A stretch of DNA of 64,000 nucleotides, taken from contig OX597818.1 in the NCBI GenBank assembly GCA_951406725.2, forward strand, positions 52,142,001 to 52,206,000, read 5' to 3'. The position numbers were made by a program, and so were the translations under genes. Positions 1-64,000 of this stretch are shown here, piece by piece (positions within the stretch are counted from its first letter, which is position 1; each line of letters starts with the position of its first letter). A model generated the notes under the pieces. That model was given only the letters and a program-made list of their open reading frames with translations. It was not told the DNA's origin and made no database searches. This DNA comes from Octopus vulgaris (lineage: Eukaryota).

Positions 1-626
1 GCCCGAAATTTGGTGGGAGGGCTCCAGTCGATTAGATCGACCTCAGTATGCAACTGGTACTTAATTTATCGACCCCGAAAGGAAGAAAGGCAAAGTCGAC
101 CTCGGCGGAATTTGAACTCCATAAAGACAGACGAAAAGACAGACGAAATACCTATTTCTTTATTACCCACAAGGGGCTAAACATAGAGGGGACAAACAAG
201 GACAGACGTAACTAGTACTTAATTTATCGACCCCGAAAGGAAGAAAGGCAAAGTCGACCTCGACGGAATTTGAACTCAGAACGTAAAGACTGACGAAATA
301 CCTATTTCTTTACTACCCACAAGGGGCTAAACACAGAGGGGACAAACAAGGACAGACATAGGTATTAAGTCGATTACATCGACCCCAGTGTGTAACTGGT
401 ACTTAATTTATCGACCCCGAAAGGATTAAAGGCAAAGACGACCTCGGCGGAATTTGAACTCAGAACGTAACGGCAGACGAAATACCTATTTCTTAATTAC
501 CCACAAGGGGCTAAACACAGAGGGGACAAACAAGGACAGACATAGGTATTAAGTCGATTACATCGACCCCAGTGCGCAACTGGTACTTTATTTATCGACC
601 CTGAAGTGATGAAAGGTAAAGTCGAG
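1..626 (-). mobile_element. SINE family A head-to-tail multimer (three tail-A units plus a terminal tail-B unit)
   Basis: Repeated B-box GAGTTCAAATTC and body CTTTGCCTTTCATCCTTTCGGGGTCGAT on the minus strand; junctions AAATAG|GTATTTCG at 151, 301 and 485. Confidence 0.9.
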
Positions 627-789
627 ACTTTGCTTGAGACTTTTCGGATCTGTCATATACGTACATCCATCTTTCATTGGTCAGACAAACAATTGACTCT
701 GCTTGAATTTACTTTGGTGCATTTACTCGTGATCCTTCGTACATTGTGGAATAAGAAATGAGTTTCTGACACACGGCATTCACAAAATG

Positions 790-945
790 TGTGATAAGTA
801 GCTTGCTTACGAACCACATGGTTCAGGGTTCGGTCTCACTGCGTGGCACCTTGGACAAGTGTCTTCTACTAATGTCTCGGACCAACCAAAGACTTGTGAG
901 TGGATTTGGTAGTCGGAAACTGAAAGAAGTCCGTCGTATATAACG
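790..945 (+). mobile_element. SINE family B, 5' part
   Basis: Matches the heads of full copies at 30131, 55283 and 63221 (GGTTCxGGGTTC...CCTTGGxCAAGTGTCTTCTACT). Confidence 0.8.
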
Positions 946-1225
946 CGTCTTAGCAAAACACAAAAATGCTCTGAATCATACAATCTGTCTGCAAATGCGC
1001 ACGCGCATTCAACTGCCATGGGTAAAATTATCTCCGTCCAATCAAAAAACAGCTGGCAGTCTATTGGCGTATCTAGCTGTACGCACGCACCGCGTACAAA
1101 TTTTTATGTTTTAGCGATTTTGAATACATATGCCCATAAATTATGGGCATAAGGGGTCATGTACTTAGAGCTTCGTATAATCTTTTCTACTCTAGGCACA
1201 AGGCCCTAAATTTGGTGGGAGAGGT

Positions 1226-1706
1226 CGTTTTGTCTTGGTATAAAAGATGGGCTACAGCAAATATTTTGCTCAATACCACAGAATTGCTTGTCAGTTGTTT
1301 GACCATAACCATTTGAGCATGTCCCTTAGTGGCTGATGATATGTGCATCTCTGATCACAAGCAGAAGTAGTCGGGGAGCATCATAACACTGTGTTCAGAG
1401 GAATTCTTAGAGGTTTGGATAATTCACCTTTGGAAACATGGGTGGTTAGTTTATCATCCTTAAACAATCCTTATTCAGGGACCTTTTGAGCGGGATGGGC
1501 TACTCGACTAGAAGAAAATTCTAACTGGGCCCCACCTGCAAGGTCATGCGCTGTTTATCTTGATATGAGATCACCATGTGGCGTACAGATGGTTGTGATG
1601 CATGTGCCTGGTGTGAGCTTATCAGACGGGTAGTCATGATGGGTATACTGGGCTTCGTATATTTTACCCCAGTGTCACTTTGATGGCTTGCACTGCTCTC
1701 TCACTC

Positions 1707-1752
<46 letters not shown>

Positions 1753-1770
1753 TTAATTATAATAATAATC
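1226..1770 (+). mobile_element. Non-LTR retroelement 3' segment ending in an (AAT)n tail
   Basis: A homologous segment occurs inverted at about 29676-29975; ends directly in (AAT)n. Confidence 0.65.
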
Positions 1771-2494
1771 CGGACAAAACGCTTAGTGGAATTTCTTCCT
1801 GTTTTACGTTCTGTGTTCAAATTCTACTGAAAGCGATCTTGCCTTTCATTCTTTCGGTGTCGTTGAATTAAGTACCAGTTGAATGATGGGGTCGATGTAA
1901 TTGTCTACACCCCACTCCAAAGTTTCAGGCCTGTAATAGAAAGGATTTATTAAGCCAGAGTAAAAAAGATCATTGGCCTTAGCTCTGGTAGGGCCTTTCA
2001 GATGTCCTTAGTATTCAGCCAGAACCTCAACAGTTTGATGTTTAAAGAAAACAACTGGTTGTATTCTATGAGGAAATTACATCTAGAGAAAAAATGATTG
2101 GGAAGTTATATTTAAAATGGCGTCTATGGGAGAAAGACAATGGCGTTGAATAAGCCGTGAACAGCAGACAATCTTGTCCATGGGTTCCTTTATGAATATA
2201 GGGTCCTATACACATGTAAGGAATTAATATTGTACATCCTATTGTGTTGGTCAGCTTTGTAAATAGTTAAATTAATCCAGTTGAACGATCTTCTATCTAT
2301 TAGAACTTCGTCAACAGATATGAATCTGTTTGCGAAATATTTAGTATTAACTCGACGCTTTTGTTCCTTTGTATATCAAGCGCCTATTTATAAGTCTCTC
2401 TCACACAGTCTTACAATTATTTCTTCCACACGCTAAATAGATAGACACTTACGCATGAAAACAAACACACACACTCATAACATGTGCAGATGAA

Positions 2495-2546
2495 CGTGTG
2501 TGTATGTGTGTGAGTGAGAGTGTGTGTGTGTGTGTGTATGTTTACA

Positions 2547-2589
<43 letters not shown>

Positions 2590-2837
2590 ACACAAACACA
2601 AACAAACATATATATAGTGTGTGTATATATATATAGTGTGTATATATTTATATATAGTGTATGTATATATAGTATATAGGTATATATATATATGTATATA
2701 TATACTGTATGTATGCATGTATATATGTATATATACATATCCATATATATACACACATATACATACGTATGCATATAGAAGGACATAAATATAGTGAAGC
2801 ATATATATAGGTATTTATATGCATATATATACATACA

Positions 2838-2883
<46 letters not shown>

Positions 2884-3377
2884 TATATAATTTTATATCT
2901 ATTTATGCACATGTATATATGTGTGTATATGCGCGTGTGTATATATATGTGTGTGTGTGTGTGTGTGTATATATGTGTGTATATAGGGGACGAGAGAGAG
3001 AGAGATGGAGGGTGGTAGCGAAAACAAGACAGAAAGATATGAATAATATATAAACGTTCCTTGGTCCATTTAGCTGTACAACACCGTATTTACTTGAATT
3101 TATCCACCATTGTCCATTATTATTATTAATAAGTTTGAAATTATTATCATCATTATTATTATTATCATTATCGATTTTTGATCAATTGATCTTGAGTACA
3201 TATTGACTTATTATGTTTTTCTGTTTGCAGATAATCCGCCAGCAGTTTTCGCACATCACTACACGACGTCTTGGGACACGCGGCCAATCAAAGTACGTCA
3301 GACATTTTGTTATGTTTAAAAAGCGTGGCTGTAATGAATTTGTTTAAAAATCAAAAGGACGGACATATGTGTTTGTT

Positions 3378-3428
<51 letters not shown>

Positions 3429-3827
3429 GTGTGTGTGTGTGTGTAAGAGAGGTATACAAACATAATACGATATACATATATTATATACTTACATTATTTA
3501 TATATATACATACATACGTACATGCATATATGTATACATACGTATACACGCGTGCGCACTCATATTTATGTATGTCTGTGTAGATAGGGAAGGAAAAATG
3601 AAGACACAAAAAACATCTAAGAATATATAAATAGCTATATATACATACACACATATATACATATACATGTATATATGTATATTTATATGTATATGCATGT
3701 ATATTCATACATACATACATACATATAATTATATATGCATGTATGTATGCATACATATTTATGTATATATATGTATATATATATTTATATATATATATAT
3801 ATTTTTACATGTATATATATTTATATA

Positions 3828-3873
<46 letters not shown>

Positions 3874-4168
3874 TATATATGCATGTATGTATGCATACAT
3901 ATTTATGTATATATATGTATATATATATATATTTATTTATTTATATATATATATATACATACATTTATATAAATATATGTATATGTATGTATATACATAT
4001 ATATAATATCATATTATATATATGTAAATACATATATATACATATGTGTTTGTTCGTATATACGTATCTATGTATGTATATATACCTATATGTAAACGTA
4101 TGTCTGTCTGTGTATAAATATGTATACGTATATCTATACGTATATATATTTACCTATGTATATATGTA

Positions 4169-4222
<54 letters not shown>

Positions 4223-4390
4223 TGTGTGTGTGTGTACATAATTGTAAACATACGTATGTGCATATGCATATACTTATATATATATATTCATGAGAATATG
4301 CAAATAAACGCGTATAGAGATAGGCAGATTGATACATAGATATACATATGTATACACACACATCTACGCACTGATATTCAAAGAACACTA
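2495..4390. repeat. Compound (TA)n/(TG)n/(TATG)n microsatellite fields flanking the first exon
   Basis: Directly visible dinucleotide runs; source of the YIYI/VCVC ORFs. Confidence 0.95.
3231..3292 (+). CDS. RFX4: RFX4-like transcription factor, first exon in window (end of RFX DNA-binding domain, IIRQQFSHITTRRLGTRGQSK)
   Basis: ttgcag acceptor and AA|gtacgt donor; translation contains the RFX DBD motif TRRLGTRGQSK. Earlier exons lie upstream of the window. Confidence 0.95.
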
Positions 4391-4835
4391 TTAAAAATAC
4401 TTCAAGTTCTTAAATATGAATATAAATAAATTTATCGTCCACACTCTTTAACTTATCGATTGACCTAGAAGGTAAAAATAATATTTGCCAAGAGTCTAGA
4501 CCCTCTACGAAGAGAAGAAAAGCACAACATAAAAACTGTTCTACTTTTTATCTATCTATTTATTTTTTTTTTCTTTATTTCTTTATTTAAGATCGTTCTT
4601 TTAATTTTTAAACGTTCTTCGATAAAAAAACAAATAATAATTGAGTGATATAAATATAATTTGATCGTTTAGCAAAGACTTAGTACAATTCGATATTTCG
4701 AAACAGAGTCAAGAACCTCGCTGGATAAATAAGTGTGTGTGTGTGTGTATACATACATACATATATATATATATATGTATTAGATATATTAAAATTACTA
4801 AGTTTCTTTAAAGGAGATTACGGCAGCGTTACTGG

Positions 4836-5035
4836 ATATTAATAGTTATCGCCATACTAATATGGCAGTCCATAAATATAAGACTAAAGCTGTCGCTGAT
4901 TAGCTCCAATGTAATGGACGCAGGTCCGTGTGTCATATAGCTAGCTAGAGGCGATGGCCTCTTGGAGCTAATCAGCGACAGCTTTAGTCTTATATTTATG
5001 GACTGCCATATTAGTATGGCGATAACTATTAATAT
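4836..5035. repeat. Perfect 74-bp inverted repeat with 52-bp spacer
   Basis: 4836-4909 is the exact reverse complement of 4962-5035. Confidence 0.92.
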
Positions 5036-5195
5036 ATATATATGTAAAAAAAATACAAACTGGGACAAGAACGCAAAACATTTAGAAGACGATACAAAAA
5101 ACACGGACGGGACATTCGAAGCCTTCAATCTTCAGTCAAGAACCGGACCATCCTCGCAATTTCGGCTGATTAATCTTGAGATTGCTCCAATCTGG

Positions 5196-5247
<52 letters not shown>

Positions 5248-5251
5248 TATA

Positions 5252-5338
<87 letters not shown>

Positions 5339-5342
<4 letters not shown>

Positions 5343-5439
5343 CGTTATATAATTAGGGTTCAGTAAAATAATTTACTGTAAGTAAATTAGTAAGTAAATA
5401 AGTAAATTATTTTACTGAACCCTAATTATATAACGTAAT
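5339..5439. repeat. 39-bp inverted repeat next to (TA)n
   Basis: ATTACGTTATATAATTAGGGTTCAGTAAAATAATTTACT and its reverse complement at 5401-5439. Confidence 0.9.
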
Positions 5440-5483
5440 GTTTTAAATATACCGTAAATGGTCTTTTTACATATATATGTATA

Positions 5484-5993
5484 TCTATATATAGAAAACT
5501 GTAGTTGTGTGGGTGTCTGTCCCCTTCGATTTAGATTCCTAACTACTCCCACATTTTGCGGTGCAGTTTAACCAAATTCGGGTATCTTATAGTCGTGATT
5601 AATATCGAGCCCGTCTGGCTATTAGCGCGCGTCAACGATGAGTCTACGATTTTAAAAATAATTTAACATCATTTTTTATTCCATTTTAATGCATAATTTT
5701 TCGTGTGTCGATGGCGGCGGAGTTAGCGTCCACGCTCACAGCTGCACCTGTTTGCTTCTCCCCCTTCCCACCCTCGTGAAGCTGTGGGGAAGGGAGTGTA
5801 AGGAAATCAACGTCGTAATGCGTTGTCAAGGAGACCAGCGTTCTTTCAGAACAACGACTTCATGGCTTGAAGACACCAAAACAGAAATGGCTAAGAAAGC
5901 CCGAATTGGCATCTATAAGGGAAGTAACTCTCTAAAAATGCTTATATAGTTATTTCCCTTACAAACCCGAGCAACGCCGGGCGATACTGCTAG
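5484..5993 (+). mobile_element. Non-autonomous Helitron
   Basis: 5' A|TC start, 3' CCCGAGCAACGCCGGG hairpin followed by CTAG; no TSD. Confidence 0.85.
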
Positions 5994-6293
5994 TCTTTAT
6001 ATATAAAAGTGAAGTTGTGTGTCTGTCTCCTACGATTTAGATTCCTAACTACTCCCACATTTTGCGGTGCAGTTTAACCAAAAGCGGGTATCTTATAGTC
6101 GTGATTAACATTGAGCCCTTCTGGGTATTAGCGCGCGTCTACGATGAGTCTACGATTTTAAAAAAAATTACCATCATTTTTTTCCCATTTTTAATGCATT
6201 TTTTTTGCTATTATATAAGGGAAGTAACTCTCTAAAAATGCTTATATAGTTATTTCCCTTACAAACCCGAGCAACGCCGGGCGATACTGCTAG
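5994..6293 (+). mobile_element. Non-autonomous Helitron, head-to-tail with the previous copy
   Basis: Starts with TC right after the previous CTAG; same 3' hairpin and CTAG|T; a close relative of 51499-51894. Confidence 0.88.
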
Positions 6294-6354
6294 TATATAT
6301 ATAAACTACTTCTCAGTATAGTTACTGCTTTCATCACTTTTAGAGATTTTCTAA

Positions 6355-6393
<39 letters not shown>

Positions 6394-6438
6394 AACACAT
6401 ATGCAAACACGTAACTGTCTCTTTATATTGTTCTTCAG

Positions 6439-6516
6439 ATACCATTATTATGGAATTGGTGTGAAAGAAACTTCCCATTATTACGATGCTATGTATTCTG
6501 CCAAAAATGTCCAAGG
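6439..6516 (+). CDS. RFX4: RFX4-like exon (K-YHYYGIGVKETSHYYDAMYSAKNVQG)
   Basis: ttcttcag acceptor, GG|gtaaga donor; completes the DBD motif SKYHYYGI; phase matches the previous exon. Confidence 0.95.
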
Positions 6517-6649
6517 GTAAGAAATTGTTTACCTTTATTTTTGTCAGCAGCAATTGTTAGAATTCCAGAGACTTCTTTAATTTTCATCCTTGCTGCTTTT
6601 ATTTCTAATAGAACTTCTGGCCAAGTAACGATTCAACCAATATTCGCCC

Positions 6650-6683
<34 letters not shown>

Positions 6684-6872
6684 CATAATCATAATAATAA
6701 TAATAATAATGATAATAATAATCATAACAAGAATAATAATAATAATAATAATAATCATCATCATAACAATAATAATAATAATCATCATCATCAACATAAC
6801 AATAATAATCATAACAATAATAATCATATTAATGATAATAATAATAATGATAACCATGATAATCATAACAAC

Positions 6873-6925
<53 letters not shown>

Positions 6926-7008
6926 TAACAATAATGATAATAATGTCATCGGCGCATTCAGTTCAATACCACCTTAACAACAGCAACAACTACTGCTGCT
7001 GCTGCTAG

Positions 7009-7050
<42 letters not shown>

Positions 7051-7090
7051 CACTACTACAACTACTACCACTACTACTACTACTACTACT
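6650..7090. repeat. (AAT/ATC)n and (ACT)n trinucleotide fields
   Basis: Directly visible. Confidence 0.95.
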
Positions 7091-7205
7091 GAAGAGTTAG
7101 TGATAGCGATTGAGAAATTGTAAAATGCCTCTTATGGATATTTATTTCACATATTTTCTAACTTTGTCAAAGATTTCTTTTCATCTTTGTCTCTTTCTAT
7201 TTCAG

Positions 7206-7239
7206 TTATGGAAACGGCAAACGTGAGACGTCGAGACAG
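7206..7239 (+). CDS. RFX4: RFX4-like 34-nt micro-exon (G-YGNGKRETSRQ)
   Basis: Polypyrimidine tract plus ttcag acceptor, consensus CAG|gtaagt donor; needed to convert phase 2 to phase 0; resembles vertebrate RFX4 GKKEVSKQ. Confidence 0.88.
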
Positions 7240-7774
7240 GTAAGTACTACCCAGATATCGTTAACCAACAAATGCGCAGCTACAATATATTCAGGTGCAA
7301 GATCGATCTTTCCGGAACCTTTGGTTCCGAAGCCATTCTGGATCATTGATTTTCCCGAACTAGGGTGGTCTCGTTGCTCAATACACTCTAAATTAAATAA
7401 ATATTAAATTTACTTGAATAATTAAATGAAATACAGGTGCCAGTACACTAGTATAAATGATATATGTTTATTAATACTGTAATGTGTAAGATACTAGTTT
7501 TGCAAGGTACTAATAAACTAGTGTGGGATCTAATTTCCGATCTATTTTCCGATAAATCCAAATTAAAATGAACGGCATTCTGGATGATATATCCCTAGAT
7601 ACACCATGTTGGATGGTCGTGTATAGAACACATTTGGACATGCAAATGGCCAAATAGTGTTGGTCATGGTAGGATTGAAAAAAAAACAATAGCAATAGCA
7701 AGACAGCAAGTTATATAGTACGAATAAGCAGCACTCAATAATCACAAATAAATCACATCATTATTACCTTTATA

Positions 7775-8336
7775 TTGGGTTGTCCGAAAATTCGTGCTGA
7801 TAGCAGCTTACCTTTCGACTTATTTTAGAACATAGTTGAGTCCATAAAATAGGATTTCACTACACCTCCATTTAGAGCACAGTTTAAGCTACCTTTTCGT
7901 GGAAGAAGGTTTATGTTCCTTTAACCTGTGTTAATTTTGTAACCCTTTAAAATGGAAGATAACAAAGTTCATTTTCGGCACTTGATGCTTTGGGAACCAG
8001 ACAAAAATTGCTGCAGCTCGGCTGGGATGTGTTACCCCCACCCTCCATATTCACCAGATATTGCTCCTTCGGATTTCCACTTATTCATGTCTCTGCAGAA
8101 TAGTCTTAATGGTAAAAATTTCAGTTCCTTGGATGACGTAAAATGATACTTTAATGAATTCTTTGCCATGAAACCACCTCAATTCTGAGAACAGGGTATT
8201 TTCAAGTTAAAGGAAAGATGGAGACGCATTGTACAACAAAATGGTTCATATTTGGTTGATTAAAATTGTAACGGCAAGTATTTATTGACCTTTATCTTTC
8301 CTTTAAAAATCAGCACGAACTTTCCGGACAACCCAA
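7775..8336 (+). mobile_element. Internally deleted Tc1/mariner element (non-autonomous)
   Basis: TIRs TTGGGTTGTCCG.../...CGGACAACCCAA flanked by TA; remnant transposase HPPYSPDIAPSDFHLF with the mariner YSPD motif. Confidence 0.93.
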
Positions 8337-8340
8337 TATA

Positions 8341-8515
8341 AGGCAGCGGGCTGGCAGAATCGTTAGCACGCCGGGCGAAATGCCATCACTTACACTCTGA
8401 GTTCAAATTCCGCCGGGGTCGATAAAATAAGTACCAGTCTCATACTGAGACTGACGTAATCGACTAGCCCCCTCCCCTCTAATTTCAGGCCTTATGCCTA
8501 TAGCAGAAAGGATTA
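8341..8515 (+). mobile_element. SINE family A, internally deleted, tail B
   Basis: A-box TGGCAGAATCGTTAG, B-box GAGTTCAAATTC, tail ...GGCCTTATGCCTATAGCAGAAAGG. Confidence 0.8.
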
Positions 8516-8584
8516 TTACGTTTATATATAAAAACTAATCTTATATTTCCCACTCTTTTTCAACAGGATGTTCCCTATCTGCAG

Positions 8585-8683
8585 ATTATGGCTTTCTCTC
8601 CTAGGTCGAAATTGGGCACATTACTTCCAGACTTTCCTGATATCAAGGATTTAAAGTTGCCTCCGAACGTGCCAGAAGACAAA
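8585..8683 (+). CDS. RFX4: RFX4-like exon (IMAFSPRSKLGTLLPDFPDIKDLKLPPNVPEDK); alternative in-frame start at 8567
   Basis: SPRSKLGTLLPxFP is an RFX4/6 signature; donor AAA|gttaga; two in-frame AG acceptors ending at 8566 and 8584. Confidence 0.9.
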
Positions 8684-8844
8684 GTTAGAATTTTGCTGAA
8701 TTTTTTCGACTTGTTTATTCTCTCAAAAATAAAAGAAAAAAGCCTAATTGATACATCATATTACTACTAATATATAAACAATACAAGTTTTCAAACTTTT
8801 AACCCTGCTTCTCTAAGTATTACTACGACCATATGTGATATGAG

Positions 8845-10375
<1,531 letters not shown>

Positions 10376-10376
10376 A

Positions 10377-11020
10377 AGGCGACGAGCTGGCAGAATTATT
10401 AGTACGCCGGGTAAAATGCTTAGCAGCATTTCGTTCGTTTTTACTTTCTGAGTTCAAATTCTGCCGAGGTCGACTTTGCCTTTCATTCTTTCGGGGTCGA
10501 TTAAATAAGTACCAGTTACGCTCTGGGGTCGATATAATCGACTTAATCCGTTCGTCTGTCCTTGTTTGTCCCCTCTGTGTTTGGCCCCTTGTGGGTAGTA
10601 AAGAAATAGGTATTTCGTCTGCCGTTACGTTCTGAGTTCAAATTCAACCGAGGTCGACTTTGCCTTTTATCCTTTCGGGATCGATAAATTAAGCACCAGT
10701 GAAACACTGGAGTCGATGTAATCTATTTCTTTACTACCCACAAGGGGCTAAACACAGAGGGGACAAACAAGGACAGACAAACGGATTAAGTCGATTACAT
10801 CGACCCCAGTGCATAACTGGTACTTAATTTATCGACCTCGAATGGATGAAAGGCAAAGTCGACCTCGGCGGAATTTGAACTCAGAACGTAACGCAGACGA
10901 ATTACGGCTACGCATTTCGCCCGGCGTGCTAACGTTTCTGCCAGCTCGCTGCCTGGAGTCGATGTAATCGATTAGCCCCCCCCCGAATTTCAGGCCTTGT
11001 GTCTTTAGTAGAAAGGATTA
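10377..11020 (+). mobile_element. SINE family A dimer with a nested antisense SINE A (10724-10952)
   Basis: Junction AAATAG|GTATTTCG at 10609; the nested copy is flanked by a 17-bp TSD CTGGAGTCGATGTAATC (10707-10723, 10953-10969). Confidence 0.9.
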
Positions 11021-11083
11021 TCATTATCATCATCATTGTCGTTGTCGTTGTTCTTATCATGTAACCTTTTGTTTTTTTGGCAG

Positions 11084-11161
11084 GTATTGACATTTCTCAT
11101 GATGTACCGAACACACTGCCAGCGCATCCTTGACACGGTCATCCGGGCAAATTTTGACGAG
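11084..11161 (+). CDS. RFX4: RFX4-like exon, domain B (VLTFLMMYRTHCQRILDTVIRANFDE)
   Basis: Nearly identical to vertebrate RFX4 MMYRTHCQRILDTVIRANFDE; ggcag acceptor, GAG|gtcagt donor. Confidence 0.97.
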
Positions 11162-11439
11162 GTCAGTGATACCGTCCATCTGAATCGGGAGATACTGCCA
11201 AATGTAATTAATAGTTTTGGTACAAGCCTTCTTGTAATCAAAGCTGCATACGAAAGCATGCATGCATGCATGTGTGTATGAACGTATGTACGAATGCTTG
11301 TATCTATGTATTTATATCTAAGCTTGTATCTATGTATCTATATCTAAGCTTGTATCTATGTATCTATATCTAAGCTACAGTTTCCACGTACACATACAAA
11401 AGTACGCAGATACACGCCTATATATACATAGGTGCACCA

Positions 11440-11857
11440 AGGTGGCGAGCTGGCAGAAACGTTAGCACGCCGGGCAAAATGCTTAGCGGTATTTCGTCTG
11501 CCGTTACGTTGTGAGTTCGAATTCCGCCGAGGTCGACTTTGCCTTTCATCCTTTCGGGGTCAATAAATTAAGTACCAGTTATGCACTGGGGGCGATGTAA
11601 TCGACTTAATACCTATGTCTGTCCTTGTTTGTCCCCTCTGTGTTTAGCCCCTTGTGGGTAATAAAGAAATAGAAATAGGTATTTCGTCTGCGTTACGTTG
11701 TGAGTTCGAATTCCGCAGAGGTCGACTTTGCCTTTCATCCTTTCGGGGTCGATAAATTAAGTACCAGTTACGCACTGGGGTCGATGTAATCGACTTAATA
11801 CCTATGTCTGTCCTTGTTTGTCCCCTCTGTGTTTAGCCCCTTGTGGGTAAAGAAATA
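11440..11857 (+). mobile_element. SINE family A dimer
   Basis: Full tRNA-like head, two bodies, junction AAATAGAAATAG|GTATTTCG at 11678. Confidence 0.9.
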
Positions 11858-12099
11858 AATGTGTATATATATATATGTATGATTGTATGGTTGGCTGGAT
11901 GGATGGCTGCCTAGATGTGTGTATGTGTTTGTATACATATATGTGCATGGATATTTGTGCTTGTAAATATGTTTCTGTGTCATGCTTTTCTTCAGTTTAC
12001 ACGTACACTCGCATACATCGATTAATATATTCGTATTAGCCATGAGAAAGTTATTTATTTATATATGTATAATGTATGCATACGCATACATTCAGTTCT

Positions 12100-12295
12100 A
12101 TATTTTAGAGATGAGGAATTATGCACATTATTTACAATTGACGGATATTTGTCGTCATCTTGTTTGTTGTTAATACAACGTTTCGGCTGATATATCCTCC
12201 AGCCTTCATCAGGTGTAAATAACGTAAATAATGTACGCATACATTATGTACACATACATAAAAACAGACACATATATATTCATGCATGCATACAG

Positions 12296-12356
<61 letters not shown>

Positions 12357-12832
12357 CACTCACATATATATATTAGAAGAAATGAGGTACTCAGAAATTT
12401 GGATGGTTTTATATTTACAGATATTTATTTGTATATTACATGTTTTTATACATCATATAACTTAGATCATATAATATTAGGGAGTATAACTCCAAACTTA
12501 CAGGGAAAAATTCAATTTAGTATTATATAAAATTTCACAATATAAATATATAATATATATAAATTAGAGAAAAACCACTATTATGCAATTCAAACAATGA
12601 TAGACATAAACCAAATCATAAATAAAAAATAAAATATATTTTTTTTAAACATATAACTAGATTACAAATGTACAAAATAATGGATAAACAATATCTACTT
12701 ATTATGTATTGTTAATTCATTTTTGTAATTTTTGTGATCTAGTTATATGTTTAAAAAAAAAATTTTATTTTTTATTTATGATTTGGTTTATGTCTATCAT
12801 TGTTTGAATTGCATAATAGTGGTTTTTCTCTA

Positions 12833-12879
<47 letters not shown>

Positions 12880-13742
12880 AAGAGAGAGAGAGAATTGTAT
12901 AGGGTAGAATCATACTTAAGAGTACAAAAGCCATCATGCCTTTATGCTGAAAGACGCTGAATACGTCCAACTACTTCAAATATTCACTCCACATATATTT
13001 TACACACTTAGAAGCGGGAAAGCGTCTTTATTCAGCATATAGGCATGATGGCTTTTGAGCCCTTAAGTATAATTGTGCCCTAAACAATTATATGTCTCTA
13101 TAAATGTATTTTACCTAAAAGGTTTTTTTTCCATATGCTGGTCACTGGTAAAAGCCATTAATTTTAACGATTTTATCCTTTAATTATGTTATATATATAT
13201 ATATATATATCACCACCGTGACCAACCAGGCTATTAGATGTTGCTACACATCGCTGGTCACAATGCACTTCGCATTGTTTTAGCCTTCAAATAACGCCAC
13301 CCCGCTGGCTAAGCGAGCAGGCCATATATATATAAAATCAAAATAAGCAACAAGTATATCCAAGGTAGAGTAGTACAATTGTTTCATGCTACTTCATTTT
13401 ATTAAACACTGTAAGTATTACATCAGTTTTAAAATGTCGAGCAATCTTCAGCCACATATAGAATTTTACAATTAAATGGACAATGCACATTCTTATCCCT
13501 ATTTCATTTGCCAACATTATAAAGAGGGTAGATATATAGACACAGAGGTTGATTTCATTCTTAAGAACATGATAGTAGCATGAAATGGAGTAGCATGAAA
13601 CAATTGTACTACTCTACCTTGGATATACTTGTTGCTTATTTTGATTATAATCACTCCATTTGATTTATATGGATAATACCATACAAAATTCTGGTGCCTT
13701 TAACTTAAGTACCATATTCCTCTGAATCTAAATTTTGCTGAA

Positions 13743-13780
<38 letters not shown>

Positions 13781-14072
13781 TATATTATATTAAATTAGAG
13801 ATAAAACCACTATTAGGCAAATCAAACAATGAAAAACTTAAGCCAATACATAAAATTAATTAATTTATATTATTTTAAATATATATCAAAAGTTTTAAAA
13901 GTTTAATAAATTAATTAATTTTATGTATTGGCTTGAGTTTTTCATTGTTTGATTTGCCTAATAGTGGTTTTATCTCGAATTTAATATAATATAATATTTT
14001 ACTATAAAATTGGATTCAATCCTAAATCTGATTTTCCCCTGTAAGTTTGGATTTATTCCCTAATATTTATTA

Positions 14073-14090
<18 letters not shown>
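12100..14090. mobile_element. Cluster of probable Penelope-like element remnants: several inverted repeats separated by (TA)n, one hammerhead-like motif
   Basis: Inverted arms at about 12555-12845, 12893-13090, 13335-13648 and 13780-13995; CTGATGA...GAAAC motif on the minus strand at about 12175-12216. The Penelope assignment is an inference. Confidence 0.6.
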
Positions 14091-14105
<15 letters not shown>

Positions 14106-14108
<3 letters not shown>

Positions 14109-14452
14109 CCAAGGACTCCAAATTTGCCATCAAGATGTAGGACAAGATACTGTGATAGCCTGGGCTTCCGAGGCCCACAGCTCTACAATATACTCACGAA
14201 GAACCTAAGAGACCTGCATGGGGTGGATGCAGATGTCTTTAAAATGAAACTGGATCTCTTCTTGTCAGGTGTCCCAGATGAACCAACTTCACGGCAGGAG
14301 GTGAAGATGAGGGCAGCTGCATCGAACTCTCTCATGCACCAGATGGCATTTACTAAAAAGCATTCGTGAAGTAAAATCATGTAGCAACATCAAATGGCAG
14401 TGCCCCAGCATGGCCACAGCTTGTGAGCTGAAACTAAAGAAAAAAAAAAAAA
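14106..14452 (+). mobile_element. LINE 3' end (CR1/L2-like ORF2 C-terminus plus 3' UTR and A tail)
   Basis: GPQLYNIL...FKMKLDLFLSGVPDEP resembles the ends of CR1-group ORF2s; stop at 14369, short UTR, poly(A). Confidence 0.75.
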
Positions 14453-14458
14453 GATTTT

Positions 14459-14492
<34 letters not shown>

Positions 14493-14883
14493 GCTAGATA
14501 TATATGTGTATCAGTATATTTCCAGGTCTATTTATTTCAGATATGCATTATTGAGCATATGTATAATACACATCAATATGATGTAATATTCAAGATGGTG
14601 AAAACTGCCTTGGACCATTTTGTTGCCTTCAAATTCTGCTAGGATCGATAAATTATATACCAGTAAAGTACTGGGGTCGGGTAAAGCAATTCTACTTCCT
14701 CGCTCTGTGCAGTCAAAATTTACTTCTCTGTGTATATATAAACGCATAGTCCTAAAAAAATAGATTTAGATCCGGGAACTGTAAGGCATCGACGAAGGCT
14801 GCATCTTCATTTAGTTTATGTAGGATAAGCCACGACACTAAAATCTATAACAAGCAGGGTAGATAAATCAGATTACGAATTTC

Positions 14884-15261
14884 GGATCTTTTCGCTTTGA
14901 CCGGCAGATTTTTAAAATAATTTGTTTGTAGCTAAAAAATTTTAAACTTTGTATACTGGTAGAATGTGTTTATAAAACATCTTTTTCTCTTGGCTTTATT
15001 GAGAAAATTCTGTAGTTTGTAAGCTATTTGTTGTTTATTTTCTTGCATTTCGGCAATTTCAACCAATCAATGACGTCTATTGAGGTGAAAACGAAATGCA
15101 AGAAAATAAACAACAAATATCTTCACAAACTACAGAATTTTCTCAATAAAACCAGGAGAAACTGATGTTTTATAAACACATTCTACCAGTATACGAATTT
15201 TAAAAGTGTTTAGTTACAAAGAAATTATTTTAAAAATCTGCCGGTCAAAGCGAAAAGATCC
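14884..15261. mobile_element. Foldback MITE with GGATC termini and 8-bp TSD
   Basis: Long TIRs GGATCTTTTCGCTTTGACCGGCAG.../...CTGCCGGTCAAAGCGAAAAGATCC; CGAATTTC duplicated at 14876-14883 and 15262-15269. Confidence 0.88.
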
Positions 15262-15369
15262 CGAATTTCTTATCAATATTATAATGCAACCTTCTGCTTG
15301 TTTATGGATGTTTGTGTTCCTATCTTGTAGTTTTTTCTGTATAGCTGGTCTGATTGGTTTGATATAGTT

Positions 15370-15618
15370 CAATGGTTGTCAACCGTTTTTGTCTATGGAT
15401 CCCTTTGATACTTATTTTATTCGAGTGGATCCTCATAACCAATCCATCTTTTAACCAAATCATATTAGGTTTTTATAATTAAATATTGTTAAATTTTTTT
15501 ATGATTAAATATTGTATTAAGAAATTACGATATTTTCTGTGTTGTAAAGCTGTAACCAATTTATTGCACATAAATTTTAACAACCCAACCTTATTTGGAC
15601 ATCCGTTGAGAACCACTG
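15370..15618. mobile_element. Degraded hAT-type MITE
   Basis: Ends CAATGGTTGTCAAC / GTTGAGAACCACTG; related to 60582-60905; TSD eroded. Confidence 0.55.
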
Positions 15619-15686
15619 ATCCTAGCTAAGCATTTATGGTAAGTGGATTCGGACATCGACGCACGTTTGTGTGGATCTGAACAAGG

Positions 15687-15950
15687 ATCATCATCATCAT
15701 CATCATCATCGTTTAACATCTGTTTTCCATGCTAGCATGGGTTGGACGGTCCGACTGGGGTCTGGGAAGCCAGAAGGCTGCATCAGGCCCAGTCTGATCT
15801 GGCAGTGTTTCTACAGCTGGATAGCCCTTCCTAACGCCAACCACTCCGTGAGTGTAGTGGGTACTTTTCACGTGCCACCGGCACAGGTGCCAGGCGAGGC
15901 TGGCAACGGCCACGATCGGTTAGTGCTTTTTACGTGCCACCGGCACGGAA
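15687..15950 (-). mobile_element. Retroposon 3' end with (GAT)n tail; related pieces at about 18115-18180 and 46260-46460
   Basis: Shared TTTAACxTCxxxTTTxxATGxTxGCxTGG motif next to (CAT)n at three loci. Confidence 0.6.
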
Positions 15951-17186
15951 TCAGGAAATTGAAATTAATGGATTAATGGACCGTACAGAAAGTGTTGTTT
16001 TTCTTAAATTGACACGAAGCGTCTATATAAAACATTTCTTTTATTGGTAGTTATAAGCTTTCGTTTATACCGTCGATTAAAATGTTTTCAGTAGCGTGTT
16101 TCGAGGTTGATAGATTAATATAGTACTATCCTTTCAATAAACAGTCTTTGGCCACCTGATTTAATTTTGGCTACACTTACTTAACTAACGTTTATTTTAT
16201 TTATGAGAATCATGTCTCTAAACTGTTTATTCTTTAATATTTTTGTTGTTATGTCTCTATCGAAAAACACAGCATTTTCAATTGATTTTCAAAATAATAA
16301 AATATTTAGTAAAATAACTGTCGTTATTAAACTGACAATTCAAGAAGAAATTTTTATGAATTGTTTTTAATTTAGATGAGTTAAAAAAAAAGAAATGAGT
16401 ATCATAGATGTAGGGATGGTCTTGGATGAGTTGGTGTAAGAAAGGTTAAGCAACTCTGTTGCCCACACCAACTATATGTGCACCCTGGTTATTTACTAAA
16501 TGGTCACTTCATCATCATTTCGGCAAGGGTAGTGAATGATGTATTTCGCTGAGGAGGTCAGAATAAAATTGAAACTTGTTCGGAGTTGTCTTCCTGTACA
16601 TTTCTAAACAAAGAAAAACAAACAAACAAAATTATTTTATCTGACTAATATTGTTTTGTTTTTTTTCTGCATTGCAGAATTACTTCTGTCGAGTTTTATC
16701 ATGATCTTTTGTAGTAAATGTATTAATTCTAATATCAGCTTCGTTTCAAAGAATATATCTTTGTGCTTAGTCAAAAGAAAGCAACACCAATGCCGAGGTC
16801 GACTTTGCCTTTCATCCTTTCGGGGTCGATAAATTAAGTACCAGTAACGCACTGGGGTCGATCTAATCGACTGGCCCACTCTCCCAAAACTTCGGGCCTT
16901 GTGCCTAGAGTAGAAAAGAAAATTAGTCAATGATGAAATAATTTCTTTCCATTATTTAGACTTGCACAGGAAACAACTCCGAACGCAATTCCGTCTCGTT
17001 CTCACGTCCCCAGTGTAATATACCCCTCACGGAATTTGCCGAAGTGATGACGAAACAATCATTGATAGATAGTCAAATTCTTCATGTTTAATATAATATT
17101 CTATTGCATTTTTGCCCACGACACTATCATGTACTTTTAACAAAGGTTTTCTTTTTTTTCATCTAATTTTTTTGTTTCAATTATAG

Positions 17187-17350
17187 ATTCAAAGTTTTCT
17201 GGTACATTTCTGGCAAGGGATGCCTCAACACTTATTGCCATTGTTAAACATCAATGCTATCGTAACTCTGGTGGGAGTCTGTGATTCAATTTTATATAAA
17301 GCAATAGCTAGCGTTCTTATGCCGTCTGTGTTACAAGCTTTACCGGAAAG
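17187..17350 (+). CDS. RFX4: RFX4-like exon ([55 protein letters not shown])
   Basis: ttatag acceptor, AG|gtaaac donor; contains the RFX4 motifs HFWQGMP and [12 protein letters not shown]. Not in the ORF track. Confidence 0.96.
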
Positions 17351-17419
17351 GTAAACTCTTGCAAATTATTTTAATTCTTGTCTTCTTTCTTTTTTCGTTT
17401 CTACCTTTTCTTATTTCTT

Positions 17420-17568
17420 TCGTCACCATCATCATCGTTATCATCATCATCCTCATCATCATCATCCTCATCATCATCGTCACCATCGTCACCATCATCA
17501 TCGTTATCATCATCATCATCATCACCATCATCACCGTTGTCATCATCATCGTTGTCATCATCATCGCA

Positions 17569-17601
<33 letters not shown>

Positions 17602-18115
17602 TCCATCACCATCGTCCCCATTGTCATCATCACACTCATCATCATCATCATTGTCATCATCATCGCACACAATATTATCATCACCATCAACATCACTACC
17701 ATCGTCATCATCATCATTCTTTACAATTTTCATCATTCTTCATCATGATAATAAAGTCGTTGCCGTTTGTTTCCGCAGTTGCCAACGAAATCTAAGTTCA
17801 GAGTTCAAATCCCACATGCGCCAATCTGTTGTTTTTTTGGGTTTTTTTCTTATACTTATCTCTGAAATTCATAACATAAAAACCAATAATAAATATATTG
17901 CGGATCGATCGAGCTAGTTGAATGTATTCGAACGGTGCATCCACGCCAAGTCGAAAGATATTAATGTTCTGTGCATGTGGAATAGTTGCTAAAAACCATC
18001 ATCATCATCGTCACCATCATCATCGTCACCATCATCATCGTCACCATCATCATCGTCACCATCATCATCGTCACCATCATCATCGTCACCATCATCATCG
18101 TCACCATCATCATCA
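17420..18115. repeat. (CAT)n field and 15-bp minisatellite (CACCATCATCATCGT)n at about 17997-18115
   Basis: Directly visible; source of the poly-D/S/M/H ORFs. Confidence 0.93.
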
Positions 18116-18595
18116 TTTTAACGTCCACTTTTCTATGCTTGCTTGGGTCAGACGGAATTTATTGAGGCCCCTCACCTGTTCCTAAGCAAGCTACTATTTC
18201 TCCACGACCCAATATATTTCCACAGGAGACAATTAGAATCAAAGTTCTTGGTACCGGATCCCCCCTAGCTTCCTCAGATATCGAAGACCTTTCGAACAAT
18301 CCTCCCTGTTCCTATGAGACCAAATTTCTGCATTAATGCAATTCTCAGAGCTAATTAACAAAGAAGCTACTAACTCGGTTGGTAACGATACTTAGAACTC
18401 CTATAACTTCTGGGATTACTTTTGCAAAAACCTTCCTCAATCTTTGTCGTCCTCATCATTTTGTGAACATCACAATTCGATGAGTACTTTTCCCAAACGT
18501 CATTATGTACCTCTGATGGCTATGAATTCTTTGTATTTCCCTTGTTAAATTTCAATATTTTCCTAAATTTTTCCCGCTCTTTTTTTCGTTTTCAG

Positions 18596-18696
18596 TTTGA
18601 CTCAAGTTATACGGAAGTTTGCTCGTCAGTTAGACGATTGGCTGAACTATGCATTATATTCCTTGCCGGAAAATCTGTGTAAAGTAAAATTTGATC
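18596..18696 (+). CDS. RFX4: RFX4-like exon (LTQVIRKFARQLDDWLNYALYSLPENLCKVKFD)
   Basis: ttttcag acceptor, C|gtaagt donor; LTQVIRKFA motif; phases consistent. Confidence 0.96.
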
Positions 18697-18833
18697 GTAA
18701 GTACAAAGAATCGACCATATTCATGTTTTATTCTTCTTTAGTCAAGATTCGATTGATATATTTGCCCAAGGTTGAGTCCCCAGCCAAGCCTTTCTTGAAA
18801 CCCTTAAAGCTAGGAACTTTACAGCAACCCTAC

Positions 18834-18948
<115 letters not shown>

Positions 18949-19544
18949 GAGCTAAATTAACCCTGGTTATGTACCTACTATATAGGTCAAATATATATGA
19001 TATTCATCAGAAATGTTTTTCATGTTTTTGTTTTTTTCCCCTTTTTTTTCATTTTGTACTTTAATTGTTTAGTGCAGAATCGTTGTTGTGAACATTTGTT
19101 TAGAAAATATTGGTGAATTGAATTTGAGACTTCAAATCGTACTTTATACAACTACAATTAAAAATGCACTTGAGAAAGCATGACAAATATCGTTTCAAAT
19201 TTTGCCACATGGTTAGCCAGCCATTTTAAGGAAGGGGATGAGTCGATTACATCGACCCCAGTGTTTCACTGGTACTTAATTTAACGACCCCGAAAGAATG
19301 AAAAGTCGACCTCGGCGGAATTTGAACTTGGAACGTAGCGACGAAATACCACGAAGCATTTGGCCTGGCACGCTAAAGATTCAAGCTTGACAAATATGAA
19401 TTTCAACTATCCTTCTTCAAAACTCTGTGATATTTAATTACGAAATATCAAAATAGTCCTACCTCTATCATCTAAACTTGGTTTTTTTTGTGTGTTTGTA
19501 CTTAAATCTTTCTACATTCTGCCATAGATAACTGTTTCTGTGTA

Positions 19545-19577
<33 letters not shown>

Positions 19578-19718
19578 TTTACGAGCTTTGAATGACACTA
19601 AAGCATCATAGTACATAGGTATTCTACAGAGTACCCAAAAGTTCATAGCAAAGGTTAAAATAAAACCAACATTACACATTGCCCGAGTATTCTGTCGACT
19701 ATCCAGATTGCTTTAGAA

Positions 19719-20020
19719 TAGTGCTTCTCAAACTATCTGCTGTGGCGTACCGGCAATTTTTTTTCCCAATGTTCAAGGACCGATAATATTTCTTAGTAAT
19801 ATTAATTTATACCGGAAACAATATATATATAATGAATATAATAAAAGTTGACAGTTTTTTTTATCTTATATTTATTTTGTAAACAAATAATACAATATTA
19901 TATAAGCAATTTATAAGCATTTTATAATGTTTCTTTCTTTTCTGGAAACTCGCCGCGTACTGGCAGCTGATGGTTCGCGGACCGGCACCGGTCCGCAGAC
20001 CACCACTTTGAGTAGCGCTG
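19719..20020. mobile_element. hAT (Charlie-like) MITE
   Basis: TIRs TAGTGCTTCTCAAA / TTTGAGTAGCGCTG; TSD CTTTAGAA / CTTTAGAG; subterminal GCGGACCGGCACCGGTCCGC palindrome. Confidence 0.8.
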
Positions 20021-20466
20021 CTTTAGAGAACGTTAATAAGGCGCGTGGCCAACTAGTTATGGTTTTGGATTAACGATCATAAGGTCTGGGGTTCAATTCC
20101 TGGTTCGAGTAGTATGTTGTCTCTGAACAAGGCACTTATTTCACATTACTCCAGAACCATTCCACAGACACGTGTACTCTTAATGTAATTCTCTGGCAGA
20201 ATCAGCGCGACGCAGTGTGTGACCAAGTTGTACCGCTTTCGAATAAAAATACAACCGACTCAATTTTTCTCACAAGGTATCGATTGATCTGATGCTATAG
20301 AAAATGGCATTTGCCCAAAACACCACGTAGTGAGATCGAACTCGGGGCTCGCAGCTACTGAGTGGCTTTCTTAGCGATTCGGCCACACTGCAACAAGCCT
20401 TTTTTGGCATTGGAACGCCTACACATACATGCACATGTATACGTATACGCTCTTTGATATATGCAG

Positions 20467-20872
20467 AGGGCTAAACACAAAGGGTTAAACATAGAGGGGA
20501 CAAACAAGGACAGACAAACGGATTAAGTCGATTACATCGACCCCAGTGCGTAACTGGTACCCATTTAATCGACCCCGAAAGGATGAAAAGCAAAGTCGAC
20601 TTCAGCGGAATTTGAACTCAGAGCATATAGACTGGCGAAATACTCTTAAGCATTTCGTCCGGCGTGCTAACGTTTCTGCCAGCTCGCCGCCTTCATGCTC
20701 ACGTATATTTATCAATCTGTCTTTACGTTTTCAGTTCAAATACCGCCGAGGTCGACTTTGCCTTTCATCCTTTTGGGGTCGATAAATTAAGTGCCAGTTA
20801 CGCACTGGAGTCGATCTAATCGATTGGCTCCCTCCCTCAAAATTACGGACCTTGTGCCAAGAGTAGAAAAGT
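20467..20872. mobile_element. Two SINE A copies in inverted orientation (20467-20692 minus, about 20720-20872 plus)
   Basis: Both match the family A body. Confidence 0.85.
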
Positions 20873-21371
20873 ATATTGATATATATAAAGTCGTAAGGAC
20901 ACAGACAGACAGACGGACGGACACACACACTTAACAGACGACTAGGTATCTGAGTGCGTGGGAACAATCCGAACCTTTTGTTTTCTTAAACTACGTTGCC
21001 TAGTCTTGGTGGAGGTAAACACTTTAGGAAGCTAAGAAGAAGAAGAAGAGGTGGAATAGTAATGAGAAAAAAAGGGATGAAAAGAAGGAGGTGAGGAAGA
21101 TAAAAAGAAAGATGGAGACGGGAAAGAAGACGAAGGAGGGGGAAAACGATGAAATAGACGGATAGAGATGCATTGAGATATAATGTAGGGGGTAGGGGTG
21201 TAGCAGAGTTGGGGGTAAGTCTTTGTTATTGTTGGTGCTTCGTCTGAGTTCAGACCGCCCTGAATGAGCAGACATACAGCCAAAGGCTTTCCAATCGTGA
21301 CCATTCCATCATATTTGCAAATCAGAGCAAAAAAGGTAAAAAAAAAAATTTTGAAAAAAAAAAAGACAACT

Positions 21372-21628
21372 GGCACTCCGTCGGTTGTGACATTCTGCTC
21401 GCGAAATTAATGAAATTAATGTGCAAGTGGCTGAGTACTCCACAGACAGCGTGACACACAGAGTGTAACAAGGCTGACCCTTTGAATTAGAGGCACAGTT
21501 CATTTTTGCCAGCTCAGTGGACTGGAGCAATGTGAAATAAAGTGTCTTGCTTAAGGACACAACGCACCGCCGAGAATTGAACTCACTGCCTTACGATTGT
21601 GAGCCGAATACCTTAACCATTAAACCAC
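21372..21628 (-). mobile_element. SINE family C (tRNA-derived); other copies at 20039-20230 (+), 23855-24038, 31284-31667 and 47759-48083 (-)
   Basis: Shared GCAAGTGGCTGAGxACTCCACAGACA and GTGTCTTGCTxAAGGACAC blocks; A/B-box head on the minus strand. Confidence 0.8.
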
Positions 21629-21649
21629 AGTCTTTTTTCTTTCTTTTTT

Positions 21650-21723
21650 TTTTGTATGGTGCAGTCGGTTAGCACGTTCGGCTGTTAACCGAAAGGTTGG
21701 TAGTTCAAGCCCACCAAGGGACT
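21650..21723 (+). pseudogene. tRNA-Asn(GTT) pseudogene
   Basis: TGGTGCAGTCGGTTAGCACGTTCGGCTGTTAACCGAAAGGTTGGTAGTTCAAGCCCACCAAGGGAC matches metazoan tRNA-Asn; the 5' acceptor strand is replaced by T-rich sequence and the T-loop reads TTCAA. Confidence 0.85.
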
Positions 21724-21868
21724 GCTGACATTTTTAGACTGGTAGAGTGTGATTTGTGGTGAAGTTCGACTGCTAAAACCAACATATTCAACACATTGTT
21801 CTCATTCTTTTCTTCTCGTCCTTCCTCCTCTCTTTCTTTCTTTCTTTCTCCTCTCTTTCTTTCTCCTC

Positions 21869-21903
<35 letters not shown>

Positions 21904-22516
21904 CTCTTTTCTTTCTTTCTTTCTTTCTCATTTCTTTCTTTCTTTCTTTCTCCTCTCTTTCTTTCTTTCTTTCTTTCTTTTTCCTCTCTTTCTTTCTTTC
22001 TTTCTCTCTTTCTCTCTTTCTTTCTTTCTTCCTTCCTCTCTTCAATTTCCAATGGGTGACCTTCTCGCCAATCCTCTGCGCTCCGTGTGTTACCTATCGA
22101 CCATATCATAACTTCACCTTTGACCCTTCTCCCACTACAACGCACTATACACACACACACACACACACACACACAACAACAACAACAACAGCAACAATAC
22201 ACACATACACAAGGGATTGTTGCTCAACGCTTAACTGTTCTTCATGGTGACCCGCTCAGCAAGAAGAGTTCGGCTCTTGTTTAATGTGGCGGAGAGAACG
22301 AATGAATGAGTAAAACCAAATTTTGGTGGCAGCGGGGGGGGAGGGGGAGAAAAACAAACAAACAAACAAACAAAACAATGAGAGAGGGGTAGAGGGAGAG
22401 AGAGAGTGGGGGTGGTACTGAGCTGAGTTGGGAGGTGGGGGGTTGGGATGTAAATTAGATTGGGACCACAACAGTATTTTTTTTGTTTTTTTTTTGGTTT
22501 TTCTTCTTAAAAAAAC

Positions 22517-22840
22517 AGTGATGATGATAATAATGGCGATCATAATTATAGCAAAGACGATGACGATGATGATGATGATGATAACTATCATCATCATCAT
22601 CATCATAATCGTCGCCATCATCATCGTCATCATCATCATAATCACCATGATAATCATAATACTCTTGATCGTGTGATAATAATGGCGATCATAATTATAG
22701 CAAAGACGATAGCGATAACTATGATGATGATGATGATGATGATGATGATAACTATCATCATCATCATCATCATCATAATCGTCGCCATCATCAGAATCAG
22801 AATCATAATCACCATGATAATCATGATACTCTTGATCGTG
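22517..22840. repeat. Tandem duplication of a ~160-bp unit containing (GAT)n followed by (ATC)n
   Basis: GATAATAATGGCGATCATAATTATAGCAAAGACGAT...TACTCTTGATCGTGT occurs twice. Confidence 0.85.
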
Positions 22841-25420
22841 TTGTTCTTCTTGCTGCTGTTGTGAGAGAGGTTTATGAATATGGTTGATCCGTGAATATGC
22901 TGTGGTGTAATTAACACGCTAATTAAGAGCTTTTGTTGTTTTCTTGTTTCATGCTTTGTTAATGATCTTATTGTTTGCTTTGTTACTATTGTCTTAACTA
23001 TGTCGTTGTTGTTGCTGCTGTTGTTGTTGTTGTTGTTTTTCATGCTTTGGATGTTTGTTGTTGTTATTGTTCGGGTGGTTTTGACAAAGTTTTTGAAAAT
23101 CACTTTGCGATCTCCCATTTATGACTTGCGCTAATTAAAATCCTGTTGTTAATTATCGTTATAGATAATTATTGCTATTTATTTTTGTATTATTTGTTTT
23201 ATTCATTGATTGTTGTTGTTGTTGTTGTTGTTTTGCTATTATTAATTTTTTTTAATTTTGGTTTTTAACCATTCCAGTTTCTCTTTTATTTTTTGTTGTA
23301 ATTGTTGTAGTTGTGAAAGTTACCGTTCTACAGCGGTTAATACTTTGCGCATAAAATTCTGTAGTTTAGTTTCGATTCTGCTTCGTCCGGCTTTCCGCTC
23401 TAAGTTCAAATTCCGCCGAAGTCGACCTTACCCTTCATCCTTTGGACGTCGATAAAATAAGTACCAGTTGTGCAATGGGGACAATCTAATCGATTTACCC
23501 CATTACATAACATCGCTGGCCTTGTGCCAACCGTTTAAATAAATTGTTGAAGCCTTCTCCTTCTTCTTCTTCCAATCAGGATTCACGCCATTAGCCACAA
23601 AAAATAATCTTTATTCGAGCCTACTCTAAGCTACTAACAATGCGTGTGGCAACTTGAGGATCCACCCACCACATGTGATAGACTGGCGGTTGCACGGGCG
23701 CGAAAGCTACGTTGTTATCCTCATTCCGTAAACGGTGGCTTTTAACGGGTGGAGAGCTGAACCATCCTGGGGTACAGAGGATTCGCAATCTAGACTAGGG
23801 TCTGAATGTTTACCACACCATAGTGAGTTACACCATGGTTCCTCTGCTTTTTAGCAGAAGTAGGAAGAAAGAGTGAGAGAAAGTTGTGGTGAAAGGGTCC
23901 CCCCCCCCACCGCCGGAGCTTCGTGGAGCTTATGTGTTTTTGCTCAATAAACACTCACAATGCCCGGTCTGGGAATCGAAACCGCGTTCTTACGACCGTG
24001 AGTCCGCTGCCCTAACCACTGGGCCATTGCGCCTCCACTGAAGCTGTTGTTGCTCCCTGTCTTCTTTTTGCATCTTCTCTGTCTTCTAACAGAGTTTGGT
24101 AGAGCAGGACCCAAATCCTTTATGGTGCTTGTTTGCAACCGTTGTCCGTTCTGAGTTCAAATCCAACTCAAGCCAACTTTGTGATTTTTATCCTTCCGTG
24201 ATCGATAAAATCATTTCTGTCATAGACAGGGCCTGAAACTATGGGGTAGGTGGCTAGTCGATTACATCGACCCCAGTGCTCAACTGGTATTTACTTCATC
24301 GACCCGAAAGGAAGAAATACAGAGTCGACCTCAGTAACATTTGAATTCAGTACAACAAGCCAGAAGACATACTGCTATGCATTTTGTCTCGAGCGATAAC
24401 GTCTCTGCCAGCTCGCCGCCTTTCGGTGGCCGATAAAATAAATGCCAGAACGTTAACGGCTGATCGAAGAGATAAGTTGGTCTTCAAGATGCAGATTTAG
24501 CTATGGTGCGTATGCAAAGCCAAAAATAAAATCCAATCTAGATGACCGAGATGGTGTGCACCCATATTGAGTGCGTTATAGTATTTATATTTGTCGGGGT
24601 TTTTTTCTATTACAATTCCATTCACCCTAGGATGCATTATAGAATATTAAATTGACTCTGTATTTGACCACGAAATAGTAAAACTGTAGCAGACCCTTCT
24701 CTCTCTCTTCTCTGTTTCCACTCTCTCCCTCCTATTTCCCTCTCACTTTATGTTCCGTGTCTTCCCGTGTTGATGATCATGGAACGCCATGCCAAAGTCT
24801 GAAGATTCGTGCCTTTCCTTAGCAAAGTTCCTGTGGTGGTTTTTTTCCCCGTTTCCTTCTTTCGGTTTATTAACAATTTATACTGCTAGTCTCACACATC
24901 CTAACCTTAAGGCACGTGACTCGGTACCCCTCATGCAGGGAGACTGGTTCGCGTAACTCACTACCCCCTTATGCAAGGGTGCGTTCACACACTGATGGGC
25001 CTGTAGAGCATATGTCTAAGAGGTTGCTTTCTGATATGACTCATAACTGAGCCCCTTGATTATCGTTACCATCCCTGGACAGAGCAGAGCTAGGAGTACT
25101 GGTGACTTACAAATAATAAGTCCTGGGGGCCAATTTGCTCGACTAAAAGCGGTGCTCCAGCATAGCCACAGTCAAATGACTGAAACAAGTAAAAGAGTAA
25201 AATACGTCTCAAATCGCGACGAAACTCCAAGGCAAGGTTGTGTGGTGAACAGTTTGCTTCCGGGTTCAGTCCCACTGCGTGGCACCTTGGGCAAGTGTCT
25301 TCTACTATAGCCCCGGGCCGACCAAAGCCTTGTGAGTGGATTTGGTCGGCGGAAACTGAAAGAAGGCCGTGACACACGCTCGCCAACCGGTGTTGATGTG
25401 TTTACATTTCCGTAACTTAG

Positions 25421-25648
25421 CTATTTCCTTACTACCCACAAGGGGCTAAACACAGAGAGGACAAACAAGGACAGGCAAATGGATTAAGTCGATTATATCG
25501 ACCCCAGTGCGTAACTGGTACCTAATTTATCGACCCCGAAAGGATGAAAGGCAAAGTCGACCTCGGCGGAATTTGAACTCAGAACGTAACGGCAGACGAA
25601 ATACCACTAAGCATTCCGCCCGGCGTGCTAACGATTCTTCCAGCTCAC
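25421..25648 (-). mobile_element. Full SINE A inserted into a SINE B copy (about 25238-25790)
   Basis: TSD CCGTAACTTAGC on both sides; the host SINE B continues after the insertion. Confidence 0.85.
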
Positions 25649-26096
25649 CGTAACTTAGCGATAGTGTGAGAGAGACCGATAGAATAAGTACCAGATATAA
25701 AAAGATTAATACTGGGATCGGTTCGTTTCACTAAAATTTTTCAAGGCGGAGCTCCAGTATGGCCGCAATCTAATGACAGAAGCAAGTAAGAGTCAAAACT
25801 TCACTGTTTTGCCCTTCCCTTTTTTTTTGGCTTTCGGGAACAATATGCTTCAGACTACATCATTTGTAAGATGTGGTTCCAAATGAGATTTAGCTGCTGC
25901 TTCTAGCGAGTTCAACGACCACACAGAGTCTCCTTCGTTTGTTCCTCTTCCCCCCATCATCATAGCTTTCGTTATAGGTGTTGATATGGTGTTTATTGCG
26001 ACGGTTTATTAAAGCTGAAGAGGGAGGTGGCTGGTTATTGTTCTCCGTGATTGTTGTGAGTTTTTACACACTCTCTTTTGTTGTCATCATCCTTGT

Positions 26097-26129
<33 letters not shown>

Positions 26130-26899
26130 CTCGTTGTTGTTGAATTATTTGTTGGAAAGCGTTGGAGTGAATGTCGAAGTCAACTATGTGTGTGTGTGTG
26201 TGTGTGTGTGGTGCACGGAGGTGCGTGGTGAAATGTATTAAAGAAATAAAAGGGAGGAAAAAATGACGTACGGGGGAAGAGATAATTGCGTGTGGTATGG
26301 GTAAAGTGAAGGTGAGGGCGGTCGCAGCTTTGGAAAAAGAAAAAAAAAATTTAAAAAAAGAGGAATAAATAAAGATATGAAGAAAGAACGAAAAACCATT
26401 GTGGGTGTTGGGGGTTTATGGGTGGGGGTGGGGTGGGGGAGGTAGGGTGGGTGAGGTTGCGGAGATGAGAAGAAAAGAATGATGAAAAAAAGAGATAGAA
26501 AAAATAAAAGCGAATGAAGGAGAGTATAAATCAGAAAAGAAGAGGGGAATAACGGCGTGCATGGAGATGAGTGTGTGTGGCGGCGGGGATAGCTGTAAAG
26601 AAGTGGAGGCAGGGGTGGGGGTGGGGGGATGAAGTGAGAGAAGGAAAGGAAAGGGCATTAAAGCGGGGGTGGGTGGGATGTGAGTAAGAAGGTGCAGAAA
26701 AAAGGGGACAAGGGGATGATAGAAAAGAGGAGGAGGAAGGGGGGAGAAGAAGAGGGGAGGAGAATAAATTGAAAAGAGAAGGATTTTTACCGCCATTATA
26801 CAAACACGCTCCAGCGAATCATAATTGGCTTTGTTGAATGAATGAAGAATTATTTGGGCTTAGAAAAAGGCGCAGTCCACATCCCAACAACCAATATAG

Positions 26900-27900
26900 C
26901 TCCTCACCACCTTCCTCTTCTTCCTCCTCCTCCTTCTCCTCCCTAACCCCTACACCTTACTCCCCTCACCCGCCCACCCACACTCTGTCACCGTCACCGA
27001 CGATTGCCAACCGACGTCATAATCGTTACCCTAATTATCATCACCATCATCACAATCATAATCACAACCGTCGTCATCATCGCCACCATCATCATCATCA
27101 TCAGCAGCAGCAGCAGCAGCAACACCATGGCTACCCGTCATAGCCAGCGTCGTCACCGTCATCCTCGCCATCGTCTCAGTCAGCACCGCCACCATCACCA
27201 TCACCTTTCTCTACAATTCCTCACCACAACCGCCGCCGCCACCACCACCACTAACAACAACTTCACTGCCACGAACCACCATCTTCAGCGTTCATTACAA
27301 CTCACCACAACCACCACCACCACTACCACCACCACAACCTTCACCACCACCACAACCAACACCACCACCACCACCACCACAACCACCACCACCACCACTA
27401 CCACCATCACAACCCCCACAACCACCACCACCACCACTATCACCACAACCACCACCACTACCACCATAACCACTACCACCACCACCACCACCACCACCAC
27501 TATCACCACTACCACCACCACTATCACCACAACCACCACCACTACCACCACCACCACTATCACCACAGCCACCACCACCACCGCCACCAAGACCATCACG
27601 TCACATCCAACGCTGACATTGCTAGCACCATCGCATTGTCATTGCAACCGCCATTAGATCGATCACCATCGCAACCGTCATCACCACCACCACCACCTCC
27701 ATCACGGTTCCTCCTTAACCACCATTGACGCAGCTACTACCATCGCAGCCAGTCATCACAAGCATTGCAACAACCATCACAACCGCCAGCGTCCCAATCA
27801 CTGCTAATCCCAGCCACTACTATCCTAGCAACCACTACAACCATCACCACCACCACCACCATGACAACGACAGCAACCACTACCACCGCCACAGCAACTG
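26900..27900. repeat. C-rich low-complexity (ACC/CAT/CAG)n field
   Basis: Directly visible; source of the poly-T/V/H ORFs. Confidence 0.9.
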
Positions 27901-27918
27901 CTTTTATCGCTATTACTA

Positions 27919-28484
27919 TTGGGTTGTCCGGAAAGTTCTTGCCGATTTTTAAAGGAAAGCAAAGTGTCAATAAATACTTGCCGTACATTTTTAACCAACC
28001 AAATATGACCCATTTTATTGCACAATGCATCTCCATCTTTCCTTTAACTTGAAAATACCCTCTTCCCAGAATTCAGGTGGTTTCATGGCAAAGAATTCAT
28101 TAAGGTTTCTTTTTACGTCATCCAAGGAATTGAAATGTTTACCATTAAGACTATTCTGCAGAGACCTGAATAAGTGGAAATCCGAAGGAGCAATATCTGG
28201 TGAATATGGAGGGTGGGGTAACACATCCCAGCCGAGCTGCAGCAATTTTTGTCTGATTCCCAAAGCATCAAGTGCTGAAAATGGACTTTGTTATCTATTT
28301 TAAAGGGTTACAAAATTAACACAGGTTATAGGAACATAAACCTTCTTCCACGAGAAGATAGCTTAAACTGTGCTCTAAATGAAGGTGTAGTCAAATCCTA
28401 TTTTATGGACTAAAATAACCATGTTCTAAAATAAGTCGAAATGTAAGCTGCTATAAATGGGCACGAACTTTCCGGACAACCCAA
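27919..28484 (-). mobile_element. Second copy of the internally deleted mariner element
   Basis: Same TIRs and TA flanks; ORF 28015-28263 GWDVLPHPPYSPDIAPSDFHLFRSLQNSL...GIFKLKERW. Confidence 0.94.
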
Positions 28485-29350
28485 TATTAGCTTCGTTAAT
28501 CCGCACCACATTCGTCACCACTTCACTACCCGCACCAATACCATCAAAACCAGCCCTTACACTTATCTCAGTTAATTAGCATCATCAACCACGAGAACGA
28601 TGAAGCCTTTAGTGGTCCTTCGACATGCTAGAAATAACAACTAAATCTATTTCGAAGCATATACAAATAACTTAAAATAAAGGCAAGAATACGTTAATAG
28701 CCCTTTCTAGTATAGGCACAAAGCCTGAAATTTTGAGGGATCGGGGTCAGTTAAATACATCGATCCCAGGGCTCAACTGTTACTTATTTTATCAATTCCG
28801 ATAGGACGAATAGCAAAGTCTCACCTCGGCAGCATAAACGTAAAGACGAACAAAATGTCGTTATGTGTTTCGTCCGGTCCGGTGTGCTAACGATTCTGCT
28901 TGCTCGCGCTCTTAAGGACGCAATAATACAGTTCTAGATAATTCTATAGGGTAAAAAAATGTATATATATAAAAAAGAAAGAAAAACAAAGACGGATTTG
29001 TGAGTGCTGGGATGCCATTGAATATAAGAACTTCTTGATAAGACCTGACCTAATGTGAAACAACAACAAAAACACTACCATTAAATGAATGAGTCAATGA
29101 GGGAACCTCAACGAGGCTCGGTCCAGTCCACCTGTTAGAAATAGCAGCCAAATTCCCTTTATCCCACATCTTACCGTCTTAAAAAATGGACATACTGGGT
29201 AATGTTGTTCTAGATACACTATCTGGAGTAACGCACCTACTCACGCACGTGTGCAAGCAGAGTGGATGGTCACTTTTGGAATGCCTTTAATCATAAGTTT
29301 GACCTGGGGCTAAACAGAATAATAACAACTATCGCAGTCAGTAACACTAC

Positions 29351-29567
29351 CATCACCGTAACAACCATCACCATAACAACCATTGCCATGACAGCCATCA
29401 CCATAGCAACCATTGCCGTCACAGCCATCATGATAGCAACCATCCCTATTATCATACCAACCATCACCATAACTAACACCACTATTGCAGCCGTCTCCAT
29501 AGCAACCATCACCATAACAACTATAGCCAATTGCAGCCGTCTCCATAACAACCATTACTATAACAAT
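29351..29567. promoter_or_regulatory. 15-bp minisatellite whose units match RFX X-box motifs
   Basis: GTCTCCATAGCAAC (29493-29506), GTCTCCATAACAAC (29539-29552), ATCACCATAGCAAC (29397), ATCACCATAACAAC (29367, 29508) and weaker variants; function untested. Confidence 0.55.
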
Positions 29568-30130
29568 TGTATCTTGTAGAGTAGTCGTTTTCAACTAGGG
29601 TTCATATGACCTTTGGGGGTCCGTATAAGATTTTGTTGTTAAAGTCTATGAGTAATAAATTAGTTATACTTCTGCAATTTTCTTCACGTCGAGTAGCTCA
29701 TCCTACTCAAGAGGTCCCTGAATAAGGGTTGTTTTAAGGATGATGAACAAAACACCCATGTTTCCAAAGGTGAATTATTCAAACCCCAAAGAATTCCTCT
29801 CAACTCATGATTATGATGCTCCTCCACTACTTCTGCTCGTGATCAGAGATGCACATATCGTCGGCCACCAAGGGACATACATGCTTAACTGATTAAGGTC
29901 AAACAACTGACAAGCAAATCTGTGGTATTGAGCAGAATATTTGCTGTAGCCCGTCTTTTATACAAAGACAAAACAATGTACATAATAACACTTCTAATCA
30001 GTTAAGATCAAAAGCCAAGACAGCCACTGCCTGGTACTCAGAAAGACGGATAAAACAGGCTTTAATAACAAGTCACAACATCTGTTTCTTTGCCGTGGCC
30101 TAGCATTAAGCTGCTGACTTTTCATTCACA

Positions 30131-30545
30131 TAGGCGCAGGAGTGGCTGTGTGGTAAGTAGCTTGCTAACCAACCACATGGTTCTGGGTTCAGTCCCACTG
30201 CGTGGCATTTTGGGCAAGTGTCTTCTACTATAGCCCCGGGCCGACCAATGCCTTGTGAGTGCATTTGGTAGACGGAAACTGAAAGAAGCCTGTCGTATAT
30301 ATGTATATATATATGTATGTGTATGTATATGTTTGTGTGTCTGTGTTTGTCCCCCTAGCATTGCTTGACAACCGATGCTGGTGTGTTTATGTCCCCGTTA
30401 CTTAGCGGTTCGGCAAAAAGAGACCGATAGAATAAGTACTGGGCTTACAAAAAGAATAAGTCCCGGGGTTGATTTGCTCGACTAAAGGCGGTGCTCCGGC
30501 ATGGCCGCAGTCAAATGACTGAAACAAGTAAAAGAGTAAAGAGAG
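30131..30545 (+). mobile_element. Full-length SINE family B (tRNA head, CORE-like block, internal microsatellite, LINE-derived tail)
   Basis: A-box TGGCTGTGTGG, B-box GGGTTCAGTCCC, tail GGTGCTCCxGCATGGCCGCAGTCAAATGACTGAAAC; similar copies at 55283-55685, 57337-57706, 60144-60520, 63221-63708 (+) and 30730-30985, 36265-36640, 44570-45618, 54205-54910 (-). Confidence 0.9.
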
Positions 30546-31242
30546 TATACAGTACATTACATAAAAGTATTTCATAAATAATTACGTAAATAAATAAATA
30601 AATATGTTTCAGCTACAGTCGTGTGCCAGTAATTCATCAGCTCAGAAACAAATGGAATTTATTTAGACCTGTTTTTTTTTCCACCTTCTCCTTGTGTAAA
30701 TTTTATACGAATTTACTATTTTACTATTTACTATTTTATTTGTTTCAGTCATTTGACTGCGGCCATGCTGGAGCACCGCCTTTAGTCGAGCAACTCGACC
30801 CCGGGACTTATTCTTTTTTTGTAAGCCCAGTACTTATTCTATCGGTCTCTTTTTGCCGAACCGCTAAGTGACGGAGACGTAAACACACCAGTATCGGTTG
30901 TCAAGCAATGCTAGGGGGACAAATACAGACACACAAACAAACACACATACATATATATATATATATAAATATATACGACAGGCTTTATGCACTAACAGAT
31001 TTTCATATGCTTATCCAGCTCATATGATGGTATATGGCAGCCGATAACACTATAGGAGCATTTAAATGCACGTTCGGAGGTTATTATCCAAGTAATATTG
31101 AATGAATTATAAATATATAGCCTGTAGGAGTTGGGCGCCCGATCGTGGGGCCTGCGAAACTTGAAGCAACACGGAGCCGAATCAAACAGTTTCAGATAAC
31201 ACACACACACACGTATTGTAGCAAATATAGTATATTGGCCCA

Positions 31243-31284
<42 letters not shown>

Positions 31285-31665
31285 TGGCACTACGTCGGTT
31301 ACGACGACGAGGGTTCCAGTTGATCCAATCAACAGAACAGCCTGCTCGTGAAATTAACGTGCAAGTGGCTGAGCACTCCACAGACACGCGTACCCTTAAT
31401 GTAATTCTCGGGGAGATTCAGCATGACACAGGGTGTGACAAGGCTGGTTCCTTTGAAAAATACAGGTACAGCAGGAACAGGAAGAAAGATTGGTAGAAAA
31501 TTGTGGTGAAAGAGTACTTGCAGGGTTCGCCACGAGCTCCTGCCGGAACCTCGTGGAGGTTTAGGTACTTTTGCTCAATAAATACTCACAACGCCCGGTC
31601 CTCGAATCGAAATCGTGATCTTATGACCGCGAGTCCGCTGCCCTAACCACTAGGCCATTGCGCCT

Positions 31666-31741
<76 letters not shown>

Positions 31742-32077
31742 AAACAGAAAGAAAATGTTGAATCCCAGACGTCATCGAAGCAAGCTACGATGATATTGAA
31801 GATTTAGGTCGGTCTATCCGTGATTATCCTGTTCCATTCAACTTAACAATGGAACAGGAAAAAAAAATTTACTAATATAAAAGATTTTGAAAAAAATCAA
31901 AACGTGAAAATGAATATTAACAAAAAAAAATAAACTAGAAGCTAAAATATATATATGATATTAGAGTTTTCTTTTTAATTCAATCCTTGAATTGAACAAA
32001 TATATTGGGCTAGTCGGCTATAACATAATAGGTTTAATGAATGGAGTTTAGACTCAATGTTCAATTTATACTTTATG

Positions 32078-32112
<35 letters not shown>

Positions 32113-32349
32113 TAATAATGATAATAAGTGTAATTCTGATTTGCCGAAAGTAACAAAATTATTGATTAGTTTGAACAGTGAAAAACAAGACAGTTTCTTT
32201 ATTATTAACTAAACAAAAACATTTTTTTTTTTTTCAGAAAATAGCGTGAAGATATTGATTCTTTTTACATAATTTTATATTCCTATTGAACTTCTCATGA
32301 GGTACTTTCTAGTTTATGTTGAAAAGTTTCAGTTTTATTCTCTCTCTCT

Positions 32350-32402
<53 letters not shown>

Positions 32403-32824
32403 ACGACTTATCGATCTTGACTGGGTAGTCTGTCCGTTCACTCATAATAGTAGCAGCCGACAGAACAAATACGCAGAAGAGACATTTAGACAACGAGGTG
32501 ATGGAGGTTGAAAATTTGGTTCTTAAGAAAACATCAATCTTCTTTTAGATGAAATGCTTTCTCTTTCCCTCTCTTTCTCTGTCTCTCTGTCTCTGTCTCT
32601 CTCTGTCTCTCTTTCGTTTATTGTATTCATTCTGTTGAGTGTTTTCGTGGCAAATAAAGTCACAATTACTCGAAGATGTTTGAACAGTATTTGGTTTGAT
32701 AGTATATTTTCCCCCTAACTCTATTACTTTTGAAACTGTAAATACGAATGGGAAATAATAAAATGAAAAATCAATGAATATCTTCTAAGTGAAATATCTT
32801 TCCTCTTATTCTATCTACTTTTAG

Positions 32825-33028
32825 TTGCAAGGCGTTTTTGTCAGTTATTGCGGCGGCAGACATCTTTAAACCACTTGTGTCAAGCTGCTCGAACGGTCAC
32901 ACAAAACAGAGAGATTACAAGTCAAATGTCTGAAGATTGGCTAAACATTGACCTCAATTCTATAGTAAAACAAACCCTCTACACTATGGACCACTACAGC
33001 GAGAAAGATCACAAGACGATTGCGAATT
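32825..33028 (+). CDS. RFX4: RFX4-like exon, extended dimerization region ([25 protein letters not shown]...[20 protein letters not shown])
   Basis: ttttag acceptor, T|gtaagt donor; [12 protein letters not shown] and KQTLYTM motifs. Confidence 0.96.
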
Positions 33029-33316
33029 GTAAGTACCTACGGCATCCTTTTACCCTACACCCACTTTTCTAAATAAATCGATAAATAATTGTGTGTGAAC
33101 GCGTACTTTCTTATCATCGACAGCCAACTTTTTATTTATAAAAGTAAAGGAAATATTACACTCGCGAGAAGAGCGTAATTGTTGCTCGGTGGACTTTCGG
33201 AAGAGCTATCGAGAACAGACACGCGTACCCTTAATGTAATTCTCGGGGAGATTCAGCATGACACATCGAGAACAGCAGGGCTGGATTAAGACCCATAGTT
33301 GCCTTATGCACTTTTC

Positions 33317-34480
33317 CTACGCAACCGCTGAGCCTGGATGTGCATTCATCCATCCATCCGTCGATGCTCTCGGTGTCGGGGATTGACCTGCTTTCTCTTC
33401 TGCGGGTCTTACGAATAGCAAAGGACCATGTTTCGGACTTCTCCCACTACTGGGACGAAAACCGCTTCGCTCAACGGCAACAGCAGCTACAGCATGTTGA
33501 GCTCGCCTTCCAGAAGGCGCTGACAACAGATTAAACTACCTGCCCAGTGGAAACACGTCTCTTTCATATGAATTTAAAAAGCAGGCGCTCTGACCTGGTC
33601 AGACGGGGAGTAGAACGAGGCACCGAAGTCAAGAGATAAATGTAAAGCAAGCAATGTAGGCATTCGCCAATTCAGCTCGAACACTGAGAAATAGCTTCCT
33701 CACAGCTTATTTTTGAGTGAGGCTGGCCACACTATATATATTTCTTTACTGCCCAGAAGGGGCTAAACATAGAGGGGACAAACAAGGACAGGCGAAGGGA
33801 TTAAGTCGATTATATCGACCCCAGTGCGTAACTGGTACTTTATTTATCGACCCCGAAAGGATGAAAGGCAAAGTTGACCTCGGCGGAATTTGAACTCAGA
33901 ACGTAACGACAGACGAAATACTGCTAAGCATTTCGCCCGGCGCGCTAACGTCTCTGCCAGCTCGTCGCCTTAACCACACTATATAATCTGATCTTGGTTT
34001 GTGTCCACAACAAGGCCTGATCAGAATCAAATATCGAGTATTTTAATCAGTCCACCTGTCCAGCGACGTGACGTTGTTCGATAGTGTACACTTGGACCGC
34101 TGCAAACTTACTAACTTGTTCGTATTTATTTCTGTCCCTGGCATCGCTTCGTATTCCTTTAGAATGATGCCGACTACTTTCATTTCTTTGGTGACCAACA
34201 TCAAAACGGTGACGTGGTCAGCATACTCTGACTTAACTCTCCAGCATCCCAGGTCAGAAGGGATATCCTTCAACCGTTCTAGCTTCCGCAACAATAGCTC
34301 GGGAGCCAGTTCGTAAAGGAGACACGAAAGAGGACAATTTTGACGGGCCAAGCGAGCGATGTGAAACTGTTGTGAGAGGTGGCCGTGCGACTGTTGTGCA
34401 TTGCCTCAATCCAGCCTCCGAAGACGGGTCCATAATCGAACATCTTTAGGACTACTGACGCAATAAAAACTATGCAACAA
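33317..34480 (-). pseudogene. Decayed L1/Tx1-like LINE fragment (RT core plus downstream part), interrupted by a SINE A at 33740-33971
   Basis: RQNCPLS and YADH are decayed forms of the RT motifs RQGCPLS and YADD; the SINE has TSD CCACACTATATA (33727, 33974). Confidence 0.75.
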
Positions 34481-35365
34481 CAACAACGCTGAAGCAATTA
34501 GGCAATTAATTACATAATTAATTACTGCTCACAGCAGAGAACTATGCTTTTCCTCAGTCACTCTTTACTAATAGATTAGACTATTGATATATTGAAATAT
34601 TTGCTACGACCACAGCGATTATGATGGAGGATTGGCCCAGCACTCTCTGTTTCGACCAAATGATACATTCGGAAAAAAATATATGATATAGCACAATAGT
34701 ATAATATAATAAGGCATGGATTTGTAATATAAAATAATATTCTACTGGAAGCACAAGGCCTCAAATTTGGGGGAGGGTGTTAAGTCGATTACAGTGCGTA
34801 ACTGGTGCTTATTTAATCGATGTCGAAAGGATGAAAGGCAAAGTCGACCTCGGCAGAATTTGAACTCAGAACGTAGCGGCAGATGAAATACTGTTAAGCA
34901 TTTCGCCCGGCGTGCTAAATATAAAATAATATACAAGGATTTCGTTTGTTTTATCGGCCGTGGAAGAAAGAAAACAAATTTGATCTCTGCTTTTATAACA
35001 TATTCTATAGTATAAAATATGTATTTAATATTCTAATATAATACAACACAATGTAATAAAATAAAATATAATATAAAAAAGACAAAAAAGAAATTGCAAA
35101 TTCTATCAAGCAACAGACTCCCAATTGCATCAGCTTATATTTCGGAATTCTCTCTCTTTTTCTCTTTCCAAAAATTGTCATTAATGCTAACGGATTTTTT
35201 TTTTCCAATTATTGTGAGTGTAATTTCATACGCAAAGCGAGTTAATCTGCAGATATCAACAAACAAGCATGATTTTTGTTTTTAATGAAGAAATAATCTA
35301 GTCTTTGAAGCAAGCAACTATAATTAATATTACTGGTCTTTTTCTGTCAACTGGTATCCTTTCAG

Positions 35366-35460
35366 TGTGCCGAGAATTTGAGCGTCTGCTCGAAGACCAA
35401 GCTCCCGTTGAATGCTACCTAGAATGGTTAGACACTATGGTGGACAGGTGTGTTGTCAAG
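35366..35460 (+). CDS. RFX4: RFX4-like exon ([32 protein letters not shown])
   Basis: tttcag acceptor, AAG|gtaaga donor; [13 protein letters not shown] as in RFX4. Confidence 0.96.
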
Positions 35461-36867
35461 GTAAGATTAACCACAACTTTGCCTTGCATTATTTTACACA
35501 CACACACACACATATTTGGTTACATTTTTCAATATTCTTTTCTACTCTAGGCACAAGTCCTGAAGTTTTTAGGGAGAGGATCAGTCGATTATATCGACCC
35601 CAGTACGCAACTGGTATTTAATTTATTGACCCAGGATGGATGAGAGGCAAAGTCGACCTCGGCGGAATTTGAACTCACAACGTTTCCCCCACCCCCCAGC
35701 ATGCTAACGTTTCTGCCGCCTTACCACACTTTTAATATTGAGTCTGTTCCACAGTCTGTTATTCTTGAAATAGCTTCAACCCTTTTGCATTTAATCCGGT
35801 CTAAATATTCTACCTGTTTTATGTTCAAACTGGCCAGATCCTGCCTCTCACACCTACTCCAAAACACCATTCTAAAAATATACAGTCACATCATCGAAAT
35901 CTCAAAGCAATGAGATGATGCACAATTAATTAATTATATCGACCCCAGTGCGTAACTGGTACTTATTTAATCGACCCCAAAAGGACGAAAGGCAAAGTCG
36001 GCCTCGGCGGAATTTGAACTCAGAACGTAAAGACAGACGAAACATTGCTAAGTATTTCGCCCGGCGTGCCAACGTTTTTGCCAGCTCGCCGCCTTAGAAA
36101 TGAAATATTAAAACCAGTTATAATAATCATTTTTTAATCACATTTTCAAAGCAATCATTGTTAGGATTCGAATGTGAAGGGCATTGTGTCATTAGTGCAT
36201 AGAAACCATATATGTTATGGCACCACGATCCTTACTAAGACCTCTGTTTCTTTAGTTATTTTTATGTTTAACTTGTTTCAGTCAGTGAACTGCGGCCATG
36301 CTAGAGCACAGCCTTGAAGGACTTAATCGAACAAATACTTATTTTTTAAGGCTAGTACTTACTCTATCAGCTTTTTTTATTAACCGCTATGGTACAGGGG
36401 CATAAACAAACCAGCACCGGTTGTCGAATGATGGTGGAGGGACAAACACAAAGACACACATACAAATATTGAAACTATGTGCTTCCACACAGTTTCCATC
36501 TACGAAATTGACTTATTAGGCAATGGTCGGCCCGGGGCTGTAGTAGAAGACATTTACCCAAAGTGCTGCGCAGTGGAACTGAACTCGAAACCACGTGGTC
36601 GCAAAGCGAAGTTCTTAACCACACGACCGTGTCGGCGCGTTATTTTTTTAAACCTTTTATTTTACTTATTTATTTGATCTTCTTTTTTTCTTTCTGCAAA
36701 ACATGGAGAGAGGGTCTTTGTAAGCTGCCATTGCATGATTCGATGTAAGAGGCGTTCAGTTAGAAAGAGTTCAGAACCATTGATCTATGAGAACAATTTC
36801 TTTCAGGAAACGCCTTTCTTGATATAATATTCAAAAAGCTTTCATCTGTGTTTGCGTTGTATTTCAG

Positions 36868-36985
36868 CCAAGTAAGAAGCAATCAGGAAGTCTTAGAACT
36901 GTGGCCAGACAATTCCTCTTAATGTGGTCATGTTTTGGAACACGAGTCATTCGGGACATGACTTTACAAAGTTCGCCGAGTTTTG
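36868..36985 (+). CDS. RFX4: RFX4-like exon, dimerization domain ([40 protein letters not shown])
   Basis: atttcag acceptor, G|gtaaga donor; [18 protein letters not shown] motif. Confidence 0.96.
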
Positions 36986-37053
36986 GTAAGAGATGTATTG
37001 ACGTATTTATAAGAAAAATACACGAGCACGTATACGCACGCAAACACACACAC

Positions 37054-37119
<66 letters not shown>

Positions 37120-37817
37120 GCACACACAAGCACACACACACAAGCACACACACACAAGCACACACACACAAGCACACACACACACACCAATAAGTATACG
37201 TATACATGTGTTTGTATGTGAATATATATATATAAACATACATACATGTGTGTGAGTATGCATGCATGTATATATGTGTGTAGGTATGTGTGTATTCATA
37301 TATACATAGAGGCATGTATATAGATATGTACGTAAGCATGTCTATGTATGTAAGCATGTATAAATGTATAAATGTATGTATGTATGTATGTATGTATGTA
37401 TGTATGTATGTATGTATGTATGTATGTATACACGTACCCACAAGAATCACGACTACATTGCTGTTTTAACAAGAACACAATAATGTTATGCGCGTATGTG
37501 TGATTACTTTCCTTTATATATTAAGAAGTTTTCATTAATTTTCTGTGAAGAAACAATCGACAGTTCTTAAATAATACACTCACACACACACATACACAGA
37601 TCCATCCGTCCATCCATCCATCCATACATACATATAATAGATATATATATATAAATATAATTGAGAGAAAAACCTCTATTAAGCAATTCAATAGTGAAAG
37701 ACGTTATTCACACAATATAGAAAAAATAAATATACTATAAAAAACCTTATTCTAAAAATCAATAAAGTACATGAACAATAAATAGTAAATAGTAGTAAAT
37801 TGACTATTATATTATAT

Positions 37818-37867
<50 letters not shown>

Positions 37868-38246
37868 AGAGAATTCACGAAAAAAAAACGAAGACAGGTG
37901 GTGTAGAAAACAGATGTATTAGTATAACGCTCAGGAATTGAAAAAGTCTTAACGTTTCGAACCTACGCTCTTCCACAGAAAGGAACACAAAAAGAAACAA
38001 GGAGAGAAAAAAATGTGTGTAGTGGCTAACGATGTATCATGGCGAATGCTATATATATATATATATGCACATTGTGGATTTATTTTTAACTCTTAAATGC
38101 AGGGAATTATATTTGTCAGAGAGAGTTTTATAAAACTAACAGGTCTACACAAAAGGATTGCCTGAAATATTGTTTTACTGCTTGACAATATTATCTTTAA
38201 CTATAGCTTTATTTACACAGGCGAAACTTCATTCTCTCTTTTACAG

Positions 38247-38369
38247 GTTCATTTCACCTGCTGCATCTTATGTTTGATGACTATGTTCTCTACCTGGTGG
38301 AAAATCTCCATTGTCAGGAAAGAGCCAGTGAATTTTTACGTAATATCCGCCAAGGAGACACATCAATAG
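38247..38369 (+). CDS. RFX4: RFX4-like exon ([41 protein letters not shown])
   Basis: ttacag acceptor, G|gtgagt donor; [17 protein letters not shown] and LHCQERA motifs. Confidence 0.96.
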
Positions 38370-38734
38370 GTGAGTAAATAAACAGCATTTAAAATATAAA
38401 AAAGCTGAGGATCGAAGCAAAAAGAAAAAATAAATGAGCAAAATTATGAAAATCAAAGCAAACTCTAGTGTCAAGAAAACTAATATAGTAATTTTGCAAT
38501 AGATCAAAGCCTCCACATCACATTCCTCTTAGAAGAAAACATCTTATCACAAGAATCCACAAGGAAAACCTTTTCAAATTATTATTCAAATTAACGTCCA
38601 AATTATTGTTCAAATTAAAATCTGTGACAACTTCCCCTCTGTTTTCAGAGTTGGCTCTTTCTTTATTTTGCTGTAGCTGCCATCACTCATGAAACTTGCC
38701 AATTTTTCAGAGTATTCAGCCTTGTTCATCACCA

Positions 38735-38770
<36 letters not shown>

Positions 38771-38775
<5 letters not shown>

Positions 38776-38841
38776 ACTTAGATATGTTTCGACCAAAGAT
38801 TGGTCCAGGCCATGTCTAACTTAATAGCACCACCTGATATG

Positions 38842-38905
<64 letters not shown>

Positions 38906-38967
38906 TTAGATATGTTTCTACCAAAGATTGATCCAGGCCATGTCTAACTTAATAGCACCGCCTGATA
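38771..38967. repeat. Local duplication of a ~69-bp unit separated by microsatellite
   Basis: AAACTTAGATATGTTTCxACCAAAGATTGxTCCAGGCCATGTCTAACTTAATAGCACCxCCTGATA occurs twice. Confidence 0.85.
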
Positions 38968-39216
38968 GGATTATCTAAATCCTTTTTAAATCAAGTTTTG
39001 TTTATGGTCCATTCAAATAGTGAGTTGTATCCAGGTATGGGTGGCTTATCTGATATTCTTTGAAGAAATCTGTCCAGACTCCGTTTAAAGGTGATGGGAT
39101 CCTTTTCTTCTTTAATCAGTTTTGGGACATTGATAACACAAAAAAGAGAAAGTAAACGAGAGGCAGCAATCCCGTTAGAACCATGTAATGAAGTAATTTT
39201 CGTTATTTTCTTTCAG

Positions 39217-39378
39217 TTGATTTCGGGGAAGAACTCATGCCGAGTTCCTTAAATTTCAACGACGGCTTATCATCACAGTCTGGAAACATGACGCCCCCTG
39301 TCGGCAACAGTGTACAGCGTCCTATGGAAAGATGCTCGGTTATTACAAACGGCAGGGATGTGATGAGTCAAGTAGGAG
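39217..39378 (+). CDS. RFX4: RFX4-like C-terminal exon (VDFGEELMPSSLNFNDGLSSQSGNMTPPVGNSVQRPMERCSVITNGRDVMSQVG)
   Basis: tttcag acceptor, G|gttagt donor; open in the expected phase; unique higher-GC sequence; no homology I can recognise. Confidence 0.78.
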
Positions 39379-39754
39379 GTTAGTTCATCTCAATGGCTTT
39401 CTATTTTCTACAGATTCCATGCTTTGATAGAGACTGTTTTATGTGTACGCCCCGCGCATGTGTGAGTCTGTGTTCGATAAAGACACAGACACATATCGCT
39501 CGGTTTTCAGTGCGACAGCAGTGGTCAACAAAGGCTAGCCTACATTGAACAACAATAAGGGCTATGAAGTGATATTATTGGTCGAGACACGATATCAAAT
39601 TGAAGATTTACCAAAAGTGATGGGAGACAGAAATTCTTACTGTGACATGTTAATATGTATCTCGGTTGCGGCTGCTTGAAGAATATATGTGTGTGTATAT
39701 ATTTAAGCACTATAAAATATCTGCACTGAATTTAAGCGCAGAATTATTAATATA

Positions 39755-40032
39755 CCGGCATTCTTTCGGTATAGCTCGACAAAATCAAAACATTTCACTT
39801 CGGGTATTTCTGTGGGTTGTGGAGTATACATATAAACGAAATTATGCCAGCAATGTCTCATTTTAAACTTGAAGAAAAAAATGCCTTGCATATTTGTTCT
39901 TACCTGTTACATGTGTGTATGTAAAATCCGCAAATTTCCAAGCAGAAAACAGAATCGAACTGTCATTTGCTTCCACGGAAATACTCGAAGCGAAATGTTT
40001 TGATTTTGTCGAGTTATATCGAAAGAATGCCA
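39755..40032. repeat. Diverged inverted repeat (old foldback/MITE)
   Basis: GGCATTCTTTCGGTATAGCTCGACAAAATCAAAACATTTC pairs with GAAATGTTTTGATTTTGTCGAGTTATATCGAAAGAATGCC. Confidence 0.75.
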
Positions 40033-40278
40033 ATTTACTATTAAACTCTAGTATATTATTATAGTGGAACAACCACACACACACACGCACTACATATGCA
40101 TACACGGACACACACATACTTCAAACTACCTGTACCTTTCTACTGACCATTCTCCTACGCACATGTGTAGGTAGACACACAACAGGCAGCCACTCCAACC
40201 AAAATTCTTACTATAAAATTCTTCCTATGACCTTAAACGATACTAAGTCCAACCACACACATACATAAACAGCCACAA

Positions 40279-40329
<51 letters not shown>

Positions 40330-40692
40330 CGCGCGCATATACACGTGCTATCATTACACCCCCACCACATGCACACACACAGACCTACGCACACGCACAT
40401 AACCACACATACACACACATACGCCCTTCTCTTGTACTCTCCTGTCTTTGAAAGAACTTTTTCTTCACCCATTCCTTTCCGATCATTTCAATATGTGACT
40501 ACGTGTGTATCGTTGGCGATTTTCTTTCCTCGTCTTTCCTTCTTTGGACTTTCTCTATATTTCTGACGAAGAGCTCCGCTCGAAACGTGGAATCCTCTTT
40601 CTTTTCTTTCCTTTCTTGAGCGTCCAATAACACTGCACTTATTCCATGTCCTCGCGTTGTCTTTTCTTGCTTGTTCATGTTTGGATTGACTA

Positions 40693-40772
<80 letters not shown>

Positions 40773-40782
40773 ATATAGACTA

Positions 40783-41148
40783 CTAGCAGTATCACCCGGC
40801 GTTGCTCAGGTTTGTAAGGGAAATAACTATAAAGCATTTTTAGAGAGTTATAGCCAAAAAATAGCAAAAAAATGGGAAAAAAATGATGGTAAATTTTTTT
40901 GAGAGTTAAAAAAGGTGGAGTTGCGCCCCCTAGACGGTCTGTGGTTTGGGTTTATGATTCTCGACCCCATGTCGAATTTATCGATTTTTTTCAGAACTGG
41001 GGGAACTTTTCAAAATTTTCGCTGCGTTAGTTTTGAATTATGACATTGGGCTATGTGTGTGTCAAGTTTCATCAGAATCGGTTGAAAGCCGTGGTCAGAG
41101 TGAGGGTACGAGAAAACAGACACACAGAAAACGCACAGACAAACTGCC

Positions 41149-41215
<67 letters not shown>
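40783..41215 (-). mobile_element. Non-autonomous Helitron
   Basis: Reverse complement of the hairpin plus CTAG 3' end; the 5' end runs into (TA)n. Confidence 0.75.
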
Positions 41216-41216
<1 letters not shown>

Positions 41217-41402
41217 TATATTCATATATATATAGATTGACTATATATATATACATACATACATATATATATATATATAAACATATATATATAGTGAGAG
41301 AGCGAGATAAATAGATAGGTACATAGATAGATAGAGAGATAAATATCTGTTTGTTGTTTACACACCCGTCTTCGTCTTTTGTTTTTTTTTTGTAAATTCT
41401 CA

Positions 41403-41449
<47 letters not shown>

Positions 41450-41802
41450 TGGGACTGTCACATTAAGTTGACTGTACACAACTACTTTATATATATATAT
41501 ATATACATGCACCCACACATGCATGCATACACACATTATACACACACACACACATACGCGCGACAAGCTTTCTCCCAATTTCCGTGTACCAAATCCACTC
41601 ACAAGGTACTGGTCGGTCCGGAGCTAATAGTAATAGACATTTGTCCAAAGAACCGCACGATTACACTAAACCTGAATCTACGGGATTGCGAATCGAACCT
41701 CTTAAATCACACAGTTATTTCTGCATCAATGTATGTGTAATTCTTTACTATTCAAAATCTCCAAGACTCTAAATTTCTTGTGATTTTTTTTTTCCTTTTC
41801 AG

Positions 41803-42004
41803 ACTATTCCTGTCAACGTAATGTCAACGAAGTGTCTCATGTGAATCAAAGTCACAGTCCTGTCCACGATAATTCGCAACCTGTCACTATAAAGTCTGCC
41901 TATTCGCCAGCTGCTGATTCCAGCCGATCAAATTCCAGCAATCCCAGCATGCAACCCTCCACACAGAATACACTTCCGGTCACACCTGTCAACCATATTT
42001 CCAG
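41803..42004 (+). CDS. RFX4: RFX4-like C-terminal exon (DYSCQRNVNEVSHVNQSHSPVHDNSQPVTIKSAYSP...PVTPVNHIS)
   Basis: Long T-tract plus cag acceptor, AG|gtacaa donor; phase 1 in, phase 2 out; S/P/N-rich; overlaps ORF 41832. Confidence 0.78.
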
Positions 42005-42036
42005 GTACAATTTTGAATCAACCATTTATCTATCTC

Positions 42037-42820
42037 AAGGTGGCGAGTTGGCAGAAACGTTAGCACGCCGGGCAAAATGCGTAGCCGTATTTCGTCTGCC
42101 GCTACGTTCTGAGTTCAAATTCCGCCGAGGTCGACTTTGCCTTTCATCATTTCGGGGTCGATAAATTAAGTACCAGTTACGCACTGGAGTCGATGTAATC
42201 GACTTGATCCGTTTGTCTGTCCTTGTTTGTCCTCTCTGTGTTTAGCCCCTTGTGGGTAGTAAAGAAATAGAAATAGGTATTTCGTCTGCCGCTACGTTCT
42301 GAGTTCAAATTTCGCCGAGGTCGACTTTGCCTTTCATCCTTTCGGGGTCGATTAAATAAGTACCAGTTACGCACTGGGGTCGATATAATCGACTTAATCC
42401 GTTTGTCTGTCCTTGTTTGTCCTCTCTGTGTTTAGCCCCTTGTGGGTAGTAAAGAAATAGAAATAGGTATTTCGTCTGCCGCTACGTTCTGAGTTCAAAT
42501 TCCGCCGAGGTCGACTTTGCCTTTCATCCTTTCGGGGTCGATTAAATAAGTACCAGTTACGCACTGGGGTCGATATAATCGACTTAATCCGTTTGTCTGT
42601 CTTTGTTTGTCCTCTCTGTGTTTAGCCCCTTGTGGGTAGTAAAGAAATAGAAATAGGTATTTCGTCTGCCGCTACGTTCTGAGTTCAAATTCCGCCGAGG
42701 TCGACTTTGCCTTTCATCCTTTCGGGGTCGATAAATTAAGTACCAGTTACGCACTGGGGTCGATGTAACCGACTTAACCCCTTCCCCGATATCGCTGGCC
42801 GAGTGATAAAATTTGAAATC
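42037..42820 (+). mobile_element. SINE family A tetramer: head, three 190-bp units and a terminal tail-B unit
   Basis: Units start at 42087, 42277, 42467 and 42657, each with GTATTTCGTCTGCC; units are nearly identical. Confidence 0.93.
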
Positions 42821-43624
42821 AATACAGTAAGAGAGAGAGGGGGGAGGGGGAGAGAGTGAGTGTTCGTGTGTGTATGTCTTTCGTATAAGGTAGAGAAAGA
42901 GAGAGTGAGAGGGAGGGAGGATGAGTAATGTCGAAGAGGGTTAATTTCTTAGCAAACCAAATACGTGAACAAGTCTCCATTTTTTGAATAGAAAAATATG
43001 ACTTTACATCTATTTATTTTGAAAGCCTTAGTAAATACACGAAAATAAAACTTCAGATCTCTCCACATCGAATTCAATTGCAATAATCCATCGATCGGTT
43101 GCGGGGGAAAAAAAAAACCAGTGGGAAAAATGATCATATTTGATACTTAATTTTAATTATTTCAGAATTCTGAGATGGTATCGGCATAATGAATAGTAGT
43201 TATGAAAGTAAAAGCATATTTTACAGCACGGAACATTAAACACTTAAAATAATGTTTGACAAACATGCTGTGAGAGAAAAGTAGTTTTTAATGACTGGTA
43301 TTTATTTATTAATTTATTTTCGATAATTACCGGAGATAATTTCGGACATATTTTTGATTTATTGAACTTCTTTGGTGGAAACGAGGCTCACTGAAATTTG
43401 TCAAATAGTTTTAATGTTCGTCCATTACATATGGTTTATATCCACGTATCACTCTATTGAATATTTGATCTATTGAAATTTATCAGGTCCTCTCTCCCTT
43501 GTTCGACATTGAGATTAATTCTCATAAAAGTTACTGAATCTGTTTCTCATTACGTTTATAATTTAATTTCAATAGATTAAAAATTATTTTAATTGAAAAT
43601 TATTTTAATAGATCAAAAATTATT

Positions 43625-44052
43625 GGATCTTTTCGGTTTGAACCCGGCAGTTTTTTCTAGCGGTGTCATATGAAATTGTCACCCATAATTATGACACTAG
43701 TATCGATCTATTGCATTTCAATCTGTTTTAGGGTTACGGTTAGTTAGGGTTAGGAGTGGAGGAAAAGGTTTCTTTTTTTCCTTCACAAATGTAAATAAAC
43801 CCAATCTGTTTCTTAAACGAGCGACATATTCATACGGCACAGAATGTTTTCACCTCAATAGATGTCATTGATTGGTTGAAATTGCAGAAATTGAAGAAAA
43901 AAAAACAACAAATATCTTACAAACTATAGAATTTTCTCAAAGCCAAGAGAAAAAGATGTTTTATAAACACATTCTACCAGTATACGAAGTTTAAAAGTGT
44001 TTAGTTACGTGGAAATTATTTTAAAAAACTGCCGTTCAAACAGAAAAGATCC
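43625..44052. mobile_element. MITE with GGATC termini, related to 14884-15261, with an internal TTAGGG-like stretch
   Basis: TIRs GGATCTTTTCGGTTTGAAC / GTTCAAACAGAAAAGATCC; flanks AAATTATT / AAATTATA. Confidence 0.8.
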
Positions 44053-44381
44053 AAATTATATTCTGCTCAATATATTCAATCGTTTTGTAATTTTTCTATT
44101 CTGCTCTTCAATATATTTTGGTATATTTACTTAGCCAGTCGTTCGTTAAGACTTCGGTAGATTGTCACGATATAACACTTTCGTTTATGAATATCAGAAT
44201 TTACTCTGGTACGCTAATACCTGTCATCCTTTCGAGGTCGATAAAATAAGTACCAGTTGAGCCCCGGGGGTCGATGTAATTGACTTAACATCCCCGCCCC
44301 CACCCGAATTTGTTGGCCTTGCGCCAAAATTTGAATCTAATATTAATGGTGGATATTTTTTTCTCTTTATTCTTCATACAG

Positions 44382-44511
44382 TTGCAGTCCTACGTATCAG
44401 CAATGTCAGTCGTATCACATGGCCTACGGACAGACATTAACCAATCAGCATCCAGTAAACATGGACACGCAAAACTCACATTCTATGTACAGCTACGATG
44501 TTTCATCACAG
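44382..44511 (+). CDS. RFX4: RFX4-like C-terminal exon (SCSPTYQQCQSYHMAYGQTLTNQHPVNMDTQNSHSMYSYDVSSQ)
   Basis: Polypyrimidine tract plus cag acceptor, consensus CAG|gtgagt donor; phase 2 in, phase 0 out. Confidence 0.78.
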
Positions 44512-44880
44512 GTGAGTACGAGAGAATTGGCAAACACATTCGTTATCTGCAGAGATTTTTATCTTTCACCTTTTACTTGCTTCAGTCATTAGAAAGCGGT
44601 CATGCTGGGGCACTACCTTGAAGAATTATCCGTCTGGTACTTATTCTATCGGTCTCTTTTGCCGAACAGCTAAGTTACGGCTACATAGACACACCAACAC
44701 TGGTTGTGAAGCGACGGTGGAGGATAAATACAGATACATATATATATATATATACACACAAGAAAAAAGCAACAAGAATGGATTAGGTGTTCAGTACAAT
44801 TGTTTCATACGAAGAACAGCTTTATTAAAAGTTGCAAATATTGCAGCAAATACAAATGTCCCGTATTCATCAGCCAAAAC

Positions 44881-44913
<33 letters not shown>

Positions 44914-45058
44914 AAGTATGGGGGTTAAGTTCACAAGTGATCTAAGCGATTAGATAGGCTAGGTAAGTGGTGTAACGGATTACTAGGGCTCCAAGGTTAT
45001 AGCCGAGACGGTAGTTATGGAGCCATTGCAGATTTCCGAGGCAGCGGATATATATATA

Positions 45059-45450
45059 CTAGCGGTATCGCCCGGCGTTGCTCGGGTTTGTTTCAACCCT
45101 TTAGAATTGGAATTTTTGAAAAGTAAAAAGCTTGCATTATGTAGCTTGTTATTCTCTTTAAGTGAACCTTTTTCTGGTTGAAATACACCGAAAAATGGCG
45201 ACATAGCAGTCAAAAAATCGTAAAAAATAGGGATTTTCATAGAAAAAAAACCCACCTTTTTGATGTAAATAATTTTTGGTGTTAACATGGCCCGATTTGA
45301 ATTTTTTCTGCTATGAAAGAAAGAGCAAGCCTTCTTCTATCATACCCTCAATTTTGGTCAACTTGCGCCGCAGGGTCTCGGAGGAGATAGTGTTAGTTGA
45401 AGGCTACCAAACCTGCCATACACAGACAACTTCAGCTTTATATATATATA
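45059..45450 (-). mobile_element. Non-autonomous Helitron inserted in the internal microsatellite of a SINE B
   Basis: Hairpin plus CTAG end; inverted homolog of 53473-53862. Confidence 0.82.
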
Positions 45451-45848
45451 TATATATACGACGGGCTTCTTTCAGTTTCCATCTACCAAATCCACTCACA
45501 AGGCTTTGGTTGGCCCAAGGCTATAGTAAAAGACACTTGCTCAAGGTGCCACGCAGTGACAATGAATCTGGAACAATGTGGTTGGTAAGCGTACTTGTTA
45601 TCACACCGTTACGCCTACTGAGGCACAAATTGAAAATTCCGGGTTGTTGGTTAACCGAAGGTGAGCCCCGATAGACCAGCAAACTTCCGAACAAAGGTAT
45701 TACAGACGTGACCATCCTGACAGCACCGAAACTGAATACGGTCCCACCATCGATTATAAAGCCTGCCTGTCCTTAGTTACAATTTATAAGCCTCTACATT
45801 CTTTTAGAGCGAGGATATAGACAGATACCCAAACACACACACACACAC

Positions 45849-45879
<31 letters not shown>

Positions 45880-46860
45880 TGTACACACACACACACACAC
45901 ACACATGCACACACACATGCATACAAACATGTAGCAAGAGCCAATGAAGAGAATATATGAGGTCACCTGACTTGCTAGAAATCTCAGCCAAGCTTGCCAG
46001 AAATCACACACTGCTGTCTTGTGAATGGAAGGAATTCATCGGATAATACAAGCATGAATACATTTTGTCTGAACAAAGACAGTTTAGCTGCAGCTGGAGC
46101 GTATTTGAGCAGTGGTTTAAGCGATTAAAGTTAATCTGGGGCTAAGCTGCAACAGGTGCCACGTTCACCCGCTCAACAAGATATATACATGTGATTTAAT
46201 CCTCATCAATGAGTTTGTTGGTTGATACTTTTTATTAAAAATTATTCAAAATTGAATTAGCATCTTTTAACGTCCACTTTTCCATGTTTGCATGGATCAG
46301 ACGCAATTTGTTGAGGCAGATTTTCTGTAGCCAGTTGTTCTTCCCTTCACGCAATTCAAAGCATAATATTTCCTTCAGGTGCGACATGTTTCTATACAGG
46401 ACTGGAAACGACACCGCTTATATGAAGGTGATGCTCGTTTACAGCAATCACTTGATGTCAAACCAAGGGTACACACACGCACGTGTGTGTGTGTGTGTGT
46501 GTGTGTCTGTGTGTGTACAGGTACAAACGACGGGCTTCTTTTAGATTCCGTCTACCAAATTTTTAGCCGACTCGTGACTACGGTAGAGGTCACTTGAGTC
46601 TTCAAAGATAGTTGCTCGCATAACTTCCAGGTTTCTTTCAGTTTCCGTCTAACAAATCCATTCACAAGACTTTGATCAGCCTGAAGCCATAATAGAAGAC
46701 ACTTGCCCAAGGTGCCACGCAGTGGAACTGAACCCGGAACCATGTGGTTGGGAAGCAAGCTTCTTACCACACAACCACACGTGCACCTATGATATATATA
46801 TATATGTATACACACATATATAGATAATTGATGTTTTCGTTTTCTCTTTAATATTTTTAG

Positions 46861-47066
46861 TACCCACGACACTACTTGTCAGCGGCAGCAGCCTCAGTGG
46901 CGCCACCAACAGAACCCATCAAAACCAACGTGACGTCATTGACGCCAACAAATCGTCAGAATGTGCTGAGCAGCGGAGCAGCTGCAGAATGGCCTGCGGA
47001 CTCAACGGCCACTGGTTCAAATAGATACAACACTCCAGTGATGACTCATGAAAGTGTTTTACGCAA
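46861..47066 (+). CDS. RFX4: RFX4-like C-terminal exon (YPRHYLSAAAASVAPPTEPIKTNVTS...VMTHESVLR)
   Basis: tttttag acceptor, AA|gtatgt donor; phase 0 in, phase 2 out; GC-rich, coding-like; overlaps ORF 46876. Confidence 0.78.
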
Positions 47067-47468
47067 GTATGTGTATAAAATTTCCTATACTCTTTTACTC
47101 TTTTACTTGTTTCAGTCATTTGACTGCGGCCATGCTGAAGCATCGCCTTTAATCGAGCAAATCGACCCCAGGACTTATTCTTTGTAAGCCTAGTACTTAT
47201 TCTATCGGTCTCTTTTGCCGACTCGCTAGGTTTCAATTCTTTAGCCAGGTTGCTGAGCATCTGTCAAAGCACCAATCACAGGCCAGATTGCAAAATAGAA
47301 AGCTGTGATTCGTCGTCTCTCTCTCCATTGCACCAATCACAGCCCGTCTTAAGTTCAAATATCCCTGTATATGCTTTTTTGCTATTTTACGCTTGTTTTG
47401 TTGTTCCTAGACTAGGAAATAATATTTATTATTAATATTTTAATGGATTTAATGAAAAATTCTCGGTG

Positions 47469-47507
<39 letters not shown>

Positions 47508-48205
47508 TCCGCGAAGTCGTGAATCCGCGATAGTTGAACCGCGAAGTAGCGAGGGATCGCTGTATTACAGATTCTGCAATGGAGGACATAGGCTCTCGGT
47601 CGGTTCAAACTGCAATGTTTTTCAGTCCTTGCTTCCCAACCACATGGTTCCGGGTTAAATCCTACTTCATTAGGTGCCTTGAGCCTGAAACCAAATGGTT
47701 CCAAACCGCGATTCTTAACCACATATGATTTCTATTACTTAATTAATTAATTAAATAGGGAGCACTCCGTCGGTTACGACGACGAGGGTCCCAGCTGATA
47801 CGATCAACGAAACAGTTTGCTCGTGAAATTAAAGTCCAAGTGGCTGAGCACTCTACAGACATGCATACCCTTAACGTAGTTCTCAGGGAGATTCAGCATG
47901 ACACAGGGTGTGGCATGGCCGGCCCTTTGAACTACAGGTACAACTCATTTTTACCAGCTGAGTAGACTGGAGCAACGTGAAATAAAGTGTCTTGCTCAAG
48001 GACACAAAGCGTCGCCAGGAATTGAACGCATGACCTTACAGTCGTGAGCCGAATGCCCTAACCACTAGGCCACGCGCCTTCACAAATAATTAGTTGATTA
48101 ATTTGCCTTTCCAAATGTTAATTCGATTCCATTTTGTTACTGATTGCTAAATGTTTTTTGGGAGTGGTCAGCTGCTAATCGTCCTGATTTCCTTTCGTCC
48201 CGCAG

Positions 48206-48410
48206 TAACGACAACACCAGTTACACAGCCTATCAGACGATGAGAACACCATCGGCCACCTACGATTACTCCACATACACCTATCCAGATAATTACAGTC
48301 GGGCGGCTGCTGTCACCGTGGTTCCAAACACGACCCCCACCCCCGACGCCGTCTCTCCGCACGTCTATCATCCGCACCATCACCAGCATCACCAACAACA
48401 TCACCAACAA

Positions 48411-48441
<31 letters not shown>

Positions 48442-48761
48442 CTACAAGTTACGATGGCAACGCGCATATGAACAGCAGCAGCAGCGGCACTCACAATAAC
48501 GCCAACAGCAGCAACAGCAACAGCAGAAGCAGCAGCAGCAACAGTAACATCAGCAACCACAGCGGCAGCAACAACAACAACACGAGCAACACCAACGCCA
48601 ACACCACCAACAGCAGCTATTACGATGATAGCAGCCGAGTCGATTACTGCGGCACAACAAAGCGGAAGTACGATTCACACCAGGACACATTTTCCCGCCA
48701 CTACAAACGCTACAACCGTGAACAATATCCTTATCAAGTAACTTCCGGTGGTTACATGTAA
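48206..48761 (+). CDS. RFX4: RFX4-like last coding exon (Y/S/T-rich, poly-H/Q, N/S-rich; ends ...YPYQVTSGGYM*)
   Basis: cctttcgtcccgcag acceptor, phase-2 entry matches the previous donor, TAA at 48759-48761; part of ORF 48144. Confidence 0.82.
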
Positions 48762-48939
48762 GACACGTCTCGATTCTGGCGCCAAAAGGTGTTTTGTCTT
48801 ATCTAATCTCGACTCTAGAATTTCGATTTCTACATCGAGAACGGTCCGTCCACAGAAGTCATTTATTATCCATGCTTGAATAGGGAAGTGAAACTGCAGT
48901 TTGCACTTGTGTTTGATGTATATATCACTGCATTGTACG

Positions 48940-50830
<1,891 letters not shown>

Positions 50831-51326
50831 TCGATTCAATGTGTAGAGCGATGTAAAAATACTCTGTACCTACATAGACAATACCTGGTTCATTACCCTG
50901 AAAAAAACTGAATTAGAATTTCACCTCTTGAGCGGTTAATTGTAATATATTACTCATATAAATAGTGAAAAACAAAAATGAACTAATGAACGTAAAATAT
51001 AATAACTACCCATGAGTAGGAGTAAAAAAAAAAATTATAATTTCAAGAAAAGATAACGAGAACACAATGTTTAAAGGCTGTGACTGTCTCAGTCAATTTT
51101 CCCCACTCCCGTACTTTTTTTTTTTTTTTTCTGTTTTCGTTTATAAGAACGTTAGAGTTGCACGCTCTGTTTGTTTCAGGAAAAAAAGAGAAAAAAATTC
51201 AATATTTTACAGTTGGTTTGGTCTTTATCTATTACCCGTTCGTAAGAATTGGTATCTTACCGTTGGGATGGATTGAAATCTATTCATTGGTCAATGTTGT
51301 ATTAAAATTTGTGGTACCTGAGTGGT

Positions 51327-51332
51327 AATAAA
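51327..51332 (+). terminator. Candidate polyadenylation signal of the RFX4-like gene (alternatives at 49573 and 49582)
   Basis: AATAAA followed by T- and GT-rich sequence; AATAAA is common in AT-rich DNA, so support is weak. Confidence 0.25.
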
Positions 51333-51498
51333 ATCGTTTGTTACTTTTATTGTGAATATATAATGTGTCTATGTGCGTGTGTATGTGTATGAGTGTGTGT
51401 ATGTGTGTGAGAGTGCGTGCGTGAGTAGACGGGCTGATTCAAGTCCTTTGGGTAAAATTGAGTAAACATGCATTATGGAAAACCTTTGGGTGGGTACA

Positions 51499-51894
51499 TC
51501 TTTATATATAAAAGTGAAGTTGTGTGTCTGTCTCCTACGATTTAGATTCCTAACTACTCCCACATTTTGCGGTGCAGTTTAACCAAAACCGGGTATCTTA
51601 TAGTCGTGATTCATATCGAGCCCTTCTGGGTATTAGCGCGCGTCTACGATGAGTCTACGATTTTAAAAATAATTTACCATCATTTTTTTCCATTTTAATT
51701 CATTTTTTCGCTATTATATAAGGGAAGTAACTCTCTAAAAATGTCTACGATGGGTCAACGATTTAAAAAAAAATTTACCATCATTTTTTTCCCATTTTTA
51801 ATGCATTTTTTGCTATTTTTTGCCTATAACTCTCTAAAAATGCTTTATAGTTATTTCCCTTACAAACCCGAGCAACGCCGGGCGATACTGCTAG
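51499..51894 (+). mobile_element. Non-autonomous Helitron
   Basis: A|TC ... hairpin, CTAG|T; close to 5994-6293 with a short internal duplication. Confidence 0.9.
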
Positions 51895-51984
51895 TTATAT
51901 CTATAATTCAACTGACTCCTCGATGCACATACATACATACATACATACATACATACATACATACATACATACATACATACATAC

Positions 51985-52640
51985 ATGATGGCTGCCCCCT
52001 CGTTATCGAGTATGGCCATTGCACAAAGCTTAACTGTTATTGGTGCTGTGATCGAATGTGACTTATTAGCCTAGCTAAAGATCTACAATGTCTTGTACAG
52101 AATTGGCAGCTAATTCCTTTACCGGTAATAGCCGGCTGTAGTTGTAACTGGGCTTTATGTAACTTTGCACGTCGTTTAAGTCCTCCTGCCGAATTACACT
52201 CCCTTTTACATACCTGACAGATATGATTAGTATGGTGTGTTACACCACCACCAGTGGCCAAGTTGTCACTCATCTGTCTCGCTTTATGACTACGAAGATG
52301 ACTCTTGAGTCCAGCTTTACTGAAGCAGGGTCTTGCACAGACACTGCATGTCAGCATCATAGGAAGACCCTTACCATCTGGAAATGCAACAGTGATGCCC
52401 TTCCTGACATCCCTCCTTACTTTCTCATGCGCAACTCGAGATTTCTCAAAAGAAGCTGTCCCCTCGTGCACAATCCTTCTCCACCTGCTACGGTCAATAG
52501 CTATGCCCTCCCATGTGTCAGGGGAGATGCAAGCATCTTTTAAGGAAGCCTTCGGCAAGTTCTTATACCTCTTTTTTGGTTTATGCGGAGGTCGTTCTCC
52601 TTTGCTAACTCTCCATAAAAGAGTTATGGGGAGTTAGTTA
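51985..52640 (-). mobile_element. RTE-clade LINE 3' fragment with three C2H2-type zinc fingers
   Basis: G.RP...PKKRYK..LK and W...A.DRSRWR motifs typical of RTE ORF C-termini; CxxC...H...H repeats; stop, short UTR and (TGTA)n; flanked by (TACA)n. Confidence 0.8.
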
Positions 52641-52734
52641 AAACGTACATACATACATACATACATACATACATACATACATGCATACATATTTACATAA
52701 GCTGAATAAATTCAAATTATGCAGTAAAAGCAGT

Positions 52735-53260
52735 TCTATAATGTGAACATTATCAATACAACTTAAATAACGAATGTATGTTGTCTAAATGACCGAAGTT
52801 GTGGATTTTCTTTCTTGAAAATTCATTTTAAAGACGTATAGTGTTGAAAAATGCAACAATCTTCAGAGCTAAGCGAAACGAAATCGCCCCAGAAGTGATC
52901 ACGAAAGCCATAGATAGGTATTTCGCCGTAGTTGCAGCTAATCAATGTCGCTTACTCGTGACACTTCTGAAACAAAATCGAATCCGCTAGTCTGAAGAAT
53001 ATTGTAATCAATATATTATATTATTGATTCCATTTCGTCTCGGAGACAACACTGATATGGGACGTTGATAAGCTGCGCCTATGGCGAAATACGTATCTGT
53101 CACTCACATGATCATTTCTCGGGCGATTTTATTTCGCCTAGCTCTGATGTATACTGTGTTTTTTAGCACTATACATTTTTAAGGGATTTTTCCCTGATGA
53201 AAACCGCAGTTTACGGCATTTAAACAACACACATACTTTAAGTAGGTAGCATAGATCATA
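52735..53260. repeat. Long diverged foldback element
   Basis: CAGAGCTAAGCGAAACGAAATCGCCCAGAAGTGATCA pairs with TGATCATTTCTCGGGCGATTTTATTTCGCCTAGCTCTG; symmetry extends outward. Confidence 0.7.
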
Positions 53261-53472
53261 CACAAACACATTCGCCCACGCATTCATTCTACTCTATTCT
53301 GTTCCAGGAGTCAGCAAGCTATGGACCACGTATCAAATTCAGTGTAATCTTGTTTCACCTGGCCCTCCAACATTATTCATATCGAAATTCTTTTATATTT
53401 TATCAATCCTTGGTTAAAAATCAAGAAAATGAAGCATAAGTTTCATTTTGGTAGTGATAACAGGTAGATCAA

Positions 53473-53862
53473 TCTATATATATAAGGCTGAAGTTGTCTG
53501 TGTATGGCAGGTTTGGTAGCCTTCAACTAACACTATTTCCTCCGAGACCCTGCGGCGCAAGTTGACCAAAATTGAGAGTATGATAGAAGAAGGCTTGCTC
53601 TTCATTCCTTAGAAGATAAAATTCAAATCGGACCATGTTAACACCATAAATTATTTACATCAAAAGGTGCTTTTTTTTCTATGAAAATCCCTATTTTTTA
53701 CGATTTTTTTACCGCTGTGTCGCCATTTTTCGGTGTATTTCAACCAGAAAAATGTTCACTTAAAGAGAATAACAAGCTACATAATGCAAAATTTTTACTT
53801 TTCAAAAATTCCAATTCTAAAGGGTCGAAACAAATCAGAGCAATGCTGGGCGATACTGCTAG
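53473..53862 (+). mobile_element. Non-autonomous Helitron
   Basis: A|TC start, degenerate hairpin plus CTAG; homolog of 45059-45450. Confidence 0.8.
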
Positions 53863-54456
53863 ATTTTTCATATTAAGTAATGCCACATGACCACCATACT
53901 GTAAATGTAATACAGAAGCCACCGTGTGTGAGACAGAGGTAGTACCGAATGATCCCATCAAGAAGAGGACAGCAGAGTTGTGGTGGGCGAAACGGCAGGC
54001 CCTTTCAAGATCAGACTCAACAACCAAAATTCCTCTTTTAAAATCCAGGAGAGAAGTGACGTCACATCATTGGGGAGACACATATGGCTACTGAATGAAA
54101 ATACTCCACATTTTAACATGAACTGGAAATCAATGGCAAAGTTTTCAGGCCTTGCATTCGCAGTAGCAAAAGAGATCGATACGTTTAAATATAAGTGTCT
54201 GGTCTTTTATCTTTTCTTTTACTTGTTTCCAGCGGCCATGCCGGAGCACCGCCTTTAAGTAGAATGAATCGACCCCCAGGACTTATTCTTTGTAAACCTA
54301 GCACTTAATCTATCGGTGTCTTTTGCCGAACCGCTAAGTACGGTGACGTAAACAACGATCAGTTGTCAAGCGATGATGGAGGGACAAACAGACACACAAA
54401 TACATACATACATACATACATACATACATACATACATACATACATACATACATACA

Positions 54457-54488
<32 letters not shown>

Positions 54489-54912
54489 CACAATGGGCTT
54501 CTTTCAGTTTTCGTCTTTTTACTCTTTTATTTGTTTCAGTCATTTAACTGTGACCATGCTGGAGCACCGCTTTTAGTCGAGCAAATCGACCCCAGAGCTT
54601 ATTCTTTGTAAGCCTAGTACTTATTCTTTCGGTGTCATTTGCCGAACCGCTAAATTACGGGGACCTAAACACACCAGCATAGGTTGTCAAGCGATGTTGG
54701 AGGGACAAACACAGACACACAAACATATACACACACGTACATATATACGATGGGCTTCTTTCAGTTTCCATCTACCAAATACACTCACAAGGCTTTGGTT
54801 GGCTCGAGGCTATAGTAGAAGACACTTGCCCGAAATGCCACGCAGTGGAACTGAACCCGGAACCATGTGGTTCGGAAGCAAACTACTTACTACACAGCTA
54901 CGCCTGCGCCTG

Positions 54913-54945
<33 letters not shown>

Positions 54946-56592
54946 GTGTATACATAAATATATCTTTACATGCATATATGTATGTATACGGATATATATT
55001 TATGCGTAGAAATAATGTATTATATTTTCTGTGAAGGTGACGGGATAGGACATCTTACTATTCAGACATAGTTCTTCTTCAGGGTTGAGATGAGAGGCAA
55101 AACTAGAAGACAACCTCTGTGACTGGATATAAGTGGAATGGTACAGAAACAGCTTGGGAGTGAGTGGTTCGATAGAAAGAAGTGCCAGAGAGAAACTTCA
55201 ATGAGAAACTGAAGAAATAGGGAGCAGGATGGATAGGGAGAGAAAGAAGAGCAAAGGAATGAGAGAGAAAATTAGAGAAAATAGGAGCAGGAGCGGCTGT
55301 GTGGTAAGTAGCTTGCTTACCAACCACATGGTTCCGGGTTCAGTCCCACTGCAGGGCACCTTGGGCAAGTATCTTCTACTATAGCCTCGGGCCGACCAAA
55401 GCTTTGTGAGTGGATTTGGTAGACGGAAACTGGAAGAAGCCCGTCGTATATATGTATATGTGTATATATATGTGTGTGTGTCTGTATTTGTCCCCCCAAC
55501 ATCGCTTGACAACCGATGGTGGTGTGTTTACGTCCCTGTAACTTAGTGGTTCGGCAAAAAGAGACCGATAGAATAGGTACTAGGTTTACAAAGAATAAGT
55601 CATGGGGTCGATTTGCTCGACTAAAGGCGGTGCTCCAGCCTGGCCGCAGTCAAATGACTGAAACAAGTAGAAGAGAGTAAAGAGAGAGAGAGAGAGAGGA
55701 GAGATAAAGTATAAAACAGGAATTACTATGTTAAGAGGCGGTGAACGAAGAGAAGGAAAAACGTTCATTAACCGTAGCAATACAGCCGCGCTTTACTTGC
55801 TATGAGACTTTTCAAAAAGTTTCCATCACCATTCCAACAACCAAACACCTTCTGACTGACTGTGACTCGTCCACATTTTTCCTCCATCCATCAGCAAAGG
55901 CGACACAAATTTTAATGCAGGACAACGCATCTTCAATTTTTCTTTTAAATTCATACAGCACAGTTTTTTTTTTCACAGATGCCTGCTTCTTTGGAAACCT
56001 CAGACAACCACACGGCAATTTTAACAGATCATCATCGTTCATATTAAAGGAAAGTTGTCCCCTCATGGGACCGTCTGAGAGGTGGAAGGAAACAAGCACT
56101 AGGCGTTGAATATTCTTCCAGATTTGAAAAGCTGGTAATACTCGTAACACTGTAAAGCAGAGTACTGGCAGAAACGTTAGCACGCCGGGCGAAATGCTTT
56201 GTGGTATTTCGTCTGCCGCTGCGTCCTGAGTTCAAAGTCCGCTGAGGTCGACTTTGCCTTTCATCCTTTCGGGGTCAATGAATTAAGTAACAGTTGCATA
56301 CTGGGGACGATCTAATCGACTGGCTCCCCCACCCACCCCAAAAAAATTTCGGGCCTTGTGCCTAGAGTAGAAAAGAATACTCGAAACACTGTGGAGAGTT
56401 CAAACAACTTCTCCGTGCATCGGTTGTAACATCAGAAAAATCCCCGTAATTTTTTCCAGATTTCTTTTAGTCATGGAACTGCGGCCATGCTGGGGCATCG
56501 CCCTGAATGGTTTAGTCGAACAAATCGACCAAAGTAATTATTTTCCAAGTCTCATACTTATTTTAGCAGTCTCTTTTGCTGGACCGGTAAGT

Positions 56593-56931
56593 TGAGACCC
56601 CCTTCGGTCATGACTGACCATGGGATTGCACCTAGGAAGTTACCCTCCCAGGCACAAGTCCGGGCAAGGTTGTTTATGGAAGACCAGCAGTCGTCCATGC
56701 ATACCGGCCTCCCCTCTCCACGCCACCAGTGTTATGCAAGGGAAAAGCAAAGGGGTCGATACAGCTTGGCACCTGCGACGTCGCAACTCATTTCTACAGT
56801 TGAGTGAACTGGAGCAACGTGAAATGAAGTGTCTTGCTCAAGAACACAACACGCAGCCCGGTCCAGGATTCGAACTCACAACCTCACGATCGTAAGCTCG
56901 ACTCTCTAACCACTGAGCCATGCGCCTTCAC
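56593..56931 (-). mobile_element. tRNA-derived SINE (family C-like head, different tail)
   Basis: Minus-strand head GGCGCATGGCTCAGTGGTTAG...GAGTTCGAATCC; tail ...GTCATGACCGAAGGGGGTCTC. Confidence 0.8.
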
Positions 56932-57504
56932 GGTAAGTTACAGAGGCATAAATAAGCTAACACCGGTTGTCAAGCATTGATACAGAAAAGCAAAAACACA
57001 AAATACATGAACTCACACACATTATGTATTTTGTGGTGGTGGGGGCGTTGTTTCTACTAACGCTTGACAACCGCTGTCGGTTTATTTATATCCCTATAAC
57101 TTACCAGCTCAGCAAAAAAAAATGCTGCTTTGAAAATAAGTACTGGGATGGATTTGTTCGACAAAACCATTCAAGACGACACACAGATAGATACGTAGGA
57201 AGGTAGGTAAGTAGGTATAGATATTGTAATATATATATATATAGCAAGAGAGAGAGGTATAGATAGGTATAGATATTGATATACAGATGTATACACAGAA
57301 AGAAAGAGAGAGAGATAAGTATAGATATTGATATATAGGCGTAGGACTGGCTGTGTGGTATGTAGCTTGCTTACGAACCACATGGTTCCGGGTTCAGTCC
57401 CACTATGTGGCACATTGGGCAAGTGTCTTCTACTATAGCCTCGAGCCGACCAAAGCCTTGTGAGTGGATTTGGTACACGGAAAATGAAAGAAGCCTGTCG
57501 TATG

Positions 57505-57535
<31 letters not shown>

Positions 57536-58275
57536 TTCTTCCCCCAACATCTCTTGACAACCGATGGTACTGTGTATACGCCACCGTAAATTAGCGGTTC
57601 GGCAAAAGAGACAGATAGAATAAGTACTAGGCTTACAAAGAATAAGTCCTCGACTAAAGGCGGTGCTCCAGCATGGCCGCAGTCAAATGACTGAAAAAAG
57701 TAAAAGAAACATAAAACACAGAGAAAATGTTAGAGAGAGAGAGATGAGTATATATATATATATATATATATAAAACTGAGAATGTGTATTTTCTTATCTA
57801 TATATATATATATACAAATATATGCATATATACATACATATATGTACATACCTACATATATATGTATATATACATGCATATATGGGTACAGGACTTCAAA
57901 ATAACGTTGAACACAATGAGAAACCAAGGCATAAAAGCAAAAACATAGAAAACGAGCTTTTTTTCGAACAAAGAAAAAAACAAACAGAGAAACGAGACAT
58001 GCAACATAAAGAATATTCCCCTCCATCAGTTGTCCCTGTTTCATCTACTCCGCAGTGCGAAGGCAAGGACAATACGCGACTCCGTTGAAACAGTCCTTTC
58101 CGCAAAGCCAAATTAAATAAAATTTGGGATTTTTTGCGGAGGGTGAAAGTGGTAACAAAAACAGGACAGTGAGAGCAAGACAGTAAAAACAAATGGTGAA
58201 TGCTGTCAAGCCAAGACGATAGAAAAATTAGAGAAAGAGGTATAGATATTGATATATAGATATATTTACAGAGAG

Positions 58276-58325
<50 letters not shown>

Positions 58326-58378
58326 ATAGATATTGATATTTATATACAGAGAGAAAGAGAGAGAGGTAGGTATAGATA

Positions 58379-59427
58379 TCTCTCTATATATAAAACTGAG
58401 AATGTGTGTCTGTCTGTCTGTCTGTGTGTTTCCCTAAAACTTGAGAACTACACAACCAATTTCATTCAAATTTTACACATGCCTTCCTTAGGATCCATGT
58501 AGTTTCATGGGCAAAAAAAATGTCCAACTTCTTGCCTAGAGCGAGCCCATAGCAATATCATATCTTCTCCACTATTTCAGTATTACGTATTAAAAGTGAA
58601 ACAAAAACATTTCTCTATTTTATGTCAGATACTTTCACTTTAACAATAAAAATAATAATAACAATTGAATTATATGTAGTAAGTAATAATTAAAATCAAA
58701 CTAAAGTATAATATAATCGTAACATAATAAAAGTAAAAATAGCAATTGGTATAAAATTGCATCAATGACTTGAACTTGAATAAGTGGTTTCACATGAATG
58801 GGAATAAATTAAAAATAAAATTAGCATGCAGAAATGGAATAGTCCAGTTGGATAATAAAAAATTAAATTAAAGAAAAGACTATTATCTATAAAGTATACA
58901 ATGTAGAGAAAAAAGATTTGAACACCTGAAGGAAAGAACCATCGAAAAGTGTCTTGGTGCGACTATGAAAGATATCAAGTATCTAACCAGAGGCGGTAAA
59001 TTCGCCACAATAGAAGCAAGGTTCGAGTCAACGGAGCGTGCAAGGGAGTACTCGACTCGAACCTTGCAAAGTGGAAATATTTTATTTTTACCTTTATATC
59101 TGGGACGTAGGACGTCCAGGATAAAATTTTAAAATGTCCCCCCAGAAATAGAGGTAGGCTGGATTGTAGCCACACTTCTATACAAGAGGGAGGACAAAAA
59201 ACAATTGATCGAAATTGCAAGAGACGGGCCGACAATTCCAGTCTGTTATATATTTTGAGTATTGTAATCACTAGCAATATCAAGATATAACTTTGTATTT
59301 TATATTTTATGTGTAGATGTATATATATAGATGTACATGTAATATGTACACACACATATATATATATATATACACATATATACATGCACTAGCACTATGA
59401 CCCAGCAACGCCGGGTCATAATGCTAG
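58379..59427 (+). mobile_element. Longer non-autonomous Helitron (about 1 kb)
   Basis: TCTCTATATATAAAACTGAG start and ACCCAGCAACGCCGGGT...CTAG|T end. Confidence 0.7.
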
Positions 59428-59453
59428 TTGATATATAGATATATATATATACA

Positions 59454-59490
<37 letters not shown>

Positions 59491-60276
59491 GACGAAGACG
59501 ACGGGCATCCACACAGCTTCTGTCGACCGAATTAATTCCCAAATCATTATACCTATTTCTTTACTACCCACAAGGAGCTAAACACAGAAAGGACAAACAA
59601 GGACAGACAAACGGATTAAGTCGATTACATCGACCCCAGTGCGTAACTGGTATTTAATTCATCTACCCCGAAAGGATGAAAGGCAAAGTCGACAATTTGT
59701 AAGAAAACTGTGTAGAACCAGAAAGATCGAAAGCAAACCACCGTCTGATGACGGCGAGTGGGCCGAAACTTCGAAGCCACCATTAATCTTGTTTTAAAAA
59801 TTGATAAATATATGTGTGCATATCTACATGTTTTGTAATCAGCACATAAAAATGTCTTTCCTAAAGTGGTATAATGATATATTTATACTAATTATGTACA
59901 TTCAGACCATAAAATAATTAATAATTATATTAAATATATATATTCAAAGCCCTCATATTTGTGTCACAGGAAATAAAGTAGTACATTATATTATTCTGTT
60001 ACACATTGACTGAAAAATTCTAGAGGGAACATTTGTAACAGTAAAATAAAAATGCTATTAGTGTTTAAAAACTAGTTTTATAGAAACTTCTTTCAAAATT
60101 CCTATTTTGTTTTTCACACATTAACTCGTGTAGGTTGAACCTATAGGCGCAGGAGTGGCTGTGTGGTTCATTACCGCTGCGTGGCACCTTGGCCAAGTGT
60201 CTTCTACGATAGCCTCAGGCCGACCAAAGCCATGTGAGTGGATTTGGTAGACAGAAACTAAAAGAAGCCCGTCGTA

Positions 60277-60349
<73 letters not shown>

Positions 60350-60581
60350 TGTTTGTGTGTTTATGTCCCCGTAACGTAGCGGTTCGGCATAAGCGACCGA
60401 TAGAATAAGTACTCGGCTTACAAAGAATAAGTCCTGGGGTTGATTTGCTCGACTACATGCGGTGCTCCAGCATGGCCGCAGTCAAATGACTGAAACAAGT
60501 AAAAGAGAAAAAGAGAAAGAGTGGATGGCTATTATTAAACTTACCTGATAGAGAAGGGGCAGATTGGCACAATGGTTAGAG

Positions 60582-60905
60582 CAGGGCTTCTGAACCATTT
60601 TTTTTTTATCTATGGACCCCTTTGATTAATATTTTATTTTGGTGGACCCTCATAGCCATTCAATGTTTAAAAACTAGTTTTATAAAAGCTTCTTTCAAAT
60701 TTCCTATTTTGTTTTTCACACATTAACTTGTGTAGGTTGTACAATGTAAAATGTCAGAGAAAGAAACCCAGCTGTTTCTGGCAATACATACCAATGCATA
60801 CATCTAGAGCAAAAGTTTTTCCATGGCCCTTAAAATACTATTGTGGATCCCCAAAATCTTATATGGACCCTCAGGGGCCATGTGGGTCCTGGTCGAGAAC
60901 CATTG
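60582..60905. mobile_element. hAT-type MITE with a perfect 8-bp TSD
   Basis: GGTTAGAG at 60574-60581 and 60906-60913; ends CAGGGCTTCTGAACC / GGTCGAGAACCATTG. Confidence 0.8.
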
Positions 60906-60942
60906 GGTTAGAGTGTCAATGATAATGGTATTTTATGTTCAG

Positions 60943-61360
60943 GAGGCGGCGAGTTGGCAGAAACGTTAACACGCCGGACGAAATGCTTTGCGGTATTTCG
61001 TCTGCCGTTACGTTCTGAGTTCAAATTCCGCCGAGGTCGACTTTGCCTTTCATCCTTTCGGGGTCGATAAATTAAGTACCAGTTACGCACTGGGATCGAT
61101 ATAATCGACTTAATCCGTTTGTCTGTCCTTGTTTGTCCTCTCTATATTTAGCCCCTTGTGGGTAGTAAAGAAATAGGCATTTCGTCTGCCGTTACGTTCT
61201 GAGTTCAAATTCCGCCGAGGTCGACTTTGCCTTTCATCCTTTCGGGGTCGATAAATTAAGTACCAGTTACGCACTGGCGTCGATATAATCGACTTAATCC
61301 GTTTGCCTGTCCTTGTTTGTCCTCTCTGTGTTTAGCCCCTTGTGGGTAGCAAAGAAATAG
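60943..61360 (+). mobile_element. SINE family A dimer with 16-bp TSD
   Basis: GGTATTTTATGTTCAG at 60927-60942 and 61360-61375; internal junction at 61176. Confidence 0.9.
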
Positions 61361-61821
61361 GTATTTTATGTTCAGAGTTCAAATTTGCTTTTCATAGTGG
61401 TGGGCTCGGTAAATATAAAAAGCAGTCAAGAACGAGATTCGATTTAATTGACAATACTCACCCTAAAATTTTAAGTTTTATGTCAGTGTTAGAAATCAAT
61501 AACATTTCCATCGACGAGTTTTAGGTTATTATCAATTAATTATCTCAGTTATAACTAACATAGGTAGAAGGTCACAAATTATGGAACAATCGATTATAAC
61601 GATCTCTAATGCGTCACTGGTGCATTATTATATCGAACTGGAAGGCTGAAAGACAGAGCTGACCAAGACTGGATTTGAACGTTGAACGTAAAGCAACGTA
61701 TTAAACAACGTATAGCATGTATTTTCAAGCGCATTCAATAACTGTCTTTCAGATAAATTATCGTGTTTATCAATATTTGGAGCACTATTGCATATGGTGA
61801 ACACCTATTAGATATGTACAC

Positions 61822-63200
61822 TAGGGTGGAGCGAAAAAGGTACTTTTTACACAGATTTTTCGAAATATATTTTTAAGAATATATTTTTTTATTGCGAAAT
61901 TCTTTAAAAACAACTGTGTTAAAATCTGAAGTTCTTAAAATTTACACTTCCAGGCGCCGCAGCTCACTTGAAATTTTGAATAATGAACGAAAAATCAATT
62001 TATAACACATTTACCGTTCCTCGTTTTATTTTTACATTCACTTTTACGAATCAGTTTTCTTTTGTAAAATCCTTTGAAAACAAGGGTGTTAAACCCTCAA
62101 GCTCCAAAATTTATATCTTCAGATTCCGCAACACACTCAAAATTTCGAAATTATGTGAGATAAATAAACTTTTCGACTTTGTTTTCTATATTATTTTTAA
62201 TACTATGTTACCGAATATATGTGTAAAGGAACAGTCTGGAACAGGTTGGGTCTATACACTGTTTGGGTGCAACACAATTTCCTTCTTTGTTTCCAAAAAC
62301 TATGACACTTTATTTCGTTATTTACATAAAGAAATTGGTAACCACTTGGTACAGCAAGACTGAAGTTAGACATTTGTAAAGATAACCTCACAAAAACTCC
62401 AGCAGCAACAGAGCCGGTCAAATCCCAAGCGTCTGGGACAGGAGAATAGGCTGATAACACGTTGAAACACGTCTTCTCTCTTCAACGAACGCCATAGAAT
62501 TCTTCTTCCCAGTTTTTAGCGCATGTGCATTAGGGAACTTCCTTAGGCCTTTCCAGAAGGTTCCAGCCCCGCACCCGCACAATGAAGAATGACGTCACTA
62601 CATATGTGTTACACGAGGTCTAGATTACACACACATTAAAAAAGATTAAACGAATTGTCAAGATTGTAGGAGAAAAGATAATTCTTCTTTGGCAAAAGGC
62701 ATCCATCCCTGGTGCTACGATTGAGTCAGTTGAACTGAAAATCTTAAACTTTCCTTTGCTGACGTTGAAATTCTTTCTAAATCAACCTTTGAACGTTCTA
62801 TTTAGATACTGCTTGTTCTATTCCACCAATTATCATTTTCCGATTTGTCCGTTGATCCTGTAAAAAAATCTTGTTCTCTCTGTGGTACCTTTTTGTCTCT
62901 ACTACAACTGCAGTTTTTAAAGGAGTTGCACTTGTAACAGGAAATGTCAAATAAATCTTTTGTTACATTGATTTTCAACACATTGCATTTTGTTTGAAAC
63001 GATCGCACATTTTTTCTATTTTTCGCAGATTTCAGTTATGCTTGGTACTTTGGATAAGAGTATCTCAGTAGAAATCAGAACATAAAGACACAAATCTAAA
63101 CACTCCAAGATATTCATTTATTCAGACCCAAAATAAATAACCGTCTTTCAGATAAGTTTGTTTGAGAAGCTAACTGCTTGGTGATTTGGCAATTACACAG
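61822..63200 (-). pseudogene. Decayed DNA transposon, possibly hATm-like
   Basis: TAGGGTG-type terminus at 61822; minus-strand peptide LFDISCYKCNSFKNCSCSRDKKVP resembles a transposase Cys motif; frames are broken. Confidence 0.45.
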
Positions 63201-63378
63201 TTGCAAATCAAATTTAATTATAGGAGTGGCTGTGTGGTAAGTAGCTTGCTTACCAACCACATGGTTCCGGATTCATTCCCACTGTGTGGCACCTTGGGCG
63301 AGTGTCTTCTACTATAGCCTCGGGCCGACCAAAGCCTTGTGAGTGGATTTGGTAGACGGAAACTGAAAAAGCTCTTCG

Positions 63379-63452
<74 letters not shown>

Positions 63453-63468
63453 TAGATAGATATAGATA

Positions 63469-63499
<31 letters not shown>

Positions 63500-64000
63500 G
63501 TGTGTATATGTCTGTGTGTCTTTGTCCCCCAACATCGCTTGACAACCGATGATTGGGTGTTTACGTCCCCGTAACTTAGCGGTTCGGCAAAAGAGACCGA
63601 AAGAATAAGTACTAGGCTTCCAAAGAATAAGTCCTGGGGTCGATTTGCTCGACTAAACGCGGTGCTCCAGCATGCCCGCAGTCAAATGACTGAAACAAGT
63701 AAAAGAGTAGATATTGAAACTTAATAATCTAAATATGTGTAACGGAGTGGTTATCAGAATGCAACGGTCGTTGTCTATGTTGAAAGCGAAGAGGATAATG
63801 TTGACTCCGCAAAAGAAAGACAGTGGCCGAAAGACAGTGCCACGCAGTAGGACTGAACATGGAATCATGTGATTTGTAAGCAAGCTACTTACCACACAGC
63901 CACTCATACGCCTAATATTTCCTTAAGCACACAGCCCTTTATATTCTGTGTTCAAAACCCACCGGGGACATCTTTTCCAACAAGTACCAGTTATATACTG

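Follow-up and report, generated by a model that had tools for sequence, protein, structure and literature searches.

A degenerate 15-bp minisatellite with RFX X-box matches in an intron of octopus RFX4

The RFX4 locus and the array

We analysed a 64-kb stretch of Octopus vulgaris DNA (hereafter the window), which contains most of an RFX gene on its plus strand. The gene is RFX4, as its exons indicate: the protein search found the exon at 32825-33030 to be 100% identical to the Octopus vulgaris RFX4-like protein P0001, which carries PF02257 and PF25340, and the named ones among the 34 matches of this search are RFX4-like. P0001 was placed by tblastn from residue 117 onward, beginning at 3228. 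Residues 1-116 had no tblastn placement within the 64-kb window, so the start codon of RFX4 lies upstream of it, at least 29 kb from the array described below. An alignment with ten other RFX4 proteins shows the DNA-binding domain to be conserved. A literature search found no paper naming both "octopus" and "RFX4". The features around the array are as follows.

18697..32824, plus strand: GT-AG intron of RFX4, 14,128 bp, within the region coding the BCD/dimerisation part
29105..29348, plus strand: decayed interspersed-repeat copy and A/C-rich triplet tail entering the array (contig depth)
29349..29565, plus strand: degenerate 15-bp minisatellite, about 14 units, five triplets per unit (TRF, lag profile, row identities)
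29480..29571, plus strand: 46-bp tandem duplication, 38/46 identical, doubling the strongest site (called by TRF at 29453-29566)
29575..30040: two high-copy interspersed repeats immediately after the array, with approximate boundaries (depth table)
32825..33030, plus strand: the RFX4 exon that follows, 3.3 kb past the array (protein match, tblastn)

Two further observations concern the gene itself. P0001 terminates via an exon at 51146 (51146-51241), with a tail unlike that of other RFX4 proteins; an open frame at 48144-48761 ends in a basic closing motif resembling the C-terminus of abalone RFX4 (14/33 identical, E 8e-4). The true last exon is probably this one, at 48.2-48.76 kb, and the annotated 3′ end of RFX4 may be wrong. 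Compared with the ten other proteins, octopus RFX4 also contains six additional residues after residue 175 (8570-8590 region), possibly from use of an upstream splice acceptor.

The first-pass annotation had described a 15-bp-period repeat in a 14-kb intron of an RFX gene, and we recovered it at 29349-29565, in degenerate form, within the 14,128-bp RFX4 intron. All eight units that it quoted were found (29351, 29366, 29381, 29396, 29426, 29492, 29507, and 29538), together with one absent from its list, at 29411. TRF reports 29349-29566 with period 15, 14.1 copies, and 63% matches, and base matches are highest at lags 15 (0.59) and 30 (0.55), over a period-3 background of about 0.34-0.45. The register shifts twice, where the step between units is 21 bp (at 29439) and 16 bp (at 29520). 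Nearly all triplets begin with A or G, the 12 regular rows have a mean identity of 84% to their majority, and two unit types alternate in the first half of the array. With head-to-tail units of period 15, the array falls within the 10-60 bp range of minisatellites. Open frames across it (29232-29579 and others on the minus strand) were rejected as coding sequence, being low-complexity products of the triplet repeat, and no Rfam family matched in 25900-32900.

X-box matches and their excess over chance

X-box calls rest on the JASPAR RFX2 matrix MA0600.1, taken from the supplement of PMC5838959 with its T row derived by subtraction from the column total, and on a restricted Drosophila consensus (PMC2375033). 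The matrix is that of human RFX2 rather than of octopus RFX4; the mouse RFX1-3 motifs are near-identical according to the accessible part of PMC7498320. Like the known RFX X-box (JASPAR MA0600.1; Laurencon 2007, PMC2375033, as far as the text at hand describes it), the octopus sites are 14-bp imperfect inverted repeats with a central AT. The array contains six matches by the RFX2 matrix at p≤1e-4; organism E in the list is one of the five compared in the next section.

29493..29506: highest-scoring X-box match of the window (20.3 bits; p 6e-8; 0.955 of the matrix range)
29397..29410: X-box match, 16.7 bits; an identical extra copy lies in the 30-bp block of organism E
29539..29552: X-box match, 16.1 bits; second copy of the 29493 site through the 46-bp duplication, outside the contigs of organism E
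29367..29380: X-box match, 12.5 bits; identical in all 14 bases to 29508-29521
29508..29521: X-box match, 12.5 bits; the contig alignment of organism E ends inside it, after 29514
29382..29395: X-box match, 11.9 bits; in organism E three substitutions reduce its forward score by 8.4 bits, to below threshold

The annotation had singled out the reverse strand of 29493-29506 as a strong X-box match and had stated that several other units fit as well. Both statements agree with the matrix: the reverse strand reads GTTGCTATGGAGAC, the best site of the window, and other units are among the six that pass by the published matrix. The RFX-matrix scan that it had proposed as a check yields 24 sites at p≤1e-4 in the window, of which 6 are in the array, as are 3 of the 6 at p≤1e-5. 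The sites at 29493 (minus strand) and 29539 also fit the restricted Drosophila consensus, and the strict mammalian X-box consensus, as written down for this analysis, fits nowhere in the window. Judged from their sequence, the strong array sites are likely to bind RFX on naked DNA. The six sites derive from about three unit variants, which favors reading them as incidental to the repeat.

How far the cluster exceeds chance depends on the null, and all nulls come from one 64-kb window plus simulation. Shuffling the bases of the array gave 0.05 hits per array and six hits in 0 of 5000 shuffles. Shuffling its triplets raised the mean to 0.99 hits, a value that speaks for incidental matches, with six hits in 1 of 5000; we discounted the resulting P of 2e-4 as overly generous, since duplicated units are treated as independent. 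Nulls that keep the periodicity gave P between 0.007 and 0.08 overall. Among the circular orders of the five triplet columns, 2 of 24 (the real order included) reach the observed sum, again in favor of an incidental origin. When nucleotide columns were permuted within triplet position (30000 trials), P(≥6 hits) was 0.022 and P(sum ≥ observed) was 0.007; the latter counts against an incidental origin, as does the appearance of a 20.2-bit site in only 0.3% of the permutations. Simulated 14-unit arrays with five triplet vocabularies gave P(≥6) of 0.0002-0.037.

No other 250-bp segment of the 64 kb scores as high as the array (sum 90, next 47), which weighs against incidental matches. For a gene-wide null we shuffled the matrix columns and took the best 250-bp window in 3200-48800, with 1200 trials per scheme. 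P(sum≥90) was 0.0033 with free shuffling and 0.023 with the palindrome kept, pointing the same way; P(≥6 hits) was 0.010 and 0.043, respectively.

The window's other triplet tracts, 4259 bp in all, contain 8 hits, and 59477 bp of other sequence contain 10, an 11-fold difference in rate that supports the incidental reading. One of these matches (48448-48461, 15.0 bits) falls in coding sequence, in the Gln/Asn/Ser-rich probable last exon, and supports it likewise. C/A-rich tracts have 7 hits in 1285 bp, these tracts having been picked after the hits were seen. The largest group lies upstream of the array in the same intron.

27037..27900, plus strand: degenerate ACC/ATC triplet tracts with six weaker matches at p≤1e-4, the best of 13.8 bits

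These tracts are either an internal comparison for the array or part of its site-rich zone. They belong to a segment (26200-27950) that opens with purine-rich sequence and continues as long degenerate ACC/ATC tracts. No other part of the window is as GC-rich, and CpG o/e is 0.94 over 26840-27950.

The site cluster is real and modestly above chance. From the shuffle, permutation, and tract results, much of the signal comes from composition and is multiplied by duplication, and a modest excess is left. Since the array was picked in a very large scan, with 423 annotated windows from this genome alone, P values near 0.01-0.04 are expected now and then and are not decisive.

Comparison between organisms and flanking repeats

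The array stretch was found, whole or in part, in 20 of the 24 public runs listed, which fall under five coded organism labels (A-E). We compared seven runs: A (X1, X2), B (X4), C (X6), D (X8), and E (X10, X12); rare variants are lost from contigs, and the assembly may derive from one or both of the A runs. Label A shows no differences. Labels B and C show 4 and 5 substitutions, respectively, in 505 bp, most of them unplaced, and one 1-bp gap, which is outside the array. The sole difference of label D in 315 bp is at 29500, inside the best site, where it costs 3.4 bits; it favors the incidental reading and may be an error, as it comes from one contig at depth 4.8. Copy number had been proposed to act as a tuning knob, an idea that is not supported here: no indel was seen in the array in 5/5 runs of A-D, and a length difference in E only.

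The two runs of label E come from two studies and give the same piece, with 23 substitutions in 29113-29514 (5.7%). Both share an additional 30-bp block (two units) after 29420, which includes a copy of the 29397 site, and an additional 9 bp after 29445. The repeat is present in E and is therefore older than the split from E, and the array changes in whole units between species.

The bearing of these differences on function is divided. Persistence of the array across about 6% divergence argues against an incidental role for the sites, as does the further good site in the extra block of E. No listed substitution falls in 49 bp of the top A-type sites (chance 0.06-0.12), which was counted on the same side, with 2 of 16 substitutions unplaced: over 29240-29514, 14 of the 16 were placed, four of them by distance to the end of the piece, and the other two could be in the best site. 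Three substitutions take the 29382 site below threshold in E, in favor of incidental matches, and all three differences favor the X-box in the octopus lineage of the window, against it. The E contig continues with 51 unaligned letters after 29514, which counts for an incidental origin, and 29528-29572 is outside all E contigs, so that the second strong site is not covered there.

The array begins where an interspersed repeat ends. In contigs of the public runs, 29105-29200 and 29264-29316 are multi-copy, with a depth of about 50-90x single copy, and other genomic copies of this upstream element, presumably a SINE, pass 29316 into an AAC/AAT tail at the place where the array starts, as expected if the sites are incidental to a decaying tail. 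The window's own sequence has a short tail and then the array, so that the array sets in where the 3′ simple-repeat tail of an interspersed element lies, as a retroposon-tail repeat does. Units similar to those of the array are present at other loci, given that the summed depth of 29348-29383 is about 20-30x single copy in the four runs examined; roughly 20-30 other loci match this segment at ≥80%, in further support of an incidental origin. Directly downstream of the array high-copy repeats resume, with a second copy at 1227-1520 of the window. Metagenome scans by SINE pattern (octopus DNA) and by a two-unit array pattern returned no match.

SINEs often end in tandem repeats, according to the available portion of PMC4758252, and the octopus case resembles those 3′-terminal repeats in being a simple-repeat tract at the 3′ end of an interspersed element. 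It differs in that the octopus tail became a 15-bp higher-order repeat. Other repeats of the window include tandem arrays of a 150-190-bp SINE-like unit (52-625, 11488-11850, and 42087-42777) and a 198-aa open frame with C2H2 zinc-finger matches on the minus strand (52037-52633), preceded by sequence that we take to resemble the end of a LINE reverse-transcriptase frame. Short transposase-like relics lie at 7943-8170 and 28015-28300, the second without a Pfam family above cut-off; by motif we assume both to be of mariner type. Satellites derived from SINEs have reportedly been found.

Interpretation of the array

On balance, and going by sequence, we regard it as probable that the array is a retroposon-tail minisatellite that likely binds RFX in vitro, and that selection for feedback played no part in it. 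An interspersed repeat's AAC-type tail would have decayed into a mixed triplet tract, in which slippage copied a five-triplet unit that matched the X-box by coincidence. Copying would then have turned one such match, or a few, into six, with the 30-bp and 46-bp duplications multiplying sites, and later point changes may have improved some copies and spoiled others; RFX occupancy in cells, if any, would be incidental. The array starts at a tail, is made of A/G-initial triplets, contains sub-duplications, and differs by two whole units between species; its X-box matches are likely a by-product of its triplets.

The regulatory setting is consistent with this. CpG o/e is 0.67 in the array, the median of the window being 0.90, and the single donor-like splice match in 28000-32800 lies in a SINE copy, both in favor of incidental matches; neither check revealed a promoter signature at the array. 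With the start codon upstream of the window, the array is probably beyond the start-site proximity typical of X-boxes (about 500 bp; permissively -2300 to +1400), though a start missing from the annotation may lie closer. According to the available text of PMC5838959, most functional X-boxes in human sit no more than 500 bp from a start site and RFX genes seldom regulate themselves, which also favors the incidental reading, and in Drosophila a degenerate X-box upstream of a gene is not predictive unless conserved (PMC2375033, in the part accessible). Known functional X-boxes are mostly single, near a start site, and conserved between distant species, whereas the octopus ones are tandem and deep intronic.

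The strongest competitor holds that a repeat-born element was captured for autoregulation: dimers of RFX4 or a paralogue on the strong, well-spaced 29397, 29493, and 29539 sites would loop to the RFX4 promoter, in positive or negative feedback kept by selection in octopods. We consider this rather unlikely, although it has more in its favor than the other alternatives. The array is the gene's best cluster (P 0.003-0.043 after gene-wide correction), the RFX4 DNA-binding domain is conserved, and the top sites are without a listed substitution in E (2/16 unplaced), which has one copy more; the excerpts available from the literature add that autorepression of RFX1 is known (PMC8106159), that validated distal X-boxes exist, one of them about 38 kb upstream (PMC5838959), and that mouse RFX peaks occur in introns (PMC7498320). 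Against it, the test of site conservation in E is not significant, one site is sub-threshold there and the 3′ third is unaligned, 2 of 24 column orders score equally high, the array is wedged between transposon copies, and its P values are of a size that a very large scan yields occasionally. The evolutionary form of the claim, that octopod RFX4 gained a feedback element de novo when a retroposon tail became a 15-bp repeat with units of one X-box and a single further base, with RFX binding tuning RFX4 and species differing in site number, is unlikely in our estimation. A literature search, as far as the sources at hand go, found no feedback element born from a retroposon tail in an RFX gene.

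A very unlikely possibility is that the X-boxes drive an internal promoter, with an intronic transcript spliced to the 32825 exon and RFX4 translated from Met363; the product, a dimerisation-only RFX4 that lacks DNA binding, would dampen full-length RFX. X-boxes do act mostly near start sites and a human RFX4 isoform without the DNA-binding domain is described in the accessible text of PMC5838959, and Met363 is nearly invariant in 11 aligned proteins, but this conservation may be structural, CpG is not enriched, and between the array and the next exon the one strong donor is in a SINE. Still more improbable is that RFX binding shaped the repeat itself, stabilising or favoring units that keep a site while leaving RFX4 expression unaffected. 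As this would predict, a good site is present in both duplicated blocks, the 46-bp one here and the 30-bp one in E, but most units bear one, so any duplication includes one; the array is moreover small and old, and a sequence look-up gave no satellite family. The least credible proposal is the decoy role raised by the first-pass annotation, in which the array would titrate RFX protein off its targets. Several good sites do lie close together, but site numbers make the role implausible: chance gives 1.28 sites at p≤1e-5 per 64 kb and about 3000 on the 147.5-Mb chromosome of P0001, and three extra sites cannot titrate RFX among so many.

Two kinds of known system come closest. RFX1 and yeast Crt1, which repress their own genes, likewise have RFX sites in the locus of an RFX gene (PMC8106159, in the part available), there within -355 to +1 of the start site and with binding demonstrated (PMC8106159, PMC5838959, same restriction); the octopus case differs in concerning RFX4 and predicted, repeat-derived sites at least 29 kb downstream of the start. 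Tandem repeats in general can bind transcription factors and tune occupancy (Horton et al., bioRxiv 10.1101/2022.05.24.493321, in the text accessible). The octopus array is like such repeats in having many repeated or overlapping sites and a copy number that can change, here between species. For the known examples, as far as the sources at hand describe them, binding was measured or length varies within species, whereas the octopus array showed no length variation in A-D and its candidate factor is the host gene's own product. Among such repeats, the MNS16A minisatellite is said to contain GATA1 sites, and the autorepression of RFX1 and Crt1 was reportedly described by Lubelsky in 2005.

A functional array would make it possible to trace how a microsatellite gave rise to a feedback loop in a gene whose product regulates ciliary and neural programs, and natural variants between octopus species could be compared in one reporter assay. 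A non-functional one is a warning: triplet repeats rich in C/A, a frequent feature of octopus introns, resemble X-boxes about 11 times as often as other DNA in the window, so motif scans for cephalopod RFX targets should be controlled for repeats. Outside the triplet tracts, an isolated 16.2-bit X-box match is present at 5822-5835, in the intron between two exons of the DNA-binding domain.

Follow-up and report, generated by a model that had tools for sequence, protein, structure and literature searches.

A fixed junction in head-less SINE arrays of Octopus vulgaris: probable self-targeting insertion at a site in the SINE head

Why should SINE multimers at separate places all be joined at one and the same base? 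The question is raised by a 64-kb stretch of Octopus vulgaris DNA (the window: 64,000 nucleotides of contig OX597818.1), which holds nine such junctions in five arrays, labelled A1 (1-625, minus strand), A2 (10376), A3 (11439), A4 (42037) and A5 (60943). The first-pass annotation described A4 as a head followed by three units of 190 bp and by a final one whose tail differs, and this layout holds over 42037-42823, where the tandem repeat has a period of 190 (3.6 copies, 97%). The sharing of one junction by the five arrays holds as well, the junction 14-mer being present at all nine places named (eight exact, one with one mismatch). It is also non-random, as had been claimed: with up to two mismatches allowed there are 13 matches against 1.11 expected, and none of 100 shuffles reaches that number. 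The unit length needs a correction: it is 184 bp in most arrays, a length of 190 occurs only where the terminal GAAATA is doubled, and one deleted unit has 150. The parts of A4 are as follows.

42037..42085, plus strand: SINE head, with an A-box-like motif at about 42049-42060; the head variant is that of the monomer at 10724-10952
42069..42098, plus strand: hairpin of 12 bp with the insertion hot spot in its loop, the site lying between 42085 and 42086; without covariation
42086..42275, plus strand: unit 1, with a B-box-like motif at 42111-42123, body, and tail A ending in two copies of GAAATA
42276..42465, plus strand: unit 2, head-less, tail A
42466..42655, plus strand: unit 3, head-less, tail A, differing from unit 2 at 2 positions
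42656..42823, plus strand: unit 4, a tail-A-type body that passes into a diverged tail B at about 42778

The first unit has the body alleles of unit 4 and the tail of units 2-3, and it carries C, not G, at the insertion site. In unit 4 the body is 2/113 off the tail-A majority and the tail B is 10/43 off the other B copies; this tail may instead belong to a young B subfamily. The joint is palindromic at all junctions, GAAATA-GG-TATTTC (42270-42283 in A4), and at all of them the top strand, from two bases inside the target, has the complement of the last six RNA bases.

The repeated element belongs to a family with 37 body matches and 15 head matches in the window, three tail types (A, B and C) and a monomer of about 235 bp. 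SINEs are defined in SINEBase as interspersed, non-coding elements of less than 700 bp with at least 100 copies, at least 60% identity to tRNA, 5S or 7SL RNA over 60 nt, LINE-driven retroposition, recognized by target site duplications (TSDs) and a fixed 3' end, and Pol III transcription (PMC3531059). Size and interspersion of the family agree with this definition, as do TSDs of 12-17 bp around four copies with a fixed 3' end; as to copy number, 251,298 contigs of sequencing run X1 align to the monomer, contigs not being the same as copies. The tRNA derivation of the head is putative: it is drawn from A- and B-box-like motifs recognized by eye, and neither ARAGORN nor Rfam gives a tRNA match. 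The reported absence of a TTTT terminator was confirmed in the head and in all 10 units checked, the first run of at least four T in the A4 region being at 42980. The tRNA-SINEs OR1 and OR2 of octopus are possibly the same family as this one.

The remaining arrays, and the SINE copies of the window that bear on the junction, are the following.

1..625, minus strand: array A1, four units without a head, the last with tail C
10376..11020, plus strand: array A2, head and start diverged, then a single tail-A unit in circular permutation and a diverged tail-C host
10724..10952, minus strand: tail-A monomer, antisense in the host of A2, with a 17-bp TSD at 10707-10723 and 10953-10969
11439..11857, plus strand: array A3, a head and two tail-A units with two private changes in common
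25422..25649, minus strand: tail-A monomer with a 12-bp TSD whose first base is G
33739..33971, minus strand: tail-A monomer with a 12-bp TSD whose first base is T, which fixes the end of the element at AAATA
59554..59693, minus strand: tail-A copy truncated at its 5' end; the non-SINE DNA behind it begins with GGTATA
60943..61359, plus strand: array A5, a head and two tail-A units, with a 16-bp TSD at 60927-60942 and 61360-61375
61360..61470, plus strand: decayed SINE, the target of A5 at its GGTATTT site (score 83 against shuffles)

Where does the element end? TSDs of 17, 12, 12 and 16 bp flank four tail-A insertions among the 13 loci searched, and all four copies end in AAAGAAATA, with T as the next base in one of them. 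For A3, A4, the host of A2 and the truncated tail-A copies the same search yielded no TSD, the best candidates having 6-8 bp. Since a T follows one TSD-flanked copy, the G of the proposed AAATAG end is no fixed part of the tail. In the heads the base preceding GTATTT is G in six, A in six and C in two of 14 copies, where A would fit CpG decay. The joint is AAATA followed by GGTATT, its G being target-derived or shared, and in genomic contigs of run X1 it has the G form in 58 and another base in 18, with A best supported and T also present. The restart had been placed at the first base 3' of a hairpin loop; the hairpin does span the site, but the restart lies one base earlier, inside the loop. 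The further reading of the unit as one that starts with GT and ends with AG has to be given up: because the element ends in AAATA and the G lies outside it, GT...AG is an artefact of where the cut was placed.

The hairpin itself is paired in 90.3% of 165 cells over 14 copies (slid controls 32-54%), and in the predicted fold of the A5 RNA its head arms pair with a probability of 1.0. Compensatory changes were found in none of its 12 pairs, and 465 of 500 shuffles pair equally well.

Into what kind of site do tail-A copies insert? The window contains 15 complete tail-A ends: nine are array junctions, one lies at the GGTATTT of the TSD-flanked decayed SINE beside A5 and five lie elsewhere. The next base is G in 13 of them, and in 11 the sequence continues with GG(T/C)AT, the array junctions not all being independent; 10 of the 15 are at the SINE site, again not all independently. 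The flanks of the five ends elsewhere begin with GGTATA, GCTAAG, GATTAC, TATATA and AATGTG. Tail A occurs in the window only together with SINE bodies. The host of A5 stands out by its similarity score (83 against 38.0 +/- 4.8 in shuffles, 0/500 as high), and its upstream half has no significant SINE similarity (71/500 shuffles).

Contigs of runs X2 and X6 were also aligned to the tail with a GGTATA flank, and the best four classes per run were counted, with the limits that contigs are not copies and that the aligner can pass through mismatches. In X2, 254 contigs pass GGTAT, mostly on into a SINE unit (agreement 0.5), 60 and 55 pass GGTATA or GGTA into long unrelated flanks, and 76 diverge directly after AAATA. 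The same classes, in the same order, hold 458, 60, 79 and 99 contigs in X6, which carries another species label. As GGTA makes up only 0.27% of the window positions, unique flanks starting with GGTA are expected to be rare beside flanks without G; among the best four classes they exceed them in number in both X2 and X6. Tail-A copies mostly land before G, above all before GGTA(T), and the GGTATTT site of the head is such a target, once with a TSD and also in contigs. Runs X1 and X2 may be the window's own source, and the contig counts leave out runs with a small share (insect, invertebrate and wastewater metagenomes). A raw-read run gave 10 aligned reads out of 12.9 million, one of them across the joint, too few to count, and scans of metagenomes (two), prokaryote genomes and viral contigs gave no match.

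All five arrays hold two to four units, and four of the five run into a SINE whose tail is not A: A1, A2 and A4 end in tails C, C and B, respectively, and A5 adjoins a decayed non-A host. A circle joins the ends of its own molecule, and the sequence after the joint should therefore match the subfamily of the tail. Two junctions of A1 lead straight into old-type unit starts, sets of 41, 19, 11, 8 and 6 contigs in X1 rejoin the reference 8-23 bases late, and a late-rejoining joint in X10 has an old-type start in between. Older tail-A subfamilies share such starts (20476-20693), so the mismatch after the joint is support rather than proof.

Beyond position 45, units differ by 5.1% within arrays and by 7.5% between them (8 and 112 pairs; permutation p=0.004). 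The only near-identical pair is A4 units 2-3, the other seven within-array pairs differing by 2.9-9.5%. The first-pass annotation had asked whether units of one array share private mutations: the A3 units have two in common, but A4 unit 1 carries alleles of other loci, differing from units 2-3 at sites 77, 80 and 109 with alleles that recur elsewhere and match unit 4. Since units of this array differ at subfamily sites, no single template made the whole array unchanged. The units of an array are not independent draws either.

Two arrays received their junctions ready-made. In A2 the head (7/49) and the first 21 bases (8/21) are diverged, and the rest of unit 1 is only 3.6% from A4 unit 2; after the joint, about 36-37 bases equal the tail-A majority without a difference, followed by diverged host (10/76). 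A2 is thus an old SINE that received a single circularly permuted unit. In A4, donor-type sequence continues for about 110 bases after the last junction. Such a stretch is not given by plain insertion at the site, and in both arrays the donor already held the joint; it may have been a linear multimer RNA, a circle of RNA or DNA, or a dimer locus that acted through gene conversion. Linear multimer RNA is to be expected of units without a run of four T, and its plausibility, which had been raised at the outset, is strengthened by A5, a dimer flanked by a TSD, and by the two ready-made junctions. In A4, the C at the site and the absence of a TSD also speak against plain insertion there.

We consider the arrays best explained by insertion of the SINE at a hot spot in its own head, with the head of the new copy lost by homology and the resulting junctions later recopied, either out of read-through multimers or through recombination, and put the probability of this reading at about 0.65. 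The enzyme of a LINE would nick before GGTATTT and copy a tail-A RNA into the head site of another SINE copy. As the target sequence is part of the RNA, its cDNA could anneal to the top-strand end of a similar host or further along it, and the joint would then be seamless and head-less, giving head, unit and unit. In a diverged host, the head of the new copy would be kept, as in A5. Arrays without a Pol III stop would yield multimer RNAs able to retropose whole, and these may prime by homology and recopy the junction (A2, A4, A5). Read-through multimers would also carry the target sequence behind tail A and could pair with the nicked strand, reinforcing the choice of site, and exchange at the DNA level would add units. 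The steps have parallels in R1 and R2: R1 tandem arrays arise via insertion into the element's own TSD, R1 RNA ends that match the target anneal to give precise 5' joints (both PMC2718515), and a match of only 11 bp to the target can suffice for R2 cDNA to anneal (PMC11331408). A circular RNA is unnecessary to explain the arrays.

Was the head lost during insertion or only later? If later, a full-length copy would insert at the same site, the doubled head would be deleted between adjacent repeats of about 65 bp, and arrays would grow by unequal crossing-over or gene conversion. A5, which sits at the site in full length and has retained its head, favours this order of events; the two differences between A4 units 2-3 and the private changes of the A3 units fit local duplication, and a dimer locus as the source of conversion would account for the permuted unit of A2. 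It had been argued that random unequal crossing-over would not reuse one junction, but this argument would fail once a dimer exists, since the junction is preserved when tandem units exchange unequally. However, none of the nine junction units in the window shows a doubled head in a similar host, so all the doubled heads would have to be lost quickly, and seamless joining during insertion has experimental precedent (PMC11331408). Head loss during and after insertion look alike in these data; we regard the later loss as unlikely, and self-targeting insertion that includes it as a variant as highly probable. A single master locus that holds a multimer and gave rise to all arrays through Pol III read-through would agree with the units' lack of a T-run, with the TSD-flanked dimer A5 and with one tail variant found only in pairs (A1 and A3). 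The number of units (2-4), the three kinds of last tail and the old- and young-type starts past the joint do not, and junctions that lead into several SINE types contradict such a locus as the sole cause. The TSD-flanked head site is, moreover, a fresh use of the same base, and one master for everything appears very improbable.

The first-pass annotation favoured cleavage of the RNA in the hairpin loop, ligation to a circle of (in the present unit lengths) 184 or 190 nt and rolling-circle reverse transcription. The joint does lie in the loop of a hairpin, and the 3'-terminal GAAATA is complementary to the TATTTC of the unit start and pairs with it in the lowest-energy fold of the head-less A4 unit 2; A2 contains exactly one permuted unit, A4 units 2-3 are nearly identical, and the joint is present in two presumed RNA runs (13 and 7 contigs). 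Yet no ribozyme was found in Rfam down to E 5-10, the hammerhead core CTGANGA is absent from both strands of 10 units, and the unit folds like its shuffles (z 0.10). The pairing of the ends has a probability of 0.0 in three of three full-length RNAs and is missing from the linear fold of the A5 unit, and the head hairpin lacks covariation. Two Rfam matches on flanking low-complexity DNA were set aside as chance, with none on A5; circular folds are weaker than linear ones, which says little. Genomic arrays alone account for the joint in RNA contigs, and its occurrence in runs X10 and X11 was not accepted as evidence of transcription or of circles. A circle would also leave unexplained the preference for GGTA in unique DNA, the TSD-flanked site and the junctions into old-type units. 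With no ribozyme, an unremarkable fold, units that differ and arrays that end in hosts with other tails, a cleaved and ligated circle finds no support, and only the two arrays with ready-made junctions keep it in consideration, as quite improbable. We attach similarly low odds to a circle made without a ribozyme: a host nuclease would cut the head loop, the GAAATA and TATTTC ends would meet and be ligated, and the LINE enzyme would copy the product into matching SINE hosts; the permuted A2 unit and A4's twin units would then be rolling-circle footprints on a self-targeting system. For spliceosomal back-splicing or an intron circle there is a unit that can be written as GT...AG, with a pyrimidine-rich stretch near its end; as the element ends in AAATA, and A or T replaces the G in some genomic joints, this is scarcely credible.

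Self-targeting insertion would require a LINE partner with a preference for GGTA(T), and no LINE at such a site was found within the 64-kb window. A decayed L1/Tx1-like reverse transcriptase fragment lies at 34043-34405 (minus strand; region about 33130-34420), interrupted by a tail-A monomer that a TSD of 12 bp flanks. It was rejected as the helper, having no Pfam family, no homologue and only weak matches to L1 ORF2. A LINE-like C-terminal frame with C2H2 zinc fingers (Pfam) is found at 52037-52633 (minus strand) and is presumably RTE-like. The 205-codon open frame at 48144-48761 (plus strand), with poly-Q and low-complexity stretches and no firm Pfam match, is possibly a coding exon.

How does the proposed system compare with known ones? 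It is close to the R1 arrays of Drosophila rDNA, where repeated insertion at one base with a site-recreating 14-bp TSD builds tandem stacks, transcripts that carry target sequence anneal for precise 5' joints, and downstream target bases are sometimes carried along (Stage and Eickbush 2009, PMC2718515). R1, however, is an autonomous LINE with 28S rDNA as its target (PMC2718515), whereas here a SINE targets its own head, the units lose the head and the specificity is partial. The crocodilian SINEU likewise prefers another repeat, which is attributed to its partner Tx1-Mar, and Tx1 inserts in Tx1D (Kojima 2015, PMC4494074); the target of SINEU is a Mariner DNA transposon, and head-less self-arrays are not described in the accessible text (PMC4494074). 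The arrays would thus work like R1 stacking and the SINEU/Tx1-Mar pair, the new element being that the target appears to be the SINE itself.

In squamate SINE-derived satellites, too, the tandem units are shorter than the SINE itself and the array closes with a longer one; a rare form has both SINE ends (PMC10702118). They reach up to 1000 units, mainly by unequal recombination, with no target preference described in the text available (PMC10702118); the octopus arrays have 2-4 units, 5/5 falling short of the four or more middle units taken as the working bar for such satellites, and are joined exactly at the 3' end. Metazoan non-LTR retrozymes resemble them in having short tandem non-coding units of similar size, but carry hammerheads and give demonstrated circles (PMC7229834). 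Here, neither Rfam nor the core-motif search found a hammerhead in the units, which have a SINE head and monomers flanked by TSDs. A fixed dimeric SINE does not fit either, as unit number and last tail vary. In the passages retrieved, an annotation of octopus repeats from 2026 includes SINEs and L1-Tx1 families without describing nesting, and those of its supplement hold nothing relevant (PMC13282606); a search of four of the five supplementary files of PMC4758252 gave no match. Subscription papers and Repbase aside, the literature search found no description of SINE self-targeting arrays.

A SINE with its own head as preferred site would supply its own targets, each insertion keeping one promoter and rebuilding the site. 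The arrays would then form a natural, very-high-copy record of how the 5' joint is made when the cDNA matches its target, a step studied so far in R1, R2 and engineered R2 systems. They would also mark a route from a dispersed SINE to a tandem repeat without chance duplication, and self-targeting would explain the swapping of tails between SINE subfamilies. Furthermore, they carry a warning against taking a fixed multimer joint in a genome as evidence of a circular RNA.

The window contains further repeat structures. An inverted repeat at 52828-53182 has 157-bp arms (73% complementary), each with a near-match to the junction motif without a SINE body. At 20476-20880, two SINE copies stand head to head on opposite strands, one 3'-truncated and the other 5'-truncated. 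Old tail-B and tail-C copies (9895-10105 and 10376-11020) sit in (TTA)n-type microsatellites, which suggests for them a partner and target other than those of tail A.
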